This document shows positions 1 to 64,000 of a stretch of 64,000 nt of DNA, piece by piece; within the stretch, counting starts at the first letter, position 1, and the number at the start of each line of letters is the position of its first letter. This DNA comes from a virus. Made by a program: the position numbers and the translations under genes. The notes below the pieces were generated by a model. The model searched no databases. It was given only the letters and a program-made list of their open reading frames with translations, and was not told the DNA's origin. The stretch spans positions 1-64,000 of the IMG/VR virus record IMGVR_UViG_3300027708_000033; one strand, given 5' to 3'.

Positions 1-119
1 TTCTAGTAGAGTTTCACGCTCTTTAGTAGCATCTTTAGGATTTGTTCCTGACGCTTTTTCTCGCCACTCTCTTGTATTTCAAAGACACGTCTTTGGAAGT
101 CGTCTAGTCCTGTGGTCAT
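1..119 (-). CDS. hypothetical protein, 5' part only (runs off left edge)
   Basis: ATG at 119 overlaps the stop of the upstream ORF (ATGA); frame MTTGLDDFQRRVFEIQES... stays open to position 1. Confidence 0.6.
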
Positions 120-259
120 TTGTTTTCTTCCTGCAATTCGTCCAGTCTAGCTGCTATTGAGTCAATGCGCTCACGAAGTACGTCTAGGGTGATACCCAAG
201 ATGTCTAGCCTCTCACCTATTCTGTCAAGCGCTATGTCAATGCTCTCAGGTTCATTCAT
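116..259 (-). CDS. small coiled-coil hypothetical protein (47 aa)
   Basis: Track ORF 116-352 trimmed to ATG 259, which overlaps the upstream stop (ATGA); heptad pattern IDIALDRIGERLDILGITLDVL. Confidence 0.6.
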   Translation of the reverse strand: MNEPESIDIALDRIGERLDILGITLDVLRERIDSIAARLDELQEENK

Positions 260-435
260 TTTTTGTATAGTTCCTTCCATGCCTTTACGGTAAAGCGTTC
301 TCCGTTTTCCATAACAACAGGACGCCAACGTCCCTCCCAGAAAAGATACCAAGTACCTTTTTGTGTCTCATGCCACTTACCTTGATTGAACCTACGGCGA
401 CTAGTTCGCCGTTCATTTAGATTCCATCTAGCCAT
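256..435 (-). CDS. small Trp/Arg-rich hypothetical protein (59 aa, not in track)
   Basis: Manually translated MARWNLNERRTSRRRFNQGKWHETQKGTWYLFWEGRWRPVVMENGERFTVKAWKELYKK; AAGGAGAGG upstream; stop overlaps next start. Confidence 0.6.
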   Translation of the reverse strand: MARWNLNERRTSRRRFNQGKWHETQKGTWYLFWEGRWRPVVMENGERFTVKAWKELYKK

Positions 436-665
436 CTAAGTAAGCCTCTCCTTGCCACACTGGTGCGCGTGTTAGTGGCTATTTTAGCAAACAAGCTCAG
501 CGCATGCGCCATTGTAGCAGGATTTTTTGATGCAGAGCGCAAATCCCAAACCCTTGATTTTCTAACCATCTGAGGCTACTTTGTACAATAATTTATAATA
601 ATTAGACGCCTCAGTTTTTGCTTATAGAGCTAACTATAAACTTATACGATTTTTGCTGCCGGCGG

Positions 666-938
666 CTATTTTTGGTAGTTTACTAGCGTCTCGGCTATTG
701 CTAGTGCGTCTAGCTTCCATCTGTCTCTAGTGCTCCAGCTATCGTCACCTGTCATCTTGAACCAGTGAGCTTGCTCAGCACTTTTCATCATTCCAATTAG
801 ACCGTCAATTATAGAGATGTACTGATGTTCGTACCCTATTAGCTCGTCGCTTCGTGCAAGTAAATCGGCCTTAGATTTTTCAAGAATCTCTTTAGCGTGT
901 ACTATCTTTGCAAGTGGATGCTGTGGGTCCTTAGACAC
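666..938 (-). CDS. hypothetical protein
   Basis: 90-aa ORF, GTG start overlapping the end of the upstream gene. Confidence 0.65.
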   Translation of the reverse strand: MSKDPQHPLAKIVHAKEILEKSKADLLARSDELIGYEHQYISIIDGLIGMMKSAEQAHWFKMTGDDSWSTRDRWKLDALAIAETLVNYQK

Positions 939-1095
939 GGAAGCCTCTATACTCTTCTACTTTGTACTCGTCAGTCTGGTACTGCTTATTTAGTTCACGA
1001 GCTCGCTCCTTGGCTTGCTCAAAGGTCCCAGTAAATAGAACAGTCTTCCACTCACCACGGGCAAGTACCACACAGTACTCTCTGGTGTTTAGCAT
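931..1095 (-). CDS. small hypothetical protein (54 aa, not in track)
   Basis: MLNTREYCVVLARGEWKTVLFTGTFEQAKERARELNKQYQTDEYKVEEYRGFRV; AAGGAG RBS and TACAAT -10 upstream. Confidence 0.7.
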   Translation of the reverse strand: MLNTREYCVVLARGEWKTVLFTGTFEQAKERARELNKQYQTDEYKVEEYRGFRV

Positions 1096-1147
1096 GAAAG
1101 ACTCCTTTCGTCTTAGGTCTATTGTAATGTCAAACTCCGGTTAAGGT

Positions 1148-1176
1148 AAAACACCCCGTATTTCTACGAGGTGTTT
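1148..1176 (-). terminator. intrinsic terminator-like hairpin with GAAA tetraloop
   Basis: Minus strand AAACACCTCGTA-GAAA-TACGGGGTGTTTT. Confidence 0.75.
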
Positions 1177-1179
1177 AAT

Positions 1180-1348
1180 GTGAGTAGATGGGTTGCGTTT
1201 TACCACCAATGCGTCTCCACCAGATTCTCTAGCGCTTACTCGCATACCTGCCGTTAGGTTTTCCACCCAGTTGATTAGACCCGACAGTGCTTTCTCCCTG
1301 TTGGAACAGAAATTCAGCCATACTCCGCTTCAGCCGTCGCTTTTGCGT
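1180..1348 (-). ncRNA. candidate multi-branched structured ncRNA of unknown family
   Basis: Extended -10 (TGtTACATT, 1356-1364) upstream and terminator downstream; several G-U-containing stems that pair on the minus strand. Confidence 0.55.
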
Positions 1349-1411
1349 TATGTCTAATGTAACACGAGCCAGTGACATTTTATGCCAAGTTGTATAACTA
1401 AACCGAAGCGT

Positions 1412-1552
1412 TTAGTCTTTCTTGGTTACAAGACGGCGTTTGATTGCGTCAAAAACTTTTGGACGCTTCTTAGTTGCTTTACCACTTGGTCGGCCGTCTC
1501 CAGTACGCTTTACTACGACTGGTGCTGGCTTTCCGCCTTTTCCTTTAGCCAT
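1412..1552 (-). CDS. small very basic protein (46 aa, not in track)
   Basis: MAKGKGGKPAPVVVKRTGDGRPSGKATKKRPKVFDAIKRRLVTKKD; AAGGAG RBS. Confidence 0.75.
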   Translation of the reverse strand: MAKGKGGKPAPVVVKRTGDGRPSGKATKKRPKVFDAIKRRLVTKKD

Positions 1553-1624
1553 GTTTTCTCCTTAGCTGCTAAACTTACTGAATCAGTTTACACTACTTGG
1601 AGTGTGTCGTTACGACCTAATCTG

Positions 1625-1695
1625 CTGGTTCTGTAGGAGTCGAACCTACGCTAACGGTGTTGGAGACCGCTGTGCTACCGTAACACTTAGAACCA
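1625..1695 (-). tRNA. trnW: tRNA-Trp (anticodon CCA), 3' CCA not encoded
   Basis: Cloverleaf TGGTTCT-AA-GTGT/GCAC-GCGGT-CTCCAAC-ACCGT-GTAGG-TTCGACT-CCTAC-AGAACCA-G. Confidence 0.93.
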
Positions 1696-1760
1696 AAACA
1701 CCTAGCCTCGCGACTAGGGTGAGGTACATGACCTCAATGCCGCTGGACATGCGTGCATCG

Positions 1761-2104
1761 TGGACCAGCCGGGAATCGAACCCGGGTCCTAACACCGTCT
1801 TTACACTCTTCTACATGCTTAGGCAGATTGTTTGCGACCAGACGTATGACCTGCCAGACCGTCGGACGTTACCACGATTTATAGACTCCGTGGAAAAAGT
1901 CTTGTTTTGTTCTATTTATTTAAAACCTGACTGCCCAGCTAGAACTACTGCTTTGTCAGGGGCCTTAGCGGTGTAGTTAGACTACGCTGCTAGTGCGAAT
2001 GCTGAACGTGAGTTTGCATTTATTGCTTTACCCGATTCAAGAGTACGGGCGTCTCTGCATGCTTCTTTGTAAAGTTAGACATCAGTCGAAAGCCTGTCTA
2101 GCCC
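1761..2104 (-). ncRNA. ssrA: tmRNA
   Basis: 5' GGGCTAGACAGGCTTTCGAC, 3' CCCGGGTTCGATTCCCGGCTGGTCCA; acceptor stem with G3-U alanine identity pair; tag frame 2017-1982 encodes ANSRSAFALAA-stop; TATAAT at 2125-2130. Confidence 0.95.
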
Positions 2105-2238
2105 TTGTACTTGCGTACATTATCATTATACCCTGCTCCGGTTTAGTTAGTAAACTCGTAACAAAACAGTTATACTTGAACTATAATGGTAAATGTCACT
2201 GGTTAGTGATAAGGACAAAATCAACGAAAGGAAAAACA

Positions 2239-2700
2239 GTGAGTGAGGCAATGCTTCAGGACTACGCGCCAAAACTAGAAAAGCTACTTCCGCTGGCGCA
2301 GAGGGCATACGGCCTGAGAACAACGGATTCGCCAGCACATGTGGCCAGCAGAGAGTACACAAATCTTCTAAAGGAGTACTATGACAACGGAGGAAGTCTC
2401 GTTGCCATGGCTAAAGAACTAGATGTAGCTTACGCAGGACTACGTCGTCGCGTCTTTATGATTGACGCGCCAATGCGTGATGTAAGAACACACAGCAGGA
2501 TAGAGCCAGCTGATTTTGACAAGGCCGTAGAGAGAGTCAAGCAGGCTAAAAAAGCTGGCGCTGAAAAGTACCACGAGCAACTGCTTACCGAGTACACTGC
2601 CGGAATATCTCTGGGTAAACTGGCTCAAGCTCTAGGACTAAGTAGTTCTAACCCTTTGTACTACGGTGTGCAGCGTGCGCGTCGTCGACTAACCGAGTAG
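2239..2700 (+). CDS. tandem helix-turn-helix DNA-binding protein
   Basis: GTG 2239 after AAAGGA; two HTH-like units (GGSLVAMAKELDVAYAGLRRRV, GISLGKLAQALGLSSSNPLYYGV); the longer track start would overlap the tmRNA. Confidence 0.7.
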   Translation: MSEAMLQDYAPKLEKLLPLAQRAYGLRTTDSPAHVASREYTNLLKEYYDNGGSLVAMAKELDVAYAGLRRRVFMIDAPMRDVRTHSRIEPADFDKAVERVKQAKKAGAEKYHEQLLTEYTAGISLGKLAQALGLSSSNPLYYGVQRARRRLTE

Positions 2701-2723
2701 ACAAAGTCTATCCAGAGTAAAAC

Positions 2724-2759
2724 AAAACCCCTCGCCTAATCAGCGGGGGGTTTTATTTT
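2724..2759. terminator. bidirectional intrinsic terminator
   Basis: AAAACCCCTCGC-loop-GCGGGGGGTTTTATTTT between convergent genes. Confidence 0.8.
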
Positions 2760-2768
2760 CGCTAAACT

Positions 2769-3050
2769 TTATAGACCGGTGTCTTCGCTGCTGACAGACT
2801 TCTTGCCTTCAGCCACTTTGGCTTCAGCAGAAGATGCAAATGCAGTGTTGATTTCGTCCATGTCAAGGATGCCGTCTACGACGTATGCACGAGCAAGGGA
2901 CTCGGCAACTTCCATGATTCCAACGAATGCGGCGATTAGTGCTGACTGCCACAGTTCAACGCCACCGATTGAGCCAGCAGCAAGAACTGCGCTAACTTTA
3001 AGGATTACAAGCGCAATTGTGCGCTTGAAGATTGTTTTTACGATTTCCAA
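2769..3050 (-). CDS. small membrane protein, holin-like
   Basis: Two hydrophobic helices followed by a charged C-terminus. Confidence 0.55.
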   Translation of the reverse strand: MEIVKTIFKRTIALVILKVSAVLAAGSIGGVELWQSALIAAFVGIMEVAESLARAYVVDGILDMDEINTAFASSAEAKVAEGKKSVSSEDTGL

Positions 3051-3120
3051 TTTGGTCTCCCGGGAATGAGTAGGTGAGTGGTTATTTTGCCTCTCCCAGG
3101 CAATACAATTCTATAGCGCT

Positions 3121-3447
3121 CTACCGGTTACGACTTGGAGGAATCCCTAGGTTTACCGGTATGCCACGTCTGATTTTGCGTCTATCATTATCAGTGGTCC
3201 CTCCCCAGATTCCAATCAAATCAGGTCTGTCTATCGCGTAGAGCATACACTCTGGCTTAAACTCACAGCTAGCACAAATCTGCTTGGCTTCACGTTCGTA
3301 GGTGTAAGTGCCGCGATTTGGTTTTCGTGAGCCGTCTGGCGCTTCGTCTGGAAAGAATGCATCTGGAAAGGTCTCTGAACAAACTGGTGGATTTTCAGAA
3401 TCCAGGAACTTAGGGTAATCAAATCCATTTAGGTTGTCGTTTTCCAT
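3121..3447 (-). CDS. whiB: WhiB family transcription factor
   Basis: C...PDAFFP...AKQICASC...C...GIWGG motif. Confidence 0.92.
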   Translation of the reverse strand: MENDNLNGFDYPKFLDSENPPVCSETFPDAFFPDEAPDGSRKPNRGTYTYEREAKQICASCEFKPECMLYAIDRPDLIGIWGGTTDNDRRKIRRGIPVNLGIPPSRNR

Positions 3448-3488
3448 TGTCCCTACTTCATTGCTAGTTTAGTACACTATATCACGAA

Positions 3489-3677
3489 CTAGACATTGTT
3501 TTTACTAGCCGCAAATCCAGCGCCGTTTAAATTAATAGGCGGCGCGTTAAATATACGCACTAGAGGCGATCCGCAATCCGGCTCAGGGCACGTGTCAACA
3601 CGCTGGTCTTCAGTGATTCTTCTAACCTCTAAGTATTCGTGCTGGTTGTCTTTACACTTGTATTCGTATGTTGGCAT
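3489..3677 (-). CDS. FmdB-like zinc-ribbon protein
   Basis: MPTYEYKC...CPEPDCG..LVRIF.AP....G.GF pattern. Confidence 0.85.
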   Translation of the reverse strand: MPTYEYKCKDNQHEYLEVRRITEDQRVDTCPEPDCGSPLVRIFNAPPINLNGAGFAASKNNV

Positions 3678-3692
3678 AGTCTAATTTTAGTA

Positions 3693-3923
3693 CTAGTCCC
3701 GGTGAGCTAATGTGTTGAGCTTATCTAGACGGAAGCCAGACCAGCTGTCTTCACCAGCTACAACCACTGGAGCCGAGGTGTAGTTGTTAGTTTCAATGAT
3801 AACCATAACTTCAGGACTATCTTGAATCATCCTTGCCTCAAACTCAATACCTTTTACGGTAAGGAACCTTTTAGTTTGCTCACACGCTGTGCAGTTTGGG
3901 TTGCTGTAAACGATTACACTCAT
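3693..3923 (-). CDS. nrdH: NrdH-like glutaredoxin
   Basis: CTAC, SAPVV and WSGFR motifs. Confidence 0.9.
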   Translation of the reverse strand: MSVIVYSNPNCTACEQTKRFLTVKGIEFEARMIQDSPEVMVIIETNNYTSAPVVVAGEDSWSGFRLDKLNTLAHRD

Positions 3924-3938
3924 TTTATTTTCTCTTTC

Positions 3939-4094
3939 TTAACAAGAACAGGCAATTAGTTGCCATAGTTTTAGGCCGATAGGGGCAAACACATAGAACA
4001 GCAAGAGTTCTAGTGCTACAAGTCCGGCAACACTTAGTACAGTTTTTTGAGTCTTACTTATAGCAAACTCTTTAGTGCTAGTTATCGTTGTCAT
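3939..4094 (-). CDS. small single-TM membrane protein
   Basis: Probable start ATG 4094; hydrophobic VLSVAGLVALELLLFYVFAPIG, ends CSC. Confidence 0.55.
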   Translation of the reverse strand: MTTITSTKEFAISKTQKTVLSVAGLVALELLLFYVFAPIGLKLWQLIACSC

Positions 4095-4551
4095 CAGGAT
4101 TTTTTGCCTTTCCATCTTTATCTGCGTAAACCAAGCCAATAGAGTCTCCGACTTTTAACTCGATAAAAGAAACTCCAGTCTGAGACGGGTACCAGTGTGA
4201 TTTTACGTTTAGGTCGTTGCTTCCGTGTTTCTCAAACAAAGTCCATTTCCAGTCAATGTCTTTACAGGATTTTAGCTTAGGAAGTTTGTTTACTTGACAG
4301 ATTGCTTTACCTAGTTCTTTACCAAAATCAAGGTAGTCAATTTTTAGTGTCGTGTTACTGAGCAAGTCAATCGCTTTTACTTTTCCAGAAACAGCAAAAC
4401 ATCTTTCATCTGGAGTCTCGTTTGACAGAGTTCCAAAATCAACATAGACATTTACACAGTTTGCTTTAGGTGTAGTAGTCTCACCTTTAATCCATAGCAG
4501 GCCGAGCAACCCGCATGTGATTGCAGTAGCAACTAATAGTTTACTCTTCAC
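4078..4551 (-). CDS. exported/membrane-anchored protein, possibly DUF4430/transcobalamin-like beta-grasp (B12-binding)
   Basis: GTG 4551 after GGAGGT; N-terminal TM; CVNVYVDFG..C..AIDLL..ICQVN..W.LF..W..SQTG...L..GDSIG pattern; lies directly after pduO. Confidence 0.5.
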   Translation of the reverse strand: MKSKLLVATAITCGLLGLLWIKGETTTPKANCVNVYVDFGTLSNETPDERCFAVSGKVKAIDLLSNTTLKIDYLDFGKELGKAICQVNKLPKLKSCKDIDWKWTLFEKHGSNDLNVKSHWYPSQTGVSFIELKVGDSIGLVYADKDGKAKNPDDNDN

Positions 4552-5116
4552 GGCTACCTCCAGGCACCCATAAGACATCGCCAACCTCACGGTTAGCGTA
4601 CCTAGACAACACAAATAAAAGGTCAGACAGACGATTTAAATACTTTGCAGCCGTGATACTCACACCCTCACCAAAAGAATGGATAGCATTCCAAGTTTCA
4701 CGTTCTGCTCTTCTAGTGACCGTTCTTGCTGCATGCAACTGCGCTGCTAGCGGTGTCCCACTAGGTAGGACAAAACTTCTTAAAACTGGCAAATCTTTGT
4801 TGTAGTGGTCAATTAGTTTCTCTAAACGAGAGACCTGGTCCTCAGTGACTCTAAGTGGAGTAACTTTAGGCTCATCGATTACTGGTGTGCAAAGGTCTGC
4901 TCCAACATCAAACAAATCATTTTGAATTTGAAGCAAAACTTTTTTCACATCGGCGTCTATGCCCATAGACAAGGCAACTCCAATACTGGAGTTAGCCTCA
5001 TCTACGGTTGAGAATGCTTCAAGTCTGGCATCGTTTTTAGAAGTTCTGCTCCCGTCTCCGAGAGAAGTTGTTCCGTTATCGCCAGTCTTTGTATATACGC
5101 TACTGATTACTACCAA
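4541..5116 (-). CDS. pduO: ATP:cob(I)alamin adenosyltransferase (PduO type)
   Basis: VYTKTGDNGTT, TVDEANS, QNDLFDVGADL, ARTVTRRAER, YLNRLSDLLF. Confidence 0.95.
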   Translation of the reverse strand: MVVISSVYTKTGDNGTTSLGDGSRTSKNDARLEAFSTVDEANSSIGVALSMGIDADVKKVLLQIQNDLFDVGADLCTPVIDEPKVTPLRVTEDQVSRLEKLIDHYNKDLPVLRSFVLPSGTPLAAQLHAARTVTRRAERETWNAIHSFGEGVSITAAKYLNRLSDLLFVLSRYANREVGDVLWVPGGSREE

Positions 5117-7159
5117 TTATTTCTGGTTCTCCACAATCAACTTGATTTCACAGGCGTCGGTTGTGCAGTAAGCCTCACCGATACCATCAATGCCGAGTCC
5201 ACCATAGATTCCAGCAAAGTCGATAGGGAACAACTTACCAGCCGCTTCCTCGTACTCTTCCTGAGTAATCTGTGTGTAAGGCATCTGAGGGTAAGTAAAG
5301 TTACCAGATGGCAAGAAGCTCACAGTCTTCAAGCTTCCGTCGTACATGTGGAGAACTTTTTCAACGTCCTTCGACTCAGTCTCAGGGTCAAACGAGATAG
5401 TCACAGATACAGAGTTGTCAGACCAGTAACGCTGGGCAGTAGCTGCAAGGTTCATCTTCTCGTAGATGCTCACATCTTTCTCGGCACGTTTAGCGCTTGC
5501 CTTGATTGGGAAGTACACGACTGAAGTGTGCTCTGGGTTTTCAGATGCCGGCTCAACTACGTAGTTAGCCATCTTAAATAAAGCCAACTGAGGGTCATCG
5601 TTACCGAATCTAATAGCACGGTTGAAGTATTCACCGCCTGGTGACCAGTGCGCGCCAGGAGACTCACCAGCGAGAATAGATACTGTACCAGAAGGCTTGA
5701 CTGTCGTGGTCTTAATTGACTCACGAACACCTAGCCACTCTGAGTAGATGTTGTCGTAGCGCTTTACAACTGCGTAACCCGCATCCATCCAGTTGCGAAG
5801 TTCTGGCAGTCCACGGTTGTCTGCAAAGTTAGCGATACCTGACATTGAGGTTCCGATACGACGGTTACGCTGCATGATTGCGTTAGTCTCTTCCCAGTGT
5901 GTAGGAAGAAGAGTTACTGTCTTGGCGTAAAGATAAGCAAACTTTAGAGTGCGCTTGTAGTCTTCAACATCAGTGTGGCGGTTCAAGTAAGTCTCAACAA
6001 GAGTACACATTTCGTATGACTCAAGGGACTGCTCAGCACACGGGTTGTAACCAGCGATACGCCAGTCCTTGTTGTTAATCGGGTCAGCTAGTCTACCGTA
6101 CTGCTTAGACATGTCTTCCCAAATAACACCAGGCTCACCGTTGCGAATGATGCCATCAACAATTTTTGAGAAGTCGGTGCCGACGTTTACCATGACCGAG
6201 TTGTTGCTCATCCAACCCCAACCAGGGTTCTCTGAATCATAAGAGTTACGGTCTGGAAAAACTTCAGCGTTTTTTAGGTTCAGGAAGTTGTCATCATCAA
6301 TGCGACCAACTAAAAGTTCAGCTGAGCGACGAACGTTACCTGACACTACACAACGACCAATGAGATTTCCAATGTCGGCAATATCGACTGTTGTAAGTTT
6401 TTCGCCACCGCGACCAGTGAAAATCTTCTTGATTACCTCGTGCAATTTGATTAGTGGGTCTGGGCCTGAAGCAGTTCCACCAAAGGTTGCAATAGGTGCA
6501 CCGTAAGGACGAATCTCGCTGTAATCGAACTCTAGGCTTTTTTGCCCCTTGATTAGGAAGGAGTTGATTAGTGCCACAGTAGATTCCTGCCAACCCTCAC
6601 GAGTATCAGGGATAACATAAGTAAATACTTCTTCAAGCGGTGTGTAGATTTCAAAATCCTTGTCCGCACCCTTGTCGTCAAAGCCAACACCGACACCAAG
6701 CATAGAAGCTTCCATAAGGAATGCAAACGGCTTACCTGGGTTCTGCTTGGTCATCTCCAGTGTGGACACGAATGCGCAGTTCTGTAGCGATGCAGAGTTT
6801 TTCTGACGGTTCACAAGGTCAGTACCCATCTGGCTCAAGCCACGACCAGGAGGAGACCACTTCAGGTGGAACAACCGGTCATAAAACTCTTTAGCAGACG
6901 AGGCAGCTTTAGCGTCAGACCAAGGTAGTCGTTGCTGTTTTGCGTAATCTTTCTGTAGCGAGTAAGTTCCGTTAGTTACACGCTCACAAACCTCAGCCCA
7001 AGTTTCCTTAGTGCCATCTTCTTTTTTTCGTGAGTAAGTTCTTAGAAAAGTAATTTCGCCTACAGAGTTTCCTGCAGCATCACGGAAACCAAACGGTGCG
7101 GTCTTCTTTTTGTATTCTGATACGAAATCTTCGCTTAGTTTAAAGGATAAAAATAGCAT
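5117..7159 (-). CDS. nrdJ: class II (adenosylcobalamin-dependent) ribonucleotide reductase
   Basis: PPGRGL, NCAF, GNVRRSAE, NPCAEQSL, TTVKPSGT, C-terminal YCTTDAC; probable start ATG 7159. Confidence 0.93.
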   Translation of the reverse strand: MLFLSFKLSEDFVSEYKKKTAPFGFRDAAGNSVGEITFLRTYSRKKEDGTKETWAEVCERVTNGTYSLQKDYAKQQRLPWSDAKAASSAKEFYDRLFHLKWSPPGRGLSQMGTDLVNRQKNSASLQNCAFVSTLEMTKQNPGKPFAFLMEASMLGVGVGFDDKGADKDFEIYTPLEEVFTYVIPDTREGWQESTVALINSFLIKGQKSLEFDYSEIRPYGAPIATFGGTASGPDPLIKLHEVIKKIFTGRGGEKLTTVDIADIGNLIGRCVVSGNVRRSAELLVGRIDDDNFLNLKNAEVFPDRNSYDSENPGWGWMSNNSVMVNVGTDFSKIVDGIIRNGEPGVIWEDMSKQYGRLADPINNKDWRIAGYNPCAEQSLESYEMCTLVETYLNRHTDVEDYKRTLKFAYLYAKTVTLLPTHWEETNAIMQRNRRIGTSMSGIANFADNRGLPELRNWMDAGYAVVKRYDNIYSEWLGVRESIKTTTVKPSGTVSILAGESPGAHWSPGGEYFNRAIRFGNDDPQLALFKMANYVVEPASENPEHTSVVYFPIKASAKRAEKDVSIYEKMNLAATAQRYWSDNSVSVTISFDPETESKDVEKVLHMYDGSLKTVSFLPSGNFTYPQMPYTQITQEEYEEAAGKLFPIDFAGIYGGLGIDGIGEAYCTTDACEIKLIVENQK

Positions 7160-7230
7160 TCCGCTGCCTTCTGGATAGTGGGTGAAGGACCATCTTATCA
7201 AGTAGGTATATTGCTATTTAGCCAAATACC

Positions 7231-7452
7231 CTACAAAAACAAAGCGTCTGCTATTTCTTTACACTTGTTACACAAAGGAAGTTTCTCCGGGTCGCGATGA
7301 GGTATAAAGACTTTACCGCAAATAGCCTGTACCGGAGTACCAAGTACGTAGCCTTCTGTAACTGAGACTTTTTCAGCGTAGTGAGCAAAGTGTTCGTCGT
7401 CATCTTCATCTTGTTTTTGAAAAACTGCTTCTCGTTCAAGAACCGCGGTCAT
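7231..7452 (-). CDS. DUF3039-like protein (actinobacterial)
   Basis: HFAHY...G.PV.AICGKVFIP.RDP...P.C..CKEI. Confidence 0.8.
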   Translation of the reverse strand: MTAVLEREAVFQKQDEDDDEHFAHYAEKVSVTEGYVLGTPVQAICGKVFIPHRDPEKLPLCNKCKEIADALFL

Positions 7453-7543
7453 TAAGCTTCCTAGATAAGTTTTAGCACGTTGCTAACTTTGATTCTACTA
7501 AGGTTCTAATCTCATCACGGCTGGGAGTTTGTAGAATCTGTAC

Positions 7544-7747
7544 ATGGAGACACAAACAGTCAAGACCGACTATCTACTAACTACTAAAGACCGCTGTGAT
7601 GCCTGTAATTCTCAAGCATACGTACAAGTCACCTTTGAGTCTGGAGACCTTCTGTTTTGCCTTCACCACTGGAAAATGCACAGCGAAGCTGCAAAAATAA
7701 CTCTAACCGAGTTTATTGATGAATCAGAAAGACTGCTTATTAGATAG
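7544..7747 (+). CDS. small Zn-binding hypothetical protein
   Basis: DRCDAC...AYV...L.FC.HH motif typical of actinobacteria and actinophages. Confidence 0.75.
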   Translation: METQTVKTDYLLTTKDRCDACNSQAYVQVTFESGDLLFCLHHWKMHSEAAKITLTEFIDESERLLIR

Positions 7748-7850
7748 TTTTCAGACTAGCCGGTGGCCTTACAGATGCGGTGTCCGCACCAGTCACTTTT
7801 ATGTGATTATTGTAAGATGATGATGCCAGACCTACACCGAAAGAGGCACC

Positions 7851-8213
7851 ATGAGCTGCTGCCCTCCCGCTGGAATCTACAACATAGTCGCTGACCAGGG
7901 CGCAACTCTCTCGCGCGTCATAACCTGGAGAGACTCAGCTAGAAATCCATACGACATCACCGGGTACACAGCCCGCATGCAAGTCAGGTCAACAGTAGAG
8001 TCCGCATCTGTTATCCTAGAACTCACAACTGCAAACAGTCGAATTGTTCTAGGCGGCGCAACTGGTCAAGTTACACTTTCAGTAGCCGCAACAACAATGA
8101 CCTCAGTTCCAGCTGATAAATACGTCTATGACCTCGAGCTAGTCTCTGCTGCAGGTGTCGTCACCCGTTTAGTACAGGGCAATTTTGTCGTGCGTGGTGA
8201 GGTAACCCGCTAG
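7851..8213 (+). CDS. virion structural/fibre adaptor protein (BppU/LtfC-like Ig fold)
   Basis: DQGAT...DITGYTARMQVR...YVYDLEL...RLVQG.F.V..EVTR. Confidence 0.7.
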   Translation: MSCCPPAGIYNIVADQGATLSRVITWRDSARNPYDITGYTARMQVRSTVESASVILELTTANSRIVLGGATGQVTLSVAATTMTSVPADKYVYDLELVSAAGVVTRLVQGNFVVRGEVTR

Positions 8214-11200
8214 TGGCAGCCGAATTCGATGACGTCCAAAATAAAGTTTATGTAGACTCAAAAGATAAAAACTACGTCTACGTTGAGGAAGTAGTTTCTC
8301 GTGTCGAGGTCGCAATCGGAGGCCCGCAGGGAGCTAAAGGCGATACAGGTCCTCAAGGAGTAACAGGCACTGGAATTAGTTCTATTGCAAGAACGTCTGG
8401 AACCGGCGCTCCTGGAACGACAGACACCTTTACTATTACTTACACAACCGGTGCAACTACAACGTTCACTGTCTACAATGGAGCAAATGGCTCTAACGGA
8501 ACTAACGGTAGAGGCGTAACTTCAGTAGTTCGTACTTCAGGGACTGGCGCTGCTGGAACCACTGACACGTACACTATTACTTACTCAGATTCCACTACTT
8601 CTACTTTTACAGTCACAAACGGAGCCAATGGAGCCATCGGCACTGCGGCAACTATTACTGTTGGAACCGTCACCGGCCTAAGCGCCGGGTCAACTCCAAC
8701 AGTCACAAATGCTGGAAGTTCTAGTGCGGCTGTATTTAATTTTGGAATCCCTGCCGGTGTTACAGGTTCATCAGGTGTTATAGGTGTAACTTCTCCAATC
8801 ACCAACAGTGGAACAAGTACCTCAGCAACCATCGGCATTGACCAAACTCTTTTATCTTTAACTAAATCTCAAGTCGGCTTAGCAAACGTAGATAATACCT
8901 CAGATACTAATAAACCTGTTTCTACAGCAGCACAAACCGCTTTAGATTTAAAAGCAAACATTGCTTCACCAAATCTAACAGGCACCCCTTTAGCACCAAC
9001 AGCTTCTGCCGGGACAAACACAACTCAAATTGCAACTACAGCTTTTGTTGGAACTGCAGTATCTAATCTCATAGCTGCAGCTCCAGCCGCATTAGACACT
9101 CTCAACGAATTAGCAGCAGCTCTTAACAATGACGCTGCGTTCTCTACTACTGTCACAAACTCTCTAGCAGGTAAAGCAACATTAGGAGCTGCTAACGCGT
9201 TTACCGTTGGTGGCCACACGATAAGTTCTGAGGCTATCGGCGTTGTTCCACTATTACTTAAAGGTTCGTCAGGGCAAACTGCAAACTTGCTTAACTTGTC
9301 GGAGTTTGGTTCGGCAACCCCGACATCTTATTTCAACTCAACAGGGCAACTTAGAGTTCGAGCTTTTGCTGGCACGTATCCTTACGTTGCTGCTGCTATC
9401 GGCATCGAGTCTCCTACTGAATTAGGAGAAATAATCCGTGGAGCTGCAAGCCAGACAGCTGATTTGCTGCAGTACCAAAACTCTTCTGGAACGGTTTTAG
9501 GCGGATTTAACGCTTTTGGGCAAACTTACACAGGCTCAACTACAACATCAACTGGTGCAACTAACTGGGCTATTACTGCTGCAACTGCTTCATCTGCAAC
9601 CGTAGCAACATATACAGGTTCGCAGACAAGCGCAACAAACCCAGTAGTTGTCGGTCAGTTAGTAACGATTGCTGGCTTTACTACTGAAACATATTTTAAC
9701 GGCACGTTTGTTGTTACTGCTATCGGTGGCATATCAGGTGCTTGGACTTTTACAGTTCTAGGTTCTGGTTTTACAATTGCTTCTGCAACTCAGTTTGGTT
9801 ACTTCAAACTTCCTGCTCAAGCAAGTATTTCATCTACTTCACCATCTACTACTGGATTAGTGGTCAAAGGTATTCTCAACCAAGCCACAAACCTTCAAGA
9901 GTGGCAAAGTAGCACAGGTACGGCTCTTGCGAGCATCGCCCAGACCGGACAATTTAAAGCACCTAGCATTGTCGGAAGCGCTTTTCAAATTACGTCTGCT
10001 GGAGTATTTTCTAACGGTACCACTACAGCTCCAGCAAACGTTCAGTCTTATTTCTTAACCACTGCAGCAGCTAACGTAGGACAAGTCGTCCGCGGCTACG
10101 CAACCGGCGGAGCGTATGCACAGACTGCTGATTTACAGCAATGGCAAACATGGGACGGTACTACGCCAACAACGGTAGCGTTCATCTCTAACGTAGGTAA
10201 CTTCACCGCTCCATCAGTAAGCTCAACTGCAAGCATGTCTGTAGGTTCTACACTTACTGTAGGTTCCGCTCTCGCTGGAAACGCCGGTGTTGAAATTGGT
10301 AGAGTAGACGGAACTAGCTCGACACCGTTTATTGACTTCCACTCCGGTGCAACAGGAATCGACTTCGACTCTCGCATCATTGCATCCGGTGGAAATGGCA
10401 CTAACGGCCAGGGAACACTTACTTTTTACAGCGCAAGCAACTCATTTGCAGGAACAGTTAGTGCCTATAATCTAGTCTCCACAGTTGCTACCGGAACTTC
10501 ACCACTGACAGTAACGTCGACCACCAAGGTTACAAACCTAAACGCTGATTTGCTGGACGGCTACGACACTGCACAGACAGCAGTTGCCAGCACGGTAGCA
10601 GTTAGAGATACTGCAGGAGCACTATATGCTTTAGGTTTAATTTCTTCTGGCTATAAGACCACGGACACCGGTGGAACCTACGTTGGTCAGTGGACCAAGG
10701 TAGTAACACTTACCATGGCTTCTCAATACACCAATGCCGTAGCCTTACTAGATTTTAGCTCCAATGGCCCTGGAACTACAGACATTACTCATGGACGTAT
10801 TTTTATAAGCGTTAAGCAACAGAATCCAATGGGGTCCGCTCCTGAGCAACCAACTGTAATTTTATATAACGGCTTTAACGTCACTATCGATGACTTTGCA
10901 CTAATTCTCACTCAAAACGATGCAACTACTACTAAGTACGACTTGTACTTCCGTAACAATACCGTCTATCAAAACGTCGGTTTTGTGCCAGTGGTTATTA
11001 GCAGCACGTCAAACGTTTCACTTCTGGCTGCACAGCCATACATCACTAACTTGCCAGAAGGTCTTAGTGTCAACACCACTAATCCACCAGAGACTGAAGT
11101 CACACCTATAGACGACCTATCTGTTTACTTTAACGGTGTGACTACCAGATTCTTGCTTACCTATCAAGGAACTAAAGTTTCACTAAGAAATCCATTCCGA

Positions 11201-11431
11201 CTTCTAGTCACTGTGAACGGTGTCACACAGACGGTAAACACACCAGATTACGTATGGCAGTCACCAATTCCTTACGACGGTCTGTTCTTAGACTCAGACG
11301 GTTACGTAGCGTTTTTAGATGTGCCAGCGTCAGGGTCTAAGTTTGATGGTAGGATACTAGCAGGAGCAGCGACTTCAACGAGAACTAAAAACTACCCCTT
11401 CCGCGCGGTAGATTTACTACTAGGAGCTTAA
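8213..11431 (+). CDS. tail fibre-like protein
   Basis: Short collagen stretch, duplicated RTSGTG..GTTDT.TITY unit, VGLANVDNTSD..KPVS and PAALDTLNELAAAL fibre motifs, Ser/Thr/Gly-rich. Confidence 0.75.
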   Translation: MAAEFDDVQNKVYVDSKDKNYVYVEEVVSRVEVAIGGPQGAKGDTGPQGVTGTGISSIARTSGTGAPGTTDTFTITYTTGATTTFTVYNGANGSNGTNGRGVTSVVRTSGTGAAGTTDTYTITYSDSTTSTFTVTNGANGAIGTAATITVGTVTGLSAGSTPTVTNAGSSSAAVFNFGIPAGVTGSSGVIGVTSPITNSGTSTSATIGIDQTLLSLTKSQVGLANVDNTSDTNKPVSTAAQTALDLKANIASPNLTGTPLAPTASAGTNTTQIATTAFVGTAVSNLIAAAPAALDTLNELAAALNNDAAFSTTVTNSLAGKATLGAANAFTVGGHTISSEAIGVVPLLLKGSSGQTANLLNLSEFGSATPTSYFNSTGQLRVRAFAGTYPYVAAAIGIESPTELGEIIRGAASQTADLLQYQNSSGTVLGGFNAFGQTYTGSTTTSTGATNWAITAATASSATVATYTGSQTSATNPVVVGQLVTIAGFTTETYFNGTFVVTAIGGISGAWTFTVLGSGFTIASATQFGYFKLPAQASISSTSPSTTGLVVKGILNQATNLQEWQSSTGTALASIAQTGQFKAPSIVGSAFQITSAGVFSNGTTTAPANVQSYFLTTAAANVGQVVRGYATGGAYAQTADLQQWQTWDGTTPTTVAFISNVGNFTAPSVSSTASMSVGSTLTVGSALAGNAGVEIGRVDGTSSTPFIDFHSGATGIDFDSRIIASGGNGTNGQGTLTFYSASNSFAGTVSAYNLVSTVATGTSPLTVTSTTKVTNLNADLLDGYDTAQTAVASTVAVRDTAGALYALGLISSGYKTTDTGGTYVGQWTKVVTLTMASQYTNAVALLDFSSNGPGTTDITHGRIFISVKQQNPMGSAPEQPTVILYNGFNVTIDDFALILTQNDATTTKYDLYFRNNTVYQNVGFVPVVISSTSNVSLLAAQPYITNLPEGLSVNTTNPPETEVTPIDDLSVYFNGVTTRFLLTYQGTKVSLRNPFRLLVTVNGVTQTVNTPDYVWQSPIPYDGLFLDSDGYVAFLDVPASGSKFDGRILAGAATSTRTKNYPFRAVDLLLGA

Positions 11432-11435
11432 TTAA

Positions 11436-14400
11436 ATGGCTAGAAAAATCATTCTAGAGACGGTCTACACATTTGTACCTGCTACGCGTGTAATCACAAT
11501 TCCTAAGTACATTCCTCGTGAGCGCCTAGTGCTCATCACAAACGTGACGACAAACCAGGTCATCTACAACTTCTCAGACCCGAGCCTCCGTGCTACAGCG
11601 TACACAGCTACAGTCGCACAAGGTACTCAGGTAGAATCAACTAGCATCACTCTAAACTACAATACCGCACTGATGACCTCAACTGACAAGTTGCAGATTA
11701 CCATTGACGAGTACACTGAAAAGTTTGAGCCAGCGGAAACAATGATGGACCCGACTAACAAGTTGCGTGTCACACAGCCACAGGCTTTGATTGACACAGA
11801 CTTTGAGTATGGAACACAGGCCACAAAGTGGGAAACCGTATCTACCACAAACCAAATTCCATCTACGTACCTTCCTCCAGCAGTCATACCAAACATCTCA
11901 GGTATTGCAATGAGCACAGGAAGCAAAACTGTTACAGTGACAACATCAGCTGCACACGGTCTTGTTGCAGGAAACACTGTTAGCGTTTTTGATACCTATC
12001 TAGTTATCGCTAATGGTAACTATGTTGTAGATTCTGTTACGAGCACAACATTTAGTTATACTGCGCAGTCCCAAAATACAACTACAATTACAGCGATTTG
12101 GGATGCAAATAGAACTTTAGTTTATCAAACATCTTTCTACACCGGTGCATCTATCGGTGCCGCTGCTCCGTCAAACGTAACCTATAGCGGTTCAGCTGTG
12201 ACCGTAACTTTCACTCAACCACATAACCTTCTTGTTGGAAACGAGATTACAGTTGTCGGTCTTGCTGGAGCTACAAACCCACCAAATGGAGCATTTGTTG
12301 TCGCAACAGTGACCTCACCGACATCGTTTATTTACTACTACACGGCTGCTTCTATCTCTGGAACAATTACGTTTGGTTCTGCCGCAGTCTATCCTCGTCC
12401 ACAAGGTTCAGTAGTTCACCGTCCGGCAGACGGCGGTGTTTTATTTACAAACGGCGCGTCTTCGCCAAACCAAATGACTGCTCGACAGACTCGTCGCTAC
12501 TTCCGTTATCAGTCAGGTAAAGGTATTCAGGCTTCATCAGGTACAGTTCTAAAGCCAAACTTTCAAGTAGACTCACTAACCTCATCTGGTACAACAGTTA
12601 CAGTTCAGACAAAAGAACGTCACGGTCTTCTTCCAGGTGCAACCGTTACAGTCACTGGTGCAACTGAAACTGCGTACAACGGAACCTTTACGCTATCCGC
12701 ATCACAAATTATTTCATCGACTAAGTTCCAGTACACAGCTGGTTCAACTCCAACTGCGACTACAGCATCAGGAACGTACTCTATAGCAGCTAACACCTGG
12801 TTTGGGTCTACTAACCGACTAGGTATCTTTGACCAGCAGAACGGACTGTTCTGGGAATTTGATGGTCAGACTCTCTACGCTGTGCGTCGTTCTTCAACCT
12901 ACCAACTTTCAGGTAGGGTATCAGTGACAAATGGCTCGTCAACTATCTCACAGACAGACGCTGCGTTCCCAACAACGTTCTCAAAGCAAGCAACGGTTGG
13001 AGACAACATTGTTCTTCGTGGGCAAAACTATCGCGTAACAGCAATTGCAAGCGATACTTCTATGACAGTTAGCCCGGCCTATCGAGGAGTAACATCTACG
13101 ATGGTTACCGCGTCTAAGATAATTGAAACAAGGATTGCTCAGTCAGCATTTAACATTGACAGAATAGATGGTACAGGTCCTTCAGGGTACAACATTGACC
13201 TTACTAAAATGCAGATGTTCTACATCGACTACACATGGTACGGTGCCGGTTTTGTTCGCTTTGGTGTTCGTGGTCCACAGGGTAACATAATTTATGTACA
13301 CAAAATCTCAAACAACAACGTAAACAACGAAGCGTACATGCGTTCTGGAAACCTTCCAGCTCGCTACGAATCAGCTAGCCTAGCTCCAGTCACAGTAACT
13401 ACAGCAACGGTCAACTCCGGTGACGTCACGCTAAACGTTGCAAACGCCTCTCTAACGTTGTTCCCAGCTGCGGGCACTCTAGCAATTCGTCAAGGAGCGC
13501 TAGTCGAGTACGTAAACTACACAGGCAGAACTACGACTCAGTTTACCGGCGTGACTCGTGCTCAAGCAGGAGCTGCATCACAAACATTAACTATTGCTTC
13601 TGGCGCTACATCAGGTACAGTAACTGCAAACACTGGTATTCAAATCGGCCAGCGCGTTATTTCAGACTCAGTTCCAGAAAACACTTTTGTTACAGCAATT
13701 TCTGGTACAACAATCACGCTAAGCCAAGCAGCTACAACTGCAAACCCATCAGTGGTATTTGCACCACTGGCAAGTACGGCTCAAACATTTACATTCTCAG
13801 CCACTAACCCAACTTCAGTTGAACTTGCAATCCCGCAGTTCGGCTCGTCGATTCAGCACTGGGGAACATCGGTAATCATGGACGGTCGTTTCGACGATGA
13901 CAAGTCTCTAGTCTTTACCTACGGTCAGACTGCCTTTACTAACATTCCTACATCAACAACAACAACTGCAACTACGGCAACCGGTTCAGTTGGTGCGTTA
14001 TCATTTACAGTAGCCTCCGCTACCGGCATCTTGCCAGGTATGACAGCTGTTGCTGCAGGTATTCCAACCGGTGCCATTGTTACAAACGTCAGCGGTTCAA
14101 CTATTACTATCAACCAACCGATTAGCACGGCACTTTCGACAACATCAATCACATTTACAGGTGGAAACTCAAAAGCACTATTCTCTATCCGTCTTGCTCC
14201 ATCTGTGGACAATGGTCAAACCGGTAACTTTGGTGCCCGTGAAGTTCTAAACCGCGTTCAGTTGACACTAAAGTCACTAGGTATCTCAACTAAGACTGCC
14301 AATGCTTCAATGCTTGTTCGCGCCTATCTAAATGCTGCACCAAATGGAACTACATCTTGGACAAACGCAGTCGGTAACGTCGTAGGTGCTGCAAACTCAT

Positions 14401-14669
14401 CTCTTGCACAAATTGCTGACTACGCTGCCGGGTCAACAGTAGTGTTCAACGGTGAAACTACCGGTGGATTCTTTGTTACTGCAACTGACCAACTAGACCT
14501 TTCAACAGTTCGTGACCTTGGTAACTCTATTCTTGGCGGCGGAACTACAACATCAAACACGCAAATCTATCCAGACGGTCCGGATGTTCTTACAATCGTT
14601 GTAACTAACCTTGCTGGAGCAGCCGTTGACGTACTTGGCCGACTTTCTTGGACTGAAGCTCAAGCTTAA
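11436..14669 (+). CDS. large virion structural protein with beta-rich repeat inserts
   Basis: LIDTDFEYG, RQTRRYFRYQSGKG and WYGAG core motifs plus H.L..G..V.V.G...NG repeats. Confidence 0.7.
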   Translation: MARKIILETVYTFVPATRVITIPKYIPRERLVLITNVTTNQVIYNFSDPSLRATAYTATVAQGTQVESTSITLNYNTALMTSTDKLQITIDEYTEKFEPAETMMDPTNKLRVTQPQALIDTDFEYGTQATKWETVSTTNQIPSTYLPPAVIPNISGIAMSTGSKTVTVTTSAAHGLVAGNTVSVFDTYLVIANGNYVVDSVTSTTFSYTAQSQNTTTITAIWDANRTLVYQTSFYTGASIGAAAPSNVTYSGSAVTVTFTQPHNLLVGNEITVVGLAGATNPPNGAFVVATVTSPTSFIYYYTAASISGTITFGSAAVYPRPQGSVVHRPADGGVLFTNGASSPNQMTARQTRRYFRYQSGKGIQASSGTVLKPNFQVDSLTSSGTTVTVQTKERHGLLPGATVTVTGATETAYNGTFTLSASQIISSTKFQYTAGSTPTATTASGTYSIAANTWFGSTNRLGIFDQQNGLFWEFDGQTLYAVRRSSTYQLSGRVSVTNGSSTISQTDAAFPTTFSKQATVGDNIVLRGQNYRVTAIASDTSMTVSPAYRGVTSTMVTASKIIETRIAQSAFNIDRIDGTGPSGYNIDLTKMQMFYIDYTWYGAGFVRFGVRGPQGNIIYVHKISNNNVNNEAYMRSGNLPARYESASLAPVTVTTATVNSGDVTLNVANASLTLFPAAGTLAIRQGALVEYVNYTGRTTTQFTGVTRAQAGAASQTLTIASGATSGTVTANTGIQIGQRVISDSVPENTFVTAISGTTITLSQAATTANPSVVFAPLASTAQTFTFSATNPTSVELAIPQFGSSIQHWGTSVIMDGRFDDDKSLVFTYGQTAFTNIPTSTTTTATTATGSVGALSFTVASATGILPGMTAVAAGIPTGAIVTNVSGSTITINQPISTALSTTSITFTGGNSKALFSIRLAPSVDNGQTGNFGAREVLNRVQLTLKSLGISTKTANASMLVRAYLNAAPNGTTSWTNAVGNVVGAANSSLAQIADYAAGSTVVFNGETTGGFFVTATDQLDLSTVRDLGNSILGGGTTTSNTQIYPDGPDVLTIVVTNLAGAAVDVLGRLSWTEAQA

Positions 14670-14687
14670 TTTAGAAGGAGTCAGAGT

Positions 14688-17600
14688 ATGGCTCTGAATA
14701 AAATTGCAGACAATAACGTAAGCTATCCACTTACCCTAGGCACACTTGCTGTAGACGGTACACTTACTTCTTCTGGTACCGCATTTTTTGGCTCAGGTGG
14801 CCTGACAACAGTAAACACTATTATTCGTGCTGGATTAAACCAAACCGCTGACGTATTTCAAGTACAAGACTCCACTGCAGCAAACTACCTAACCATAACT
14901 TCGTTTGGAAGTATGCAGTCCAACATAACCGGGTATCCAGCTCGCTGGTCGCTAGGAACCGGAACAGCAACAACAACGGGTTTTATTATTCGAGGCGCGA
15001 CATCTCAAACAGCAGACCTTCAGCAGTGGCAATTGACCGGCGGAACTACTGTCACAAGCATTAGTGCTAGCGGTATTTTTAACACTAACAGTTCTCAATA
15101 CGGAAACACGCTTTTATGGTCGGCTCCGGCAGCAACAACATACTATCTACTAGCAACATTGCCAATTACATCTGCCGGAACCTACGACCACTTACAGATT
15201 GAAGGCATTCACGGCGGATGGGGTTCGACTGACTTTGCAAAGTCGACTTTTACATTTGCTAACAGGAACGCTTTTAGCTGGAAACATTACATGGCTATTA
15301 GCGGAGGAACGGCTAACTTTAAACTTAGAGCCTACTCTCAAGTAGACGGTTCAGTTCAGATTTGGGCTTCTGGAGCAGCAGCTCAGTTCTTAAAGTTCGC
15401 TTACAACATTTCATCTGCACAAAACATTTCGACAGTCAAAGAACCGCTAGCGACAACTACCGCTCCATCTGGAACAGTTGTTTTTGATTCATCTGACACC
15501 ACAACGTACCCACCTGTAGAAACTAGATATGGTGGTTTTTCAGTATATGGAACTGCTACTGGAACAGTCCCTATCATAGTGCGTGGAGCAAGTGGTCAAA
15601 CTAATGATATGCAACAGTGGCTAACTTGGGATGGTACTACTGCTACATCAGTAGCAAGTATTTCAAGTACGGGAGCAGGAACATTTAGTTCAATAACTAC
15701 CTCTGGAAACTTATCTCTCACGGGCGGCAACATAGGTAATGGCACTACAGTAAACATAGTTCTATCAACTGGCAGCAATAGGTCCGTCACCCTAGCGTCA
15801 GGTACGCCTTCTCTAGGCGGTGGAACAAATGTTGTATTTATTGGTAATGCAGGAACTGCTCCTACGTCAAACCCAACTGGTGGAGGTATTCTATACGTTG
15901 ACACTGGTGCTTTAAAGTATCGCGGAACATCAGGTGCAGCAGCAACAATAGTTAATGCCGACGGAACCGACCCTAACGCTTACGCTTTACCAACAGCTTC
16001 GACTACCGTGCTAGGCGGTGTTAAAGTTGATGGGACTACTATTACTATTAATGGCTCTGGCGTTATCTCAGGGGCAAATACCTACTCGCTACCTGCAGCT
16101 TCTGCATCTGTACTTGGTGGAATCAAAGTAGGTTCAGGATTAGCCATAGATGGCTCTGATGTTCTTTCTGTTACGTATAGTTACACTTCCCCACTTACGC
16201 TAACCCCACTAACTACTGGATTCAGCATTGCTGGAGGTAGTACCACAAGTAAAACCCTGCAAGTAAACAAAACACTGACCCTAGACGGCACCGACTCTAC
16301 AACAATAACTTTCCCATCTACATCGGCAACTATTGCTAGAACAGATGCCGCTCAAACATTTACAGGCACTCAAACAATCGATGTACTTGAGGCAGCTAGC
16401 GCAACTGGAACTACATCAAGTTTATTCGGTAACGTTACTACCGGCGCAGCCAGCATCGCTGCAGGGCTGACCACAGGAACTCTAAACCTAGGGACAGGGT
16501 CTCAAGCAGCGACTGGTAGAACAGTAAACATTAACACCGGTGCCACTGGAACTACCACTATAACCACAAATATTGGTAGTGCTACTCAAGGTGCTGCTAT
16601 TAATTTTTATGCTGGACTACCAGGTTACATTTTAAACGGTTCAGGTAAATTCACTACACCTATCTCAACTGGTACTACAACAGGAATTTCTTTTACAACT
16701 GGAAACTCTACAAGTACCGGAGCTAGCGGGTCTATCACTTTAGACGTAGGAACATTCGCTACTGGTACTGCTGGTTCAATTAACATTGGTACAACTAATG
16801 AAGCAAGCGCAATTACAATTGGTAAAGCTGCTTCAACTAAGACCGTTACGCTAAATGGAATACTTGCGACTACTAGTCCGTCAATAACAACTTCTTTGAC
16901 GACTCCGTCAACTTCTTTTGACCTACTAAACACTACTGCAACTACAGTCAACTTTGCAGGTGCTGCTACAACTGCTAACTTTGCAGCAAGTTCAGCTGGA
17001 ATAATAACTTCTAAAACTGTAACAATCTCTGGTACAGTTACTACAAACACACTAGCCTCCGGTGTCACTTCAACTGTGTATGTAAACAATCATTATGCAA
17101 CTTCAGGCACCGTTGTTACCAACATAGGTGGAGGATTTAGCTTAGCTGCCACTGGAGTTTCTACCCTAAACTTAAGTGCATTTAACAGCGCTGGAGCTGG
17201 TGCCGTTTCAACTATTAACTTAGGCCTTGGCGCAACATCAGTAACTACAACTAACATCTACGGAACAACTAACCACATTGGTAACGTAAACCTATCTGGC
17301 ACTACAAGAGAACTTCAGCTAAACGGCTTAGCTGGTAATACCGGTCAAATACTCGTTTCTGCAGGTTCTGGCGCTACGCCTACGTGGACTGACCCCGGTA
17401 TGGTTCTTATTTCCTCTATAGCATTTAGCGGAACTCAACCTTCGTTTTCGACGATACCTCAAACGTACAAAAAACTTGTTGTGCAAATAGTATTTACAAA
17501 CATAGGTGGTCTTGCCGGAACATTTTCTATGAGCGTAAACAGCCGCTCCCCTGTTCCTTATACTGCATACTCAACAGGTAGCACAACATCAACAATTAGC

Positions 17601-17858
17601 ACTGGTTCTGCTGCTGGAGTAGCACTTACTCCTTCAACAATTGCACCAACAACAACTAACATATACACAATTGAAATGCCAAACTACACTTCACCAAACC
17701 CTACTATGTGGGTGTCAGGCGGTGTTGGCGCTATAGCATACTCATCTAGATGGGCACTAGCGTCAACTACTTCAGCAATAACTCAAGTTTCTTTTGAAGC
17801 AACAACCAACACTTGGACAGGTGCTACAGGCACAGCTTACGTTTATGGAGTTAACTAA
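14688..17858 (+). CDS. tail fibre-like protein
   Basis: QTAD.QQWQ repeats, LP.AS...LGG.KV fibre repeats, C-terminal F..IPQTYK.L domain. Confidence 0.75.
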   Translation: MALNKIADNNVSYPLTLGTLAVDGTLTSSGTAFFGSGGLTTVNTIIRAGLNQTADVFQVQDSTAANYLTITSFGSMQSNITGYPARWSLGTGTATTTGFIIRGATSQTADLQQWQLTGGTTVTSISASGIFNTNSSQYGNTLLWSAPAATTYYLLATLPITSAGTYDHLQIEGIHGGWGSTDFAKSTFTFANRNAFSWKHYMAISGGTANFKLRAYSQVDGSVQIWASGAAAQFLKFAYNISSAQNISTVKEPLATTTAPSGTVVFDSSDTTTYPPVETRYGGFSVYGTATGTVPIIVRGASGQTNDMQQWLTWDGTTATSVASISSTGAGTFSSITTSGNLSLTGGNIGNGTTVNIVLSTGSNRSVTLASGTPSLGGGTNVVFIGNAGTAPTSNPTGGGILYVDTGALKYRGTSGAAATIVNADGTDPNAYALPTASTTVLGGVKVDGTTITINGSGVISGANTYSLPAASASVLGGIKVGSGLAIDGSDVLSVTYSYTSPLTLTPLTTGFSIAGGSTTSKTLQVNKTLTLDGTDSTTITFPSTSATIARTDAAQTFTGTQTIDVLEAASATGTTSSLFGNVTTGAASIAAGLTTGTLNLGTGSQAATGRTVNINTGATGTTTITTNIGSATQGAAINFYAGLPGYILNGSGKFTTPISTGTTTGISFTTGNSTSTGASGSITLDVGTFATGTAGSINIGTTNEASAITIGKAASTKTVTLNGILATTSPSITTSLTTPSTSFDLLNTTATTVNFAGAATTANFAASSAGIITSKTVTISGTVTTNTLASGVTSTVYVNNHYATSGTVVTNIGGGFSLAATGVSTLNLSAFNSAGAGAVSTINLGLGATSVTTTNIYGTTNHIGNVNLSGTTRELQLNGLAGNTGQILVSAGSGATPTWTDPGMVLISSIAFSGTQPSFSTIPQTYKKLVVQIVFTNIGGLAGTFSMSVNSRSPVPYTAYSTGSTTSTISTGSAAGVALTPSTIAPTTTNIYTIEMPNYTSPNPTMWVSGGVGAIAYSSRWALASTTSAITQVSFEATTNTWTGATGTAYVYGVN

Positions 17859-18049
17859 TGAATAAAATAACTGAAGTCAATTGTGAAACTGGCGAGATAA
17901 CTGAAAGAAATGAAACTCCAGAAGAACTTGCGGCAAGAGAACAGTCTGCTCGTCAAGAAGCAGAATCACTAGCCACTAGACAATCTGCACTAGCAAAGTT
18001 ACAGGCACTAGGACTTACAGAAGAAGAAGTTCAAGCTCTACTAAACTAG
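17858..18049 (+). CDS. small fibre-associated chaperone-like protein
   Basis: EVNCETGEITER...ALAKLQALGLTEEEV; coupled to the fibre gene. Confidence 0.65.
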   Translation: MNKITEVNCETGEITERNETPEELAAREQSARQEAESLATRQSALAKLQALGLTEEEVQALLN

Positions 18050-18160
18050 CTGAGCATTATGCTTTTCTTCACAGTGTCTTGCTAATGATGGCACTACATA
18101 AAACACATTACAGATGTTGCAGCGGTACGGGTCTTTTGGTACATCTTTAGTTTTATTCAA
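18041..18160 (-). CDS. 39-aa zinc-finger-like protein (not in track)
   Basis: TTG start after AAGGTG; MNKTKDVPKDPYRCNICNVFYVVPSLARHCEEKHNAQLV. Confidence 0.55.
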   Translation of the reverse strand: MNKTKDVPKDPYRCNICNVFYVVPSLARHCEEKHNAQLV

Positions 18161-18227
18161 TTTGCACCTTGCGAGTATTCAATAGGTAATTAGATACTAG
18201 CACTGCCAAAGGTACACTAAGTAGGTT

Positions 18228-18288
18228 AAAAGGTAAGAGGCCGGAACATTCCGACCTCTTCCAGATGCCTGGTCTCTCTCAGGGCATC
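18228..18288 (-). terminator. tandem hairpins, the second terminator-like
   Basis: Minus strand GATGCCCTG..CAGGCATC then AAGAGGTCGGAATGTTCCGGCCTCTT followed by ACCTTTT. Confidence 0.6.
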
Positions 18289-18308
18289 ACATAAACTGCA
18301 TTACTATT

Positions 18309-19106
18309 TTATGACTTTTTACTAGACTTTTTCTTTAGTTCTACAGGTGTTTCAGCAATTTGCGCTTCCTGCTCAATACGAGCTTGTAGAAAGATGTTCT
18401 TTACAAAATTACCAGCAAACTCATACTCTCCAGCGTGAGTGATTCTTACCCATGGGGCTGCGTAAACTTTTCCTCCAAGATTCTGCCATCTGCGACAGAA
18501 ATAGAAATCCTCTGATAGTAAAACACCTAGCTCATCGATTTCTGTCTTAAAGAACTCAACGACCTTGTCATCAAGTTTCATAATTCCATCAAAGCCATGG
18601 TGTGCGTAAGTGTCGCAGTGAGGAGCCATTTGTTCAAAGACGTTACGGCTAATAAACATCATTCCAGTTCCAACGTTGTCTACTTCTAACGGCTGGTCAG
18701 TTACAACTGTAGTCGTGCCTGGTTTCAAGTTTGCTGAAAAGAATCCTGAGTAGCTGGCAAGGTCTTCTTCACCGTGTAGCACGGCTTCTCTGACTCTTGC
18801 CCAGTTGATGTTTTTCATAGGGTAGATAGCACCGATTAGGTCCACTTCAGACTCAATCATCTTTATCACGTGGTCAACATCAAAAGCATGGTCGGCGTCT
18901 ATGAACAACAACGCATCGTCCTCGGTGTTGAGGAACTCACGAACAAGCGAGTTTCTTCCACGAGTGATTAGACTCTCATTATAGATTTTTAGATATCTAA
19001 CCTGGTGTCCACGATTTGAAAGCTGGAAGATTAGGTTGATTAGGGCTTCTGTGTAGACGCCCTTACAGTTTCCTCCGTACATTGGAGTTGCTATGGATAG
19101 TTTCAT
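18309..19106 (-). CDS. GT-A fold glycosyltransferase-like protein
   Basis: IATPMYGG, RN.LV..FL, FIDAD (DxD), GTGMM.I.R, SEDFYFC. Confidence 0.8.
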   Translation of the reverse strand: MKLSIATPMYGGNCKGVYTEALINLIFQLSNRGHQVRYLKIYNESLITRGRNSLVREFLNTEDDALLFIDADHAFDVDHVIKMIESEVDLIGAIYPMKNINWARVREAVLHGEEDLASYSGFFSANLKPGTTTVVTDQPLEVDNVGTGMMFISRNVFEQMAPHCDTYAHHGFDGIMKLDDKVVEFFKTEIDELGVLLSEDFYFCRRWQNLGGKVYAAPWVRITHAGEYEFAGNFVKNIFLQARIEQEAQIAETPVELKKKSSKKS

Positions 19107-19121
19107 TTTATTGTTGTCTTT

Positions 19122-19415
19122 CTATTCTCCATGATGGACTATTGGGTACTCTAATTCACGAGCAATCTGAACTTCTAAACATGCGCCTTCACTAAGTTCC
19201 CACCCAGGAAGAGTCACAACCATGTTGCACTCTAGCAATTGCACTACAGATTCACGTATGTATTCTGGTCTAGCTCTGTTAGCTTCTCCATCAAAAAATT
19301 CAGCAGGATTACAGACTTCGTGGCCATCAGCTCTAAGTTCTTTAGCCATAAAATTAAACGCAGGGTAGTTGTAATCTTCCACGCCTGTCATCGGCCCGCT
19401 GATGTACACCCGCAT
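19122..19415 (-). CDS. DUF4406 / nucleoside deoxyribosyltransferase-like protein
   Basis: VYISGPMTG..YNYPAF...NPAE...LPGWE.S.GA.LE. Confidence 0.8.
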   Translation of the reverse strand: MRVYISGPMTGVEDYNYPAFNFMAKELRADGHEVCNPAEFFDGEANRARPEYIRESVVQLLECNMVVTLPGWELSEGACLEVQIARELEYPIVHHGE

Positions 19416-19417
19416 TT

Positions 19418-22042
19418 TTACCTGGCAAATCGGTTAGCCATTTGCCAGTCTACTTCTGCTGACTGCACGGCTCTTGGTAATAGCGAGTACCCGACTAGCT
19501 CGGCTCGTGCACCTTGACCGACGATTTCCTGGCCACGGTCCGACAACTTACGGTGGAACGCAATCTGTGACAGAGGTCGTTCACCACGCTCCTCTGACCA
19601 AAAACGATAAATTGCGTACAAAGACTTAATTGGCAGTGATGCACCAGGAAGTTCTTTTGTTTCCTCGTTTAGGAACATACCGATTCTGTCTTCATTCTTA
19701 CGATAGATGTCAGACGCGTTACTAACTGCTGTGCACCAACCAAGTGGGTCGCGAGCTTGAGAACCTAAGTACTTAATTGCACCTTCTACAGCCCAAGCAA
19801 GAACTGCAGGAAGTGCACCTTCTGGGTCGAACAGGTAAGCCTTCAAGTCTGGGTCTGGATTCTCAGGAACAAAAGACCAAGGAATTGGACGCAGACGACG
19901 CCACATGGCTTCATCATTAATGATAGGTCTGTGGTTTGTAGTAACCCAAAGTTTTGCTTGCGAGCTAAACGTAAATGGCTTTTCACCAGGTGAACGAGCA
20001 GAGATTTCAGATGAACCAGTCAGCTTCTTGACCGAGTTTTCCTTCATGCGCTCAGACTCTGGAAGCTCGTCAACCCAAACCATACGGCGACCACGAAGTT
20101 CAGCCCAGTGGTACAAGTCGGAGCCGTGTGCCTGTGCGTCACCTTGAGCAAGAATGCTAGAGTCTAGCGGCCATGCGTATTGCTGTGTACCTAGCGCTTT
20201 GACGATTGCTTCAACAAATGTGTTCTTACCAGAGCCAGGAGGACCATACACAAGGAACATAACGTCCTGTGTGCGTAAACCTGTTAGTGAGTATCCTGCA
20301 GCGCGTTGAATCCAATCCTGTAGCTCCTTGTCACCGCCTGTGGCAAAGTCCACGAACTGATTCCAACGAACATTGCTAAGTCCAGGCGTGTATGCAACAG
20401 GTGCACGACGAGTGATGTACAAATCTGGACGTCCTCGAAGAAGCTCGCCAGTACGCAAGTCAACTACACCGTTTGCGACACCTAGTAGATGCGAGTCGCT
20501 GTCCCAGTTATCGACACCAACTACGACGCGAGGGTCTGATGTTGCTGATTCAATAGCACCAGAAAGACGGCCGTTAGACTTTGCTTGTTGGGCCCACTTG
20601 ACTAAGTCGTTCTGCTCTTTTAGGTCAGTGTAGTTGACTACTTCAGATGCTATGACAGTCGCAAGACGCTTAGAAAGCTCACGCATTTCAAGTTCTTCAA
20701 CGTCTGGCTTCCAATAGTTACCGTCCCAGTGGAACCAACCAAGTCCAGGAGTGTATCGAACTGCAGAACCAAAAGTATCAACTAAACGACGACCGTTACC
20801 AGTGTCAGATAGCGAGCGCTTACCAGGTGTACCACCTTCAGCATCACTAAGTGCATCTGGGTCTTTTGGCACGTCAATGTTGTTGTCGCTAAACGCACGT
20901 GAAACTGAAACACCGCTTGTGACTGAGCTATACACCGCACCGCCAAGAGTTCCAGGTAGCGTAGTGTCTGTTACATGCGCATCATCTGGGTCAGAAGTTC
21001 CGACTCGGTCTTCAGTGTTAGTTCCTTTAAAACGTTCAGCAGTTTCATTCTGTGAGCGTTGCGCCCACTCAGTTAGACCTGGTACTACACGGTCAAAACG
21101 TGGCTGTGAACCAACAAAGTCCATGGCGCGTCGAGTGTGCATAATTACCGAGTTAGGTCCTTCTAGCTCCATAGGAGGGCGGACTTTTTCAGCATTAAAT
21201 CTAATCATCAAAGTTTCAATGGCTAGACGCTTGTACTCAGTGTCACAGCCCATCTTGTTTGCAAGAGCACAGGCTAGACGGTAAATCTCAACGGCACGCG
21301 AGCCTTCATCGATTCCTTCTTCAAGAACTTTGTCAATGTCAACACGTTCGCCTTTGAACTCAAGACCGTCCATAAAGCCCCAGTCACCTTCGCCTAAAGA
21401 CGAGCCGCTACGGCCAGTCTTTTTGCGGATTGCTTGAAGCAGTTCTTCTGGAGCTTCCAGCATTTCCATTTCCCATGGAGCCTGTCCAGGTTTCCAGTCG
21501 TAGGTCACTCCTGAGAAGTGACGGCTAGGTGCAAGCAAAACGTAACCATTGTGTTTGATGTCGATGCCAGGTAGTCCAGAGGCCTTTAGATTTCCGACTA
21601 GCTTTTCATTTGGGTCACACTTGTAAAATAAGTGACGACCGCGCATGATTTTGCCGTTATACGAGTACTCACCAGTTGAAGCCTCAACTGTCTTAGGCAG
21701 AGCGCCGTTGACTAGTTCTTCAAACTTTTCAAAAGAGTCTTCACCTCCGGAGCGAGGGTCAACATCGATAACTAAGAATCCAGACGGCTGTGCAAAAACA
21801 CCGATGTTTAGTTCTTCCGAGGTGTTCCACCAAGTCGACACTTGATTTTGGTCGGCGCTAGAAAATACTTGCCACTGGTTAATGCTCGGGTGCTTACCAA
21901 TGTCTTTAGGCTCATTGTGCGCACCGCTACAAGTACAACGTCCATCAACAATTCCATAGCAAGGAAGCACTCGCCAACCTTGTGATGCGTACCATAGAGC
22001 TCCAGGCTTTAGTCTGCCGGCAGCCGCGTCCCAATTGGTCAT
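19418..22042 (-). CDS. bifunctional primase-polymerase fused to D5/P4-family SF3 helicase
   Basis: N-terminal prim-pol (VIDVD, GRHLFY, GYVLLAPS); C-terminal GPPGSGKNT Walker A, KKLTG, AMWRR. Confidence 0.9.
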   Translation of the reverse strand: MTNWDAAAGRLKPGALWYASQGWRVLPCYGIVDGRCTCSGAHNEPKDIGKHPSINQWQVFSSADQNQVSTWWNTSEELNIGVFAQPSGFLVIDVDPRSGGEDSFEKFEELVNGALPKTVEASTGEYSYNGKIMRGRHLFYKCDPNEKLVGNLKASGLPGIDIKHNGYVLLAPSRHFSGVTYDWKPGQAPWEMEMLEAPEELLQAIRKKTGRSGSSLGEGDWGFMDGLEFKGERVDIDKVLEEGIDEGSRAVEIYRLACALANKMGCDTEYKRLAIETLMIRFNAEKVRPPMELEGPNSVIMHTRRAMDFVGSQPRFDRVVPGLTEWAQRSQNETAERFKGTNTEDRVGTSDPDDAHVTDTTLPGTLGGAVYSSVTSGVSVSRAFSDNNIDVPKDPDALSDAEGGTPGKRSLSDTGNGRRLVDTFGSAVRYTPGLGWFHWDGNYWKPDVEELEMRELSKRLATVIASEVVNYTDLKEQNDLVKWAQQAKSNGRLSGAIESATSDPRVVVGVDNWDSDSHLLGVANGVVDLRTGELLRGRPDLYITRRAPVAYTPGLSNVRWNQFVDFATGGDKELQDWIQRAAGYSLTGLRTQDVMFLVYGPPGSGKNTFVEAIVKALGTQQYAWPLDSSILAQGDAQAHGSDLYHWAELRGRRMVWVDELPESERMKENSVKKLTGSSEISARSPGEKPFTFSSQAKLWVTTNHRPIINDEAMWRRLRPIPWSFVPENPDPDLKAYLFDPEGALPAVLAWAVEGAIKYLGSQARDPLGWCTAVSNASDIYRKNEDRIGMFLNEETKELPGASLPIKSLYAIYRFWSEERGERPLSQIAFHRKLSDRGQEIVGQGARAELVGYSLLPRAVQSAEVDWQMANRFAR

Positions 22043-22260
22043 CGCTGTACCTGCAACTCTGCTGGAACAGTAGAAAGCATTGAGCTAATCCAAGCATCGG
22101 CGTCCGTGGCTAAAATGTAAATGCGTTCTCGCCCTGTTTCAGTGATTGTTCTGATAGCTGGAAGCTCTCCGGTGTACGTAGCACGGACAACCGTTCTTGT
22201 TGGAATTCCGTAAGCCATGGCTACTGCTCGTACACTCATACGTCGTTTTGTCTGTTCCAT
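22039..22260 (-). CDS. excisionase/MerR-like HTH DNA-binding protein
   Basis: MSVRAVAMAYGIPTRTVVRATYTGELPA...RIYI....DAWI. Confidence 0.7.
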   Translation of the reverse strand: MEQTKRRMSVRAVAMAYGIPTRTVVRATYTGELPAIRTITETGRERIYILATDADAWISSMLSTVPAELQVQR

Positions 22261-22543
22261 TTTTACCTCTCATTTACGACCATACCATGAAGGCGACAAA
22301 ATTACCACTGTTGATGGTATTTCTGTTTACGACCTGTCGTACGCGTCTTGAATGTTCAACATTTGCGATGTTTGCAACATTTGTCGTGTTCCAACTATAC
22401 ACCGAACAACTGTGAAAAATTGCCATTTAGTGGTGTTTCGTGGCTAAGTTCCATAATAGACCTGGGTTTGTCTAGTATAAAATTGACTCAACACCAGCCT
22501 GCCATGGCAGAGACCCAGAGGCACTAAATAATTAGGAATTTCA

Positions 22544-22834
22544 GTGGACGCCATTTTCACCGTAGCTGCAATAATTACAGGTATAGCCACAATTATAGGT
22601 GCTTTAGTAGCTGTATACCGTATAGCCCGTCGACTAGACGATGCAGTCGGCAAGGATTCCAGTGGGCGAACCCTATCTGAAAGACTAGAACGAGTAGAGC
22701 ACCAACTCTGGGAAAACGGTGGAAGCTCGCTTGCTGATAGAGTAAACCGCATCGAGGATACAGCTGCAAAGACGCATACTGAAACTATATTGGTCAAAGA
22801 AATACTAGTTGCCATGGTTGGCAAGCAAAAATAG
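22544..22834 (+). CDS. membrane protein with coiled coil (lysis-associated type)
   Basis: N-terminal TM; ERLERVEHQL..NGGSSLADRVNRIE. Confidence 0.7.
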   Translation: MDAIFTVAAIITGIATIIGALVAVYRIARRLDDAVGKDSSGRTLSERLERVEHQLWENGGSSLADRVNRIEDTAAKTHTETILVKEILVAMVGKQK

Positions 22835-22934
22835 TCTCTAGAAAATAACCTATTTATAGAGGTGTTTTGTAGGTACAACGCTGTAAAATAATTCTAACTG
22901 CTCTAAAGCACAATAGAGTGGCCGAAGGATACAG

Positions 22935-23219
22935 ATGTCATTCGCAGAGAGAATAGAGCAGCAGCTCATTGAAACAGCCAAACTTGGCGACAAACGTTGC
23001 GCGCTGGCTAATCTATTTACAGATGACCGTCTAACCAAGGAAGACCAAGAGAAGCTAAAGGAAGTCGTTGACTGCCCAGCAAACGACCCTAGAAAATTAT
23101 CTATGGTAACTATTGCTCTTGCCCTTCGTGCTGAAGGAATCGAAATAAGTAAAACAGCAATTGGAGACCATCGGCGCAAAGCGTGTCGCTGTTACTCAAA
23201 GAAAGATGACAGCCAATGA
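22935..23219 (+). CDS. small HTH-like protein with C-terminal HRRxxCxC
   Basis: IALALRAEGIEISKTAIGDHRRKACRC; coupled to the phosphoesterase gene. Confidence 0.7.
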   Translation: MSFAERIEQQLIETAKLGDKRCALANLFTDDRLTKEDQEKLKEVVDCPANDPRKLSMVTIALALRAEGIEISKTAIGDHRRKACRCYSKKDDSQ

Positions 23220-24409
23220 GCTTCTCAGAAAATCTAGAAAACTTAGCTAGTCCAGGACAAAGTGGTTCAGATGCCAAGGCACTGAATACTCCTGAGAATT
23301 GGCGTCCCCGCTTGGAGCTAGACTCTTCAGGCGGATTTCTTATTTCAACTCCAAGAAGTGCAGGCGACATTCCAGATGCTGAGCAACTTCTAAGTGAGTT
23401 TGACCTAGACCCTCGTTCTTGGCGGGTAACTGGAGTTCGTCGCTCACGATGGCAGAAGTACGACGGTGAGTGGCTAGAAGCCTTTCGTGTAAGTGTTGTT
23501 CCGGCCGAATTAGCGGTCGCTGACCAGCTAGATGTTGAAATGCTAATTGCAGACATAAAAGGCTGGCGTCCAGAAAAAGGAATCAAGCAGGCTACAGGAA
23601 CCGGTGCGTTTGTCATTGCACCTAGCGACCAGCAAATTGGTAAAAAAGCCGGCGGACAGGGAACTCAACAGTCAATTGAAAGAATCCTAGCCACCACTCA
23701 AGCAGCTGTAGACCGCTTCAATGGACTAAAGCGCTATGGACTAAATCTCGGCACTATCGCTCTTCCTCTTCCTGGTGACCACGTTGAAGGTAACGTGTCA
23801 CAAAATGGACGTCTTCAAGGTCAAGCTTCGTCCGACCTGGGACTTACAGAGCAGGTACGTGTTGCACGTCGTTTGCTAATGCAGCAAATTAAAATGTTAG
23901 CGCCTCTTGCAGAGCGCATGATTGTTCCAGTCGTCAATGGAAACCACGACGAGGTAACTCGTCAGGTCACTGCCGATCCAGCCGACGGCTGGAACGTAGA
24001 AATTGCGTCAGCGGTTCAAGACGCCTGTGCTGAGAATCCAGCACTCCAGCACATTGAGTTTAGATACCCTGCATCTGGTCATCAAACACTAACTGTAAAC
24101 ATTGACGGAACAATGCTTGGACTATTTCACGGACATCAGATGCGTGACCCAGTTAAGTACCTGTCTGCTCAAGCAGCAGGACAGACTGCATTAGGAAATG
24201 CAGACGTTTGGATTTCAGGACACTTCCACAACTTCAAGTGTACAGACATTGGCCACCGTCTTTGGGTTCAATGCCCAACAATAGACCCAGGTTCAGAATG
24301 GTTCCGCGACCGTGCAGGTCTAGAATCAAAGCCAGGACTTTTGACAATGGTTATCGGCGGAGAGTTTGACCCACGTGAGCACATCAACGTGATTCCGGCT
24401 AAGCGCTAA
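23216..24409 (+). CDS. calcineurin-like metallophosphoesterase (Mre11-like nuclease)
   Basis: SDQQIG, GDHVEG, GNHD, FHGH and GHFH motifs. Confidence 0.85.
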   Translation: MSFSENLENLASPGQSGSDAKALNTPENWRPRLELDSSGGFLISTPRSAGDIPDAEQLLSEFDLDPRSWRVTGVRRSRWQKYDGEWLEAFRVSVVPAELAVADQLDVEMLIADIKGWRPEKGIKQATGTGAFVIAPSDQQIGKKAGGQGTQQSIERILATTQAAVDRFNGLKRYGLNLGTIALPLPGDHVEGNVSQNGRLQGQASSDLGLTEQVRVARRLLMQQIKMLAPLAERMIVPVVNGNHDEVTRQVTADPADGWNVEIASAVQDACAENPALQHIEFRYPASGHQTLTVNIDGTMLGLFHGHQMRDPVKYLSAQAAGQTALGNADVWISGHFHNFKCTDIGHRLWVQCPTIDPGSEWFRDRAGLESKPGLLTMVIGGEFDPREHINVIPAKR

Positions 24410-24990
24410 TGACTGAGTATCCAAACTGGTTCGCTAGCGGAGTTGCAATTCAGTATTTTAGTCAGATACTTGGCGAGTTTATAGGTCAACCAGTGCGCAT
24501 GCTACAAATTGGTGCCTATACCGGTGACGCATCTGAGTGGCTTCTAAACAATGTACTCACTAACCCAGAGTCACGTCTTGTAGATGTTGACACGTGGGAA
24601 GGTTCAGATGAGGAGGCACACAGAGCTCTAGACTGGAATAGCGTCGAGTCATTATACACAAGCAGACTTAAAAGCCAGCTAGCTGACGGTAGACTCGTAA
24701 AGGTAAAGTCAACTAGTGCTGAGTACTTTGCCACATACGACGAGATGTATGACTTTATCTATGTAGACGGCGACCACACTGGAATCGGTGTTTTAGCTGA
24801 CGCCATAGACGCGTATGACTGTCTTAATGTTGGAGGAATTGTTGCCTTTGATGACTACGACTGGAACCCAGATAATCTTCCTAGGCATCTCACTCCAGCT
24901 CCAGCTATCGACGCCATTAGAGAGATTTACACTGGCAAACTAGAAGTAATAGCTGAAGGCTATCAAGTTTGGTTTAGAAAGATTTCTTAG
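24409..24990 (+). CDS. class I SAM-dependent methyltransferase (Methyltransf_24-like)
   Basis: LQIGAYTG, VDTW, YDFIYVDGDH, GGIVAFDDY. Confidence 0.85.
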   Translation: MTEYPNWFASGVAIQYFSQILGEFIGQPVRMLQIGAYTGDASEWLLNNVLTNPESRLVDVDTWEGSDEEAHRALDWNSVESLYTSRLKSQLADGRLVKVKSTSAEYFATYDEMYDFIYVDGDHTGIGVLADAIDAYDCLNVGGIVAFDDYDWNPDNLPRHLTPAPAIDAIREIYTGKLEVIAEGYQVWFRKIS

Positions 24991-25519
24991 CTTTCTCTTT
25001 GGCCTTTTTTGCGTCTGCTATAGCCTTTTTTCTTAGGCGCTCAGCTGCCTGCTTTTCTAACTTGTCGGTTCGCTGTGCATGATAAGCCTCAACAGCATTC
25101 GCACTTGTTCGGCTACGCCACGTAAAGTCACATGCAGTACAGTGAACCATTTTCATAGTTTGCCAACGGCCACCGCCAGGAACATCTTTAGAATAAGTCT
25201 CTAGTTTACTAGGTCTAGCAGTGCAGAACGGGCATTGGGGGAATCTACGTCGACGAGACTCCTGACCGTCCCAAGAAACTGACAAAGTTCTACGCAAGTC
25301 GACTTCATCTCGACCGCCCCAGATTCCCCAGATTTGACGATTTTCAAGTGCCCACTTCAAACAGTCCTGGCGAACAGGGCAAGCAAAGCACATGTTTTTT
25401 GCTTGATACTTTTCATCGGCTTTGCTAGAAAAGAAAAATTCTATTTTTTCTCTATTTTCAGTTTTAGCACACTCGGCATCTTTTTGCCACTCTAGTCCGC
25501 TTGATTGGTTATTTATCAT
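24974..25519 (-). CDS. whiB: WhiB family protein with C-terminal zinc ribbon
   Basis: WQ..AEC...FF...AK.MC..CPVR..CL..AL...WGIWGG plus CPFC...CTAC; probable start ATG 25519. Confidence 0.88.
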   Translation of the reverse strand: MINNQSSGLEWQKDAECAKTENREKIEFFFSSKADEKYQAKNMCFACPVRQDCLKWALENRQIWGIWGGRDEVDLRRTLSVSWDGQESRRRRFPQCPFCTARPSKLETYSKDVPGGGRWQTMKMVHCTACDFTWRSRTSANAVEAYHAQRTDKLEKQAAERLRKKAIADAKKAKEKAKKSF

Positions 25520-25857
25520 CAGATTTCCACCCATGTGATTTCAAGAACACTACCGACACACTCGCCTTCACGAGTTTCGCCTTGTTCATCACATAGGGTG
25601 AGGTCTCTAGAATCTTCAATCTCTCCCGCATGTCCATGAGTAACGGCTGCGCTTTCAAGTGCGGCAAAGGCTTGTCCGAGAGAGGAGATAGAGCCATCGC
25701 GTTGCAGTGCTGAAGCTAATGCACGGCGAACAACTTCATGTTCTAGGTCTACGTGGGTTTCTGTAAAGAACACAAGGTGGTCAGGATTGTTAGGTTCATA
25801 GCCTTCACCAGTCCATTCCTGCCATAGGCTTTCGCCTATGCGTGAATCTTTGACCAT
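25519..25857 (-). CDS. acidic hypothetical protein
   Basis: 112-aa ORF with GGAG RBS, coupled to whiB. Confidence 0.7.
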   Translation of the reverse strand: MVKDSRIGESLWQEWTGEGYEPNNPDHLVFFTETHVDLEHEVVRRALASALQRDGSISSLGQAFAALESAAVTHGHAGEIEDSRDLTLCDEQGETREGECVGSVLEITWVEI

Positions 25858-25982
25858 GATGCTCCAACTTTAGCTTTGAAGCAAATATATCACTTATGTC
25901 AGTGGAAAACGCGTGTAAGCCGATGTGTTTCACATAAACAAAATAGATTACACTTTACACATGAAAGCGCGTCAAATGGCCA

Positions 25983-26537
25983 CTAAATAGTCGGTTGACG
26001 CAGTGCCGTGGTTTGGTCTATGCCAAAAGTGTAATTACCAGTGATATCTGGCCAAACGTATGAGTATGACTCAGGCCGCTGGCCTTTGTCTTCTGGCCAG
26101 CCAAATTGCGAGTACCAGTCATAATGCTTGTTGAGTAGCGCGCGTCTGTGGCTAGATGCTATAAGCTCAAACAAGTCGGTCTTGGCCATCCAAGTAGGAC
26201 GCTCGAGCACGTCTGAAGTTTTTACTATTTCTAAAAGCTTAGCAAACTCATAAGTCTCCTTGGCTTTATCACCAATAGTCGACTTGTAGCCACGTGACTT
26301 CCATTCTGTGACCATAGCGTGGATGTACTCAAGCAGCATTCCCTCATGCCCTTGCCACATCTTTACAGCCGGGTGATTTGCCCAACCTTTGACTGTTCTA
26401 GGTGTACCGTCTGGGTTTAGTTTTACGAGAACCATAAGAATCTGCCAGCCTTCTAAGGCTTGCTTATTCAGTCGTTTGTTGTCGAGAACCTTAGCCATGT
26501 CCTCAAAGCTGGTTGTTGCTGGAATAAATGTCTGCAT
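25983..26537 (-). CDS. pyrimidine-dimer DNA glycosylase-like (MSMEG_6728/DenV family) protein
   Basis: MQTF.P...LD.KRL.KQ.LE..QIL...NHPAVKMW.G...SHR..LL.K...WY. Confidence 0.8.
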   Translation of the reverse strand: MQTFIPATTSFEDMAKVLDNKRLNKQALEGWQILMVLVKLNPDGTPRTVKGWANHPAVKMWQGHEGMLLEYIHAMVTEWKSRGYKSTIGDKAKETYEFAKLLEIVKTSDVLERPTWMAKTDLFELIASSHRRALLNKHYDWYSQFGWPEDKGQRPESYSYVWPDITGNYTFGIDQTTALRQPTI

Positions 26538-26540
26538 AAT

Positions 26541-26567
26541 TGTCCTTTTGTCATTAGTACTATTATA
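26541..26567 (-). promoter_or_regulatory. promoter -10 plus conserved leader motif
   Basis: TATAAT-N6-AATGACAAAAGGACA just before ATG; near-copies at 33636, 38567 and 1103. Confidence 0.65.
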
Positions 26568-26575
26568 CCATGTAT

Positions 26576-27196
26576 TTAACGTTCTTTGCTCAAACTTCCA
26601 ATACTTTCATAGAGACTGCTTGTCTGAGCAAAAAATGGAGAATCGTACACAAGTACTTCATAGAAAGTTTGACCTACTGAAAAAAGCACATCATGAGGAA
26701 CAGCTATTTCAAGTGCTCTTCTACAAGTTCTGTGTGCAAACTTTTTGTATTCGTCACTTACGTACAAGATAGCATGAGCAGCAAGCATGCTTATGACTCT
26801 GTAGATTCCTTCTGCAACAGGAGGCACTTGAATTTGAGTAGGACCAATTGACCATCTTTGAGACGCACCATCAATGTCAAACAAACCTAATGCATAGTTG
26901 CCAAGATAGATTGCGTCAGTCGAGTCTGGAATTTGAAGCACATCTGGAAGACTGTTTATCTCTATTGCATCGTCTTCTAAAATAAGAATAGGACCGCCGG
27001 CTGCCTGTGCAACTTCTATTGCTCGCATGTGAGATGTTGTGCAGCCTCGGATAAACGTACTATCCTTAGTTGCTGATAATCTTAGGACTTCCTTAAAGTT
27101 ATACTTGCTAAGCATAGACTCTATTTTTCGTCGTTTGTCAGTGTCCTCATCTAAGTTGATGTAGATTACTACGACGTCACTTAGTTTTATCTGCAA
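26576..27196 (-). CDS. glycosyltransferase family 25-like protein
   Basis: YINLD....RR, GC..SH, ILILEDDA, AHAILY; probable start TTG 27196. Confidence 0.8.
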   Translation of the reverse strand: MQIKLSDVVVIYINLDEDTDKRRKIESMLSKYNFKEVLRLSATKDSTFIRGCTTSHMRAIEVAQAAGGPILILEDDAIEINSLPDVLQIPDSTDAIYLGNYALGLFDIDGASQRWSIGPTQIQVPPVAEGIYRVISMLAAHAILYVSDEYKKFAHRTCRRALEIAVPHDVLFSVGQTFYEVLVYDSPFFAQTSSLYESIGSLSKER

Positions 27197-27485
27197 GCTG
27201 GCCAACCTCAAAACCGATACCTGCATAACCAGCAATGTCAATCCATGTATCAGCCTGAAACTCACTCTTATTCACATAGCGAGCCATCTTCAAGCCGACC
27301 ATTGCCATTGCCACATCTTGAGCTGTAATCTCAATTGCAAAAATAACTGACCAGATTTTAGCAATACGTCCGAGGTTATCCTCAGGAGCACCATACTGCA
27401 CATCTCTGTCGCCTGCAATTATTCTTGCTGCTTCACGAAGTGCCTCGATACGAGGAAGGTCTTTACCTTGAGTTTCTTCTGTCAT
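27177..27485 (-). CDS. DUF6378-like protein
   Basis: A..II.GDR..QYG.P..N..RIA..WS...DVA..M..LK.AR...D.WIDIAGYA. Confidence 0.8.
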   Translation of the reverse strand: MTEETQGKDLPRIEALREAARIIAGDRDVQYGAPEDNLGRIAKIWSVIFAIEITAQDVAMAMVGLKMARYVNKSEFQADTWIDIAGYAGIGFEVGQLADKTK

Positions 27486-27895
27486 TAGCGAATCCTCTTC
27501 TCCAAGTCTTCTGGACGAAAGTGCGTGCCGTCAATAGACTTGTCAGGTGAACCAAAAATAATGTCACCTGAGCGGATAGCGCCAATAGTGCCGACCTTGC
27601 CGTTAAACGCCATGCCCTTATCTCCGACAAAAGCATTAGTTCTAACTCTGATAATTTCACCGACTTTTAGCTGACCGGCTCTAGCCTGCACCCAGACTTC
27701 ATCTTGCGAACTCTGTACGAGCGAATGCCCTTGAGCAACCTTGCCTAGAATCTCAAAGATTTCCTTAGCTTGCTCTGGAGTAGCGTCAATTTCTTCCCAA
27801 GTCTTTAGAAGTTTTAGAACCGCTCTACCTGTTCCGATACGAATTTTTGCTGCGGTGAACTGCTGGTTTATCCAGTCGTAGTTTACATTAGTCAT
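27485..27895 (-). CDS. hypothetical protein with KOW/SH3-like C-terminus
   Basis: Probable start ATG 27895; LKVGEIIRV...NGKVG.I.AIRSGDII. Confidence 0.6.
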   Translation of the reverse strand: MTNVNYDWINQQFTAAKIRIGTGRAVLKLLKTWEEIDATPEQAKEIFEILGKVAQGHSLVQSSQDEVWVQARAGQLKVGEIIRVRTNAFVGDKGMAFNGKVGTIGAIRSGDIIFGSPDKSIDGTHFRPEDLEKRIR

Positions 27896-28370
27896 TTTTA
27901 ACCTCACATTTGTTGCAGTAGTTTGCGTTGTCCGGATTTGGACCAACGTCGTCGATGGCTCTAGTACACTTTACGCACTTGACACCTTCAGCTTTTACCT
28001 CGTAACCAACGGACTGTCGTTTACGGTTCTTCTCCATCTTCTGCAAGTAGAAGTGGTTGAGTTCCTCATCTGTGCCGCCACAAGCAACAATGATGTTTGC
28101 CACAAAGTGGAGAACATCTACGGCTTCCTTGATTACTTCTTCACGGTCTGCGTATGGCTCGTCCATTTGCCAAGGCTTCCATGATAGAGGCTGGCGCATT
28201 TCAGCAAGTTCATCGTCAATAGCAAGCATGTTCCAACGGATGTACTCGATTAGATTGTTAATCTTCTCAGGTTCGTCGCCGTGCATGGAATCGTAGTCAA
28301 TTTTGTAAACGTTCTTTTGAAGGTCTTTGGTTCGTGCTAGCCACTCGCCGAACAGTTCTCCATTTGTCAT
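27888..28370 (-). CDS. all-alpha NTP pyrophosphatase (dimeric dUTPase/dCTPase, MazG-like)
   Basis: ELAEM....WKPW, EAVDVLHF, Y..K...N..RQ..GY; C-terminal CxxC..CxxC. Confidence 0.85.
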   Translation of the reverse strand: MTNGELFGEWLARTKDLQKNVYKIDYDSMHGDEPEKINNLIEYIRWNMLAIDDELAEMRQPLSWKPWQMDEPYADREEVIKEAVDVLHFVANIIVACGGTDEELNHFYLQKMEKNRKRQSVGYEVKAEGVKCVKCTRAIDDVGPNPDNANYCNKCEVKND

Positions 28371-29392
28371 TTGGTTGCCTTTCGTTTTGTAATACCTAAT
28401 GTCTTATGCAAGTTCTTCTGTGCATCGTCTAGAGAGGGGATAGCTGCTAAATACTCTTCACGCTGCTTAGTAGCAATTGTATTACGCTCATCTTGCGATA
28501 GCGCCTCAATGTTAGCAGCTAGATTTCCCCATGACTGACCAATCTTTACAGTTTCTGTCCATAGGCTGGCGATAGGAGTTGCGGTGTTCATGGCTTGAAT
28601 GTATCTGTAAGTCCACCATGTGCCGTCTTTTTTATGTGGAGTAACAAGTACTCCAGTTGAACGAGCAATTTGTTCTTCTACCAAGCTGTCAGACCAGCCT
28701 TTGTTCCACTTCATCAGACTCACTGGATACACTAACCCAGTAGACACTTTTTCGACCCACGGCGAGTTAGACGAATCCGCGGACCACTTTAATCGACGGT
28801 CTACTTCATAGTGTGCAGGTGTTAGTAGCTCGGCATCTAAGTTGATTCCAACTAAGTTTTGGCTAGCATACTGTGAAAGCTGGTTGCTGACCGCTGAAGC
28901 ATCTTGCCATGGCAAACTTGGATAAATAGTTGTAGGCCAGTCAGCCGTTAGAAGCTGCTCAATAGTTGCCAGAAGACGCCTACGGACCGCATCTTGGCTA
29001 GCCTGCTGAAATCCTTGCCTATTGATGTAAAAGTCCTTGGTGAACGTGTGCGGGTTAGCTGTTACGCTCTTTAGGCTTGCAATAATCTGCCCAGGCTGAG
29101 GCGAATCAACTAGCAGCGTAAGTCGTTTGTCGTTTAGTAACTCAGTGATAACGTGCAACCCACCGTAGCAATAGTTTGCACTCAAACTTGTGAGTGGAGA
29201 AATACCCACGATTACAGAGTCAAATTGGTCTAAAAACTCTTTTGTCCATGCAATAGATGGAACTTCCCATAGCACATCGTGGCCAGCATTGCTCAGCGAT
29301 TTTTCAAGTACTCCAGCAAAACTCAATGAACGAGCATTAGCCTTGCGAGAGGCTTGTGCTGCGGACATTCCTGTCAGGAGAATTTTGCTCAT
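28367..29392 (-). CDS. GT-B fold glycosyltransferase, possibly DNA-modifying (T4 BGT-like)
   Basis: KILLTG..GHDV.W..FDSVIVG..LLVD and W.YRYIQAM.T.TP resemble GT-B/beta-glucosyltransferase motifs; located in the nucleotide operon. Confidence 0.55.
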   Translation of the reverse strand: MSKILLTGMSAAQASRKANARSLSFAGVLEKSLSNAGHDVLWEVPSIAWTKEFLDQFDSVIVGISPLTSLSANYCYGGLHVITELLNDKRLTLLVDSPQPGQIIASLKSVTANPHTFTKDFYINRQGFQQASQDAVRRRLLATIEQLLTADWPTTIYPSLPWQDASAVSNQLSQYASQNLVGINLDAELLTPAHYEVDRRLKWSADSSNSPWVEKVSTGLVYPVSLMKWNKGWSDSLVEEQIARSTGVLVTPHKKDGTWWTYRYIQAMNTATPIASLWTETVKIGQSWGNLAANIEALSQDERNTIATKQREEYLAAIPSLDDAQKNLHKTLGITKRKATK

Positions 29393-29440
29393 TTGTTTTT
29401 GGTTTCTAAAAATTAAGTGAAGTTATTCTTCGTGCGTAGC

Positions 29441-29479
29441 GCACCTAGGTACCGCCTAAAATAGACGATACCTAGGCAC
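29441..29479 (-). terminator. long hairpin after the SSB gene
   Basis: GTGCCTAGGTATCGTCTA-TTT-TAGGCGGTACCTAGGTGC, with G-U pairs on the minus strand. Confidence 0.65.
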
Positions 29480-29491
29480 AAGTTCTGTAAT

Positions 29492-30067
29492 TTAGAACGG
29501 TGACGCAGGTGCTGCAGGTGGAGCAGCAGGCGGCGCAACTTGAGCTTCAACAACTGGAGCTGCAGCTGGCGCTGGAGCTGGAGCAGGTGCAGGAGCAGGC
29601 GCTGGAGCCGGTGCAGGAGCAGCAGGAGCTACAGGAGCATCAGCGGCAGCTACAGGAGCGCCAACATAGTACTTCTTGATTTCGTTCTTCTTAGCACCCT
29701 GCCATACACGAGAACCAATCTGTGCACGGAAGACGCGGTGAAGAATAGCAGCCTCGATAGCTGAGTTGCTTGGGCTAGTTGCGAAGTACTCGCGAGTTAG
29801 ACCTAGCGCTGCCATCTTCGAGAAGAAGATGCCTAGCGCTGCTGGACTGTCCGGTGACACAACCAAGTTGTCCCAGATGCGACGCTTAGCAAACGCGCCA
29901 ACCTGGACTTCAGTTGTAATTTTGAACATGGTCTTACCTGACTGTGAAACTGCAGCCGAAGCTTCAATCACCTTCAGGTCGTAATCGCCATCTGGTAGTG
30001 GCTCGAATGAACCGCCGGTTGCTTCACCGGCGTCTTTTACTAGGTCGCCCCAGTTGAGTGAACTCAT
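29492..30067 (-). CDS. DUF669-like single-stranded DNA-binding protein with Ala-Pro tail
   Basis: FEPLPDGDY..KV..A...SGK.M...IWDNL...NEIKK; (AP)n linker; ends PF. Confidence 0.8.
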   Translation of the reverse strand: MSSLNWGDLVKDAGEATGGSFEPLPDGDYDLKVIEASAAVSQSGKTMFKITTEVQVGAFAKRRIWDNLVVSPDSPAALGIFFSKMAALGLTREYFATSPSNSAIEAAILHRVFRAQIGSRVWQGAKKNEIKKYYVGAPVAAADAPVAPAAPAPAPAPAPAPAPAPAPAAAPVVEAQVAPPAAPPAAPASPF

Positions 30068-30113
30068 AGTTCAGTTTTCCTTATCTCTTTATGAGGACCG
30101 TCTAACCGGGTGG

Positions 30114-30878
30114 CTAAGACGACTTCTTTTTTGTTTCAGTTTTTTCACCGAAAATCATGTCGAGCATGCGCTCGATTCCCATGTCGTGCTGCTCAACGAC
30201 CTTACCTAGTCGTCCCTGCACACGCTCACCAGCTTCAAACTGGTCGGTGCGCTCAACATACATGCGACGTGCTTTGTAAGCTGGCTGAGTTGGGTCTGGA
30301 TTAGCCACAGTTTCCACGTTGATTGCGCCAAGAACATCGTAGAAATACGGTGCCTGGATAGCAAGCTGTCCCTGCAAGTATGGACGTAGTCGACCATCTT
30401 GTCCAGGTCTAGCCATTGCAGTAAGTACTACTGCCTCTAGTGGAGCTGTTGCATGCATTGTCAAGTCGCGCAAGTCACGAAGTAGAGCACCCATGTGACG
30501 AAGAAGTTCGCCCCACTGCTGCATCTGCATCTGGTTCTTGCCAGCAATTTGGTCCATGCACTTGACCTGAAGCTCCGAGATGGAGTCGATAATCAAGCTC
30601 TTGAACTGGTGCTTGCCAAGCTGTAGCCATTGGTAAGCCTTGAGAACTGTGTCGTAGTCGCGAACCATGACAACACAAGTGTCCCATGTTCCGTCAGCTA
30701 CTGGCGGTTCTTCTCGTAGTGGGTCCCAGTACTTAACGTTGATTGGTAGGAATCTGTGTCCACCTTCAACGTCGAGCATTAGGCGTGGGTATGGTGCTGT
30801 GACTGCCAAGGTGGACTTTCCAACCTTTGACTCGCCATAGACCATGATAGTTAGACTGCGTTGTACGTCAGACATCAT
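30114..30878 (-). CDS. AAA_24 / Sak4-like ATPase (recombination)
   Basis: YGESKVGKST, LDVEGG, LIIDSISE. Confidence 0.85.
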   Translation of the reverse strand: MMSDVQRSLTIMVYGESKVGKSTLAVTAPYPRLMLDVEGGHRFLPINVKYWDPLREEPPVADGTWDTCVVMVRDYDTVLKAYQWLQLGKHQFKSLIIDSISELQVKCMDQIAGKNQMQMQQWGELLRHMGALLRDLRDLTMHATAPLEAVVLTAMARPGQDGRLRPYLQGQLAIQAPYFYDVLGAINVETVANPDPTQPAYKARRMYVERTDQFEAGERVQGRLGKVVEQHDMGIERMLDMIFGEKTETKKKSS

Positions 30879-31822
30879 TCACTTCCTTTTTTCTCATCTG
30901 TTATTCCGTAATATCCGTACGGGTCGGATGCTTCAAAAGAATCACTCAGTGCTTGCTCTGCGGCAGAACCGTCATCGATAAGCGTACACACAGAGTAAAA
31001 CTGGCACTTCCACTTGCAGTCACGACTTGGTCGTGGATAGGCTAAGAACTGGTGGTTTCCTCCAGCGTCTAGACCTTCACGCACTCGCATCATGTCTTCA
31101 AGAGTACCGTGTAGACGCTGCCAAAAAGCTCGCAGTGTAAACACGTTGTGGCGTACTTCCATCTGCTCAAAAAATGGCGGACGTGCATTTGCAGTTCGCT
31201 TTACCTTTTTGAGAAGCGTGAAGATACCACCTTCTGAACGCTCACCCTCTTTGTTTTGGGCTTGTTCAAGAAGCATGTAAGTCAGAATCTGTTCGTTCAT
31301 TGCAGCTTGACTAGTAAAGTCAGCAAACGAACCACCAACAGTTTTAAAGTCACGGAACATACGGACACCGTCACCCTTGCGGCGTACTCGCATGTCGAGC
31401 TTACCTTGAAGAATAACCTTGCCGTCCATCAAAGGCATCTCAATGATTTCTTCATTAGAGATTCTCTCTAGCTCGGCGTCAATGCCTTCGTCTTCGACCC
31501 ACTGAAGATAGCCTTCAAGCATGATGCGGCCAAGCTCGCCTTCACTGTCAATTTCACTTGTGTCGCTAAAAGTGTCAATAAGAGTTTGACGGTCTTTTTC
31601 TAGCAACTGTGCGTGAGCTTCAAGAAGTGGAATGTCTTTTGAATAGTACATGTCTAGTGCTTCGTGAATACGAGAGCCTAGAGCAAGCGCACCAGTCATG
31701 TTGGCGCTCTTTGGCTTTAGACGACGGTAGTACGATAACCACCATTTGCGTCGACAGTCTTTGAATGTTTGAATCTCAGAGTTTGAGATTCTAACCGGGG
31801 CTTTTTGTTCTTGTTCAGTCAT
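30875..31822 (-). CDS. PD-(D/E)XK Cas4/RecB-like exonuclease
   Basis: SNSEI..F..C.RKW, GS.IH.AL, GKLD...DFKT, Q..TY, C.WKC.F..VC. Confidence 0.88.
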   Translation of the reverse strand: MTEQEQKAPVRISNSEIQTFKDCRRKWWLSYYRRLKPKSANMTGALALGSRIHEALDMYYSKDIPLLEAHAQLLEKDRQTLIDTFSDTSEIDSEGELGRIMLEGYLQWVEDEGIDAELERISNEEIIEMPLMDGKVILQGKLDMRVRRKGDGVRMFRDFKTVGGSFADFTSQAAMNEQILTYMLLEQAQNKEGERSEGGIFTLLKKVKRTANARPPFFEQMEVRHNVFTLRAFWQRLHGTLEDMMRVREGLDAGGNHQFLAYPRPSRDCKWKCQFYSVCTLIDDGSAAEQALSDSFEASDPYGYYGITDEKKGSE

Positions 31823-33633
31823 TATAGGTTACCTGCCTTGTCGTCCTTGAGTAGTGCTAGTAGTTTGTCTTTGTCCTTGACGATTTGTTCAAAGTTGTCT
31901 GCCTTAGTTTCTAAGACTTGTAGTACACGTTCTTCGATAGTTCCTTCAGTGACGTAGTCCATTATAACCACAGAATCGTGAATTTCTGAACCAATTCTGT
32001 GAATTCTGTCAATTGCTTGCTTGTGCTCAACCAACGACCAAGGTCGCTGAAGCATAACCAAACGTCGACCAGCAGTCAGTGTGATACCAACACCACCAGC
32101 TGCAGCTGTAAACAACACCCATTTGATTCGACCAGACTGGAAGTCATCTACGGCTTTTTGGCGTTCGTCTTCGTCTTGTGCACCAGTGATAAGTCCATGT
32201 GGAATGTCAGCTTTAGTAAGTTCTGCACTGAGCAGCTCGATTAGTTGACGAGACACGGCGCACACCGCAACTGAGTCGTCACCAAAGTCTCCAGATTTAA
32301 TGTCGTCCATTAGTGCGTCAATCTTTGCAGATGGACCGACTAGAACGGTTTTAGTCTCACCTGTAGTCTCGTCTACTTGAAGTTCTGCAAATGAACTAGC
32401 AAACTGGAGTAAACGTGTTGTCTGAGTCAATGGACTTGGCGCTACAACCGCATCACCGTTTTCAAGTTCTGCAATCATGAGGTCACGCATCTGCTCATAG
32501 GCTTTTTTCTGCTTAGGTGACATCTCAACGTCTCGACGCTCGAACATCATCTCAGGTAGCCAAGGCAGAACGCGTGCCTTTAGCATGCGGCGCATTCTTG
32601 GATTTATAGCTGCATGGAATTCCTGCTGCATGTGCGACTTGACCCCAAGAACCATCATGCCGCCAAATGCATTTAGCATTGTGTCAATCATGCGGTCAAT
32701 CCATCTAGTTTTGCTAGGCCACTCTTCTGGAGAAATCCAGTGCAAAATTGCCCACATGTCTAGAACATTGTTTGCAATTGGGGTACCAGTCAGTGCGTAA
32801 CGAATGTCCGCATCTCCAGTTGCCGCCCAAAGTGCGCGAGTCTGTTTAGACTTAGGTTCCTTTGAACGGTGCATCTCATCGGCAATAACAGCTTTAAAGT
32901 CCATCTTGTTTAGCTCACGTAAATGCACCTCGCAACGATTCTCTGAAACCTTCTCGTCATGACCGCCGCATTCTGTGCAACGAGCAAGTGCAACTGAACC
33001 ATAAGGTGCTAATCTTGAGTGTGAACGCAACGACTCCCAGTTGATTACATAAACATGAGTGCCGTCTTCTTCAAATTGCTTTTTACGCTGAGTTGCTGAA
33101 CCTTTGATTACAGTGACGTTTACTCCTGGCCACCACTTAGCAAACTCGCGCTTCCAGTTTTTCTTTAGAGTGTTTGGGCAAACGACTAGCGCAGGAAACA
33201 CCTGTTCACCGCGTCCGTTCAGTTCTGCTAGTGCGCGAATAGCCTGAGCTGTTTTGCCAAGACCAGGCTCATCTGCTAGAAGTGCACGACGCGCTGTTGC
33301 TAGGAACTTTACTCCTGCACGCTGGTGTGGAAACAAATCTTGATAACCTTCACCGTCAGGCAGCGACTCAAGGTCGCGAAGCTCATTTGATGGAGTTATT
33401 CTAGTAGCAAGTTCGTTTGCTGCCCAATCTCCAAGCTTTCCACCGATAACTAGCTCGTCACGAAAAGTTGAGCGCAGCGCTAAACAAGTTGCCCACGAAA
33501 CCGGGATTTTCCAAAGCTGGTCTTTGGCACTGTAACTTGCGCCAGGGATACTCTTGCAAAGTTCTTTGTAACGCCATTCGGCGCCGATGATAATGTGCTT
33601 GCCTGTTTCATCAAGCTCAACGTTTACTGGCAT
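31822..33633 (-). CDS. SNF2-family DNA helicase
   Basis: DEPGLGKT, ADEMH, LTGTP, GVGITL, QAIDRIHRIG. Confidence 0.92.
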   Translation of the reverse strand: MPVNVELDETGKHIIIGAEWRYKELCKSIPGASYSAKDQLWKIPVSWATCLALRSTFRDELVIGGKLGDWAANELATRITPSNELRDLESLPDGEGYQDLFPHQRAGVKFLATARRALLADEPGLGKTAQAIRALAELNGRGEQVFPALVVCPNTLKKNWKREFAKWWPGVNVTVIKGSATQRKKQFEEDGTHVYVINWESLRSHSRLAPYGSVALARCTECGGHDEKVSENRCEVHLRELNKMDFKAVIADEMHRSKEPKSKQTRALWAATGDADIRYALTGTPIANNVLDMWAILHWISPEEWPSKTRWIDRMIDTMLNAFGGMMVLGVKSHMQQEFHAAINPRMRRMLKARVLPWLPEMMFERRDVEMSPKQKKAYEQMRDLMIAELENGDAVVAPSPLTQTTRLLQFASSFAELQVDETTGETKTVLVGPSAKIDALMDDIKSGDFGDDSVAVCAVSRQLIELLSAELTKADIPHGLITGAQDEDERQKAVDDFQSGRIKWVLFTAAAGGVGITLTAGRRLVMLQRPWSLVEHKQAIDRIHRIGSEIHDSVVIMDYVTEGTIEERVLQVLETKADNFEQIVKDKDKLLALLKDDKAGNL

Positions 33634-33635
33634 GC

Positions 33636-33663
33636 TGTTCCTTTCGTCATTAAGTTCATAGTA
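33636..33663 (-). promoter_or_regulatory. promoter -10 plus conserved leader motif
   Basis: TACTAT-N6-AATGACGAAAGGAACA just before the helicase ATG. Confidence 0.65.
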
Positions 33664-33720
33664 TCAAGTAGTTTGATAAAAATACTCGTTTTTGTCTAGT
33701 ATCTTTCAAATTATACAAGT

Positions 33721-34188
33721 TTATTGAAGCAAACGGATAGGCTTCCAACCTAGTCTAATTATGTGAAGCAGTCCGTGGCGAATAGCATCTAAAGCGTGGC
33801 CTTCTCCACCAACATGCCAATACTCAAGTTTCTTTAGTTTAGGGTTGTCGAACATTCCCTTTGCGTCTGACGGCGACTGAAAATAAATGTCTGTAGTTGC
33901 TCGGCCAACATCTAGCAAGCACTGTTTAAGAATTCCAATTTGCTCAAGTGAGAACGGCGCCTGCGAGTTTCTCACAGTCTGCGCGTTGATAGTAAATCGC
34001 TCACATACTATGTCAATCTCAAGTCCCATTTGGTTTGCTGCATCTAGAGCAGCTCTTATCGGTGCTGCGTATTCTTCTTGTTGGACTTCAAGAGACCAGA
34101 CAATCTCTGGTTCCTGGCCATTAGTGTAACTAAATAAAGCCATTCCTGTTGCTTTACCTGGGTCTACTGCTAGAACTAGTTTAGCCAT
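33721..34188 (-). CDS. RuvC-like Holliday junction resolvase
   Basis: VLAVDPGKATG, IVCERF, HALDAIRH. Confidence 0.75.
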   Translation of the reverse strand: MAKLVLAVDPGKATGMALFSYTNGQEPEIVWSLEVQQEEYAAPIRAALDAANQMGLEIDIVCERFTINAQTVRNSQAPFSLEQIGILKQCLLDVGRATTDIYFQSPSDAKGMFDNPKLKKLEYWHVGGEGHALDAIRHGLLHIIRLGWKPIRLLQ

Positions 34189-36008
34189 TAGTACTTATCT
34201 CCCCATGTCTCTAGCGGTCCATCGATTCCAGATGTGAGCGGAACTGCCCAGCCTTCTGTTGTTGTCATGCACTCTTTTACAGTCTGCATGATTTCCTTAA
34301 CGTCCTTGCGTGGAGCATTAAGAACTATTTCGTCATGAACTGGCACGATTAGTAGTTCAGTTAAATCTGCCTGGTCGAGCTTGATTAGATTACTCTTGAA
34401 GACTTCGGCTGCACCTCCTTGGATTAAATAATTGACCAATGTATAAGTGCGGTCATCGTCGCAAGGAATTCGACGTCCAGTCCAAGTTTGCACGTAGCCT
34501 TGACCCTCTGAGCGAAGACGTCTCTGACCTAAATCGTCAATCTGTCTTTGAAACATCGCCATTCCAGGGAAGCGAACATCAAACGCATCTGAAACCGCCT
34601 TCATCTGAGACTTAGTAACTCCAGCTGTAATTGCCTGCTTGTCAACACCGGCGCCATACAGACGACCATAAATTACACCCTTGATGAGATTACGGCGTTT
34701 ATCAGAACGTTGCATTGTAGGGTCTTGGTAAATCTCACGACCAATCTCAGTAAAAGGGTCAGAGCCAGTAGCATCGGCAAGGTTAAACAAGCTGATTAGA
34801 TTTTCGTCCTGCGACATAGACGAGAACATGCGGAACTCTACCTGGTCAAGGTCAGATGTAACAATTACGTGGTCATCGTCTTTAGGCAAGAATGCACGAC
34901 GAACAGTGTCATCTCCTTTTGGCAGTGTCTGCAGTGCTGGTGCAGTAATAGACATGCGACCAGTGCGAGCACCCATAGTTCTAACAGACGGGTGCATGAT
35001 TCCATCGATGTTGCCTTCAATGAAGTTCTTAAAATAAGTATTGGCTAACTTATCTGCTTTGCGCTGTGAGAGAACAGTTTTTGCCAAGTTCTGTACCTCC
35101 GGTGGACCGTCAATAGCAAGAAGTTTTAGCTGGTCTTTGGTCGCTGATTTCTGGCCTGTTGCAGTAAACTCAGTAAACTCTGCTCCAAGAGTTTCAAACT
35201 GACGGACTAGCTGCATGTTGCTTGTAATTGACAGACCGTTGTAGTTGGTCTTAGCCCAGTCTTTTACTTGTTCAGTGTATGCAGTGAGTTCGTCAAACTT
35301 CTTCTTAGAGTAGTCTAGGTCGATACGCGCACCGTTGAGTTCCATGCGAGTAACAATCTTGCGTGTCGCCATCTCAAGTTCATAGGCTCTAGAGTACGGA
35401 CCTTCAGGACCACATTTCTCCCACATCTTTTCAAAGATGCGCATAGTCAAAACTGTGTCTAGCGCACCATATGCCCAGTACGGCTGAAAGCTAGTCGGCA
35501 CAGTTCCCCAAGTCCAGCCATTCTTGTGCATCTCTTCATCTAGGTGTGACTGAAGTTGCGCAGCACGCGGGTCGACATACTGAGCAGTTAGACGCTTCAG
35601 TGCAGCAGATTCAAGTGGGTTGATAATCTGAGCCATAAGCATAGTGTCGTGTGCATTGTGCCAAGGCAGATTCCACCTTGACTGAACTGCAAACCAGCGA
35701 GCCTCAAAGGCAATGTTGTGACAGACAATTGGACCGTCAAACTTGTCCATTGCTTGGTAGAAGACACCTGACCATTCGTCCCAAGGAATCGACCAGCCAT
35801 GCTCTGCGTCACCAACCTGGACTAAACGTAGTTTACCGTGCCATGGAGAAAACGCGTGGTCTTTAGGGTTACCAGGCAGCTCACCTGTTTCAGTGTCGAT
35901 TGCAACAGCGTTCATTGGTCGACGTTCACCAAGCCAGGTAAGAAATTCTCCGGCCTTTTCGACACTATCGACTAGGTCTAGCTTTACACCATCTAATCCT
36001 GTTGTCAT
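34188..36008 (-). CDS. polA: family A DNA polymerase (3'-5' exonuclease + polymerase)
   Basis: DTET, HN..FE, RTGRMS, DLDQVEFR, K...YG..YG, NY.IQG.AA, VHDE. Confidence 0.95.
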   Translation of the reverse strand: MTTGLDGVKLDLVDSVEKAGEFLTWLGERRPMNAVAIDTETGELPGNPKDHAFSPWHGKLRLVQVGDAEHGWSIPWDEWSGVFYQAMDKFDGPIVCHNIAFEARWFAVQSRWNLPWHNAHDTMLMAQIINPLESAALKRLTAQYVDPRAAQLQSHLDEEMHKNGWTWGTVPTSFQPYWAYGALDTVLTMRIFEKMWEKCGPEGPYSRAYELEMATRKIVTRMELNGARIDLDYSKKKFDELTAYTEQVKDWAKTNYNGLSITSNMQLVRQFETLGAEFTEFTATGQKSATKDQLKLLAIDGPPEVQNLAKTVLSQRKADKLANTYFKNFIEGNIDGIMHPSVRTMGARTGRMSITAPALQTLPKGDDTVRRAFLPKDDDHVIVTSDLDQVEFRMFSSMSQDENLISLFNLADATGSDPFTEIGREIYQDPTMQRSDKRRNLIKGVIYGRLYGAGVDKQAITAGVTKSQMKAVSDAFDVRFPGMAMFQRQIDDLGQRRLRSEGQGYVQTWTGRRIPCDDDRTYTLVNYLIQGGAAEVFKSNLIKLDQADLTELLIVPVHDEIVLNAPRKDVKEIMQTVKECMTTTEGWAVPLTSGIDGPLETWGDKY

Positions 36009-36499
36009 TCGTTTTCCTCAATCGTCTCTACTTCAAGCCCACAGCTGCGCAGGTAATCTAATACTTTTTCTGGCTGTCTGTGAACGTCTATTGTTCTTAT
36101 TATAGTCACGACTCTGCGCAAACCTGAGTTGCTAATAAGTTTAGCACACTGCATGCATGGAGCTCCTGTGACGTATATAGTACCGTCGTCAACTCTTGAA
36201 CGGTCTACGTATAGTAGTGCGTTTGCTTCAGCGTGAATAGATGGGCAGGAATCATAAGTATTGTCTAGCGCAGTTAGACCTTGTGCACGCGGGCACCAGT
36301 TGATGCAGTTTCCATCTACCTTTAGATTAGCTGCTGGACCGTTGTAGCCAGTTGCACTAATACGCTGGTTTGCTGATACTACAACTGCACCGACTTGAGC
36401 CCTAGAACAGACTGAGCGTTTGGCTATTAGCCGTGCTATGTCCATCCAGGTTTTATCCCAGCTAGGTCTAGAAGAACTCTCCGTCTTCACCGTCATCAT
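36005..36499 (-). CDS. dCMP deaminase
   Basis: RS.C.R.QVGA, TGYNG, HAEANAL, PCMQCAK. Confidence 0.92.
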   Translation of the reverse strand: MMTVKTESSSRPSWDKTWMDIARLIAKRSVCSRAQVGAVVVSANQRISATGYNGPAANLKVDGNCINWCPRAQGLTALDNTYDSCPSIHAEANALLYVDRSRVDDGTIYVTGAPCMQCAKLISNSGLRRVVTIIRTIDVHRQPEKVLDYLRSCGLEVETIEENE

Positions 36500-36713
36500 A
36501 GAATTCCTGTTCGTCTCTTTCGTCTTCGCGATAATTGTCTTCGTATGGAATCATCATTCCACTTACAAGAACCTGTGCTACTAGGAACAACGCTTCTTGG
36601 GTTTTAAACCCAACCGAGAGCAGTTCTTTGTAGAGCTCGTTGAGCTGGAGCGCGTTAATCCGCAGCGGGCTGATGTATACGTCAGACGCGTATTGGTCAA
36701 ACTCCTCTGGCAT
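36468..36713 (-). CDS. small acidic hypothetical protein
   Basis: 81-aa ORF within the operon; E.YKELL.VGF...EAL. Confidence 0.7.
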   Translation of the reverse strand: MPEEFDQYASDVYISPLRINALQLNELYKELLSVGFKTQEALFLVAQVLVSGMMIPYEDNYREDERDEQEFYDDGEDGEFF

Positions 36714-37568
36714 TTACTCACTCTTTTCTCGGTTTCTGTCAATAGACTTAACCATAGCGTCTGTGTACCATCTAGCTTCTAGAGTTAGACCAGCATACGC
36801 TTCGGCAGAGCCTGTAGCAGCTAATGCAAGATTGGCTTGATTTTGAACATCTTGCCAAGTATCTCCAGTAATAAACGGTACAGGAGTAATCTTATCAGCG
36901 TACTTCAAGTTGTCTGCCGACTCGTAGTGCTGCTCATAGATGTGTAGCGAACCTACATGGTGAGTATACTTGCCAACATCAATGCCTAGAACTGAAGCCA
37001 TAGCGATTTGCACCCTGGTGAACTGGAAGAAGTCGTAAGCAGCACCAAGCCACACATCATTTGAGCGCATGTACACACTCATGTTTAGTTTGTTGTCACG
37101 AATACGGAACTGGTGAAGTGTGGTGCAAGGATAGTCACGCTTGCCATCTTCTAGGTCAAGAGACGGGTCCCAGATAGTTACAAGTGCTTGCCGACTGTCA
37201 GGGTCTTTTTTTAGACGCTCAATGATTGGTGCGTACTGGTTTTGAGTACGTGGACCGTAAGCGCCATGGAAAGTTCCATCATCATTTGTGTAAGCCTTGA
37301 ACTGAGGGCCGACCGCTACTAGTAATTCGTGAGCAGAGACACCGCCTAGCAGTTGCATTGCTTCAACTGCACCAATACCTGGAACAGTGCCGCGGTTGAT
37401 GCCGAGTGGTAACGTGTCGTATGGATTTTCGATACGAATGACTGCATCTTCAATCTCGCGGGTCTTCTGACCACGAGGTGCTACTTCTTTACCGTGCTTT
37501 AGTACATGCTGCACTAGGTCAACGTAACCGTTGACTCCATCAGCGATGTTGATTACCGCAGAATCCAT
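36714..37568 (-). CDS. thymidylate synthase superfamily enzyme, probably dCMP (hydroxy)methylase
   Basis: SRQA, PC, MRSND.WLG..YD (Asp at the ThyA Asn177 position), GSLHIYE. Confidence 0.8.
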   Translation of the reverse strand: MDSAVINIADGVNGYVDLVQHVLKHGKEVAPRGQKTREIEDAVIRIENPYDTLPLGINRGTVPGIGAVEAMQLLGGVSAHELLVAVGPQFKAYTNDDGTFHGAYGPRTQNQYAPIIERLKKDPDSRQALVTIWDPSLDLEDGKRDYPCTTLHQFRIRDNKLNMSVYMRSNDVWLGAAYDFFQFTRVQIAMASVLGIDVGKYTHHVGSLHIYEQHYESADNLKYADKITPVPFITGDTWQDVQNQANLALAATGSAEAYAGLTLEARWYTDAMVKSIDRNREKSE

Positions 37569-38563
37569 GTGTCTTCCTTATCTTTTGTAGTTGCTAGTCT
37601 GGCTATTGCCTGACCGTATTCTGACTTACGAGAGTTTGCAAAGCGTCGTACCCATTGGGGGTGAGGGAGCACACAGTACTCTTCGTCAGTGAATCCTTGT
37701 TTTGTGAGACCTTTTTCAGCTAGTCTACCTAACGCAATGATAGGAGGTTCACCAATAGCCTTCCATAGTGAGCGAATCACGCCAGGTTCTTGGTCGTTGA
37801 TGTTGATTAGACCAATTTCCTTCCAAAATTCATCTGGCAGTGAAGTAAGTAGGTACTCACCAGAATTACTGTCTAATGGAGTAAAAGGCAAGTCAGTCTT
37901 GTGGCTATACTTCTTCTTTATATTTGGTCGGTCACCAATTAGAAGGACCTTTGGTTTTGGGACTCCAATGTACTGCGGAAAATACTCTAGATGTGAAGCC
38001 ATGATTGACACTTCTTGCGCAGCATCGACAATCATCTTTGCTAACTCAGGAAGAGCATCTAGGCTATCTGGCTTAGGAGTCAGCATCGCCGTACCTATAG
38101 AAGCTCGTCGTGCAATGTGATACTGGCTCAAGATTTCTGACAAATCAGATGTGTCTACAAAGTCATCACCACGCGCCTCTAAACGCCGCTGAATGACCTC
38201 TAGAGGCTGATAAAGCCAGAACTGTGCAATACCACGAGATGCCATAAATAGTTCCACCCAGCGCCATCCAGCCTGTCCAAGTAGACCATATCCGTCTGCG
38301 TTAGTACCTGGTCTGAACTTAGGTGCATAGGTGATTTCACCCCAGTGCCAACGGTCAGATAGGCAGATTTGTTTAAACAGATTTTCATGCTCTATAGCCA
38401 AGACGTAGTCATTTAGAACCCAATTACGTGTCAGTTCTTCTGGCTTGCCTTTATGAAAAAGCTTAATAGGAGCACTGCGAAAGCGAGTGCTAAGTTCTTG
38501 TTTTACTGCCTCAGTTAAAGAGGTCTTGCCTGAAGCGTCGGTGCCTTCAAGTACTATAAACAT
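37553..38563 (-). CDS. dNMP kinase fused to uracil-DNA-glycosylase-like domain
   Basis: N-terminal LEGTDASGKTS, DRWHWGE..Y, R..RGDD; C-terminal VLLIGDRP..PF....SG.YL..IALG..A..LPHP; start ATG 38563. Confidence 0.75.
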   Translation of the reverse strand: MFIVLEGTDASGKTSLTEAVKQELSTRFRSAPIKLFHKGKPEELTRNWVLNDYVLAIEHENLFKQICLSDRWHWGEITYAPKFRPGTNADGYGLLGQAGWRWVELFMASRGIAQFWLYQPLEVIQRRLEARGDDFVDTSDLSEILSQYHIARRASIGTAMLTPKPDSLDALPELAKMIVDAAQEVSIMASHLEYFPQYIGVPKPKVLLIGDRPNIKKKYSHKTDLPFTPLDSNSGEYLLTSLPDEFWKEIGLININDQEPGVIRSLWKAIGEPPIIALGRLAEKGLTKQGFTDEEYCVLPHPQWVRRFANSRKSEYGQAIARLATTKDKEDTWILR

Positions 38564-38566
38564 GCG

Positions 38567-38595
38567 TGTCCTTTTGTCATTGTGGTTCAATTATA
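38567..38595 (-). promoter_or_regulatory. promoter -10 plus conserved leader motif
   Basis: TATAAT-N8-AATGACAAAAGGACA just before the kinase ATG. Confidence 0.65.
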
Positions 38596-38600
38596 CCACG

Positions 38601-39071
38601 TTACGGAATAAGTTCTATCCTGTAAATAGAATCTATTTTAGAGTCGTTCTTTGAAGACTCTTCGAGTAGACGCTGCGCTACGTTAGTTAGATACCTAGCT
38701 CCACCGTCATCGTACTTGTATAGTGCGTCAAGAACAGCTTCAGCGTCCTCACTGACCTGTGCCCAGTAACGATACTTCTCAGGAAAGACTAGTTCTGCTT
38801 CTTCAGTCGGGTCGCATTCCTCACATGGTAGTGCATCTTGAGCTAGCTCTGTGTACTCGACTTCTTGCAGGCCGTAGCGCTTTACAAGCTGGCATGCTGC
38901 TCCGTGATAGATAAGTGACACACCTACTCGTGACAAAATGTACGAACCGCTTTCAGTGCGGTATAGTTCAAACTCAATCCAGCGAGTGGAGCCGCGACGG
39001 TAAGATGAAGACTTACCTAGCAACCTTCCACTAAACTGGAGCGTGCGTGCTCCGTCTTTTACCTCTAGCAA
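38601..39071 (-). CDS. hypothetical protein
   Basis: 156-aa ORF; L.F.G.LLG..SS....RW.E.ELYRT..G.Y pattern, Cys/His cluster. Confidence 0.7.
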   Translation of the reverse strand: MLEVKDGARTLQFSGRLLGKSSSYRRGSTRWIEFELYRTESGSYILSRVGVSLIYHGAACQLVKRYGLQEVEYTELAQDALPCEECDPTEEAELVFPEKYRYWAQVSEDAEAVLDALYKYDDGGARYLTNVAQRLLEESSKNDSKIDSIYRIELIP

Positions 39072-39111
39072 TGGATTCTCTTTCTAATACGTCTATGCCT
39101 GTAAGACAATT

Positions 39112-39348
39112 TTATTTAGAATCGGCAGAGGTGTCTTTGTTGAGAACCGCATCTAGCTGAGACTGGAGCTTAGCATTCTTCTCCCGCTCAAGGACTAGAA
39201 GAGTCTCTAGTTCAGTGTTGCCTAGAACGTAGCCTGAAAGCTTCTCTCTAGTTGTCTGAAGTAGACGAGCTAAAGTGTCGTAGTCTGCAGACTGCTGCTG
39301 CTGCTCGACACCCTTTGGTGCTTTTCTTGGGTCAAATGAATCTGTCAT
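39112..39348 (-). CDS. small coiled-coil protein following the tail fibre
   Basis: AAGGAG RBS; helical heptads. Confidence 0.65.
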   Translation of the reverse strand: MTDSFDPRKAPKGVEQQQQSADYDTLARLLQTTREKLSGYVLGNTELETLLVLEREKNAKLQSQLDAVLNKDTSADSK

Positions 39349-39362
39349 TATATTCTCCTTGT

Positions 39363-42266
39363 TTATTTGTTTTCTAACGTTTCTATTCTAGCAGCCATTG
39401 AGGCTATAAGGCTCTCTAAAGAGGTGAGTTTCTCGGCATGAGCTCGTGCAACAATTTGAAGTGCCGACACATAAAACTCGTACTGAATAGTCTCAGGTAG
39501 CCCTTCAGAGTCGTATGAGATGTATGCATGCAGTCCGGCGTCGTGCATCTGTTCAGCAATCATACCGGCATGCTTAGGCGCAGAGCTTTCTTCTTCATTG
39601 TAGTGATACTGCACTGGTATAACAGATAGAACTTGCTCAGCTGTGTATTGTAGCGGTTCGATGTTCTTCTTAAACCTACGGCTAGACGCTACGTAGCCTA
39701 GTGTGTCAGGTGTCGTAGAAGAGGTGACGTATACCGAGCGGTAAGACGTAGTTAGAGTGTTGCCGTACACGTTCTGTGCATAGACTCGACCGACGCTCGA
39801 CAAGTTGATTACACCTAGAGTAGCACTTCCGTCATAGTAAATTCCGGCGCTAGTAGTGTTTGTTCTAACAGCAAAACCATTATTACCTGCAGTGTAGTCT
39901 CCCATGTAGGTCAGCCCGCCTAGCGGATTTATAAATATCGAAGATGCAACGTTAGCGCTTGTCAGAGCCTGAATCTGCGTCGCAGACATCTTTATTCTAG
40001 AAGAGCCGGTGTTTCCAATTATAAAGGCAACGTTTTCGTTAGTCGTCGTAACGCTTGCGCTAGCGTATCCAATCTGTACAGGACCGTTTAGACGAATCTT
40101 TGAATAGCCGCCGTTTCCGTTGACGCTACCGGCAGTTCCAATTGTGGCAATTATGTCTCCCCAACCGGTATCTAAAGTCAGGTTTCCCCAGGTCGGGTCT
40201 GAGAAAGACCCCCCACTAGTGCTAAGACCTAAAGTTCCGGTGCCTAAATACGCTGCGCTATATGGATTAGCTCCGCCTGCGTTAGTGATAGATGCTGATA
40301 AAATACCATAGGCAACAGGAGAACCTGACTGATTGTCATAAATACCGAGAGAAAATCCGGTGCTGCCACTTGTACCACTGCTGCTAAATCCGCCTAGAAA
40401 AAATGACTGTTTAGATGCGTATGCACCTAAGATTCCAGGACCTGCTGTAGTGGCACCAGGCAACGTAATGTGCCCAAACTGAATGTAGTTCACCGGGCTA
40501 GCTAGAGTTGAGTCGGCAAGACGAATTGTAGTTGTAGCAGTAATACGGTCACCTGTAATAGAACCTGCAACAATTGCGTTACCATAAAGCGTATTAGCGA
40601 CAACAGTGTTACCGTAAAGGCTGTTAGCAATAATTGTGTTACCTGATAGTGTGGCAGCAATTACTGTGTTACCAGATAGCGTATTAGCGACTACCGTGTT
40701 TCCATAAAGCGTATTAGCAAGAACGGTATTGCCAGATAAACTGTTAGCAATAACTGTGTTACCGTTTAGCGTGTTAGCGACAATAGAGTTACCTTGAAGC
40801 GTGTTGGCAATTACTGTGTTACCGCTGATAGTGTTTGCTAGAACAGTGTTGCCAGATAGGGTATTGGCAAGTATTGTGTTACCGCTTAGTGTGTTGGCGA
40901 CAATGGTGTTACCGTTTATTGTGTTAGCGATAACTGTATTGCCGTTTAGAGTGTTGGCTATTACAGAATTGCCCTGAAGTGTGTTGGCGACAATGGTATT
41001 ACCACTCAAGGTGTTGGCGATAATTGAGTTACCGAAGACCGTGTTGGCAACTAAGGTATTGCCGTACAGCGTGTTAGCTGTGACTCGGTCACCAGCAATG
41101 CTGTTGGCCAAGATGTTGTTACCGGTAATAGTGTTTGCAGCTATCTTTGCACCGGTTATGCTGTTAGCCAGAATAGCATTTGCTGTCACGGCGTTAGTTG
41201 CTATGGCGTTGGCTGTGATTGCGTTAGCAGCAATAGCGTTAGCTGTTACGGCACCAGCATCTATCTTTGCTGCTGTAATTGAATTAGCTTGAATAGCAAC
41301 AGCAGTAACGGCATTAGCTGCAATAGCGTTTGCAGTAATAGCGTTAGCAGCAATAGCATTAGCCGTTACAGCGTTAGCATCTATCTTTGCTGCTGTAATT
41401 GAATTAGCTGCAATGGCATTTGCTGTTACAGCATTTGCTGCAATTTTAGTGCCAGTAATAGCAGCCGCTGCTATAGCATCACTATCAACGGCGTTAGCGA
41501 CTATGTTTCTAGTATTGACAGCAGCATTTGCTATTGCGTTACTGTCTACAGCATTTGCTGAAATCTTAGTACTAGTGATAGCGGCAGACGCTATAGCGTT
41601 ACTGTCTACAGCATTTGCAGCAATCTTTCCAATTACAACTGCGTTAGGTGCAATCTCTATAGAGGTGACAGCGTTAGCGGCAATTTGAAGCTCTGTGACA
41701 GCGTTAGCGGCAATCTTAGTTGAGTCGATTGCGTTAGCAAGAATGTTTATAGACTGCACTGCGTTAGCGGCAAGACCGGCATTTACTACTGCACCAACTG
41801 CGATAGCAGTAGAAGTTACCGCATTTGCTGCTATCTGTGCAGACGTAACAGCGTTAGCAGCAATTTTTGCAGATGTAACTGCATCCGCTGCAAGTTTTTC
41901 ATTGACTACTGCGTTAGCAGCAATGATGGTGCTTGTCACCGAGTTGGCAGCAAGCTGAGCCTCTGTAACAGCGTTAGCAGCAATTTTTATTGTCGAGATA
42001 GCGCCGTCAAAAATCTTAGATTCGGTGACAATAAGGTCTTGAATCTGAGCAGAACCAACAGAACCACCTGCGATAAGTGTACCGTCGATGATTCCAGGCA
42101 AGATTGAGCCTTGTGTAACAGCTTCTTGCTGAATGTGAGTAGCACTAATAGTGTTAGCTGAAATCTTACGAGCAGCAGGTCTAGTTTCTAGGTTGTATAG
42201 ACGGTTGTCTATGTTTGAAATGTTACTGTTTAGAGTGTTTTTAGAGCGATAACGTCTACTTGCCAA
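39363..42266 (-). CDS. tail fibre/spike with 10-aa repeats and C-terminal intramolecular chaperone (peptidase S74-like)
   Basis: Long NAVT...IAA and ANTL.GNTV decamer repeats; SSRRFKKNI...PV.Y.Y...G.IAE followed by a coiled coil. Confidence 0.85.
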   Translation of the reverse strand: MASRRYRSKNTLNSNISNIDNRLYNLETRPAARKISANTISATHIQQEAVTQGSILPGIIDGTLIAGGSVGSAQIQDLIVTESKIFDGAISTIKIAANAVTEAQLAANSVTSTIIAANAVVNEKLAADAVTSAKIAANAVTSAQIAANAVTSTAIAVGAVVNAGLAANAVQSINILANAIDSTKIAANAVTELQIAANAVTSIEIAPNAVVIGKIAANAVDSNAIASAAITSTKISANAVDSNAIANAAVNTRNIVANAVDSDAIAAAAITGTKIAANAVTANAIAANSITAAKIDANAVTANAIAANAITANAIAANAVTAVAIQANSITAAKIDAGAVTANAIAANAITANAIATNAVTANAILANSITGAKIAANTITGNNILANSIAGDRVTANTLYGNTLVANTVFGNSIIANTLSGNTIVANTLQGNSVIANTLNGNTVIANTINGNTIVANTLSGNTILANTLSGNTVLANTISGNTVIANTLQGNSIVANTLNGNTVIANSLSGNTVLANTLYGNTVVANTLSGNTVIAATLSGNTIIANSLYGNTVVANTLYGNAIVAGSITGDRITATTTIRLADSTLASPVNYIQFGHITLPGATTAGPGILGAYASKQSFFLGGFSSSGTSGSTGFSLGIYDNQSGSPVAYGILSASITNAGGANPYSAAYLGTGTLGLSTSGGSFSDPTWGNLTLDTGWGDIIATIGTAGSVNGNGGYSKIRLNGPVQIGYASASVTTTNENVAFIIGNTGSSRIKMSATQIQALTSANVASSIFINPLGGLTYMGDYTAGNNGFAVRTNTTSAGIYYDGSATLGVINLSSVGRVYAQNVYGNTLTTSYRSVYVTSSTTPDTLGYVASSRRFKKNIEPLQYTAEQVLSVIPVQYHYNEEESSAPKHAGMIAEQMHDAGLHAYISYDSEGLPETIQYEFYVSALQIVARAHAEKLTSLESLIASMAARIETLENK
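40560..41990 (-). repeat. 30-bp (10-aa) degenerate tandem repeat array of two unit types
   Basis: Period-30 recurrence of GTTAGC/GTTGGC; exact internal duplications, e.g. GCATCTATCTTTGCTGCTGTAATTGAATTAGCT near 41257 and 41377. Confidence 0.85.
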
Positions 42267-45200
42267 TTTGGTCCGCCTGCCACTCTGGTACTAATGAAAG
42301 TGAAATCTTCTCTGGAAAGCTTGAACCATCTGGCACAGATACGTTTATACTGTCAATTTTTCTAATCATGACATCTCCACGTGGTTCTAGGTCGTTTGTC
42401 AAACGTTGCTGAATAAACTGGTCGTCAACAACAAGTGTACACCAGTCTCCAGGCGAGTAACTTCCGACTGCTGGAGTAATAGAGCCATTTACTGATACTC
42501 TTATCTTCATGTCTGGCGGTTTAGCCTCAGCAAGATACCGCTGTGCGTAACTGTACAGTAAGTTTTCGTCGTATATGTCCTGGTCAGTGTGGCTGTCATC
42601 TAGCAAAGGCCATCCAGTCATCGTTCCACTCGTCGGGTTTAGTAGGCTTGTGTCTACTGCAACTGCGTATGGCTGGCTTGCCCCATCACCTAGTTCACCG
42701 ATGTTTCCAACCATGAAGAATCTTGTCGCTGAGTTCTCAGCTGATTCGTCAATTGAAAGGTCGCTAATGTTTCCAGGAAAGTTGAACACTATTTGGTCTG
42801 CGCCGAATGCACTTGGAGGAGCAAATGTTCCCAGGTAAAGAACTCCACCTGGTAAAGCAGAAAGATATGACTGAAGACTATCAGGAATGATAGGCAGCAA
42901 GACAAAGACTCGCTTGAATGTGTTTGTATTAGGGTCGTACGAACAGTCGACTCGATACTCAAAGCCATTGATTACGTCTGAGTACTTATCTAGTTCCTCA
43001 CCAATACTTCTTGTTTCGTATCCACGAAAGTTTATAGGCAAGGTCTGAGTCTGAGAGAATCCAGCTGATGAAAAATCAAACAGCATGTCTGAGTTGTTAG
43101 TGTACCCACCGTAGGTTCCATAGTGGATTTGTGGGTTAGAAGTGGCACTAGCAAAGCCGAATGCTCGTCGTGATGCTTGGTCTCCTGTGCCTGATACTGT
43201 GTACTGTAATCCAGCACCTGCAGTAATTGTGGCAGCCAAGCCAGTGCCACCAAAAGCGCTTCCAGAAGTAGCGATTCCAGTCGGGTTAGCAATCGCGTTT
43301 TCTACTGTCTTCTTAGCCGTTGGGCTGATAGTGTAACTAAACTTGTTAGTACTAACACTGGTTATTGTGGCATTAGTGACGTTGAAGTAAGGGCTAAGAA
43401 CTGTTGTGTTTCCAGTAATGGACTTAGAACTAACAGCTACACGAAGATTCGGGTACGTAGTAGTGCTTTTTTGATAAGTCAATGATGTTCCGCTTGGAGT
43501 AGACACGACGTTACCGTTAGTCACATTGAAGATTCCATCTACGACTGTAGCCACTCCGCTTATTGACGTCCTAGTTCTATCAACTGTGTAAGGCGTAGAG
43601 GTCACAGTAAACGTTGTGTTATTCGCACTAACAACGTCGTACTCGTTTTCAACTGAGTCGATAAGACTTACTGTAGTGGCATCGGCTGTTACTGCAGTAT
43701 TTTCAGCACCGCTGGCCTTCCAGAAAATGTGTGTTGCATCTACAGATGATACAGTCCACGTGCCATTGACTCCGTAGCTGTATGCTGCTGCGACTGTTCC
43801 AGGACTTGACACCGAGGTTCTGTTGCCTGAGTACTCAATTTTGTCGTCATACTGTAAAGTGTAGTCGTCTACAACCTTAGTAACTTTAAATCGACCATTC
43901 TTAAAATAACCTGACCCAATTGGTGATGTCCAGCTAGTGGTCAAATACACACCGGCTTTTAATCCATGTTTAGCGCCAAATTGAATGTTGACTAGGCTAT
44001 ATGTTTTTACATCTGGCTTTGCAGCTTTTCCGTGTTTTGCCACTAAGGTCGGAGTTAGTGTCTTAGTAGTCTTGTACCCGGTGACAGTAATTTTGTCGTT
44101 AGCTTTAACATTGTGATTGAGTGGCGCAGTTAGACGCACTATCTTGTTGTAGATGTAAACTTCGGTACACGAGACTGTACGCCGTGTGACGCCGCTTACC
44201 GTGACTTTATCAGCGACAGCAATGTTATGAGTAGCCGAGGTTGTAAAGACTAATGAATTAGTTGCGTATGTAAACGCGTATCCTGTAATTGCATACGTGT
44301 CTTTTACACCTGTAATTGTTACTGTGTTGCCGACTATTAAGTTATGCGGTGTGGCGGTATCTACTGTGAATGTAGCAATAGAGTTGGCTATACTCATTTT
44401 GCCGGTTGTAGTTTTAGTTAGGTCGGTGACACCTGAAACTGTTACTGTTCCTCCTAATGAATAGCCGTGGGCTTCAGCTGTAGTAAGCGTTGCAACGTTC
44501 GCATTGAGCTGGCGAGCAACCACAGTAGTGGTGTCGTACAGACCGCTTACATCTACTGTCACAGACGCGTTTACAGTTCCTAATCCGTGATTTTCTGATG
44601 TAGCGATTTGGACTATGTTGTTTGAAGACTGACGGTATTGAACTAGTGCGTAGGCGGTAGCCGTAGTACTGGTGAGTGTTCCGCTAGTAGTGGAACTGCT
44701 TTTTATTGTAAAACTTGACGCGTCTCTTGCGATTATTCTGCTGAGAGCTCCGCTGTTGATTGAGACGTACTGCCCGACCGAGAAGGCATTTGCACACTGG
44801 TAAACTGCTGTAGTTCCATTTGCAGATACAGAAGTAACTGTTTTATTTTTTAGAACAGCTGTGGTTACAGTTCCTGGAGACAGTGTAGTTAGGCCTTCGC
44901 TGTTCTTGGTGCCGGTGCTGTACTCAAAAGATGACTTAGTTGGAATGTTTGTCACTTTAACTGTGCCATCAAAACGATTAGTACTTCTAAGTGGATTGTC
45001 TAGACCTTCTAGCGTCACAGACTGGCCAACGTATAAACCATGAGGTGATTCAGTTGTAACAAGCGCAGTTCCTCCACTGAGTGTTCTGCTCGTGGCTCTA
45101 ACATAGACCGGGCTAGTTGCAGCGTAAGTTATACTTCCACCACCACTGTCATAGGTTACGTTTGTTCCTGACACCGAGGTTACTGTTTGGTATCCATCAA

Positions 45201-46050
45201 AGTTTGTGCCTACGTTAAATACTTGGAACTCTTGGCCTGGAATCAGAGTCGGAGTTGCATTCATCGTTATAGTTGCAACGCCGTCTGTTATTCCACGGTT
45301 TGTAATCGCTAACGTTGTGTTCTTTGACGGCTCTATTTCGTTGTTTGGAAAAGTAGTTCCATTAAAGTCTTTAGACACTGTGCTAATAAGTGAGCGCACG
45401 TAATCGTAGGTGTTAGTGTGCACATCGATAGTGACAGCTGGATAGGACCCGTCTGGCAAGGTAACTGAAGACAATGTCTGTGTCGCCACTGAAACTGCAC
45501 TTGCAGTAAAAGTCGCCACTTTAGTGGTGTCGTCTGCAATAGAGTCTGCAGAGAGCTTGTAGTATCCGTTGTATTTAAAATAATTTATGTCGCTCATAAT
45601 GATGTGGACAGTAGAGTCCTCATTTAATGTGTAGGTCATTCCATAACTAATGGTTGCTGTTATTACTCCACCTGACACTGAAAGATCGGCAGTAAAACTA
45701 TTGTGCCAAGTTCTCCATGCGCGGCGATGGTAAAGATAACTTGTAAACTCAGAGGCGCTAACATCTAGCTTCTTGGAAATAACATCGTACGTTCTTCCCC
45801 AGATAATTCCGCCCCAGACGCAGACACCATTTCTAACCACATACAGCGCAGTTTTACCAGGTAGAGTCGTGTCGTAGACTCCAAGTTTTGCAGTGTCAGG
45901 TGTAATTCCGATGCTACCGCTAAAAGAACCTGCACCTTTTAGCGCGCGCTCGTAGGTGACGCCTTTAAACGGGATTTCACCGAAGACTTTATTGGTGAGC
46001 AAATCAGCCGTAAAGTAGCGATAGGAATAAGTTCCATCGTTATTTGCCAT
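42256..46050 (-). CDS. minor tail (hub/Tal-like) protein with many inserted beta-domains
   Basis: Core Y...DLLT..V.GEIP...WGGIIW and C-terminal Y.PGDWC.L.V.D; follows the Dit-like gene. Confidence 0.8.
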   Translation of the reverse strand: MANNDGTYSYRYFTADLLTNKVFGEIPFKGVTYERALKGAGSFSGSIGITPDTAKLGVYDTTLPGKTALYVVRNGVCVWGGIIWGRTYDVISKKLDVSASEFTSYLYHRRAWRTWHNSFTADLSVSGGVITATISYGMTYTLNEDSTVHIIMSDINYFKYNGYYKLSADSIADDTTKVATFTASAVSVATQTLSSVTLPDGSYPAVTIDVHTNTYDYVRSLISTVSKDFNGTTFPNNEIEPSKNTTLAITNRGITDGVATITMNATPTLIPGQEFQVFNVGTNFDGYQTVTSVSGTNVTYDSGGGSITYAATSPVYVRATSRTLSGGTALVTTESPHGLYVGQSVTLEGLDNPLRSTNRFDGTVKVTNIPTKSSFEYSTGTKNSEGLTTLSPGTVTTAVLKNKTVTSVSANGTTAVYQCANAFSVGQYVSINSGALSRIIARDASSFTIKSSSTTSGTLTSTTATAYALVQYRQSSNNIVQIATSENHGLGTVNASVTVDVSGLYDTTTVVARQLNANVATLTTAEAHGYSLGGTVTVSGVTDLTKTTTGKMSIANSIATFTVDTATPHNLIVGNTVTITGVKDTYAITGYAFTYATNSLVFTTSATHNIAVADKVTVSGVTRRTVSCTEVYIYNKIVRLTAPLNHNVKANDKITVTGYKTTKTLTPTLVAKHGKAAKPDVKTYSLVNIQFGAKHGLKAGVYLTTSWTSPIGSGYFKNGRFKVTKVVDDYTLQYDDKIEYSGNRTSVSSPGTVAAAYSYGVNGTWTVSSVDATHIFWKASGAENTAVTADATTVSLIDSVENEYDVVSANNTTFTVTSTPYTVDRTRTSISGVATVVDGIFNVTNGNVVSTPSGTSLTYQKSTTTYPNLRVAVSSKSITGNTTVLSPYFNVTNATITSVSTNKFSYTISPTAKKTVENAIANPTGIATSGSAFGGTGLAATITAGAGLQYTVSGTGDQASRRAFGFASATSNPQIHYGTYGGYTNNSDMLFDFSSAGFSQTQTLPINFRGYETRSIGEELDKYSDVINGFEYRVDCSYDPNTNTFKRVFVLLPIIPDSLQSYLSALPGGVLYLGTFAPPSAFGADQIVFNFPGNISDLSIDESAENSATRFFMVGNIGELGDGASQPYAVAVDTSLLNPTSGTMTGWPLLDDSHTDQDIYDENLLYSYAQRYLAEAKPPDMKIRVSVNGSITPAVGSYSPGDWCTLVVDDQFIQQRLTNDLEPRGDVMIRKIDSINVSVPDGSSFPEKISLSLVPEWQADQIGK

Positions 46051-46096
46051 GTTGTCTTACTTTCCGTATCGGTCTCTTAGGATAATCTTATCATTT

Positions 46097-49000
46097 TTAG
46101 CCGATCCAACCGGAGCGAAACTTCACCTCTAGTGTTCCGGTAGTATTGCTTCCGGCATCGGTAATCTTGATTGTGTTGACGCCTGGCTGAATAACAATCC
46201 AGTCAACTAGTGTGTCTAGCAGCTCGCGACTTCCAGTAGTGTTGTTGTTCAAGAACACATCACGATTATAGGTGTCTATTACCATGAATTCATTGTTAGT
46301 CAAAGTAACTGTTCCTGTCGCTGCAGCGTACGCGTAATCTGCTGAGGCGCCTGTGTAAACATAGGTCAAGTCTAGAGTCGTTGAACTTGTGAAGTTGACA
46401 GCTTGGACTACAAAAGTTCCATCAAAACTGTTTCCAACTGAGGCTATGGTAACGCTGTCTCCGACAGCTAGTTTATAGTTAGTAGAAACTGAAACTGTTG
46501 CATACTTGACTCCGTCGGTAGTGACACGCTTTACTGCAGTCACCGGGCCTAGGCTTAGTCCAGCTGCGCTTAGCGCACTAAGCATCTTTATGCTTTGGTT
46601 AGTGGTTGTGTTCTTGATTACACTGTTTGCAGTAAACGGTCCGGTGACTGTCATCAATGCGCATACGTTAGTGTTGCCGATGTTGTTGAACGTTGCACTT
46701 CCACCTGAGGTAATAGTTGACTTTGTAAAGCCTTCATCTACAGTAGTGTCATAGTGGTACTTGATTGGGTCAGGTGCACGAAGTCCCACGGAGAAGTCCA
46801 TACGACCACGAGCATTCACAACATCGATAGTCGGCTGGCCGCTCAAACGAACTTGAGCGCCTTTTACCGGCGACTCGTCGGCTAGTAGCCAGCCTTTAGT
46901 GCGTACAAGGTCTATGGCCTTTACAAGTTTGTTTCTTGCAGCATCTATGTACGAAGCGTCAGGCGGCAGGATTGACCCCTTGAGCTCAATTTGCCTTGCC
47001 GTGTATCTACCAACTACGTCGTAGGAACCGTCTCCAAGACCGCGTGGTAGGTCCTGAATGTCGCTCTGGGTCTGTCCCCACCAGCCATTAATTCCTGTGC
47101 AGACCCAGACAATCGAATCCTCATCAATAGTGTTTAGGATTAGTCCGTTTATGTTCACATCGGCATTTAGCTGCATACCTGTAAGGTGAGGGTATGGAAC
47201 AGGACGTAAGGCGTTATTGACCTTTGTAGTTTCTTGGCCTTGGCTAAAGTCGTCTGTGTACTCATTGACATAGGCAGATGCTTCTAGCATTGCAGCGTCA
47301 ATCAAGAACTTCTGTCCTGCAGTTCCAGCGGTAGGCTGGTACAGTCGTATCTGTGCAATTACAGCATCTGCAGGAGCAACAGCAGTTACAGCTAGTCGTA
47401 CCCAGCCTTCGTCGCTGACCATTGGTATAAGTGCGCCGGTAGCAAACGAGAGCTGTGTACCTGTAAAGTCGTACCAGTAGAGATAAAGCCTAAGTGAAGA
47501 GGCTTCTTGCCCAACTGGAATTTTTACATATAACGACGCAGAATAAGTTGTGCCTGGAGCAATTGCTGTAACACTGCCGTCAAAATAAGAAGTCGGTGTA
47601 GAACTTGCTTCAAACACTGCACCATCAAAATAAGCCTGAGTACCGCTTGCTGGCGTGGCGGTTGAATAAAATACAAGACCTGCCGTTACCGCTCCGAGAG
47701 GAGCAGTTGCCGTGACGCTTATGCGAGTCCAACCTGAAGACGTGACTGTCTTAGATGTTCCGTTTATAGTTGAAAAACTAGAGCCACCGCTGTTTCTCCA
47801 CTCAATGCCTGCGTAGTACGAAACCGCAGTGTTGACGTCACGGACATAAATAGAAGAAGTGTACGTGACACCAACAGTTACCGCCGTCCACGCAAAAGCC
47901 ACACCTGAGTTAAATATTCCAAAGGTTCCAAAACCGTCCGCGGTAACTAAGGCCGATTTAGTTCCAATGTAAAACTGAGACGCTGAAGCAACTGCAGATA
48001 TAGAGTTAAGAGACCCCCAGCTAGGATTAGCAAGATACTGCTGGACGCTAGTACTTGCGTTAGCAGTGCCAGACCATGCATAAGTTAGATTAGCTGCAGC
48101 CGTTGTGCTGCCATCAAAGTATGACTTAAGCTGAGAAGACTGTTCTACTAGTAACTGGTCGTAATAAAAGACATCTCCCGCTGACGGGTTAGTGACAAGC
48201 TCTATTTTCATAGTGGTTAAGTCAGAAGGCATAGTATAAGTTCGGCTTATTCTAGTCCAAGTTCCTGCCGTAACTGAAACTGCCGTAGATGGGTATAGAC
48301 TACCAGAACCAGTGCCGAGCGTCATAAATAAAGAAACAGTTTGTGCACGACTAGCGTACACATATACTGAGGCGGTATAAGTTTTGCTTGCAAAAGTTGA
48401 CCCATTAGCAAAAAAGTCTGATGTTAGATTAAGTTGGCTCGCTCCTGTTCCTTGGTACACATTAACAGCATACGAGTAAGAACCGCTTTGCTTGTCTGCA
48501 CTAGTTCTGTATCGACCGTATGCCAAGTTTCCTGGGTTGTATCCAGAAACCCAACCATCAACCATGTTTGCAACTTGATTACTTGTTGAAGCATCAGCGG
48601 TTCCATTCCATGTGTAAGTGAAGTCACCTGCTGCAGTCGTTGACCCGTCAAAATACGTATTAACTGAAGAACCTGCTTCAAGCATAGCAGCGTCTATGTA
48701 AACCTGTGAACCATACGCAGCTGTTGAAGGAACTACTAGTACAAGTGAAGCACCTGTTGCAGCAGCGGCTCCAGCTCCAGACGGAGCAACGCCAGTGACG
48801 CTAATTCTTGTCCAAGAACCGGTAGAAATAGCTGTTGCAGTACCACCACTAGTACTTATGTAACCTCCGCTGCCACGCCAGTCAATATTTACATAAATGT
48901 TTCCACCGAGGCTTAGGTCTTTAACATATAAAGAACCAACATAAGTAGTTCCAGCAGTGACGGCCGTGTTATAGGAATAAGTGGCGAGATTGCCAGAACT

Positions 49001-50011
49001 ACTAAGGCTTGTCACTAAACCGCTATAAGTACCTAGATAGCTCGTTGTAGAACTTCTAGCAACGATACTTTTTGCCAAATCTGCTGAGTAGTTAGGTGCA
49101 GCAGAGTATTGCTGTAGACTTGTGCTTAAGTTAGTGGTGCTAGACCAGGCATAAGTAAACTCATTAGCAGCAGCGGTGTTCCCATCAAAGTAAGGCCTAG
49201 TCGTTGATGCTAGGTCTATCAGAACGGCGTCTAGGTAGAAAGTTTTTCCTACAGCAACTGTCGCGCTGTTTAGTACATAAAAAGTGTAGTTTTGAGCAGT
49301 AGTCGTGGTAAATGTAACTGAAAGTCTTTCCCAAGTATCGTACAAAGTCGCGTTTGTAGATGTCACTGCAAAGCTGGTTCCTTGAACGCTAAGCTGTGGT
49401 AGAACAGAACCAGTTGGAGTGTAGACGTACGCAGAATAAGTGTATGTTGTAGTAGCAGGCAGGGAAAGTGCGTATCCGGCACCATTGTTTGTTCCACCTG
49501 TACCAGCGGCGTACGTGACAAGCAAACTTTGACTGCCGACGTATTTTTGCGCAGTAGACACGGCAATACTGGCAGTATTTGGTGTTGCTCCAGCACCAAG
49601 CCAACCATTCGTAGGAGTAGTAGCGTGTTCAAAACTTGGGTTTGTGCACAAGTTAATTCTGCTAGTAGTTGTAGTAGAAGTTGCCGCAAAGTTTGGGTTA
49701 AGAATTAGATTAGTGCGAATGGTTGCCGTGCTAGACGATGCTTCAAAACCAGGGTTAGTCGCTAAGTTAGTTCTAGCAGTGGTTGTGGCAGTAGTGTCTT
49801 CAAAGCTTGGATTGCTGATTAGGTTTGTAGTTGCAGCTGATGACCATGCCACACCAGCTGAAGCAATTGCTGGCTTAGTCACTTCTAGACATGTGCTGCC
49901 AAAGAAGCCATCCGTTGTGCTACGAACAAACGAAGTTCCACTTCCAAGAGCGGACCATCCGGTAGTGTCTGTCTTAAACGACGGGTTACCTATAAGGTTT
50001 ATACGACTCAT
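46097..50011 (-). CDS. distal tail (Dit-like) protein with carbohydrate-binding-module-like domains
   Basis: Follows the tape measure gene; NL..NPSF/YFDG CBM-like repeats; C-terminal GWWG..R.I.L.G..L.APDP.K..N.G....PG.N.I...RSGW. Confidence 0.8.
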   Translation of the reverse strand: MSRINLIGNPSFKTDTTGWSALGSGTSFVRSTTDGFFGSTCLEVTKPAIASAGVAWSSAATTNLISNPSFEDTTATTTARTNLATNPGFEASSSTATIRTNLILNPNFAATSTTTTSRINLCTNPSFEHATTPTNGWLGAGATPNTASIAVSTAQKYVGSQSLLVTYAAGTGGTNNGAGYALSLPATTTYTYSAYVYTPTGSVLPQLSVQGTSFAVTSTNATLYDTWERLSVTFTTTTAQNYTFYVLNSATVAVGKTFYLDAVLIDLASTTRPYFDGNTAAANEFTYAWSSTTNLSTSLQQYSAAPNYSADLAKSIVARSSTTSYLGTYSGLVTSLSSSGNLATYSYNTAVTAGTTYVGSLYVKDLSLGGNIYVNIDWRGSGGYISTSGGTATAISTGSWTRISVTGVAPSGAGAAAATGASLVLVVPSTAAYGSQVYIDAAMLEAGSSVNTYFDGSTTAAGDFTYTWNGTADASTSNQVANMVDGWVSGYNPGNLAYGRYRTSADKQSGSYSYAVNVYQGTGASQLNLTSDFFANGSTFASKTYTASVYVYASRAQTVSLFMTLGTGSGSLYPSTAVSVTAGTWTRISRTYTMPSDLTTMKIELVTNPSAGDVFYYDQLLVEQSSQLKSYFDGSTTAAANLTYAWSGTANASTSVQQYLANPSWGSLNSISAVASASQFYIGTKSALVTADGFGTFGIFNSGVAFAWTAVTVGVTYTSSIYVRDVNTAVSYYAGIEWRNSGGSSFSTINGTSKTVTSSGWTRISVTATAPLGAVTAGLVFYSTATPASGTQAYFDGAVFEASSTPTSYFDGSVTAIAPGTTYSASLYVKIPVGQEASSLRLYLYWYDFTGTQLSFATGALIPMVSDEGWVRLAVTAVAPADAVIAQIRLYQPTAGTAGQKFLIDAAMLEASAYVNEYTDDFSQGQETTKVNNALRPVPYPHLTGMQLNADVNINGLILNTIDEDSIVWVCTGINGWWGQTQSDIQDLPRGLGDGSYDVVGRYTARQIELKGSILPPDASYIDAARNKLVKAIDLVRTKGWLLADESPVKGAQVRLSGQPTIDVVNARGRMDFSVGLRAPDPIKYHYDTTVDEGFTKSTITSGGSATFNNIGNTNVCALMTVTGPFTANSVIKNTTTNQSIKMLSALSAAGLSLGPVTAVKRVTTDGVKYATVSVSTNYKLAVGDSVTIASVGNSFDGTFVVQAVNFTSSTTLDLTYVYTGASADYAYAAATGTVTLTNNEFMVIDTYNRDVFLNNNTTGSRELLDTLVDWIVIQPGVNTIKITDAGSNTTGTLEVKFRSGWIG

Positions 50012-53000
50012 CCGCGAGCTCCTCTACGCATTTGAAGTTGAAGCACACGACCGACTTCAGCAGCAAGTTCAACGGTGTCCATTCCAGGACTCGAGTTGAC
50101 ACTTATCGAAATGTTGACATCTCCACTAGACTGTGCTCCTGCCATACGAGCAATAGCCTGGTCAGGGTAACTGCCGTTGTTGACAGCGTTTAGTAGTGGA
50201 AGATACTTCTTTGTCGACAGGGCGTTGACAACAAACTCACCAGATGAAATCATTGCAGGAATCAGGTCGTCACGAGGACCACCACGGCCAACAGCGTAAC
50301 CTGAACCGTTTACATATTTTGCGATGCCGCCGTTTGCAAGTTTAAGAAGTCCGCCGTCTTTCTTTTTCTTGAAGGCATCAACAATAGACTGGAATGCGCT
50401 ACCCCAAGTGCTCCCATCAAACAGGTTAAAGCCCTTAGGCTTATTTTTTACGTCAAAGTCTACAGGAATCTTTACTGTACCAGGCTTGAGTTTAGCAACA
50501 GCATCTTGAACCTTAGTTTTTCCAGTTGCAATGCCGTCTACAAGTGTTTGTGCCCAGTGAGCACCATGCTCTTTGACACCTTCGTCGTAGATTGCTTTCC
50601 ACGTAGTTAAAGTTTTCTGTGCTTCTGTGACTGTTAGCGCCTTTGAAGTCATGCCCTCGGATAGGGCCAAAGCAGCCTTAGCACCTACTGTTGAAAAAGC
50701 TGTCTGAATTACACTTGCCTGATTAGATATACCAGTTGCTGCACCACTGGAAGCTGTTGCGGCCGCAGCTTCAAATGATGCTCTAGCACGTTCAATAGTT
50801 TTGGTGCCTCCGTCTACCATCTTCTGTGCTAGCTGTGCTGCAATCTTCGGGTCCATAGCGCTAAGACCTTTGATAGTAGCGTCACCGGCATTGTGCGCAG
50901 CTAGGTACAGAAGATTGTTTTGGAAGGCAGCAGCTTCTCTAACTTGCCTGTTCTGCTCTTTTAAGAACTTGTCTAGAGAAACTTTTCCATCTGTGGTAGC
51001 AGCGTCAATTGCGTCGGAGTAGCTTATCATTTTGCCGGCTGCATCTGTGATGCCCTTGGCTAGGTTTTCAGCTGCGACCCTGTTGTTCTCCATTTGAGCA
51101 GCGCCTTTACCCTGAGCCAAAGTGACCAGAGTCTGCTGCCGCTCTTGTTCAGTCATTGCTGCGGTGTTGATACCTAGACTTGTCGCTAGCTCCTGAATGT
51201 CTGTTTTATAGTCAGGCATTGTGTCAAGAAGTGCTGATACGGCTTCATCATTATCTCCGAGAGCTACACTCATTTCCTGGAAGCGAGCCTGAGCAGCAGG
51301 CATGTTGCTTTGAGCTAGAGTACTGAGTTGAGAGCCAACTTTTTTAAGTTGACCGGCCATCTGGTCAAACTCAGCAACCATTGCTCGGCTACCAAGATAG
51401 TCACCAGCTTGGTTGAACCAAGGAGCTTTAGTGTAACTGTTAAGTTTAACCACAGCAGCACCCAAGTCTTTGCTACCTACAGCTGCAATTTTTATAGTCT
51501 TATTCGCATCGGCCCATTGGGTAGTCCAACTGCTGCTAGGCAGTAGGTCGACAAAGTTGACGGATTCCAATGACTTTCTTAGTGTCACTGCACCGTCTAC
51601 ACCGGTGAGTAGCGAGTTCCTAATTTGGTCACCGGACATTGCTGCATCTAGTCTTGCCTGCTTAAACGCCTCGTCCAGTTGAACAGCAACATCGAGAAGA
51701 ACTCCGGCTGCCATTGCCCAGCCGGCACCTTTAGTTAGTTTTGAGAAGAATCCGTTTTTAGCAACGTTTGCAGTTTTAAGTGCTGCTTCGTTTTTAGCAA
51801 CGGCTGTAGTTTGCGCTTCAGCTGCTAACGTGGCTCTGCCTTGGGCGGCTTTTAGTTCAGACTGGCCTAGCACAGCCTTTTGTGCAGCCACGTTTTCACG
51901 CTCAATGGCTAGTGCTAAGTCTTGCTCAGCTTTAGTTTCTCGCATGACTGCGGCAGTGTATCTATCTGCTGCGGCGGCTCTCTCTGCGTCGCTTGCTGTT
52001 CCGGACTGATTGACCTTCATTGCCTCAGCTTCAGCAATGTTAGCCTCATTTACAGCTAGTGCTAGCTTGTCCTCAGCCTGAGTCCTAGCATTAGTCGCTT
52101 GCAATAATCTTGCTCGCTGAGCAGCAAGGCTTGCCTCAGCCTTTTGAACTCCAAGAGTGGCTTTGTCTAATGCAATGTTAGCAGCCTGAAGAGCTTTTGT
52201 AGTTTTTGCTGCCTCTGCGTTAGCAGTCTTTACGCGGTTAGTTTCACCAAACAGCGCATTCATTCCTCGTGTCACTGATTTTAGTTGGCCAATGAAGTAA
52301 TTAAAGATAAACTGTGCACCCTTGAATCCAAAAATAAGAGCAACTATTGCACCATGGAATACGCCTAGAACGTCTAAAACAGGTTTTAGTGCATTTAGCA
52401 CATTGGTGACAATGTCTACAAGTCCAGAAAGAGTTCTAAAGAATGTGCTCGCAGCACCAGAATCAGATAGAGCAGCAATAAACTTAGTTAGACTTACAAG
52501 AAGCTGTGCAAGAGCAGGCTGAGTCTTAATAGATTCTTGAAGAATAGTTTGAATAAACGGAGTCGCTTGTTTTAGCGTCTGCCAGAATATCTTTGTTTCA
52601 GGAGCAGTTCCTAACTCCTTGAACACATGTAAAACACCACCTATTGTGGTGAGCATTTCCTTTGTATTAGCCGCAGCTCCAAGGAAATACGATTGAGATT
52701 TACTCTGCCCGGCAACTGTGTTCATTTCACGCCATTTGCCTGTAGCTGTCTGAAGGAAATTCAGCATTAGTTGGCCGCCACTTGTTGGGCCAAAGTTAGC
52801 CTTTATCAGACCGCCTAACCCTGAGAACACATTTCCAGCAATTTTACCGAACTGTGCTGCAAGCTCACCGGCGCGGTTGAAAAACTTAGTTAGTGAACCG
52901 TCCTGGAGACCTTTAGTCACAAAGTTGTTAAACTTAGTTGAAATAGTTACCAGCCAGCCGGCAAACTTTTCTGTTAGCGGCGCAGCGGCTTTAAGTATTC

Positions 53001-54360
53001 CAAGCATTCCACTAAAAGCGTTTCCAGCAGCTTTACCAAAGCTAGATAGCACGGTACGCGATGTGGAGACAAATGAGTCCATTCGACCGCGAACTGTTGC
53101 GGTATCAAAGATGTCAACAAAGTTTTTAGTTGCATCTCCCATGCCGAGAGCTAGCTGGTGAATGTTACCCTTTAGCGCAGGAAATGCCGGTCCGTGGATT
53201 AGTCTATCTAGTTGCTGCTGTAATACTGGTAAGAATCCAGAAGCTGCCGCTTCCTTTAGTGCTTGAAACTCTGGATGCATCTTTGCAAGATATCTAGCAA
53301 ACTCTTTCTGCGTCACAGTGAGCTTCATTAGCGCTGCGTTAGCTTGCTCAGCTCCTGCAGTTTGAGCTCGTCTTAGTGCACGCTCCGCTGCAGCCTGAGA
53401 CTGAAGTGCGTCACGTAGAGTTTTGTTTAGGTCTAGCTCGGCATTGTTTCTTGCATTTGTCGCATCGCGGACAGATTCGATACCCATGATTCCAGTTTGT
53501 GCAACACGGTCTTGCTCTTTACTGGTAACTTCTGCATTTGCCTTTGACCTGCGAAAGGCTAGTTCAGCCTCCTGGTACTGAAGCATAGCCTGTCTACGAG
53601 CCATGCTGCTAGGCGGCATATCCTGAACACGGGCAAGAGTCAATCTTGCCTTTTCAAGGTTTAGACTTGCACCTGTCTCATCTAGCGCAGCTTGTTCAGC
53701 TTCAAAGCCAATCTGCCGCATTTGTTCACGGCCGTCTTTAATGGCATTATTTAGATTATGTTGTGCCTCTTCAAGGCGCTTATGTGCAGCTGCTAGGCTT
53801 TCATCGTTGCGCTGAATGGTTTGTGCTAAGGCACGTTCAGCATCTTGCTGCGCTCTTGCTCGTTGTACGCCACCTGTAGGGTTTGCTAATGTGCTTGCTG
53901 CAGCACCGACACCGGACAGCGCTAGTTTAGCAACTGCAAATCCTGCTTTCAGTCCGGCAAAAGCGCCTACTACTGCAACTAACGAAGCTGCAGCACCACC
54001 AGCGACTCCGATTAGAGAACCTAAACCTCCGACTAGAGAAGATACGCTGCCAGATAGAACACCAATACCGCCTTGAGCAATGTATCCAGCCTTGCTCAAG
54101 GCCATCATCTTTTCACGAGCCTTATCAGCTCCAGGAGCAAGCGACTCTAACTTGTTTAGAATTTCATCAAAGCCGCCGCCTTTGCTGCCTCCACCACTGG
54201 CCATTCCTTTTTCAAGGCCGCGACTTATATCTTGTCCAGCCTTTTGACCGATGCCTTCGGCACCGCGAAGTTTGTCCTTTAGGTCTCTCTCAAAACCTTC
54301 AGTAATTACGCGCGCAATGAGCGTAATGCTACCAACGTTATTAGCGCCGCCGATGGCCAT
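50008..54360 (-). CDS. tape measure protein
   Basis: 1450 aa, Ala-rich and helical, follows the chaperone pair; C-terminal G.GGPRDD.IPAMIS.GEFVVNA. Confidence 0.92.
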   Translation of the reverse strand: MAIGGANNVGSITLIARVITEGFERDLKDKLRGAEGIGQKAGQDISRGLEKGMASGGGSKGGGFDEILNKLESLAPGADKAREKMMALSKAGYIAQGGIGVLSGSVSSLVGGLGSLIGVAGGAAASLVAVVGAFAGLKAGFAVAKLALSGVGAAASTLANPTGGVQRARAQQDAERALAQTIQRNDESLAAAHKRLEEAQHNLNNAIKDGREQMRQIGFEAEQAALDETGASLNLEKARLTLARVQDMPPSSMARRQAMLQYQEAELAFRRSKANAEVTSKEQDRVAQTGIMGIESVRDATNARNNAELDLNKTLRDALQSQAAAERALRRAQTAGAEQANAALMKLTVTQKEFARYLAKMHPEFQALKEAAASGFLPVLQQQLDRLIHGPAFPALKGNIHQLALGMGDATKNFVDIFDTATVRGRMDSFVSTSRTVLSSFGKAAGNAFSGMLGILKAAAPLTEKFAGWLVTISTKFNNFVTKGLQDGSLTKFFNRAGELAAQFGKIAGNVFSGLGGLIKANFGPTSGGQLMLNFLQTATGKWREMNTVAGQSKSQSYFLGAAANTKEMLTTIGGVLHVFKELGTAPETKIFWQTLKQATPFIQTILQESIKTQPALAQLLVSLTKFIAALSDSGAASTFFRTLSGLVDIVTNVLNALKPVLDVLGVFHGAIVALIFGFKGAQFIFNYFIGQLKSVTRGMNALFGETNRVKTANAEAAKTTKALQAANIALDKATLGVQKAEASLAAQRARLLQATNARTQAEDKLALAVNEANIAEAEAMKVNQSGTASDAERAAAADRYTAAVMRETKAEQDLALAIERENVAAQKAVLGQSELKAAQGRATLAAEAQTTAVAKNEAALKTANVAKNGFFSKLTKGAGWAMAAGVLLDVAVQLDEAFKQARLDAAMSGDQIRNSLLTGVDGAVTLRKSLESVNFVDLLPSSSWTTQWADANKTIKIAAVGSKDLGAAVVKLNSYTKAPWFNQAGDYLGSRAMVAEFDQMAGQLKKVGSQLSTLAQSNMPAAQARFQEMSVALGDNDEAVSALLDTMPDYKTDIQELATSLGINTAAMTEQERQQTLVTLAQGKGAAQMENNRVAAENLAKGITDAAGKMISYSDAIDAATTDGKVSLDKFLKEQNRQVREAAAFQNNLLYLAAHNAGDATIKGLSAMDPKIAAQLAQKMVDGGTKTIERARASFEAAAATASSGAATGISNQASVIQTAFSTVGAKAALALSEGMTSKALTVTEAQKTLTTWKAIYDEGVKEHGAHWAQTLVDGIATGKTKVQDAVAKLKPGTVKIPVDFDVKNKPKGFNLFDGSTWGSAFQSIVDAFKKKKDGGLLKLANGGIAKYVNGSGYAVGRGGPRDDLIPAMISSGEFVVNALSTKKYLPLLNAVNNGSYPDQAIARMAGAQSSGDVNISISVNSSPGMDTVELAAEVGRVLQLQMRRGARG

Positions 54361-54385
54361 GAGAGGACCTCCTTCCTAAGTTATG

Positions 54386-54810
54386 CTAGTTTATTGGTGC
54401 ATCCAAGATGTCACCAAATGGTGCTACTGCGTCTGGGTTGAAGTTTGTAGGTGGTACATAGGTCCTTGTTCTAGGATTAAATGGATTTATCGGAGCCTCA
54501 GGTTCAGCAGGTAACTGCCCCAATTCATCGTCAAGATTCTCTAATCCTCTATCTCCTGATGCGGCGCTGCCGTAAGCATATTTCTGGCCATAGAGGTCCT
54601 CGTAGATAGTTCTACGCATTCCGTCTCTAACCTCAATAAGTTCTGGAGAAAGTCCACGGACCTCATCTTCAAAGAAGTAATGAATAACATCTAGCATTTC
54701 AGATGCTTCCATTTCTTTGAGGTTCACTCCGTGTACCAGACCTTTACCGTTTACGTATGGCCAGAGGTCTACTGCCCAGCGGAGGAGAGCTCTGGCTGCT
54801 CTTCCGGGCG
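54386..54810 (-). CDS. tail assembly chaperone, frameshift extension (gpGT-like)
   Basis: -1 frame open from about 54825 (GRAARALLRWAVDLWPYVNGK...), overlapping the end of the upstream chaperone gene. Confidence 0.7.
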
Positions 54811-55119
54811 GGTAGTGTACTCCTCAACAAGCCAGCCAATAATTTCACTTAGAGTTTCAACGGATACAATCCGGTCCTTGCTGGTAAGCAAGTCATCAAA
54901 GCGTTTGTAGCTCTCGTCTTCTAGCACACTTACAAAGAACTTGCCGATGAATTTTGCTGTCTGACCTGGAGAATTGTCGTCTCCGTTGTTTGCTAGGTCA
55001 AGCATCAATTTTCCCTGAACCTGAGGAAGGCAGCGGAATTCTTCACCGTGAAGTTTGAATGTTAGTGGTTCTTTCTGGTCTCCGTCTGCGCCGGTGCCAA
55101 AGTCTTTAAATCGGGTCAC
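54769..55119 (-). CDS. tail assembly chaperone (gpG-like)
   Basis: Position before the tape measure gene; ends L.EIIGWL.E.YT.RP. Confidence 0.8.
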   Translation of the reverse strand: MTRFKDFGTGADGDQKEPLTFKLHGEEFRCLPQVQGKLMLDLANNGDDNSPGQTAKFIGKFFVSVLEDESYKRFDDLLTSKDRIVSVETLSEIIGWLVEEYTTRPEEQPELSSAGQ

Positions 55120-55188
55120 TTTAGTTCTCTTTCTGTTAGATATGTGTAATCGTCTGATAGAAGCATTTTTGCTCCTACACCAATCGTA

Positions 55189-55587
55189 TTATGGTATGAA
55201 GTAAACGAGTTGGTCTGCAAGGAACCTGTTAGGCTTAGTTCCAGGGTGGCGAACACGTCTAGCGTAAACAACTTGCGCTCCTCGAGTGAATCGCAGAACC
55301 TTTGTTCCCTGCTTTGGAGTAATAATGTGTGGACGAGTCCCGTTGTGGTGGATTGCAGCAATGCGATGCATCGTCCAGATAGTCAAGTACTGGCCAGTAG
55401 AATTCGTTAGATGAGACATACGAATGCTTCTACGAAGCGAACCGGTCTTTACTCCAACTTGACGTTTCGCGGCATTTAGCGCGAGCTCTCCACGCTTCTT
55501 TAGCCAGCGGCCAATTTCTCCACGGTCACCATTAAGCTCGTAGCCTAACTTTGTCTTGTCAATGTTGATTACTAAATGGTCTGGCAT
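55189..55587 (-). CDS. HK97 gp10-like tail completion/neck protein
   Basis: VGVKTGSLRRSI, HNGTRPH.I.P, V.HPGT.PN.FL. Confidence 0.8.
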   Translation of the reverse strand: MPDHLVINIDKTKLGYELNGDRGEIGRWLKKRGELALNAAKRQVGVKTGSLRRSIRMSHLTNSTGQYLTIWTMHRIAAIHHNGTRPHIITPKQGTKVLRFTRGAQVVYARRVRHPGTKPNRFLADQLVYFIP

Positions 55588-56093
55588 TATGGAACCGCCA
55601 TGGTTATCTGCAATGTTGTGGATTGGAGTCCACCCTCAGGCTCTCCAACTTCAACAGTGGCAAGAACTCCTGGACCGTAGCCAGAAGAGTCCCATTGGTC
55701 TAGTAGGTTTACAGACTGCATTAATACCCAGGCATCAATCGCAGCGTATGCTGCTACTTGTTGAATCTTGCTTGTACTAGGAGGTTGGCCGTTCTGGCCG
55801 ACAACTGGAACCTCTCTAGCAACAGAGATAGTGAGAGTGGCCGTTCTTGGAACGTTACAGCGCTGCGGACTGTTTATCTCTGCACCGACCGGGCCTAAAT
55901 ACATCTGAATAAATGAAACTACAACTTGCTCGCAGTCTACAGCTGGCTGCCCCATTGTCCAATAACGTCTGTTTGGCAACGAGACGTTATACGACTGGTA
56001 AATTGCCTCAACTCGCTCTAAAACACCGTCAAGCATCTGCTTTAGGTTTAGTGCGTCTTCGGCCACTCCTGAGATATCAATAGTGGTAGCCAT
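55587..56093 (-). CDS. tail terminator-like protein
   Basis: Position in the head-tail block; DC.Q.VV...C..P.....V.R...DAW...GEP.GG. Confidence 0.65.
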   Translation of the reverse strand: MATTIDISGVAEDALNLKQMLDGVLERVEAIYQSYNVSLPNRRYWTMGQPAVDCEQVVVSFIQMYLGPVGAEINSPQRCNVPRTATLTISVAREVPVVGQNGQPPSTSKIQQVAAYAAIDAWVLMQSVNLLDQWDSSGYGPGVLATVEVGEPEGGLQSTTLQITMAVP

Positions 56094-56102
56094 CAGTTAT
56101 TC

Positions 56103-56339
56103 TTACTTAGTAGCTTCCTTGGTCGGCTCAGCTACCTTAACTTCTTCGACAACTTCTTCGACAACTGGTTCAACAACAGGCTCAACTACTGGCTCGACAA
56201 CTGTTTCAACAACTGGCTTAGCCGGCTTTTCTGCCTTCTTGCTAACGACTTCTTCAGCCTTCTTAGCTTCAACTACAGGAACTACAGGCTTTGACAAGTC
56301 GTGCATGTCTGTAGCGGTGAAGTTTGTTTGATATAACAT
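56103..56339 (-). CDS. small low-complexity protein with VVEP repeats
   Basis: (VVEP)n encoded by 12-bp degenerate repeats; AAAAGAG upstream. Confidence 0.6.
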   Translation of the reverse strand: MLYQTNFTATDMHDLSKPVVPVVEAKKAEEVVSKKAEKPAKPVVETVVEPVVEPVVEPVVEEVVEEVKVAEPTKEATK

Positions 56340-56355
56340 TTTTACTCTTTTCTTT

Positions 56356-57462
56356 TTAGGAGGTGTACATCTTGATTGTTAGGTTTCCAGAGCCAATTTC
56401 TGCAAGCGACTCAACACCGTTAACGGTCTTGCTAGCATACAAAGTCCAGCTCCCTGGGTCAACCATTCCCAATACCGATTGCGCTGTTGCATAAGGAATT
56501 GAGAAATCTACTCGTGACGGACTAATTAATACTACATACGCAGAATCCACAGTGACTGACTTGTTTCCACTCCAGTTGCGGACTATCACCTTAGGGCTCC
56601 AGCCAACTTGGTCAACAAAGATAGTGGTGTCTAGTCCCTTGCCGACAGTGCTAAACTGTGCTGGCGCACCGCTTAGACTTACGATGTCCAGCAGTGCATT
56701 AGCTGTAAGAGGTGCAGTTTTTGGTGTGTAGCGACGAGCACGCGGTGCATCAGGTGAGAATACTTTTGCACGTGCCTTTGCACCGTCTGGGTTCGCTGAT
56801 TTTAGGAACAAGTCGATTGCGTAAAGTCCTGTTCGAAGCTCAGCGATAAAGTCTTGGCTGTCAAGCAGTGTGTAGCTGACACCTTGGCGAGCAACAGATG
56901 TGACACGCTGAGGAAGCATGCAGTCGTCGTCACCTGCCCAAAGTTTTGCAAATTCAATAGCCAGTGTACGCGCAGCCATCTTACCAGCGGTTGGAACTGG
57001 AACTCCGTATGAATACGTGACTTCTACGTTACACGGCGTCCACAGCACTCCAGTCGATGCCTGGATAGTTGAATGGTCTACCAAGTAGTAGGAACTTGGG
57101 TCTAGTACTTGTCCATCGCGTGTACGAATTGCATGAATCTGGGTCACTGGACGCCCACGCAACTTGATGCGCGATTCAGGTGATAGACCGTCTGAAACTA
57201 ATTCAGCGTACTGGTTAAAGTCGGAGATTGGAAAGTTGTACGCTTCTCCGTTGATTAGAGATGCCGAATAGTTTTTTGATGAAGCTCCAAGGCGGTAACT
57301 TCTGTTAGCACACACGTATTTTTCTGTAACTGTCGTTATGCCGTTAAAGCGTCTTCCTGACATTGTCCACATGAGATACGACGCAGCTTCAACTGCTTCC
57401 TGTGCATACTCAGTGTTTGAGTACTGCCCAAGGTCACTTGCCGTAACCCAAAGACCAGTCAT
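56356..57462 (-). CDS. head-to-tail adaptor with C-terminal extra domain
   Basis: AS..MW.MSGRRF.G, VTY.YG..VP, LPQRVTSV.RQGVS, TG.YAID.FL..NP. Confidence 0.8.
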   Translation of the reverse strand: MTGLWVTASDLGQYSNTEYAQEAVEAASYLMWTMSGRRFNGITTVTEKYVCANRSYRLGASSKNYSASLINGEAYNFPISDFNQYAELVSDGLSPESRIKLRGRPVTQIHAIRTRDGQVLDPSSYYLVDHSTIQASTGVLWTPCNVEVTYSYGVPVPTAGKMAARTLAIEFAKLWAGDDDCMLPQRVTSVARQGVSYTLLDSQDFIAELRTGLYAIDLFLKSANPDGAKARAKVFSPDAPRARRYTPKTAPLTANALLDIVSLSGAPAQFSTVGKGLDTTIFVDQVGWSPKVIVRNWSGNKSVTVDSAYVVLISPSRVDFSIPYATAQSVLGMVDPGSWTLYASKTVNGVESLAEIGSGNLTIKMYTS

Positions 57463-57482
57463 TGTAAAACCTCTATCTTAGT

Positions 57483-57530
57483 AAAACGGGCGACACGTCT
57501 ATGAAATTGTTCAATAAGACGTGCCGCCCG
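57483..57530 (-). terminator. intrinsic terminator after the major tail gene
   Basis: CGGGCGGCACGTCT...AGACGTGTCGCCCG followed by TTTT. Confidence 0.8.
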
Positions 57531-57543
57531 ATTATTTTTGCTA

Positions 57544-59100
57544 TTAGGCGGTTGGGTCCTCGTTAGACTTGATAACGCGGTCAACTGCATAGTCAGGGTT
57601 GAAGCTGATGTTTCCAGGAACGTTGTATCCAGTTGTAGTTGAAGTACCTGCTTGACCAGATGAAACAGAAGCACCTGCAAGAGCACTAGTGGTTGTAATT
57701 GCAGTACCACGTGTGACCTGTACGACAGCTGCAGTAGATGGAGTTTCAGTAGCGTTAGCAGTGTGAGTAACAGCAACAGTGAAGCTGTTAGTTGTTACTG
57801 CAGTAATTGCCGAAGCAGTCACATTGAACTGAGTCGCAGTGAATCCTGTGACGGTAACTAGCTGTCCAACTACCAAGTTGTGCGCAGTAGATGTGTAGAC
57901 AGCGGCGGTTCCAGCAGCGTTTTCAGTAGCAACTGTAGCTGATACACGACGAGCAACTGAGATACCGGCACCTGAAGTACCTGACAGAGCAGTGAATGTA
58001 CCGTTGAAGATGTTACGAGTCACAACTGCAGTAGCGCTGTTAACCAGAGTAGTGCTTACAGCTGTAGCATTTGCCTTCGCATAAGTGATGTCGTTTGTTG
58101 ACACCGTTGCAACACCGTAAGTACCGTCAAACGCGCTATCACCAATCGACACAATAATCTTGTCACCAACAACAACACCGTGTCCTGATGCAAGAGTAAG
58201 CGTCACAGTAGTTGTTGTAGCAACCTTGTTAGTAACCTGGTAAGTTGCGTCAGCATTTCCAACTGTCAGCAAGTCACCGACACTGTATGTGTGGTTAGCT
58301 GTAGTGTTCAATGTGATTGCACCAGCAGTAGTGATTGCTGTGTCCTTGAGGGTGTAGTTGATACCATCAAGTGAAGTAACAGCTGTGTACTCTGGGCTAC
58401 CAAGCTCAGTAACACCTTCACCAGAGTAGTTCCAGGTGTAGAAGCCCTTTAGACCTAGTGGCGCGTAAGAAGCACGTGCGTAAGAGTACGGACGCTCTGC
58501 CGCAGTCGGGAACTCCCAGCGACCGTCAATACCTGACTTGAACTGAATGTTTCCTAGACCGTAGCCTTCGAATGTGGTCGCAAGCATGCCGTTTTCGATG
58601 ACGCGGTCACCTGACTGGCGGAGCTTAGCGTATGGGAATACCCACTGGAAGTAAGGAAGCGTAGTAGCCTTCTTGCCATCCTTGATAGCCCATGACCAGC
58701 ACTCAATCGCTACACCGTAACCTGCTGGGTCATCGCCTACAGCTGGAGCTGCCCAACCGATTGACTGGTTGTTAGTTGATGCGAATGTTCCAAGGTTCTT
58801 ACGGAGGAGCAGACCACCTGAGATTAGGTTAGTAAGTTCTGGGTCTGGCTCACAGATAGCAAGTTCTAGCTTGATACGCTTTAGCGTGTCTGGAGACTTG
58901 TATGTAACGCAGACTGCGCCGTTCGCTGACTTCTCAGTGATTTCGTCGCCTTCTTCGTATTCTGGTGTGAACGAGACACGCATGAAAGCTGATGTCGTGT
59001 AGCTGTCACCAGGTGAATTTAGTAGGTTACCAGAAGAATCCAGACGAGTGACGCGAATTGACACACCCTGGATGCTTGCTGCATAGTCTTGAGTAGGCAT
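57544..59100 (-). CDS. major tail protein with inserted beta-domains
   Basis: RVTRLD..G, EYEEG.EI..K.ANG..C, L.IC..DP, AIE.WS, YF.WVFP. Confidence 0.85.
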   Translation of the reverse strand: MPTQDYAASIQGVSIRVTRLDSSGNLLNSPGDSYTTSAFMRVSFTPEYEEGDEITEKSANGAVCVTYKSPDTLKRIKLELAICEPDPELTNLISGGLLLRKNLGTFASTNNQSIGWAAPAVGDDPAGYGVAIECWSWAIKDGKKATTLPYFQWVFPYAKLRQSGDRVIENGMLATTFEGYGLGNIQFKSGIDGRWEFPTAAERPYSYARASYAPLGLKGFYTWNYSGEGVTELGSPEYTAVTSLDGINYTLKDTAITTAGAITLNTTANHTYSVGDLLTVGNADATYQVTNKVATTTTVTLTLASGHGVVVGDKIIVSIGDSAFDGTYGVATVSTNDITYAKANATAVSTTLVNSATAVVTRNIFNGTFTALSGTSGAGISVARRVSATVATENAAGTAAVYTSTAHNLVVGQLVTVTGFTATQFNVTASAITAVTTNSFTVAVTHTANATETPSTAAVVQVTRGTAITTTSALAGASVSSGQAGTSTTTGYNVPGNISFNPDYAVDRVIKSNEDPTA

Positions 59101-59118
59101 TTACCTATTCTCCTTTTG

Positions 59119-60264
59119 TTAGTTAGTCAGCGTCAAGTCGACCTTGACGCCTAGGTGGATGGATGTATCAAAGTAAACTGCGGCTGCCCGAGTCGCCTTG
59201 ATTCTCATGTCATTCTTGTTGCCAGTGACGTCATAGCCTTGAGCTAGGTTGTCATTTACCACGTCTGGTTTTCCGAGATAGACTCGAACTTCACCTGACG
59301 CGTAAATCCATTTGTAGCGGCTATCCGCCTGCATTTGAGCTGTTCCGCCTGTGGACGCTACTGATGTTACATCTGTTGCTGTTTTAGCGTAGTTGATAGT
59401 TTTTCCAGCAGTACCAGTTGTTGTTGTATAAGTACCATTGAACGTAGCGTCAACACCTGTGACAATTACAGTGTCACCTACGGCAAGTCCGTGGTTGTTT
59501 GCTGTAGTAAGTGTCACAACGTTTGAGGCAAGAGCCTTATTAGTAACGTTTACAACTGGTCCGTTACCTGAATAGCCAGAGCCGACTACTAGTGGAGTGC
59601 CACCAAATGTTTGTAGATGCTGACGAAAACCTTTAGAATCGTAGGTATCAAATACCATTTGATTGTAAGAACTAAGAACAGCGGCAGTGTCGCGAGTCAT
59701 GTGAATCCAACCCTGCTCACCGCCAGAAGAGTACTGACCGATTTGATACTCAAGAACACTAACGCCGTGCTTTACTGAGATTGCAGCACCGTTTGTTGCA
59801 GGGTCTGCGACTGCACCGGCTGAGGTACGTCCTGGAAGAATGGTGACAGATGCACCTTTTGTAAGATACGGGTTTACAAGGTCTGTGCCTGTTCCTTGAA
59901 GTGCAACCGAGCCGTCCCAAAGTTCTAGCTCAACAGCTTTCTGTGTGCAACCTTCTAGCTGACGAATAACTCTAGCGAAACGGTCTACACCAGGAGCGCC
60001 GAATGTAGAGGCGTAGTCTTCTGCCTCAATAAAAAATGGTATGTGGTAACTGTACCTAGCAGCGCCAGGATTATTGTCTACAACGTATGAAGTCGTGCTT
60101 GTTTCGTCCCAGTTACGGACGTAGTTAGGAGTGGTCTCCCACTGTTGGTAAAATCCGCGAACCCACTTTTCTTCTTCTTCTGGATTTTGTGGTTCGAAGA
60201 TAGAAAATAGCCCAAAGGCGGAAGGAACGATTTTCGGTGCATCAAAACTGCCATCGAACGCCAT
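59119..60264 (-). CDS. second capsid protein (pentamer-type, Rosebush-like arrangement)
   Basis: Directly after the MCP gene; Q.AVE.ELW.G, G.IHM, T..GTPLVVGSGY, WIYASG, N.....A.R. Confidence 0.65.
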   Translation of the reverse strand: MAFDGSFDAPKIVPSAFGLFSIFEPQNPEEEEKWVRGFYQQWETTPNYVRNWDETSTTSYVVDNNPGAARYSYHIPFFIEAEDYASTFGAPGVDRFARVIRQLEGCTQKAVELELWDGSVALQGTGTDLVNPYLTKGASVTILPGRTSAGAVADPATNGAAISVKHGVSVLEYQIGQYSSGGEQGWIHMTRDTAAVLSSYNQMVFDTYDSKGFRQHLQTFGGTPLVVGSGYSGNGPVVNVTNKALASNVVTLTTANNHGLAVGDTVIVTGVDATFNGTYTTTTGTAGKTINYAKTATDVTSVASTGGTAQMQADSRYKWIYASGEVRVYLGKPDVVNDNLAQGYDVTGNKNDMRIKATRAAAVYFDTSIHLGVKVDLTLTN

Positions 60265-60304
60265 GGTTTTCCTTTATCTATAAAATCTAAGATTCTTATT
60301 GTCA

Positions 60305-60328
60305 GGGTGACCTCCGAAGAGGCCACCC
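60305..60328 (-). terminator. GC-rich UUCG hairpin between the capsid genes (attenuator/stabiliser)
   Basis: GGGTGGCCTC-TTCG-GAGGTCACCC with no downstream U-tract. Confidence 0.7.
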
Positions 60329-60349
60329 CAACAAAAGAGTTTTGTTCGA

Positions 60350-62650
60350 CTATAGGTCGAACGATGCTGCAGAAGCAGACGGTGTTACAAGAGCTGCGGC
60401 AGCTCCAGTTACGTTGATGGTTGAGGTAACGACTAGAGATTCGATACCGACCTTTGCAACGTTCTCGAATGTTTCGATGAACATCTTGTAGTCGTTGGTG
60501 CCAACTAGGGTGCTGTCACGGATGATTCCAAGGTCTAGGTTTCCGCCGTCTAGGAACAAGAATGTACCTTCAGCGAACAAGAACCAGCGGAATGTGTCAG
60601 GGAACTCAAGCATTGCACCGGCGCTTTGGGCACCGAATACACCGTTGTTTGAGCTGTCATCTAGGTGAACAACAACGTCAACGTTTAGAGATGACATGAA
60701 GCCTTCAATCTCTGCTCTTGATGCAGACAGAGTACCGTCACCTGGCATTGCCAAGGTTAGGTCAGCTGCGATAACATCTAGAACCCATGCCGGCATGATT
60801 GCCTTCAGACGAGTCTGAGGGTCAAGACGGTGGCGTGAACGGTATGCTGCACATGCGCGACGTACCTGAACTAGGAAGTCACGAGCAACACCGAAGTTGT
60901 TAACTGATGTGACTGCAGTAGAACCGGCAGTAATCTTCGCTAGCAAGTTGTCCTCTGCCTCACGAGCGTGCTGTACTAGAGCAAGTTCGTTGTGACGAGC
61001 AATCAACTCTGGGTAAGCACGAGTAGCCAAGTTACCAAACTGTAGCTGTAGTGTTACAGCGTCAGTTGCAACAGTGGTTTCAGTAGCTGCAGATACAGTG
61101 TATGAACCTTTTGTTGTAACTGGAGTAGCTGTACCAGCTGCTGTTGTAGTACCAGTGATGTCAGCAACACCTGTCGATGAGAACGAGATGCTTGTTGTAG
61201 TCGAGTCAGTGACAGTAACACCCTTTAGAGCAGCTAGGTTAGTGATACCTGTGGTACCAGCAAAGTCAACCTTTGCACCTACTGGAATTGTGTTGCTTGT
61301 TACTGTAATCGTGTACTTACCACCTGAAGCAGCAGCTACTGTCTGAGTAGGAACTACCAATGCAGTTGCACCGTTGTAACCGTACTGGTCGATACCTGAT
61401 GTCCAGATACCTACAGCACTGTCGTATGTGCTACCTGCGAAGCTAGGTGGAACGATGAAGCGGATACCGCCACGGTCAGCCTGGAAGCGTGGCAAAGAGT
61501 CACGAATTGGGCGGATTGTGGTAGAACCGATTGCAAAGATGTCATACTTTACTTCGAACGGAGTAGAGATACCACCAGAAGCGATAAGTGCCTCAGGTCC
61601 TGCTACTGCCTGAATCTTAGTCCAGTTTGATTCTGCATCGGTTGTCAGAGTGCGTGCCTCTGGGTACGAGGTGGTGAAGGATGCAACGATATGCTGCTCT
61701 CCGTCTCCTCCGTTGACACGGCGAAGCGAGTGGATACGCTTTTCCATAGCTGATGCTACTTCGCTCAAGTTGTCGATTGTGCTGCCGGCTGTGTAGCCAG
61801 GGATGTCGGCACCAGCGGTAATTGCTACTGGATTCTTCTCTACTACCTGAACTACAGGCTGACGGTCAGCTGGAGCCTCGAAAGGCTGTTCTGCTGTGGC
61901 GGTCACTGGGGCCTGCTCTTCCTGCTGAACTTCTTCAGCAATTGTGGTTTCTTCTGGGTTTGTTTCTTCGGCAGACGCAGTTACTGCGGCTTCCTCAGCG
62001 GCTGGGGTCTCAATAACCTCAGCAGTGGTTGTTGTTTCGGTCGAAAGCTCTAAACCTTCTACCACAGTAGCAGACGCTTCGATGGATTCGACTGAGGCTT
62101 CAGCAGGATTTTTGTCCTTCTTGTCCTCAGTAGTCTCTTCCTCTGGAGTCTCCTTAGCCTCTTCCTCTGGAGTACCTTCCTCAACCATGCCAGGCTGTTC
62201 AGCTGGCATATCTGTTGGGGTTTCTACTACAGGGGTTTCTTCGGCCGGAGCCTCGGCGGGAGCGTCTTTAGGAGTGCCTTCAGCCATAGCTGCTTCATCA
62301 GCGGCTACATACTCGGCAGCAACTTTTTCAGCTGGGGCGGCGTCCTCTACAGGAGCCTCCTCGGCAGGAGTTGCTTCTCCATCAACATTTCCATCTTCGT
62401 TTCCCTTTACGCGATCAGCTGCAGCGGCTGCCTGTGTGGCTAGCTCCTGTGCGGCTGCTTCGCGACGCTTTGATTCGCCCTTGCAGGCGTCAAGCATATC
62501 GGCAAGCGATGTCATAGCGTCAACTGACTCGGCAGTTGGGTCAGTGCTTGAGACTGAGTCGAACTCGGCGACAATTGACTGCTGCAGCTCGGCGATTTGT
62601 TCATCGCTTAGCTGCGACAGGTTGTCGACCTGTGACTTAATCTGGTCCAC
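60350..62650 (-). CDS. major capsid (hexamer-type) protein with long acidic N-terminal scaffold-like region
   Basis: AAGGAGG RBS; LIASGG...YD, LP.F.A.RGGIRF, FGN...AYPE, FLFLDGG.LDLGIIRDS.L...ND...F.E.FE. Confidence 0.85.
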   Translation of the reverse strand: MDQIKSQVDNLSQLSDEQIAELQQSIVAEFDSVSSTDPTAESVDAMTSLADMLDACKGESKRREAAAQELATQAAAAADRVKGNEDGNVDGEATPAEEAPVEDAAPAEKVAAEYVAADEAAMAEGTPKDAPAEAPAEETPVVETPTDMPAEQPGMVEEGTPEEEAKETPEEETTEDKKDKNPAEASVESIEASATVVEGLELSTETTTTAEVIETPAAEEAAVTASAEETNPEETTIAEEVQQEEQAPVTATAEQPFEAPADRQPVVQVVEKNPVAITAGADIPGYTAGSTIDNLSEVASAMEKRIHSLRRVNGGDGEQHIVASFTTSYPEARTLTTDAESNWTKIQAVAGPEALIASGGISTPFEVKYDIFAIGSTTIRPIRDSLPRFQADRGGIRFIVPPSFAGSTYDSAVGIWTSGIDQYGYNGATALVVPTQTVAAASGGKYTITVTSNTIPVGAKVDFAGTTGITNLAALKGVTVTDSTTTSISFSSTGVADITGTTTAAGTATPVTTKGSYTVSAATETTVATDAVTLQLQFGNLATRAYPELIARHNELALVQHAREAEDNLLAKITAGSTAVTSVNNFGVARDFLVQVRRACAAYRSRHRLDPQTRLKAIMPAWVLDVIAADLTLAMPGDGTLSASRAEIEGFMSSLNVDVVVHLDDSSNNGVFGAQSAGAMLEFPDTFRWFLFAEGTFLFLDGGNLDLGIIRDSTLVGTNDYKMFIETFENVAKVGIESLVVTSTINVTGAAAALVTPSASAASFDL

Positions 62651-62770
62651 TGTTCCTCCTTAGGACAGTTGTCGTGAGTGGATTTCACTCACTTGCTGTT
62701 GGTCCAAAGTAAAGGGACTCCACACATTTGCGTGCAGGCACTCCACCCTGTTTTTTATTGTATATTGCTT

Positions 62771-64000
62771 CTAAGTTAGTAATCGGAGCATTTTGCTGAG
62801 TTCAGCAGAGATGTTGCTCTGCGTCATCAGCTGTCCGCCAGATAAATAACTTTGAAGCCCTGCGGTTGCCTGGTCGGCTTCCTTTTTGCCAATACGCTTT
62901 TCCACGCGTGCCATCATGTCCTTAGTCAACTTCTGCAAAGGAGCTGGCAAGTCAGTGAAACGCATCTTCTTAGTATCATGGCCGAACGGCAATGGCGAGT
63001 TTGCCACCGCAGTTCCAAGTTGTGCAGTTGCCAACTGAATGTTTTCCAGCGAGTCCCTGTTTAAGGCACCGGTTTCCATCCTGTGGACAGTGTCCATAAG
63101 CTGAGATGCTGCACGAGCCGAGGCAACATAATGCCCTGAATCGTGCAACTTCTCAACTCTTTCTGCAAGTTTTTGCTCATTAGTTAGGCCTGCAGCACCA
63201 AGAGAATCCTTGAGAACTGCTAATACCTTACGGAACTTACCCTTTGAGTCACGCGGCTGAGTCTCGAAGGTGTACTTAGTACGACCTTCATCTACTGGCT
63301 CAGCCGCGAATGCTTTTCCCAGGCTCTCCTGGGCAGCTGCAACTCGTGCCTTTAGGTCACTAGCGCTTGCACGCAATGAATCCTTTGCAGTTGGGCTCTT
63401 CCAGTTGTCTGGAATAAGTTCTGGCTTTTTGAGTTCGTTAGCTCGCTTGATGATTAGGTCCTTTACAGCCTTTTCCTTTCCAACTGGTGCACGACCGTAC
63501 GCATGAATTGCGTTCTTTAGGTCTGCCACGTTGCGGATTGGATAAGAGCCGTCTGGCATTGCGTGACCTTTATCAGCAAGCTTCATACGAGTCTCGTGGT
63601 TGATTACTTCAAAGTACGCCTGGCTGTTCACACGGGTAGCCAATTCTGCTGCTTTTGCAGCTAAATCTGCTTTGCCACCAAACTGCTCTAGAGTCTTGAT
63701 TCTGGCAGCCAATTCTGCGATTGGGTCTGACTTCATCTTGGCAAGTGTAGCTGCGCCTGCAGCAACTAGAGCCATAACTTGACCAGATGCGACACGAGCA
63801 CGAGCAATCGGGAAGCCTGGCACGTTGACCTGGCAGACTGCAACTAACTCTAGTGAACCGCGGATTGGACGCCAGTCACCTGACGGTGCTGATGCACGAA
63901 TTGCACGAATCTGCTCTGGTGTAGTGCCTGGACGTAGTGCTCCAGATACCCAGATTCCGTGAGCATCTTCGCCTGCAGAAACATCAGCAAACGATGACGC
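62771..64000 (-). CDS. capsid maturation protease, 3' part (runs off right edge), with extra C-terminal domains
   Basis: Frame open to 64000: ADV.AGED.HGIWVSGALRP...SGDWR....LELVA...VNVPGFP; then AMPDGSYPI...IP..W and QPRD.KGKF. Confidence 0.8.
   Translation of the reverse strand, partial: ASSFADVSAGEDAHGIWVSGALRPGTTPEQIRAIRASAPSGDWRPIRGSLELVAVCQVNVPGFPIARARVASGQVMALVAAGAATLAKMKSDPIAELAARIKTLEQFGGKADLAAKAAELATRVNSQAYFEVINHETRMKLADKGHAMPDGSYPIRNVADLKNAIHAYGRAPVGKEKAVKDLIIKRANELKKPELIPDNWKSPTAKDSLRASASDLKARVAAAQESLGKAFAAEPVDEGRTKYTFETQPRDSKGKFRKVLAVLKDSLGAAGLTNEQKLAERVEKLHDSGHYVASARAASQLMDTVHRMETGALNRDSLENIQLATAQLGTAVANSPLPFGHDTKKMRFTDLPAPLQKLTKDMMARVEKRIGKKEADQATAGLQSYLSGGQLMTQSNISAELSKMLRLLT

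Follow-up and report, generated by a model that had tools for sequence, protein, structure and literature searches.

The window analysed here is a 64,000-nucleotide stretch of an IMG/VR virus record (IMGVR_UViG_3300027708_000033, positions 1 to 64,000). On its minus strand, the open reading frame list and translation place a gene of 1304 aa at 46097..50011. Its protein consists of an arm of carbohydrate-binding module (CBM)-like domains (aa 1–929), which we read as nested, followed by a distal tail protein (Dit) core (aa 930–1304; 46100..47224, minus strand). The gene lies immediately downstream of the tape measure gene (ORF 50008..54360; PHROG tape measure matches, E 6.8e-48), and its ATG overlaps the stop of that gene (50008–50011). 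The same order is found in Microbacterium phage Cece, in which tape measure gp80 is followed by the Dit homologue gp81. Profile searches matched aa 942–1186 to PHROG 33, "distal tail protein Dit" (E 2.5e-23), and aa 1236–1302 to the C-terminal domain of Pfam SPP1_Dit (PF22768; E 5.5e-4), the latter at 20.5 bits and thus below the cut-off of 25. In our reading, the gene product is probably the distal tail protein of a siphophage of 127 kb that has relatives among Microbacterium and Arthrobacter phages.

The CBM-like domains are confined to aa 1–929, upstream of the Dit matches (aa 942–1302), whereas a classical evolved Dit carries its CBM in the C-terminal domain of the core. The preliminary description, which covered 47270–50011 (aa 1–914), had linked the motif to jelly rolls found in evolved Dit proteins; here, however, the modules are N-terminal to the Dit core and not inside its galectin domain.

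Motifs and domain organization of the arm

In the six-frame translation of the window (127,996 residues), the strict motif NLxxNPxF has five occurrences, every one of them in the Dit gene: at aa 5 (NLIGNPSF), 63 (NLISNPSF), 82 (NLATNPGF), 101 (NLILNPNF) and 120 (NLCTNPSF), numbered here as first strands 1 to 5. The last four are spaced by exactly 19 aa. YFDG was located at aa 274, 453, 631, 794 and 809; four of these copies close a body, and the one at aa 794 falls within the last strand of body 4. When the protein was shuffled 20,000 times at constant composition, the mean counts were 0.0005 for NLxxNPxF and 0.011 for YFDG. A third conserved motif, FTYxWxGTxxxSTS, which the preliminary description did not list, follows the first three YFDG closures at aa 285, 464 and 642.

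Read along the protein, and always on the minus strand, the arm begins with the N-terminal part of domain 1 (49835..50011, aa 1–59), which carries its first strand NLIGNPSF at aa 5–12 and is delimited by homology to the relative P0024. Strands 2 to 5 follow as four units of the form xTxRTNLxxNPxF (49631..49834, aa 60–127). Body 1 (49181..49630, aa 128–277, YFDG at aa 274–277) is contiguous with strand 5 and would be the innermost complete domain. Each of the next three bodies is preceded by a return hairpin: FTYAWSSTTNLSTS (aa 285–298) with body 2 (48644..49180, YFDG at aa 453–456), FTYTWNGTADASTS (aa 464–477) with body 3 (48110..48643, YFDG at aa 631–634) and LTYAWSGTANASTS (aa 642–655) with body 4 (47576..48109, YFDG at aa 809–812). 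In the predicted models, bodies 2, 3 and 4 appear to be completed by strands 4, 3 and 2, respectively. The arm ends with the C-terminal part of domain 1 (47225..47575, aa 813–929), placed by the P0024 alignment and by a domain-end profile match at aa 891–918. At the sequence level, first strands and bodies are equal in number. The elements named in the preliminary description were all recovered, namely the five motifs with their sequences, four bodies each closing with YFDG and, by BLASTP to the unsplit P0024, the remainder of the first domain at the end.

BLASTP against P0024 revealed that domain 1 is split. Residues 1–59 align to P0024 residues 1–59 (58% identity, E 2e-18) and residues 817–1197 to its residues 61–445 (43% identity, E 3e-101), so that unsplit relatives match up to aa 59 and again from aa 817, which defines a 757-aa insert within domain 1. 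These collinear flanking matches are the evidence for nested insertion at the outermost level. Domain 1 is also unsplit in P0105, P0148 and P0151, whose sequences were read directly.

The CBM character of the modules is supported by Pfam CBM_4_9 (PF02018), which passed its gathering cut-off (67.9 bits versus 25.9) over three stretches, the best of them aa 120–246 at profile positions 2–129. Because profile positions 2–9 correspond to aa 120–127, the earlier proposal that NL..NP.F opens CBM4/9 jelly rolls stands. When the pieces were searched separately, the strand 5 plus body 1 piece gave no match although the whole protein does, the lone bodies 2 and 3 matched only from profile positions 26 and 34, and nothing useful was obtained for body 4 or either half of domain 1. 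A PDB sequence search with the whole protein returned chance-level matches only (best E 0.036, to the unrelated GDAP1). In a Foldseek search of BFVD, every match was to an actinophage minor tail protein over several domains (TMq ≤0.55), which is uninformative on nesting. Tandem Repeats Finder detected no repeat in the DNA of the gene, whose direct repeats are short and only 72–84% alike. Without repeats at the DNA level, no recent DNA duplication is apparent and no micro-homology can be read at the junctions.

Predicted structures and the pairing of strands with bodies

To assign strands to bodies, we used two AlphaFold2 models, one of aa 1–930 (model 1; pLDDT 79.8, pTM 0.62) and one of aa 77–640 (model 2; pLDDT 90.3, pTM 0.82), both monomers from one method with overlapping alignments. 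The models were compared by VIA-align with solved CBM22 and CBM4 modules, and the ranges given below mark the first and last aligned residue, not contacts. Model 1 predicts strands at aa 75–82, 92–101 and 113–120, in a block with pLDDT 88–94; across both models, the clustered strands reach pLDDT 88–97. Residues 1–61 are poorly predicted in model 1 (pLDDT 33–58), and the fold of the split domain 1 is accordingly read solely from homology.

Single solved CBM modules superposed on one strand plus body pair each, with about 140–155 aligned residues and rmsd 2.2–3.1. In a first set of 50 alignments of model 1, 44 covered strand 2 with body 4, five covered body 1 and one was multi-domain. The second set of 50 for the same model comprised strand 2 with body 4 (26), body 1 (13), strand 4 with body 2 (5) and strand 3 with body 3 (1), besides two ambiguous and three multi-domain alignments. 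Model 2 yielded strand 3 with body 3 in 30 of 50 alignments, body 1 in 11, strand 4 with body 2 in four and multi-domain matches in five.

Alignments of strand 2 with body 4 run from aa 52–63 to aa 801–809 (for example, 4xuo CBM22-1: Z 16.0, rmsd 2.6, 147 aligned). Strand 3 with body 3 is represented in model 1 by the single range 79..626 and in model 2 by ranges 1–7..549–564, equivalent to aa 77–83 to aa 625–640, the best being 2xom_A (Z 16.5, rmsd 2.2, 139 aligned). The ambiguous model 1 ranges 97..615 and 96..611 had no clean fit there and a clean one in model 2. Strand 4 with body 2 spans 100..445, 106..446, 100..450, 101..445 and 96..473 in model 1, and 24..369, 23..372, 22..403 and 22..405 in model 2 (aa 98–100 to aa 445–481). 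The contiguous strand 5 and body 1 matched 1h6x CBM22 over 116..273 (Z 16.2–16.6, rmsd 2.2–2.4, 144 aligned). Together with 4xuo and 4bj0 (Z 15.9–16.2), this template places the predicted domains in the CBM4/CBM22 fold. The register is constant, with templates starting 0–6 residues before the motif N in all four domains.

In the predicted models, single-domain templates therefore span strand k and body 6-k, which is the evidence for nested insertion at the inner levels. The preliminary description had proposed this order; it is supported by the VIA-align ranges on the two AlphaFold2 models, and the assignment of each strand to its body is by prediction only.

Two other readings need to be weighed against these fits. 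Under the first, bodies 2 to 4 would be complete domains arranged like beads on a string, in which the STSxQ strand of the FTYxW hairpin ahead of each body serves as its first strand. The clustered NLxxNPxF units, four in number, would then lie outside the bodies, as a Thr-rich repeat linker or as remnants of lost domains. Model 1 does predict a strand just upstream of each strand-less body (aa 298–304, 477–484 and 655–661). The Pfam matches on bodies 2 and 3, which start late in the profile, also fit but say nothing about the origin of the first strand. Against this, in the alignments to solved CBMs a clustered strand takes the position of the template's first strand, with a register identical to that of the contiguous domain, and the pLDDT of these strands is high. 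We regard this reading as highly improbable.

Under the second, the strands would complete the bodies in a non-nested manner, either in the same order as the bodies or by exchange between adjacent subunits of the Dit ring, which would link the arms to one another. In all three alignment sets, no alignment with rmsd below 6 spans a same-order strand–body pair, so the non-nested pairing that would have told against the preliminary description is absent among low-rmsd fits. Same-order ranges were spanned only by two-domain templates at rmsd 15–33, as judged on monomer models.

The idea of swapping gains something from an in-trans prediction, in which ESMFold2 was given the strand cluster (aa 58–119) as a chain separate from the bodies (aa 278–815). 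The score was 0.60 (runs 0.60, 0.57 and 0.67) versus 0.00 for the best of three controls, with contact agreement between runs of at least 95% and partner pLDDT of at least 72. Of 80 solved complexes, 58 attained the mark for this score, as did 2 of 110 mismatched pairs; scores of 0.60 or less were seen in just 7 of the 80 and in the two passing mismatches. Because the prediction used an alignment of our own, these counts are approximate. The result lends weak support to the nested reading, in which the clustered strands dock on the strand-less bodies, and such separate-chain docking also makes complementation in trans conceivable. At another locus, L013, one protein carries about eight surplus strands and another eight surplus bodies, an arrangement that also suits strands and bodies meeting between chains. 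Nesting, by comparison, needs only whole-domain insertion after a first strand, as seen in P0040, and we judge non-nested pairing to be very unlikely.

Relatives and strand–body numbers

Sequences read directly showed equal numbers of first strands and domains in P0040 (2/2), P0004 (4/4), the window protein, P0001 (5/5), and P0003 (7/7), a seven-level relative that is approximately 57–60% identical to the window protein (locus L001). This tracking of strand number with body number argues against superfluous strands between independent domains. In P0040, the insert lies exactly between NPSF and xTGW. Homologues with fewer CBMs, alignment with which the preliminary description had proposed as a check, were found and fit nesting, from the unsplit P0024, P0105, P0148 and P0151 through the two-level P0040 to the four-level P0004.

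P0001 and P0004 share 98% identity in domain 1, 87% in body 1, 84% in body 4 and 90% in the Dit core, as against 56% in the B-type body and 58% in its putative strand. P0004 lacks the C-type body and has one first strand fewer (4 versus 5). In P0001, P0003 and P0004, the sequence types of strands and bodies fit nested and same-order pairing equally; as both orders predict identical type groupings, sequence types cannot decide the pairing order, and in this respect non-nested pairing fares as well as nesting.

We extended the comparison to 183 parsed proteins (185 minus two copies of the window protein), using a strand profile and a domain-end profile. Clusters of two to seven strands are present in 99 of the 183, among them a minor tail protein of Racecar, a cultured Arthrobacter phage. 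Among these 99, the rule of one strand per domain end was exact in 33 and correct within one in 58, whereas the assumption that clustered strands are superfluous was exact in none and within one in 24. Strand-less bodies and surplus strands correlated with a Spearman coefficient of 0.36 and were equal in number in 28 of the 99. These automated counts are noisy and constitute weak comparative evidence, as the strand profile missed two of the seven P0003 strands and some domain ends were missed.

The P0005–P0012 family, with 11 domain ends and only three NLxxNPxF strands, favours self-sufficient bodies and suggests that bodies following an FTYxW hairpin may in some cases do without a clustered strand from their own chain. 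Some distant relatives have strand-less bodies and no clustered strands at all. Among cultured phages of Arthrobacter and Microbacterium, many minor tail proteins show the strand signature as well.

A probable nested arm ahead of the Dit core

Collectively, we consider it likely that the Dit carries five CBM-type domains nested one inside another, with only their first strands displaced to the front; this out-and-back architecture, put forward in the preliminary description, is backed by the predicted models and by the comparison with relatives. In such an arm, a CBM4/9/22-like beta-jelly-roll (domain 1) would precede the Dit core and hold, in a loop between aa 59 and 817, a four-level nest of like jelly rolls. 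On the outward pass, each level would contribute only its first beta-strand, xTxRTNLxxNPxF, which accounts for four first strands spaced 19 aa apart. The innermost domain would then be built whole and the outer bodies would follow in reverse order, each closing with YFDG, with an FTYxWxGTxxxSTS hairpin after the first three closures. The nest could have arisen by simple insertion of whole domains behind a first strand, as in P0040.

Out-and-back nesting means that the chain crosses every domain junction twice and that both its ends lie at the base. The five modules may form a stiff, double-threaded arm that extends the tail tip. If the Dit is the usual hexamer, six arms, one per subunit, would surround the tail tip with about 30 modules of the glycan-binding type. 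Their putative role is adhesion to host cell-wall polysaccharide; carbohydrate binding is plausible, although a shared fold by itself shows no function. Gain, loss or exchange of a level would require two separate DNA segments and would vary host recognition.

If this architecture is correct, nesting of one fold five levels deep (seven in P0003) would rank among the deepest recursive domain insertions described, and here it would belong to the protein that makes the first contact with the host surface. Each module would be encoded in two separate parts, the strand in 57 nt and the body in about 530 nt, which module exchange, host-range engineering and recombination analysis would have to handle jointly. 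Domain annotation with linear profiles would undercount such modules or misplace their boundaries. A double-threaded arm should also exceed beads on a string in stiffness, which bears on how siphophages reach with their tail tips through the thick envelopes of Gram-positive bacteria or actinobacteria. A wider idea, which we hold only tentatively and think rather unlikely, is that first-strand displacement represents a general, undescribed mode of adhesin-arm construction in actinobacterial phages, and that in some of them strands and bodies may sit on different tail proteins, zipped by strand complementation. As the signature is present in cultured Arthrobacter and Microbacterium phages, the nested architecture is directly testable on available phages.

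Comparison with known systems

A literature search on phage-tail CBM arrays of nested or discontinuous type found no description of them. The classical evolved Dit has one or two CBMs inside its C-terminal galectin-like domain. Evolved Dits are likewise distal tail proteins with extra carbohydrate-binding modules, whereas the protein described here would have five, mutually nested and ahead of the Dit core. Evolved Dits with extra adhesion CBMs are described in siphophages of Gram-positive hosts, including lactococcal, Lactobacillus, streptococcal and Bacillus phages (PMC6669499, PMC10688798, PMC9128512). The central fibre of phage Douge is reported to contain two CBM-like domains that are non-nested (PMC13033339).

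The CBM22/CBM4 tandem arrays of xylanases (e.g., 4xup, CBM22-1-CBM22-2 of Paenibacillus Xyn10C) provided the best single-domain matches (Z 15–17, rmsd 2.2–2.6). Xylanase modules, however, are contiguous and arranged head to tail, and a tandem template covered two domains of the Dit arm only at rmsd 15.3–15.4. Recursive insertion is reported for Si3 of the cyanobacterial RNA polymerase beta' subunit, in which copies of a sandwich-barrel domain are inserted into each other. Si3 differs in fold and cellular role and is not a virion protein. The pilus adhesin RrgA of Streptococcus pneumoniae likewise has an out-and-back chain with a distal domain, but it is a bacterial pilus protein in which isopeptide bonds lock three levels of dissimilar domains. 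The Dit arm, by contrast, would use one homologous fold at all five levels (all seven in P0003), with no known isopeptide bond, and its domains would be split mostly right behind the first strand.

Genomic context and domain organization of the Dit protein

The minus-strand ORF at 46097..50011, identified from the ORF list and its translation, encodes 1304 aa: a CBM-like arm (aa 1-929) followed by the Dit core (aa 930-1304). PHROG 33 'distal tail protein Dit' is matched by aa 942-1186 (E 2.5e-23), and Pfam SPP1_Dit weakly by aa 1236-1302 (20.5 bits, which is under its cut-off, 25). Taken whole, the protein scores 67.9 bits with Pfam CBM_4_9 and so exceeds that cut-off (25.9), profile positions 2-129 corresponding to aa 120-246. 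Its nearest relatives from cultured phages are Microbacterium and Arthrobacter phage minor tail proteins (identity <60%); in Microbacterium phage Cece the homologue lies directly 3' of the tape measure gene.

The upstream gene (1450 aa) matches tape measure families (best E 6.8e-48), and a minor tail gene (1264 aa) comes after the Dit gene. An ATGA at 50008-50011, in which the Dit start codon overlaps the tape measure stop codon, suggests coupled translation of these two genes. A single contig makes up the phage genome (127,237 bases, G+C 47%). Two genes downstream of the Dit gene, a 967-aa protein (39363-42266) matches tail fibre PHROGs; its C-terminus is a Peptidase_S74 (endosialidase chaperone) domain (E 3.8e-9), and it is probably a self-cleaving fibre.

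Repeated motifs mark first strands and domain ends

The preliminary description had reported five NLxxNPxF first-strand motifs (strands 1-5) and four domain-closing YFDG motifs (bodies 1-4) in this protein, and both are confirmed here. The NLxxNPxF motifs lie at aa 5, 63, 82, 101 and 120, the last four spaced by exactly 19 aa. All five strict matches in the window's six frames fall inside the Dit gene (5/5), shuffling the protein gives a mean count of 0.0005, and a looser form applied to the long ORFs of the whole genome recovers these five sites and two further, unrelated hits that stand singly. YFDG occurs at aa 274, 453, 631, 794 and 809. The copy at aa 794-797 (window 47621-47632) is not a domain end: it forms part of body 4's last strand (QAYFDGAVFE), at a position that reads FYxDAxLxE in the other bodies. 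A third motif, FTYxWxGTxxxSTS, follows each of the first three domain-closing YFDG.

Structure models support nested pairing of strands and bodies

We analysed two AlphaFold2 models, one of aa 1-930 (model 1; alignment of 32 sequences, pLDDT 79.8, pTM 0.62) and one of aa 77-640 (model 2; 40 sequences, pLDDT 90.3, pTM 0.82; construct numbering plus 76 gives protein numbering). Pairing was read from the first and last aligned residues of solved single-domain CBMs. A template of ~150 residues with 135-155 aligned at rmsd 2-3 can cover only one domain, which must be discontinuous if the aligned range runs over several hundred residues.

When Foldseek matches to model 1 were re-aligned, 44 of the 50 listed combined strand 2 with body 4 (aa 52-63 to 801-809), five covered body 1 (aa 116-123 to 267-301) and one was multi-domain (rmsd 68.7). 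Among the matches listed from the full representative search, strand 2 and body 4 recurred in 26, body 1 in 13, strand 4 with body 2 (aa 96-106 to 445-473) in five and strand 3 with body 3 in a single one (79..626); two more (97..615 and 96..611) fitted poorly and three were multi-domain (rmsd 15-33). Model 2 yielded strand 3 with body 3 (aa 77-83 to 625-640) in 30 matches (best Z 16.5, rmsd 2.2), body 1 in 11, strand 4 with body 2 (aa 98-100 to 445-481) in four, and five multi-domain matches (rmsd 15-18). One template that fitted model 1 poorly, 1v0a_A, falls in the strand 3 and body 3 class in model 2; the other, 7zkq_A, is absent from the 50 matches listed for that model.

The nested order that had been proposed, strand i completing body 6-i, thus fits the single-CBM template ranges in both models, and no low-rmsd match listed for either shows another order. 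Because templates start 0-6 residues before the motif asparagine in all four domains, the clustered strands are modelled in the first-strand place of a contiguous domain. For the strands predicted at aa 75-82, 92-101 and 113-120, block pLDDT is 88-94 (model 1) and 87-96 (model 2). A number of templates reach past the body ends, to aa 295-301 for body 1 and aa 473-481 for strand 4 with body 2, indicating that the FTYxW hairpin packs with the preceding domain in the models.

An independent predictor, ESMFold2, was also given two chains, one with the strand cluster (aa 58-119) and the other with the bodies that lack a first strand (aa 278-815). They scored 0.60 (runs 0.60, 0.57 and 0.67; best of three controls 0.00), with at least 95% of contacts shared between runs and partner pLDDT of at least 72. 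Among solved complexes 58 of 80 reach the pass mark, and among mismatched pairs 2 of 110, counts that hold roughly with the custom alignment used; scores of 0.60 or lower comprise only seven of the 80 solved complexes and both passing mismatches. These predictions lend weak support to docking of the cluster on the bodies. The bodies had pLDDT 86-87 when folded with their cognate strands, as against 60-61 next to unrelated partners, a difference from which nothing is concluded, the control alignments being possibly different.

Relatives delimit the outermost level and its changes

Four Dit-family proteins (P0024, P0105, P0148 and P0151) carry a single, unsplit N-terminal jelly roll. BLASTP aligns aa 1-59 of the window protein with P0024 1-59 (58% identity, E 2e-18) and aa 817-1197 with P0024 61-445 (43%, E 3e-101); on this alignment, therefore, a 757-aa insert sits between two neighbouring residues of the unsplit domain 1. 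The remainder of domain 1 had been placed after the bodies, and the two aligned parts bear this out.

Other relatives differ in architecture. P0083 has two domains side by side in tandem, and in the 805-aa P0041 jelly roll 1 is interrupted in another loop, after GWSA, where a small Thr-rich beta domain unrelated to CBMs is present in three copies. Precomputed PF16190 matches are common among Dit relatives. Several loops of domain 1 seem able to accept inserts.

First strands equal domains in the homologues with fewer CBMs, as a nest predicts: in the two-level P0040, the smallest nest (NLISNPSF, a complete domain NLLTYPSF...AYYE, then the rest of domain 1 from VTGW), and in P0004 (1111 aa, 4/4). 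Read likewise from the sequence, the window protein has 5/5 and P0003 (1774 aa) 7/7. The window protein and P0004 are 98% identical in domain 1, 87% in body 1, 84% in body 4 and 90% in the Dit core; the B-type body is 56% and its putative strand 58% identical, and P0004 lacks the C-type body and has one first strand fewer. These differences in body and strand argue that changing a nest level, by gain, loss or replacement, involves two separate segments of the gene.

Strand clusters across the wider family

At E <=0.001, a full search by profile retrieved 2039 proteins. A sample of 183, from 185 after removal of the two copies of the window protein, was parsed imperfectly with custom-built strand and domain-end profiles. 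At least one clustered surplus strand occurs in 99/183. The expectation of one strand per domain end holds exactly in 33/99 and within one in 58/99; the rival view, that clustered strands are superfluous, holds exactly in 0/99 and within one in 24/99. Strand-less bodies and surplus strands correlate weakly (Spearman 0.36; equal in 28/99). Among actinobacterial phages, cultured ones included, CBM-rich minor tail proteins commonly show 2-7 NLxxNPxF-type strands grouped at ~19-aa spacing, and the nested build may be widespread. Arthrobacter phage Racecar has such a cluster in its minor tail protein (P0016).

The P0005-P0012 family is the exception that stands out most, having 11 domain ends for three strands; its proteins begin mid-domain, with an N-terminus conserved in 8/8 representatives. 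A metagenomic phage contig, L013, encodes a fibronectin-rich tail protein (L013:205-4740) that shares 85% identity with P0032; inspection by eye gives it 12 first strands, the profile 10, against only four domain ends. P0011, 1942 aa long and encoded 5 kb downstream (L013:10001-15829), has 11 domain ends, three strands and a start in mid-domain. Since the surplus of ~8 strands in one equals the deficit of 8 in the other, strand complementation between them is possible. P0033 and P0005, which belong to these two families, lie on contigs of 132,794 and 132,798 bases.

Proposed architecture and comparison with known systems

Collectively, we regard the nested reading of the five-domain arm, drawn from sequence comparison and predicted models, as highly probable. 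The chain would exit domain 1, place one strand in each of three future domains, make the tip domain whole, and come back via three bodies before completing domain 1 and the Dit core. Each domain junction would then have two antiparallel strand crossings; such double-crossed junctions, together with a pTM of 0.82 over three domains, suggest a stiff arm. The nest could have arisen by insertion of a whole domain just after an existing domain's first strand, repeated at the innermost level; this is the simplest route, and P0040 shows a whole domain in that place.

Dits bearing CBMs are already known, and CBMs in evolved Dits have a role in adhesion. Given this role, the fold and the CBM-like tail domains of mycobacteriophage Douge, the arm likely serves glycan adhesion at the tail tip. 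Glycan binding by the Douge domains is reported in PMC13033339, and nested domain insertion is known from RrgA (PMC5333627). The literature searched on nested CBMs in phage tails yielded no description of them. What is new relative to these systems is the placement of CBM-like modules before the Dit core, a nest depth of five (seven in P0003), levels that all share one homologous fold, and the split directly after the first strand, which leaves a tell-tale strand cluster.
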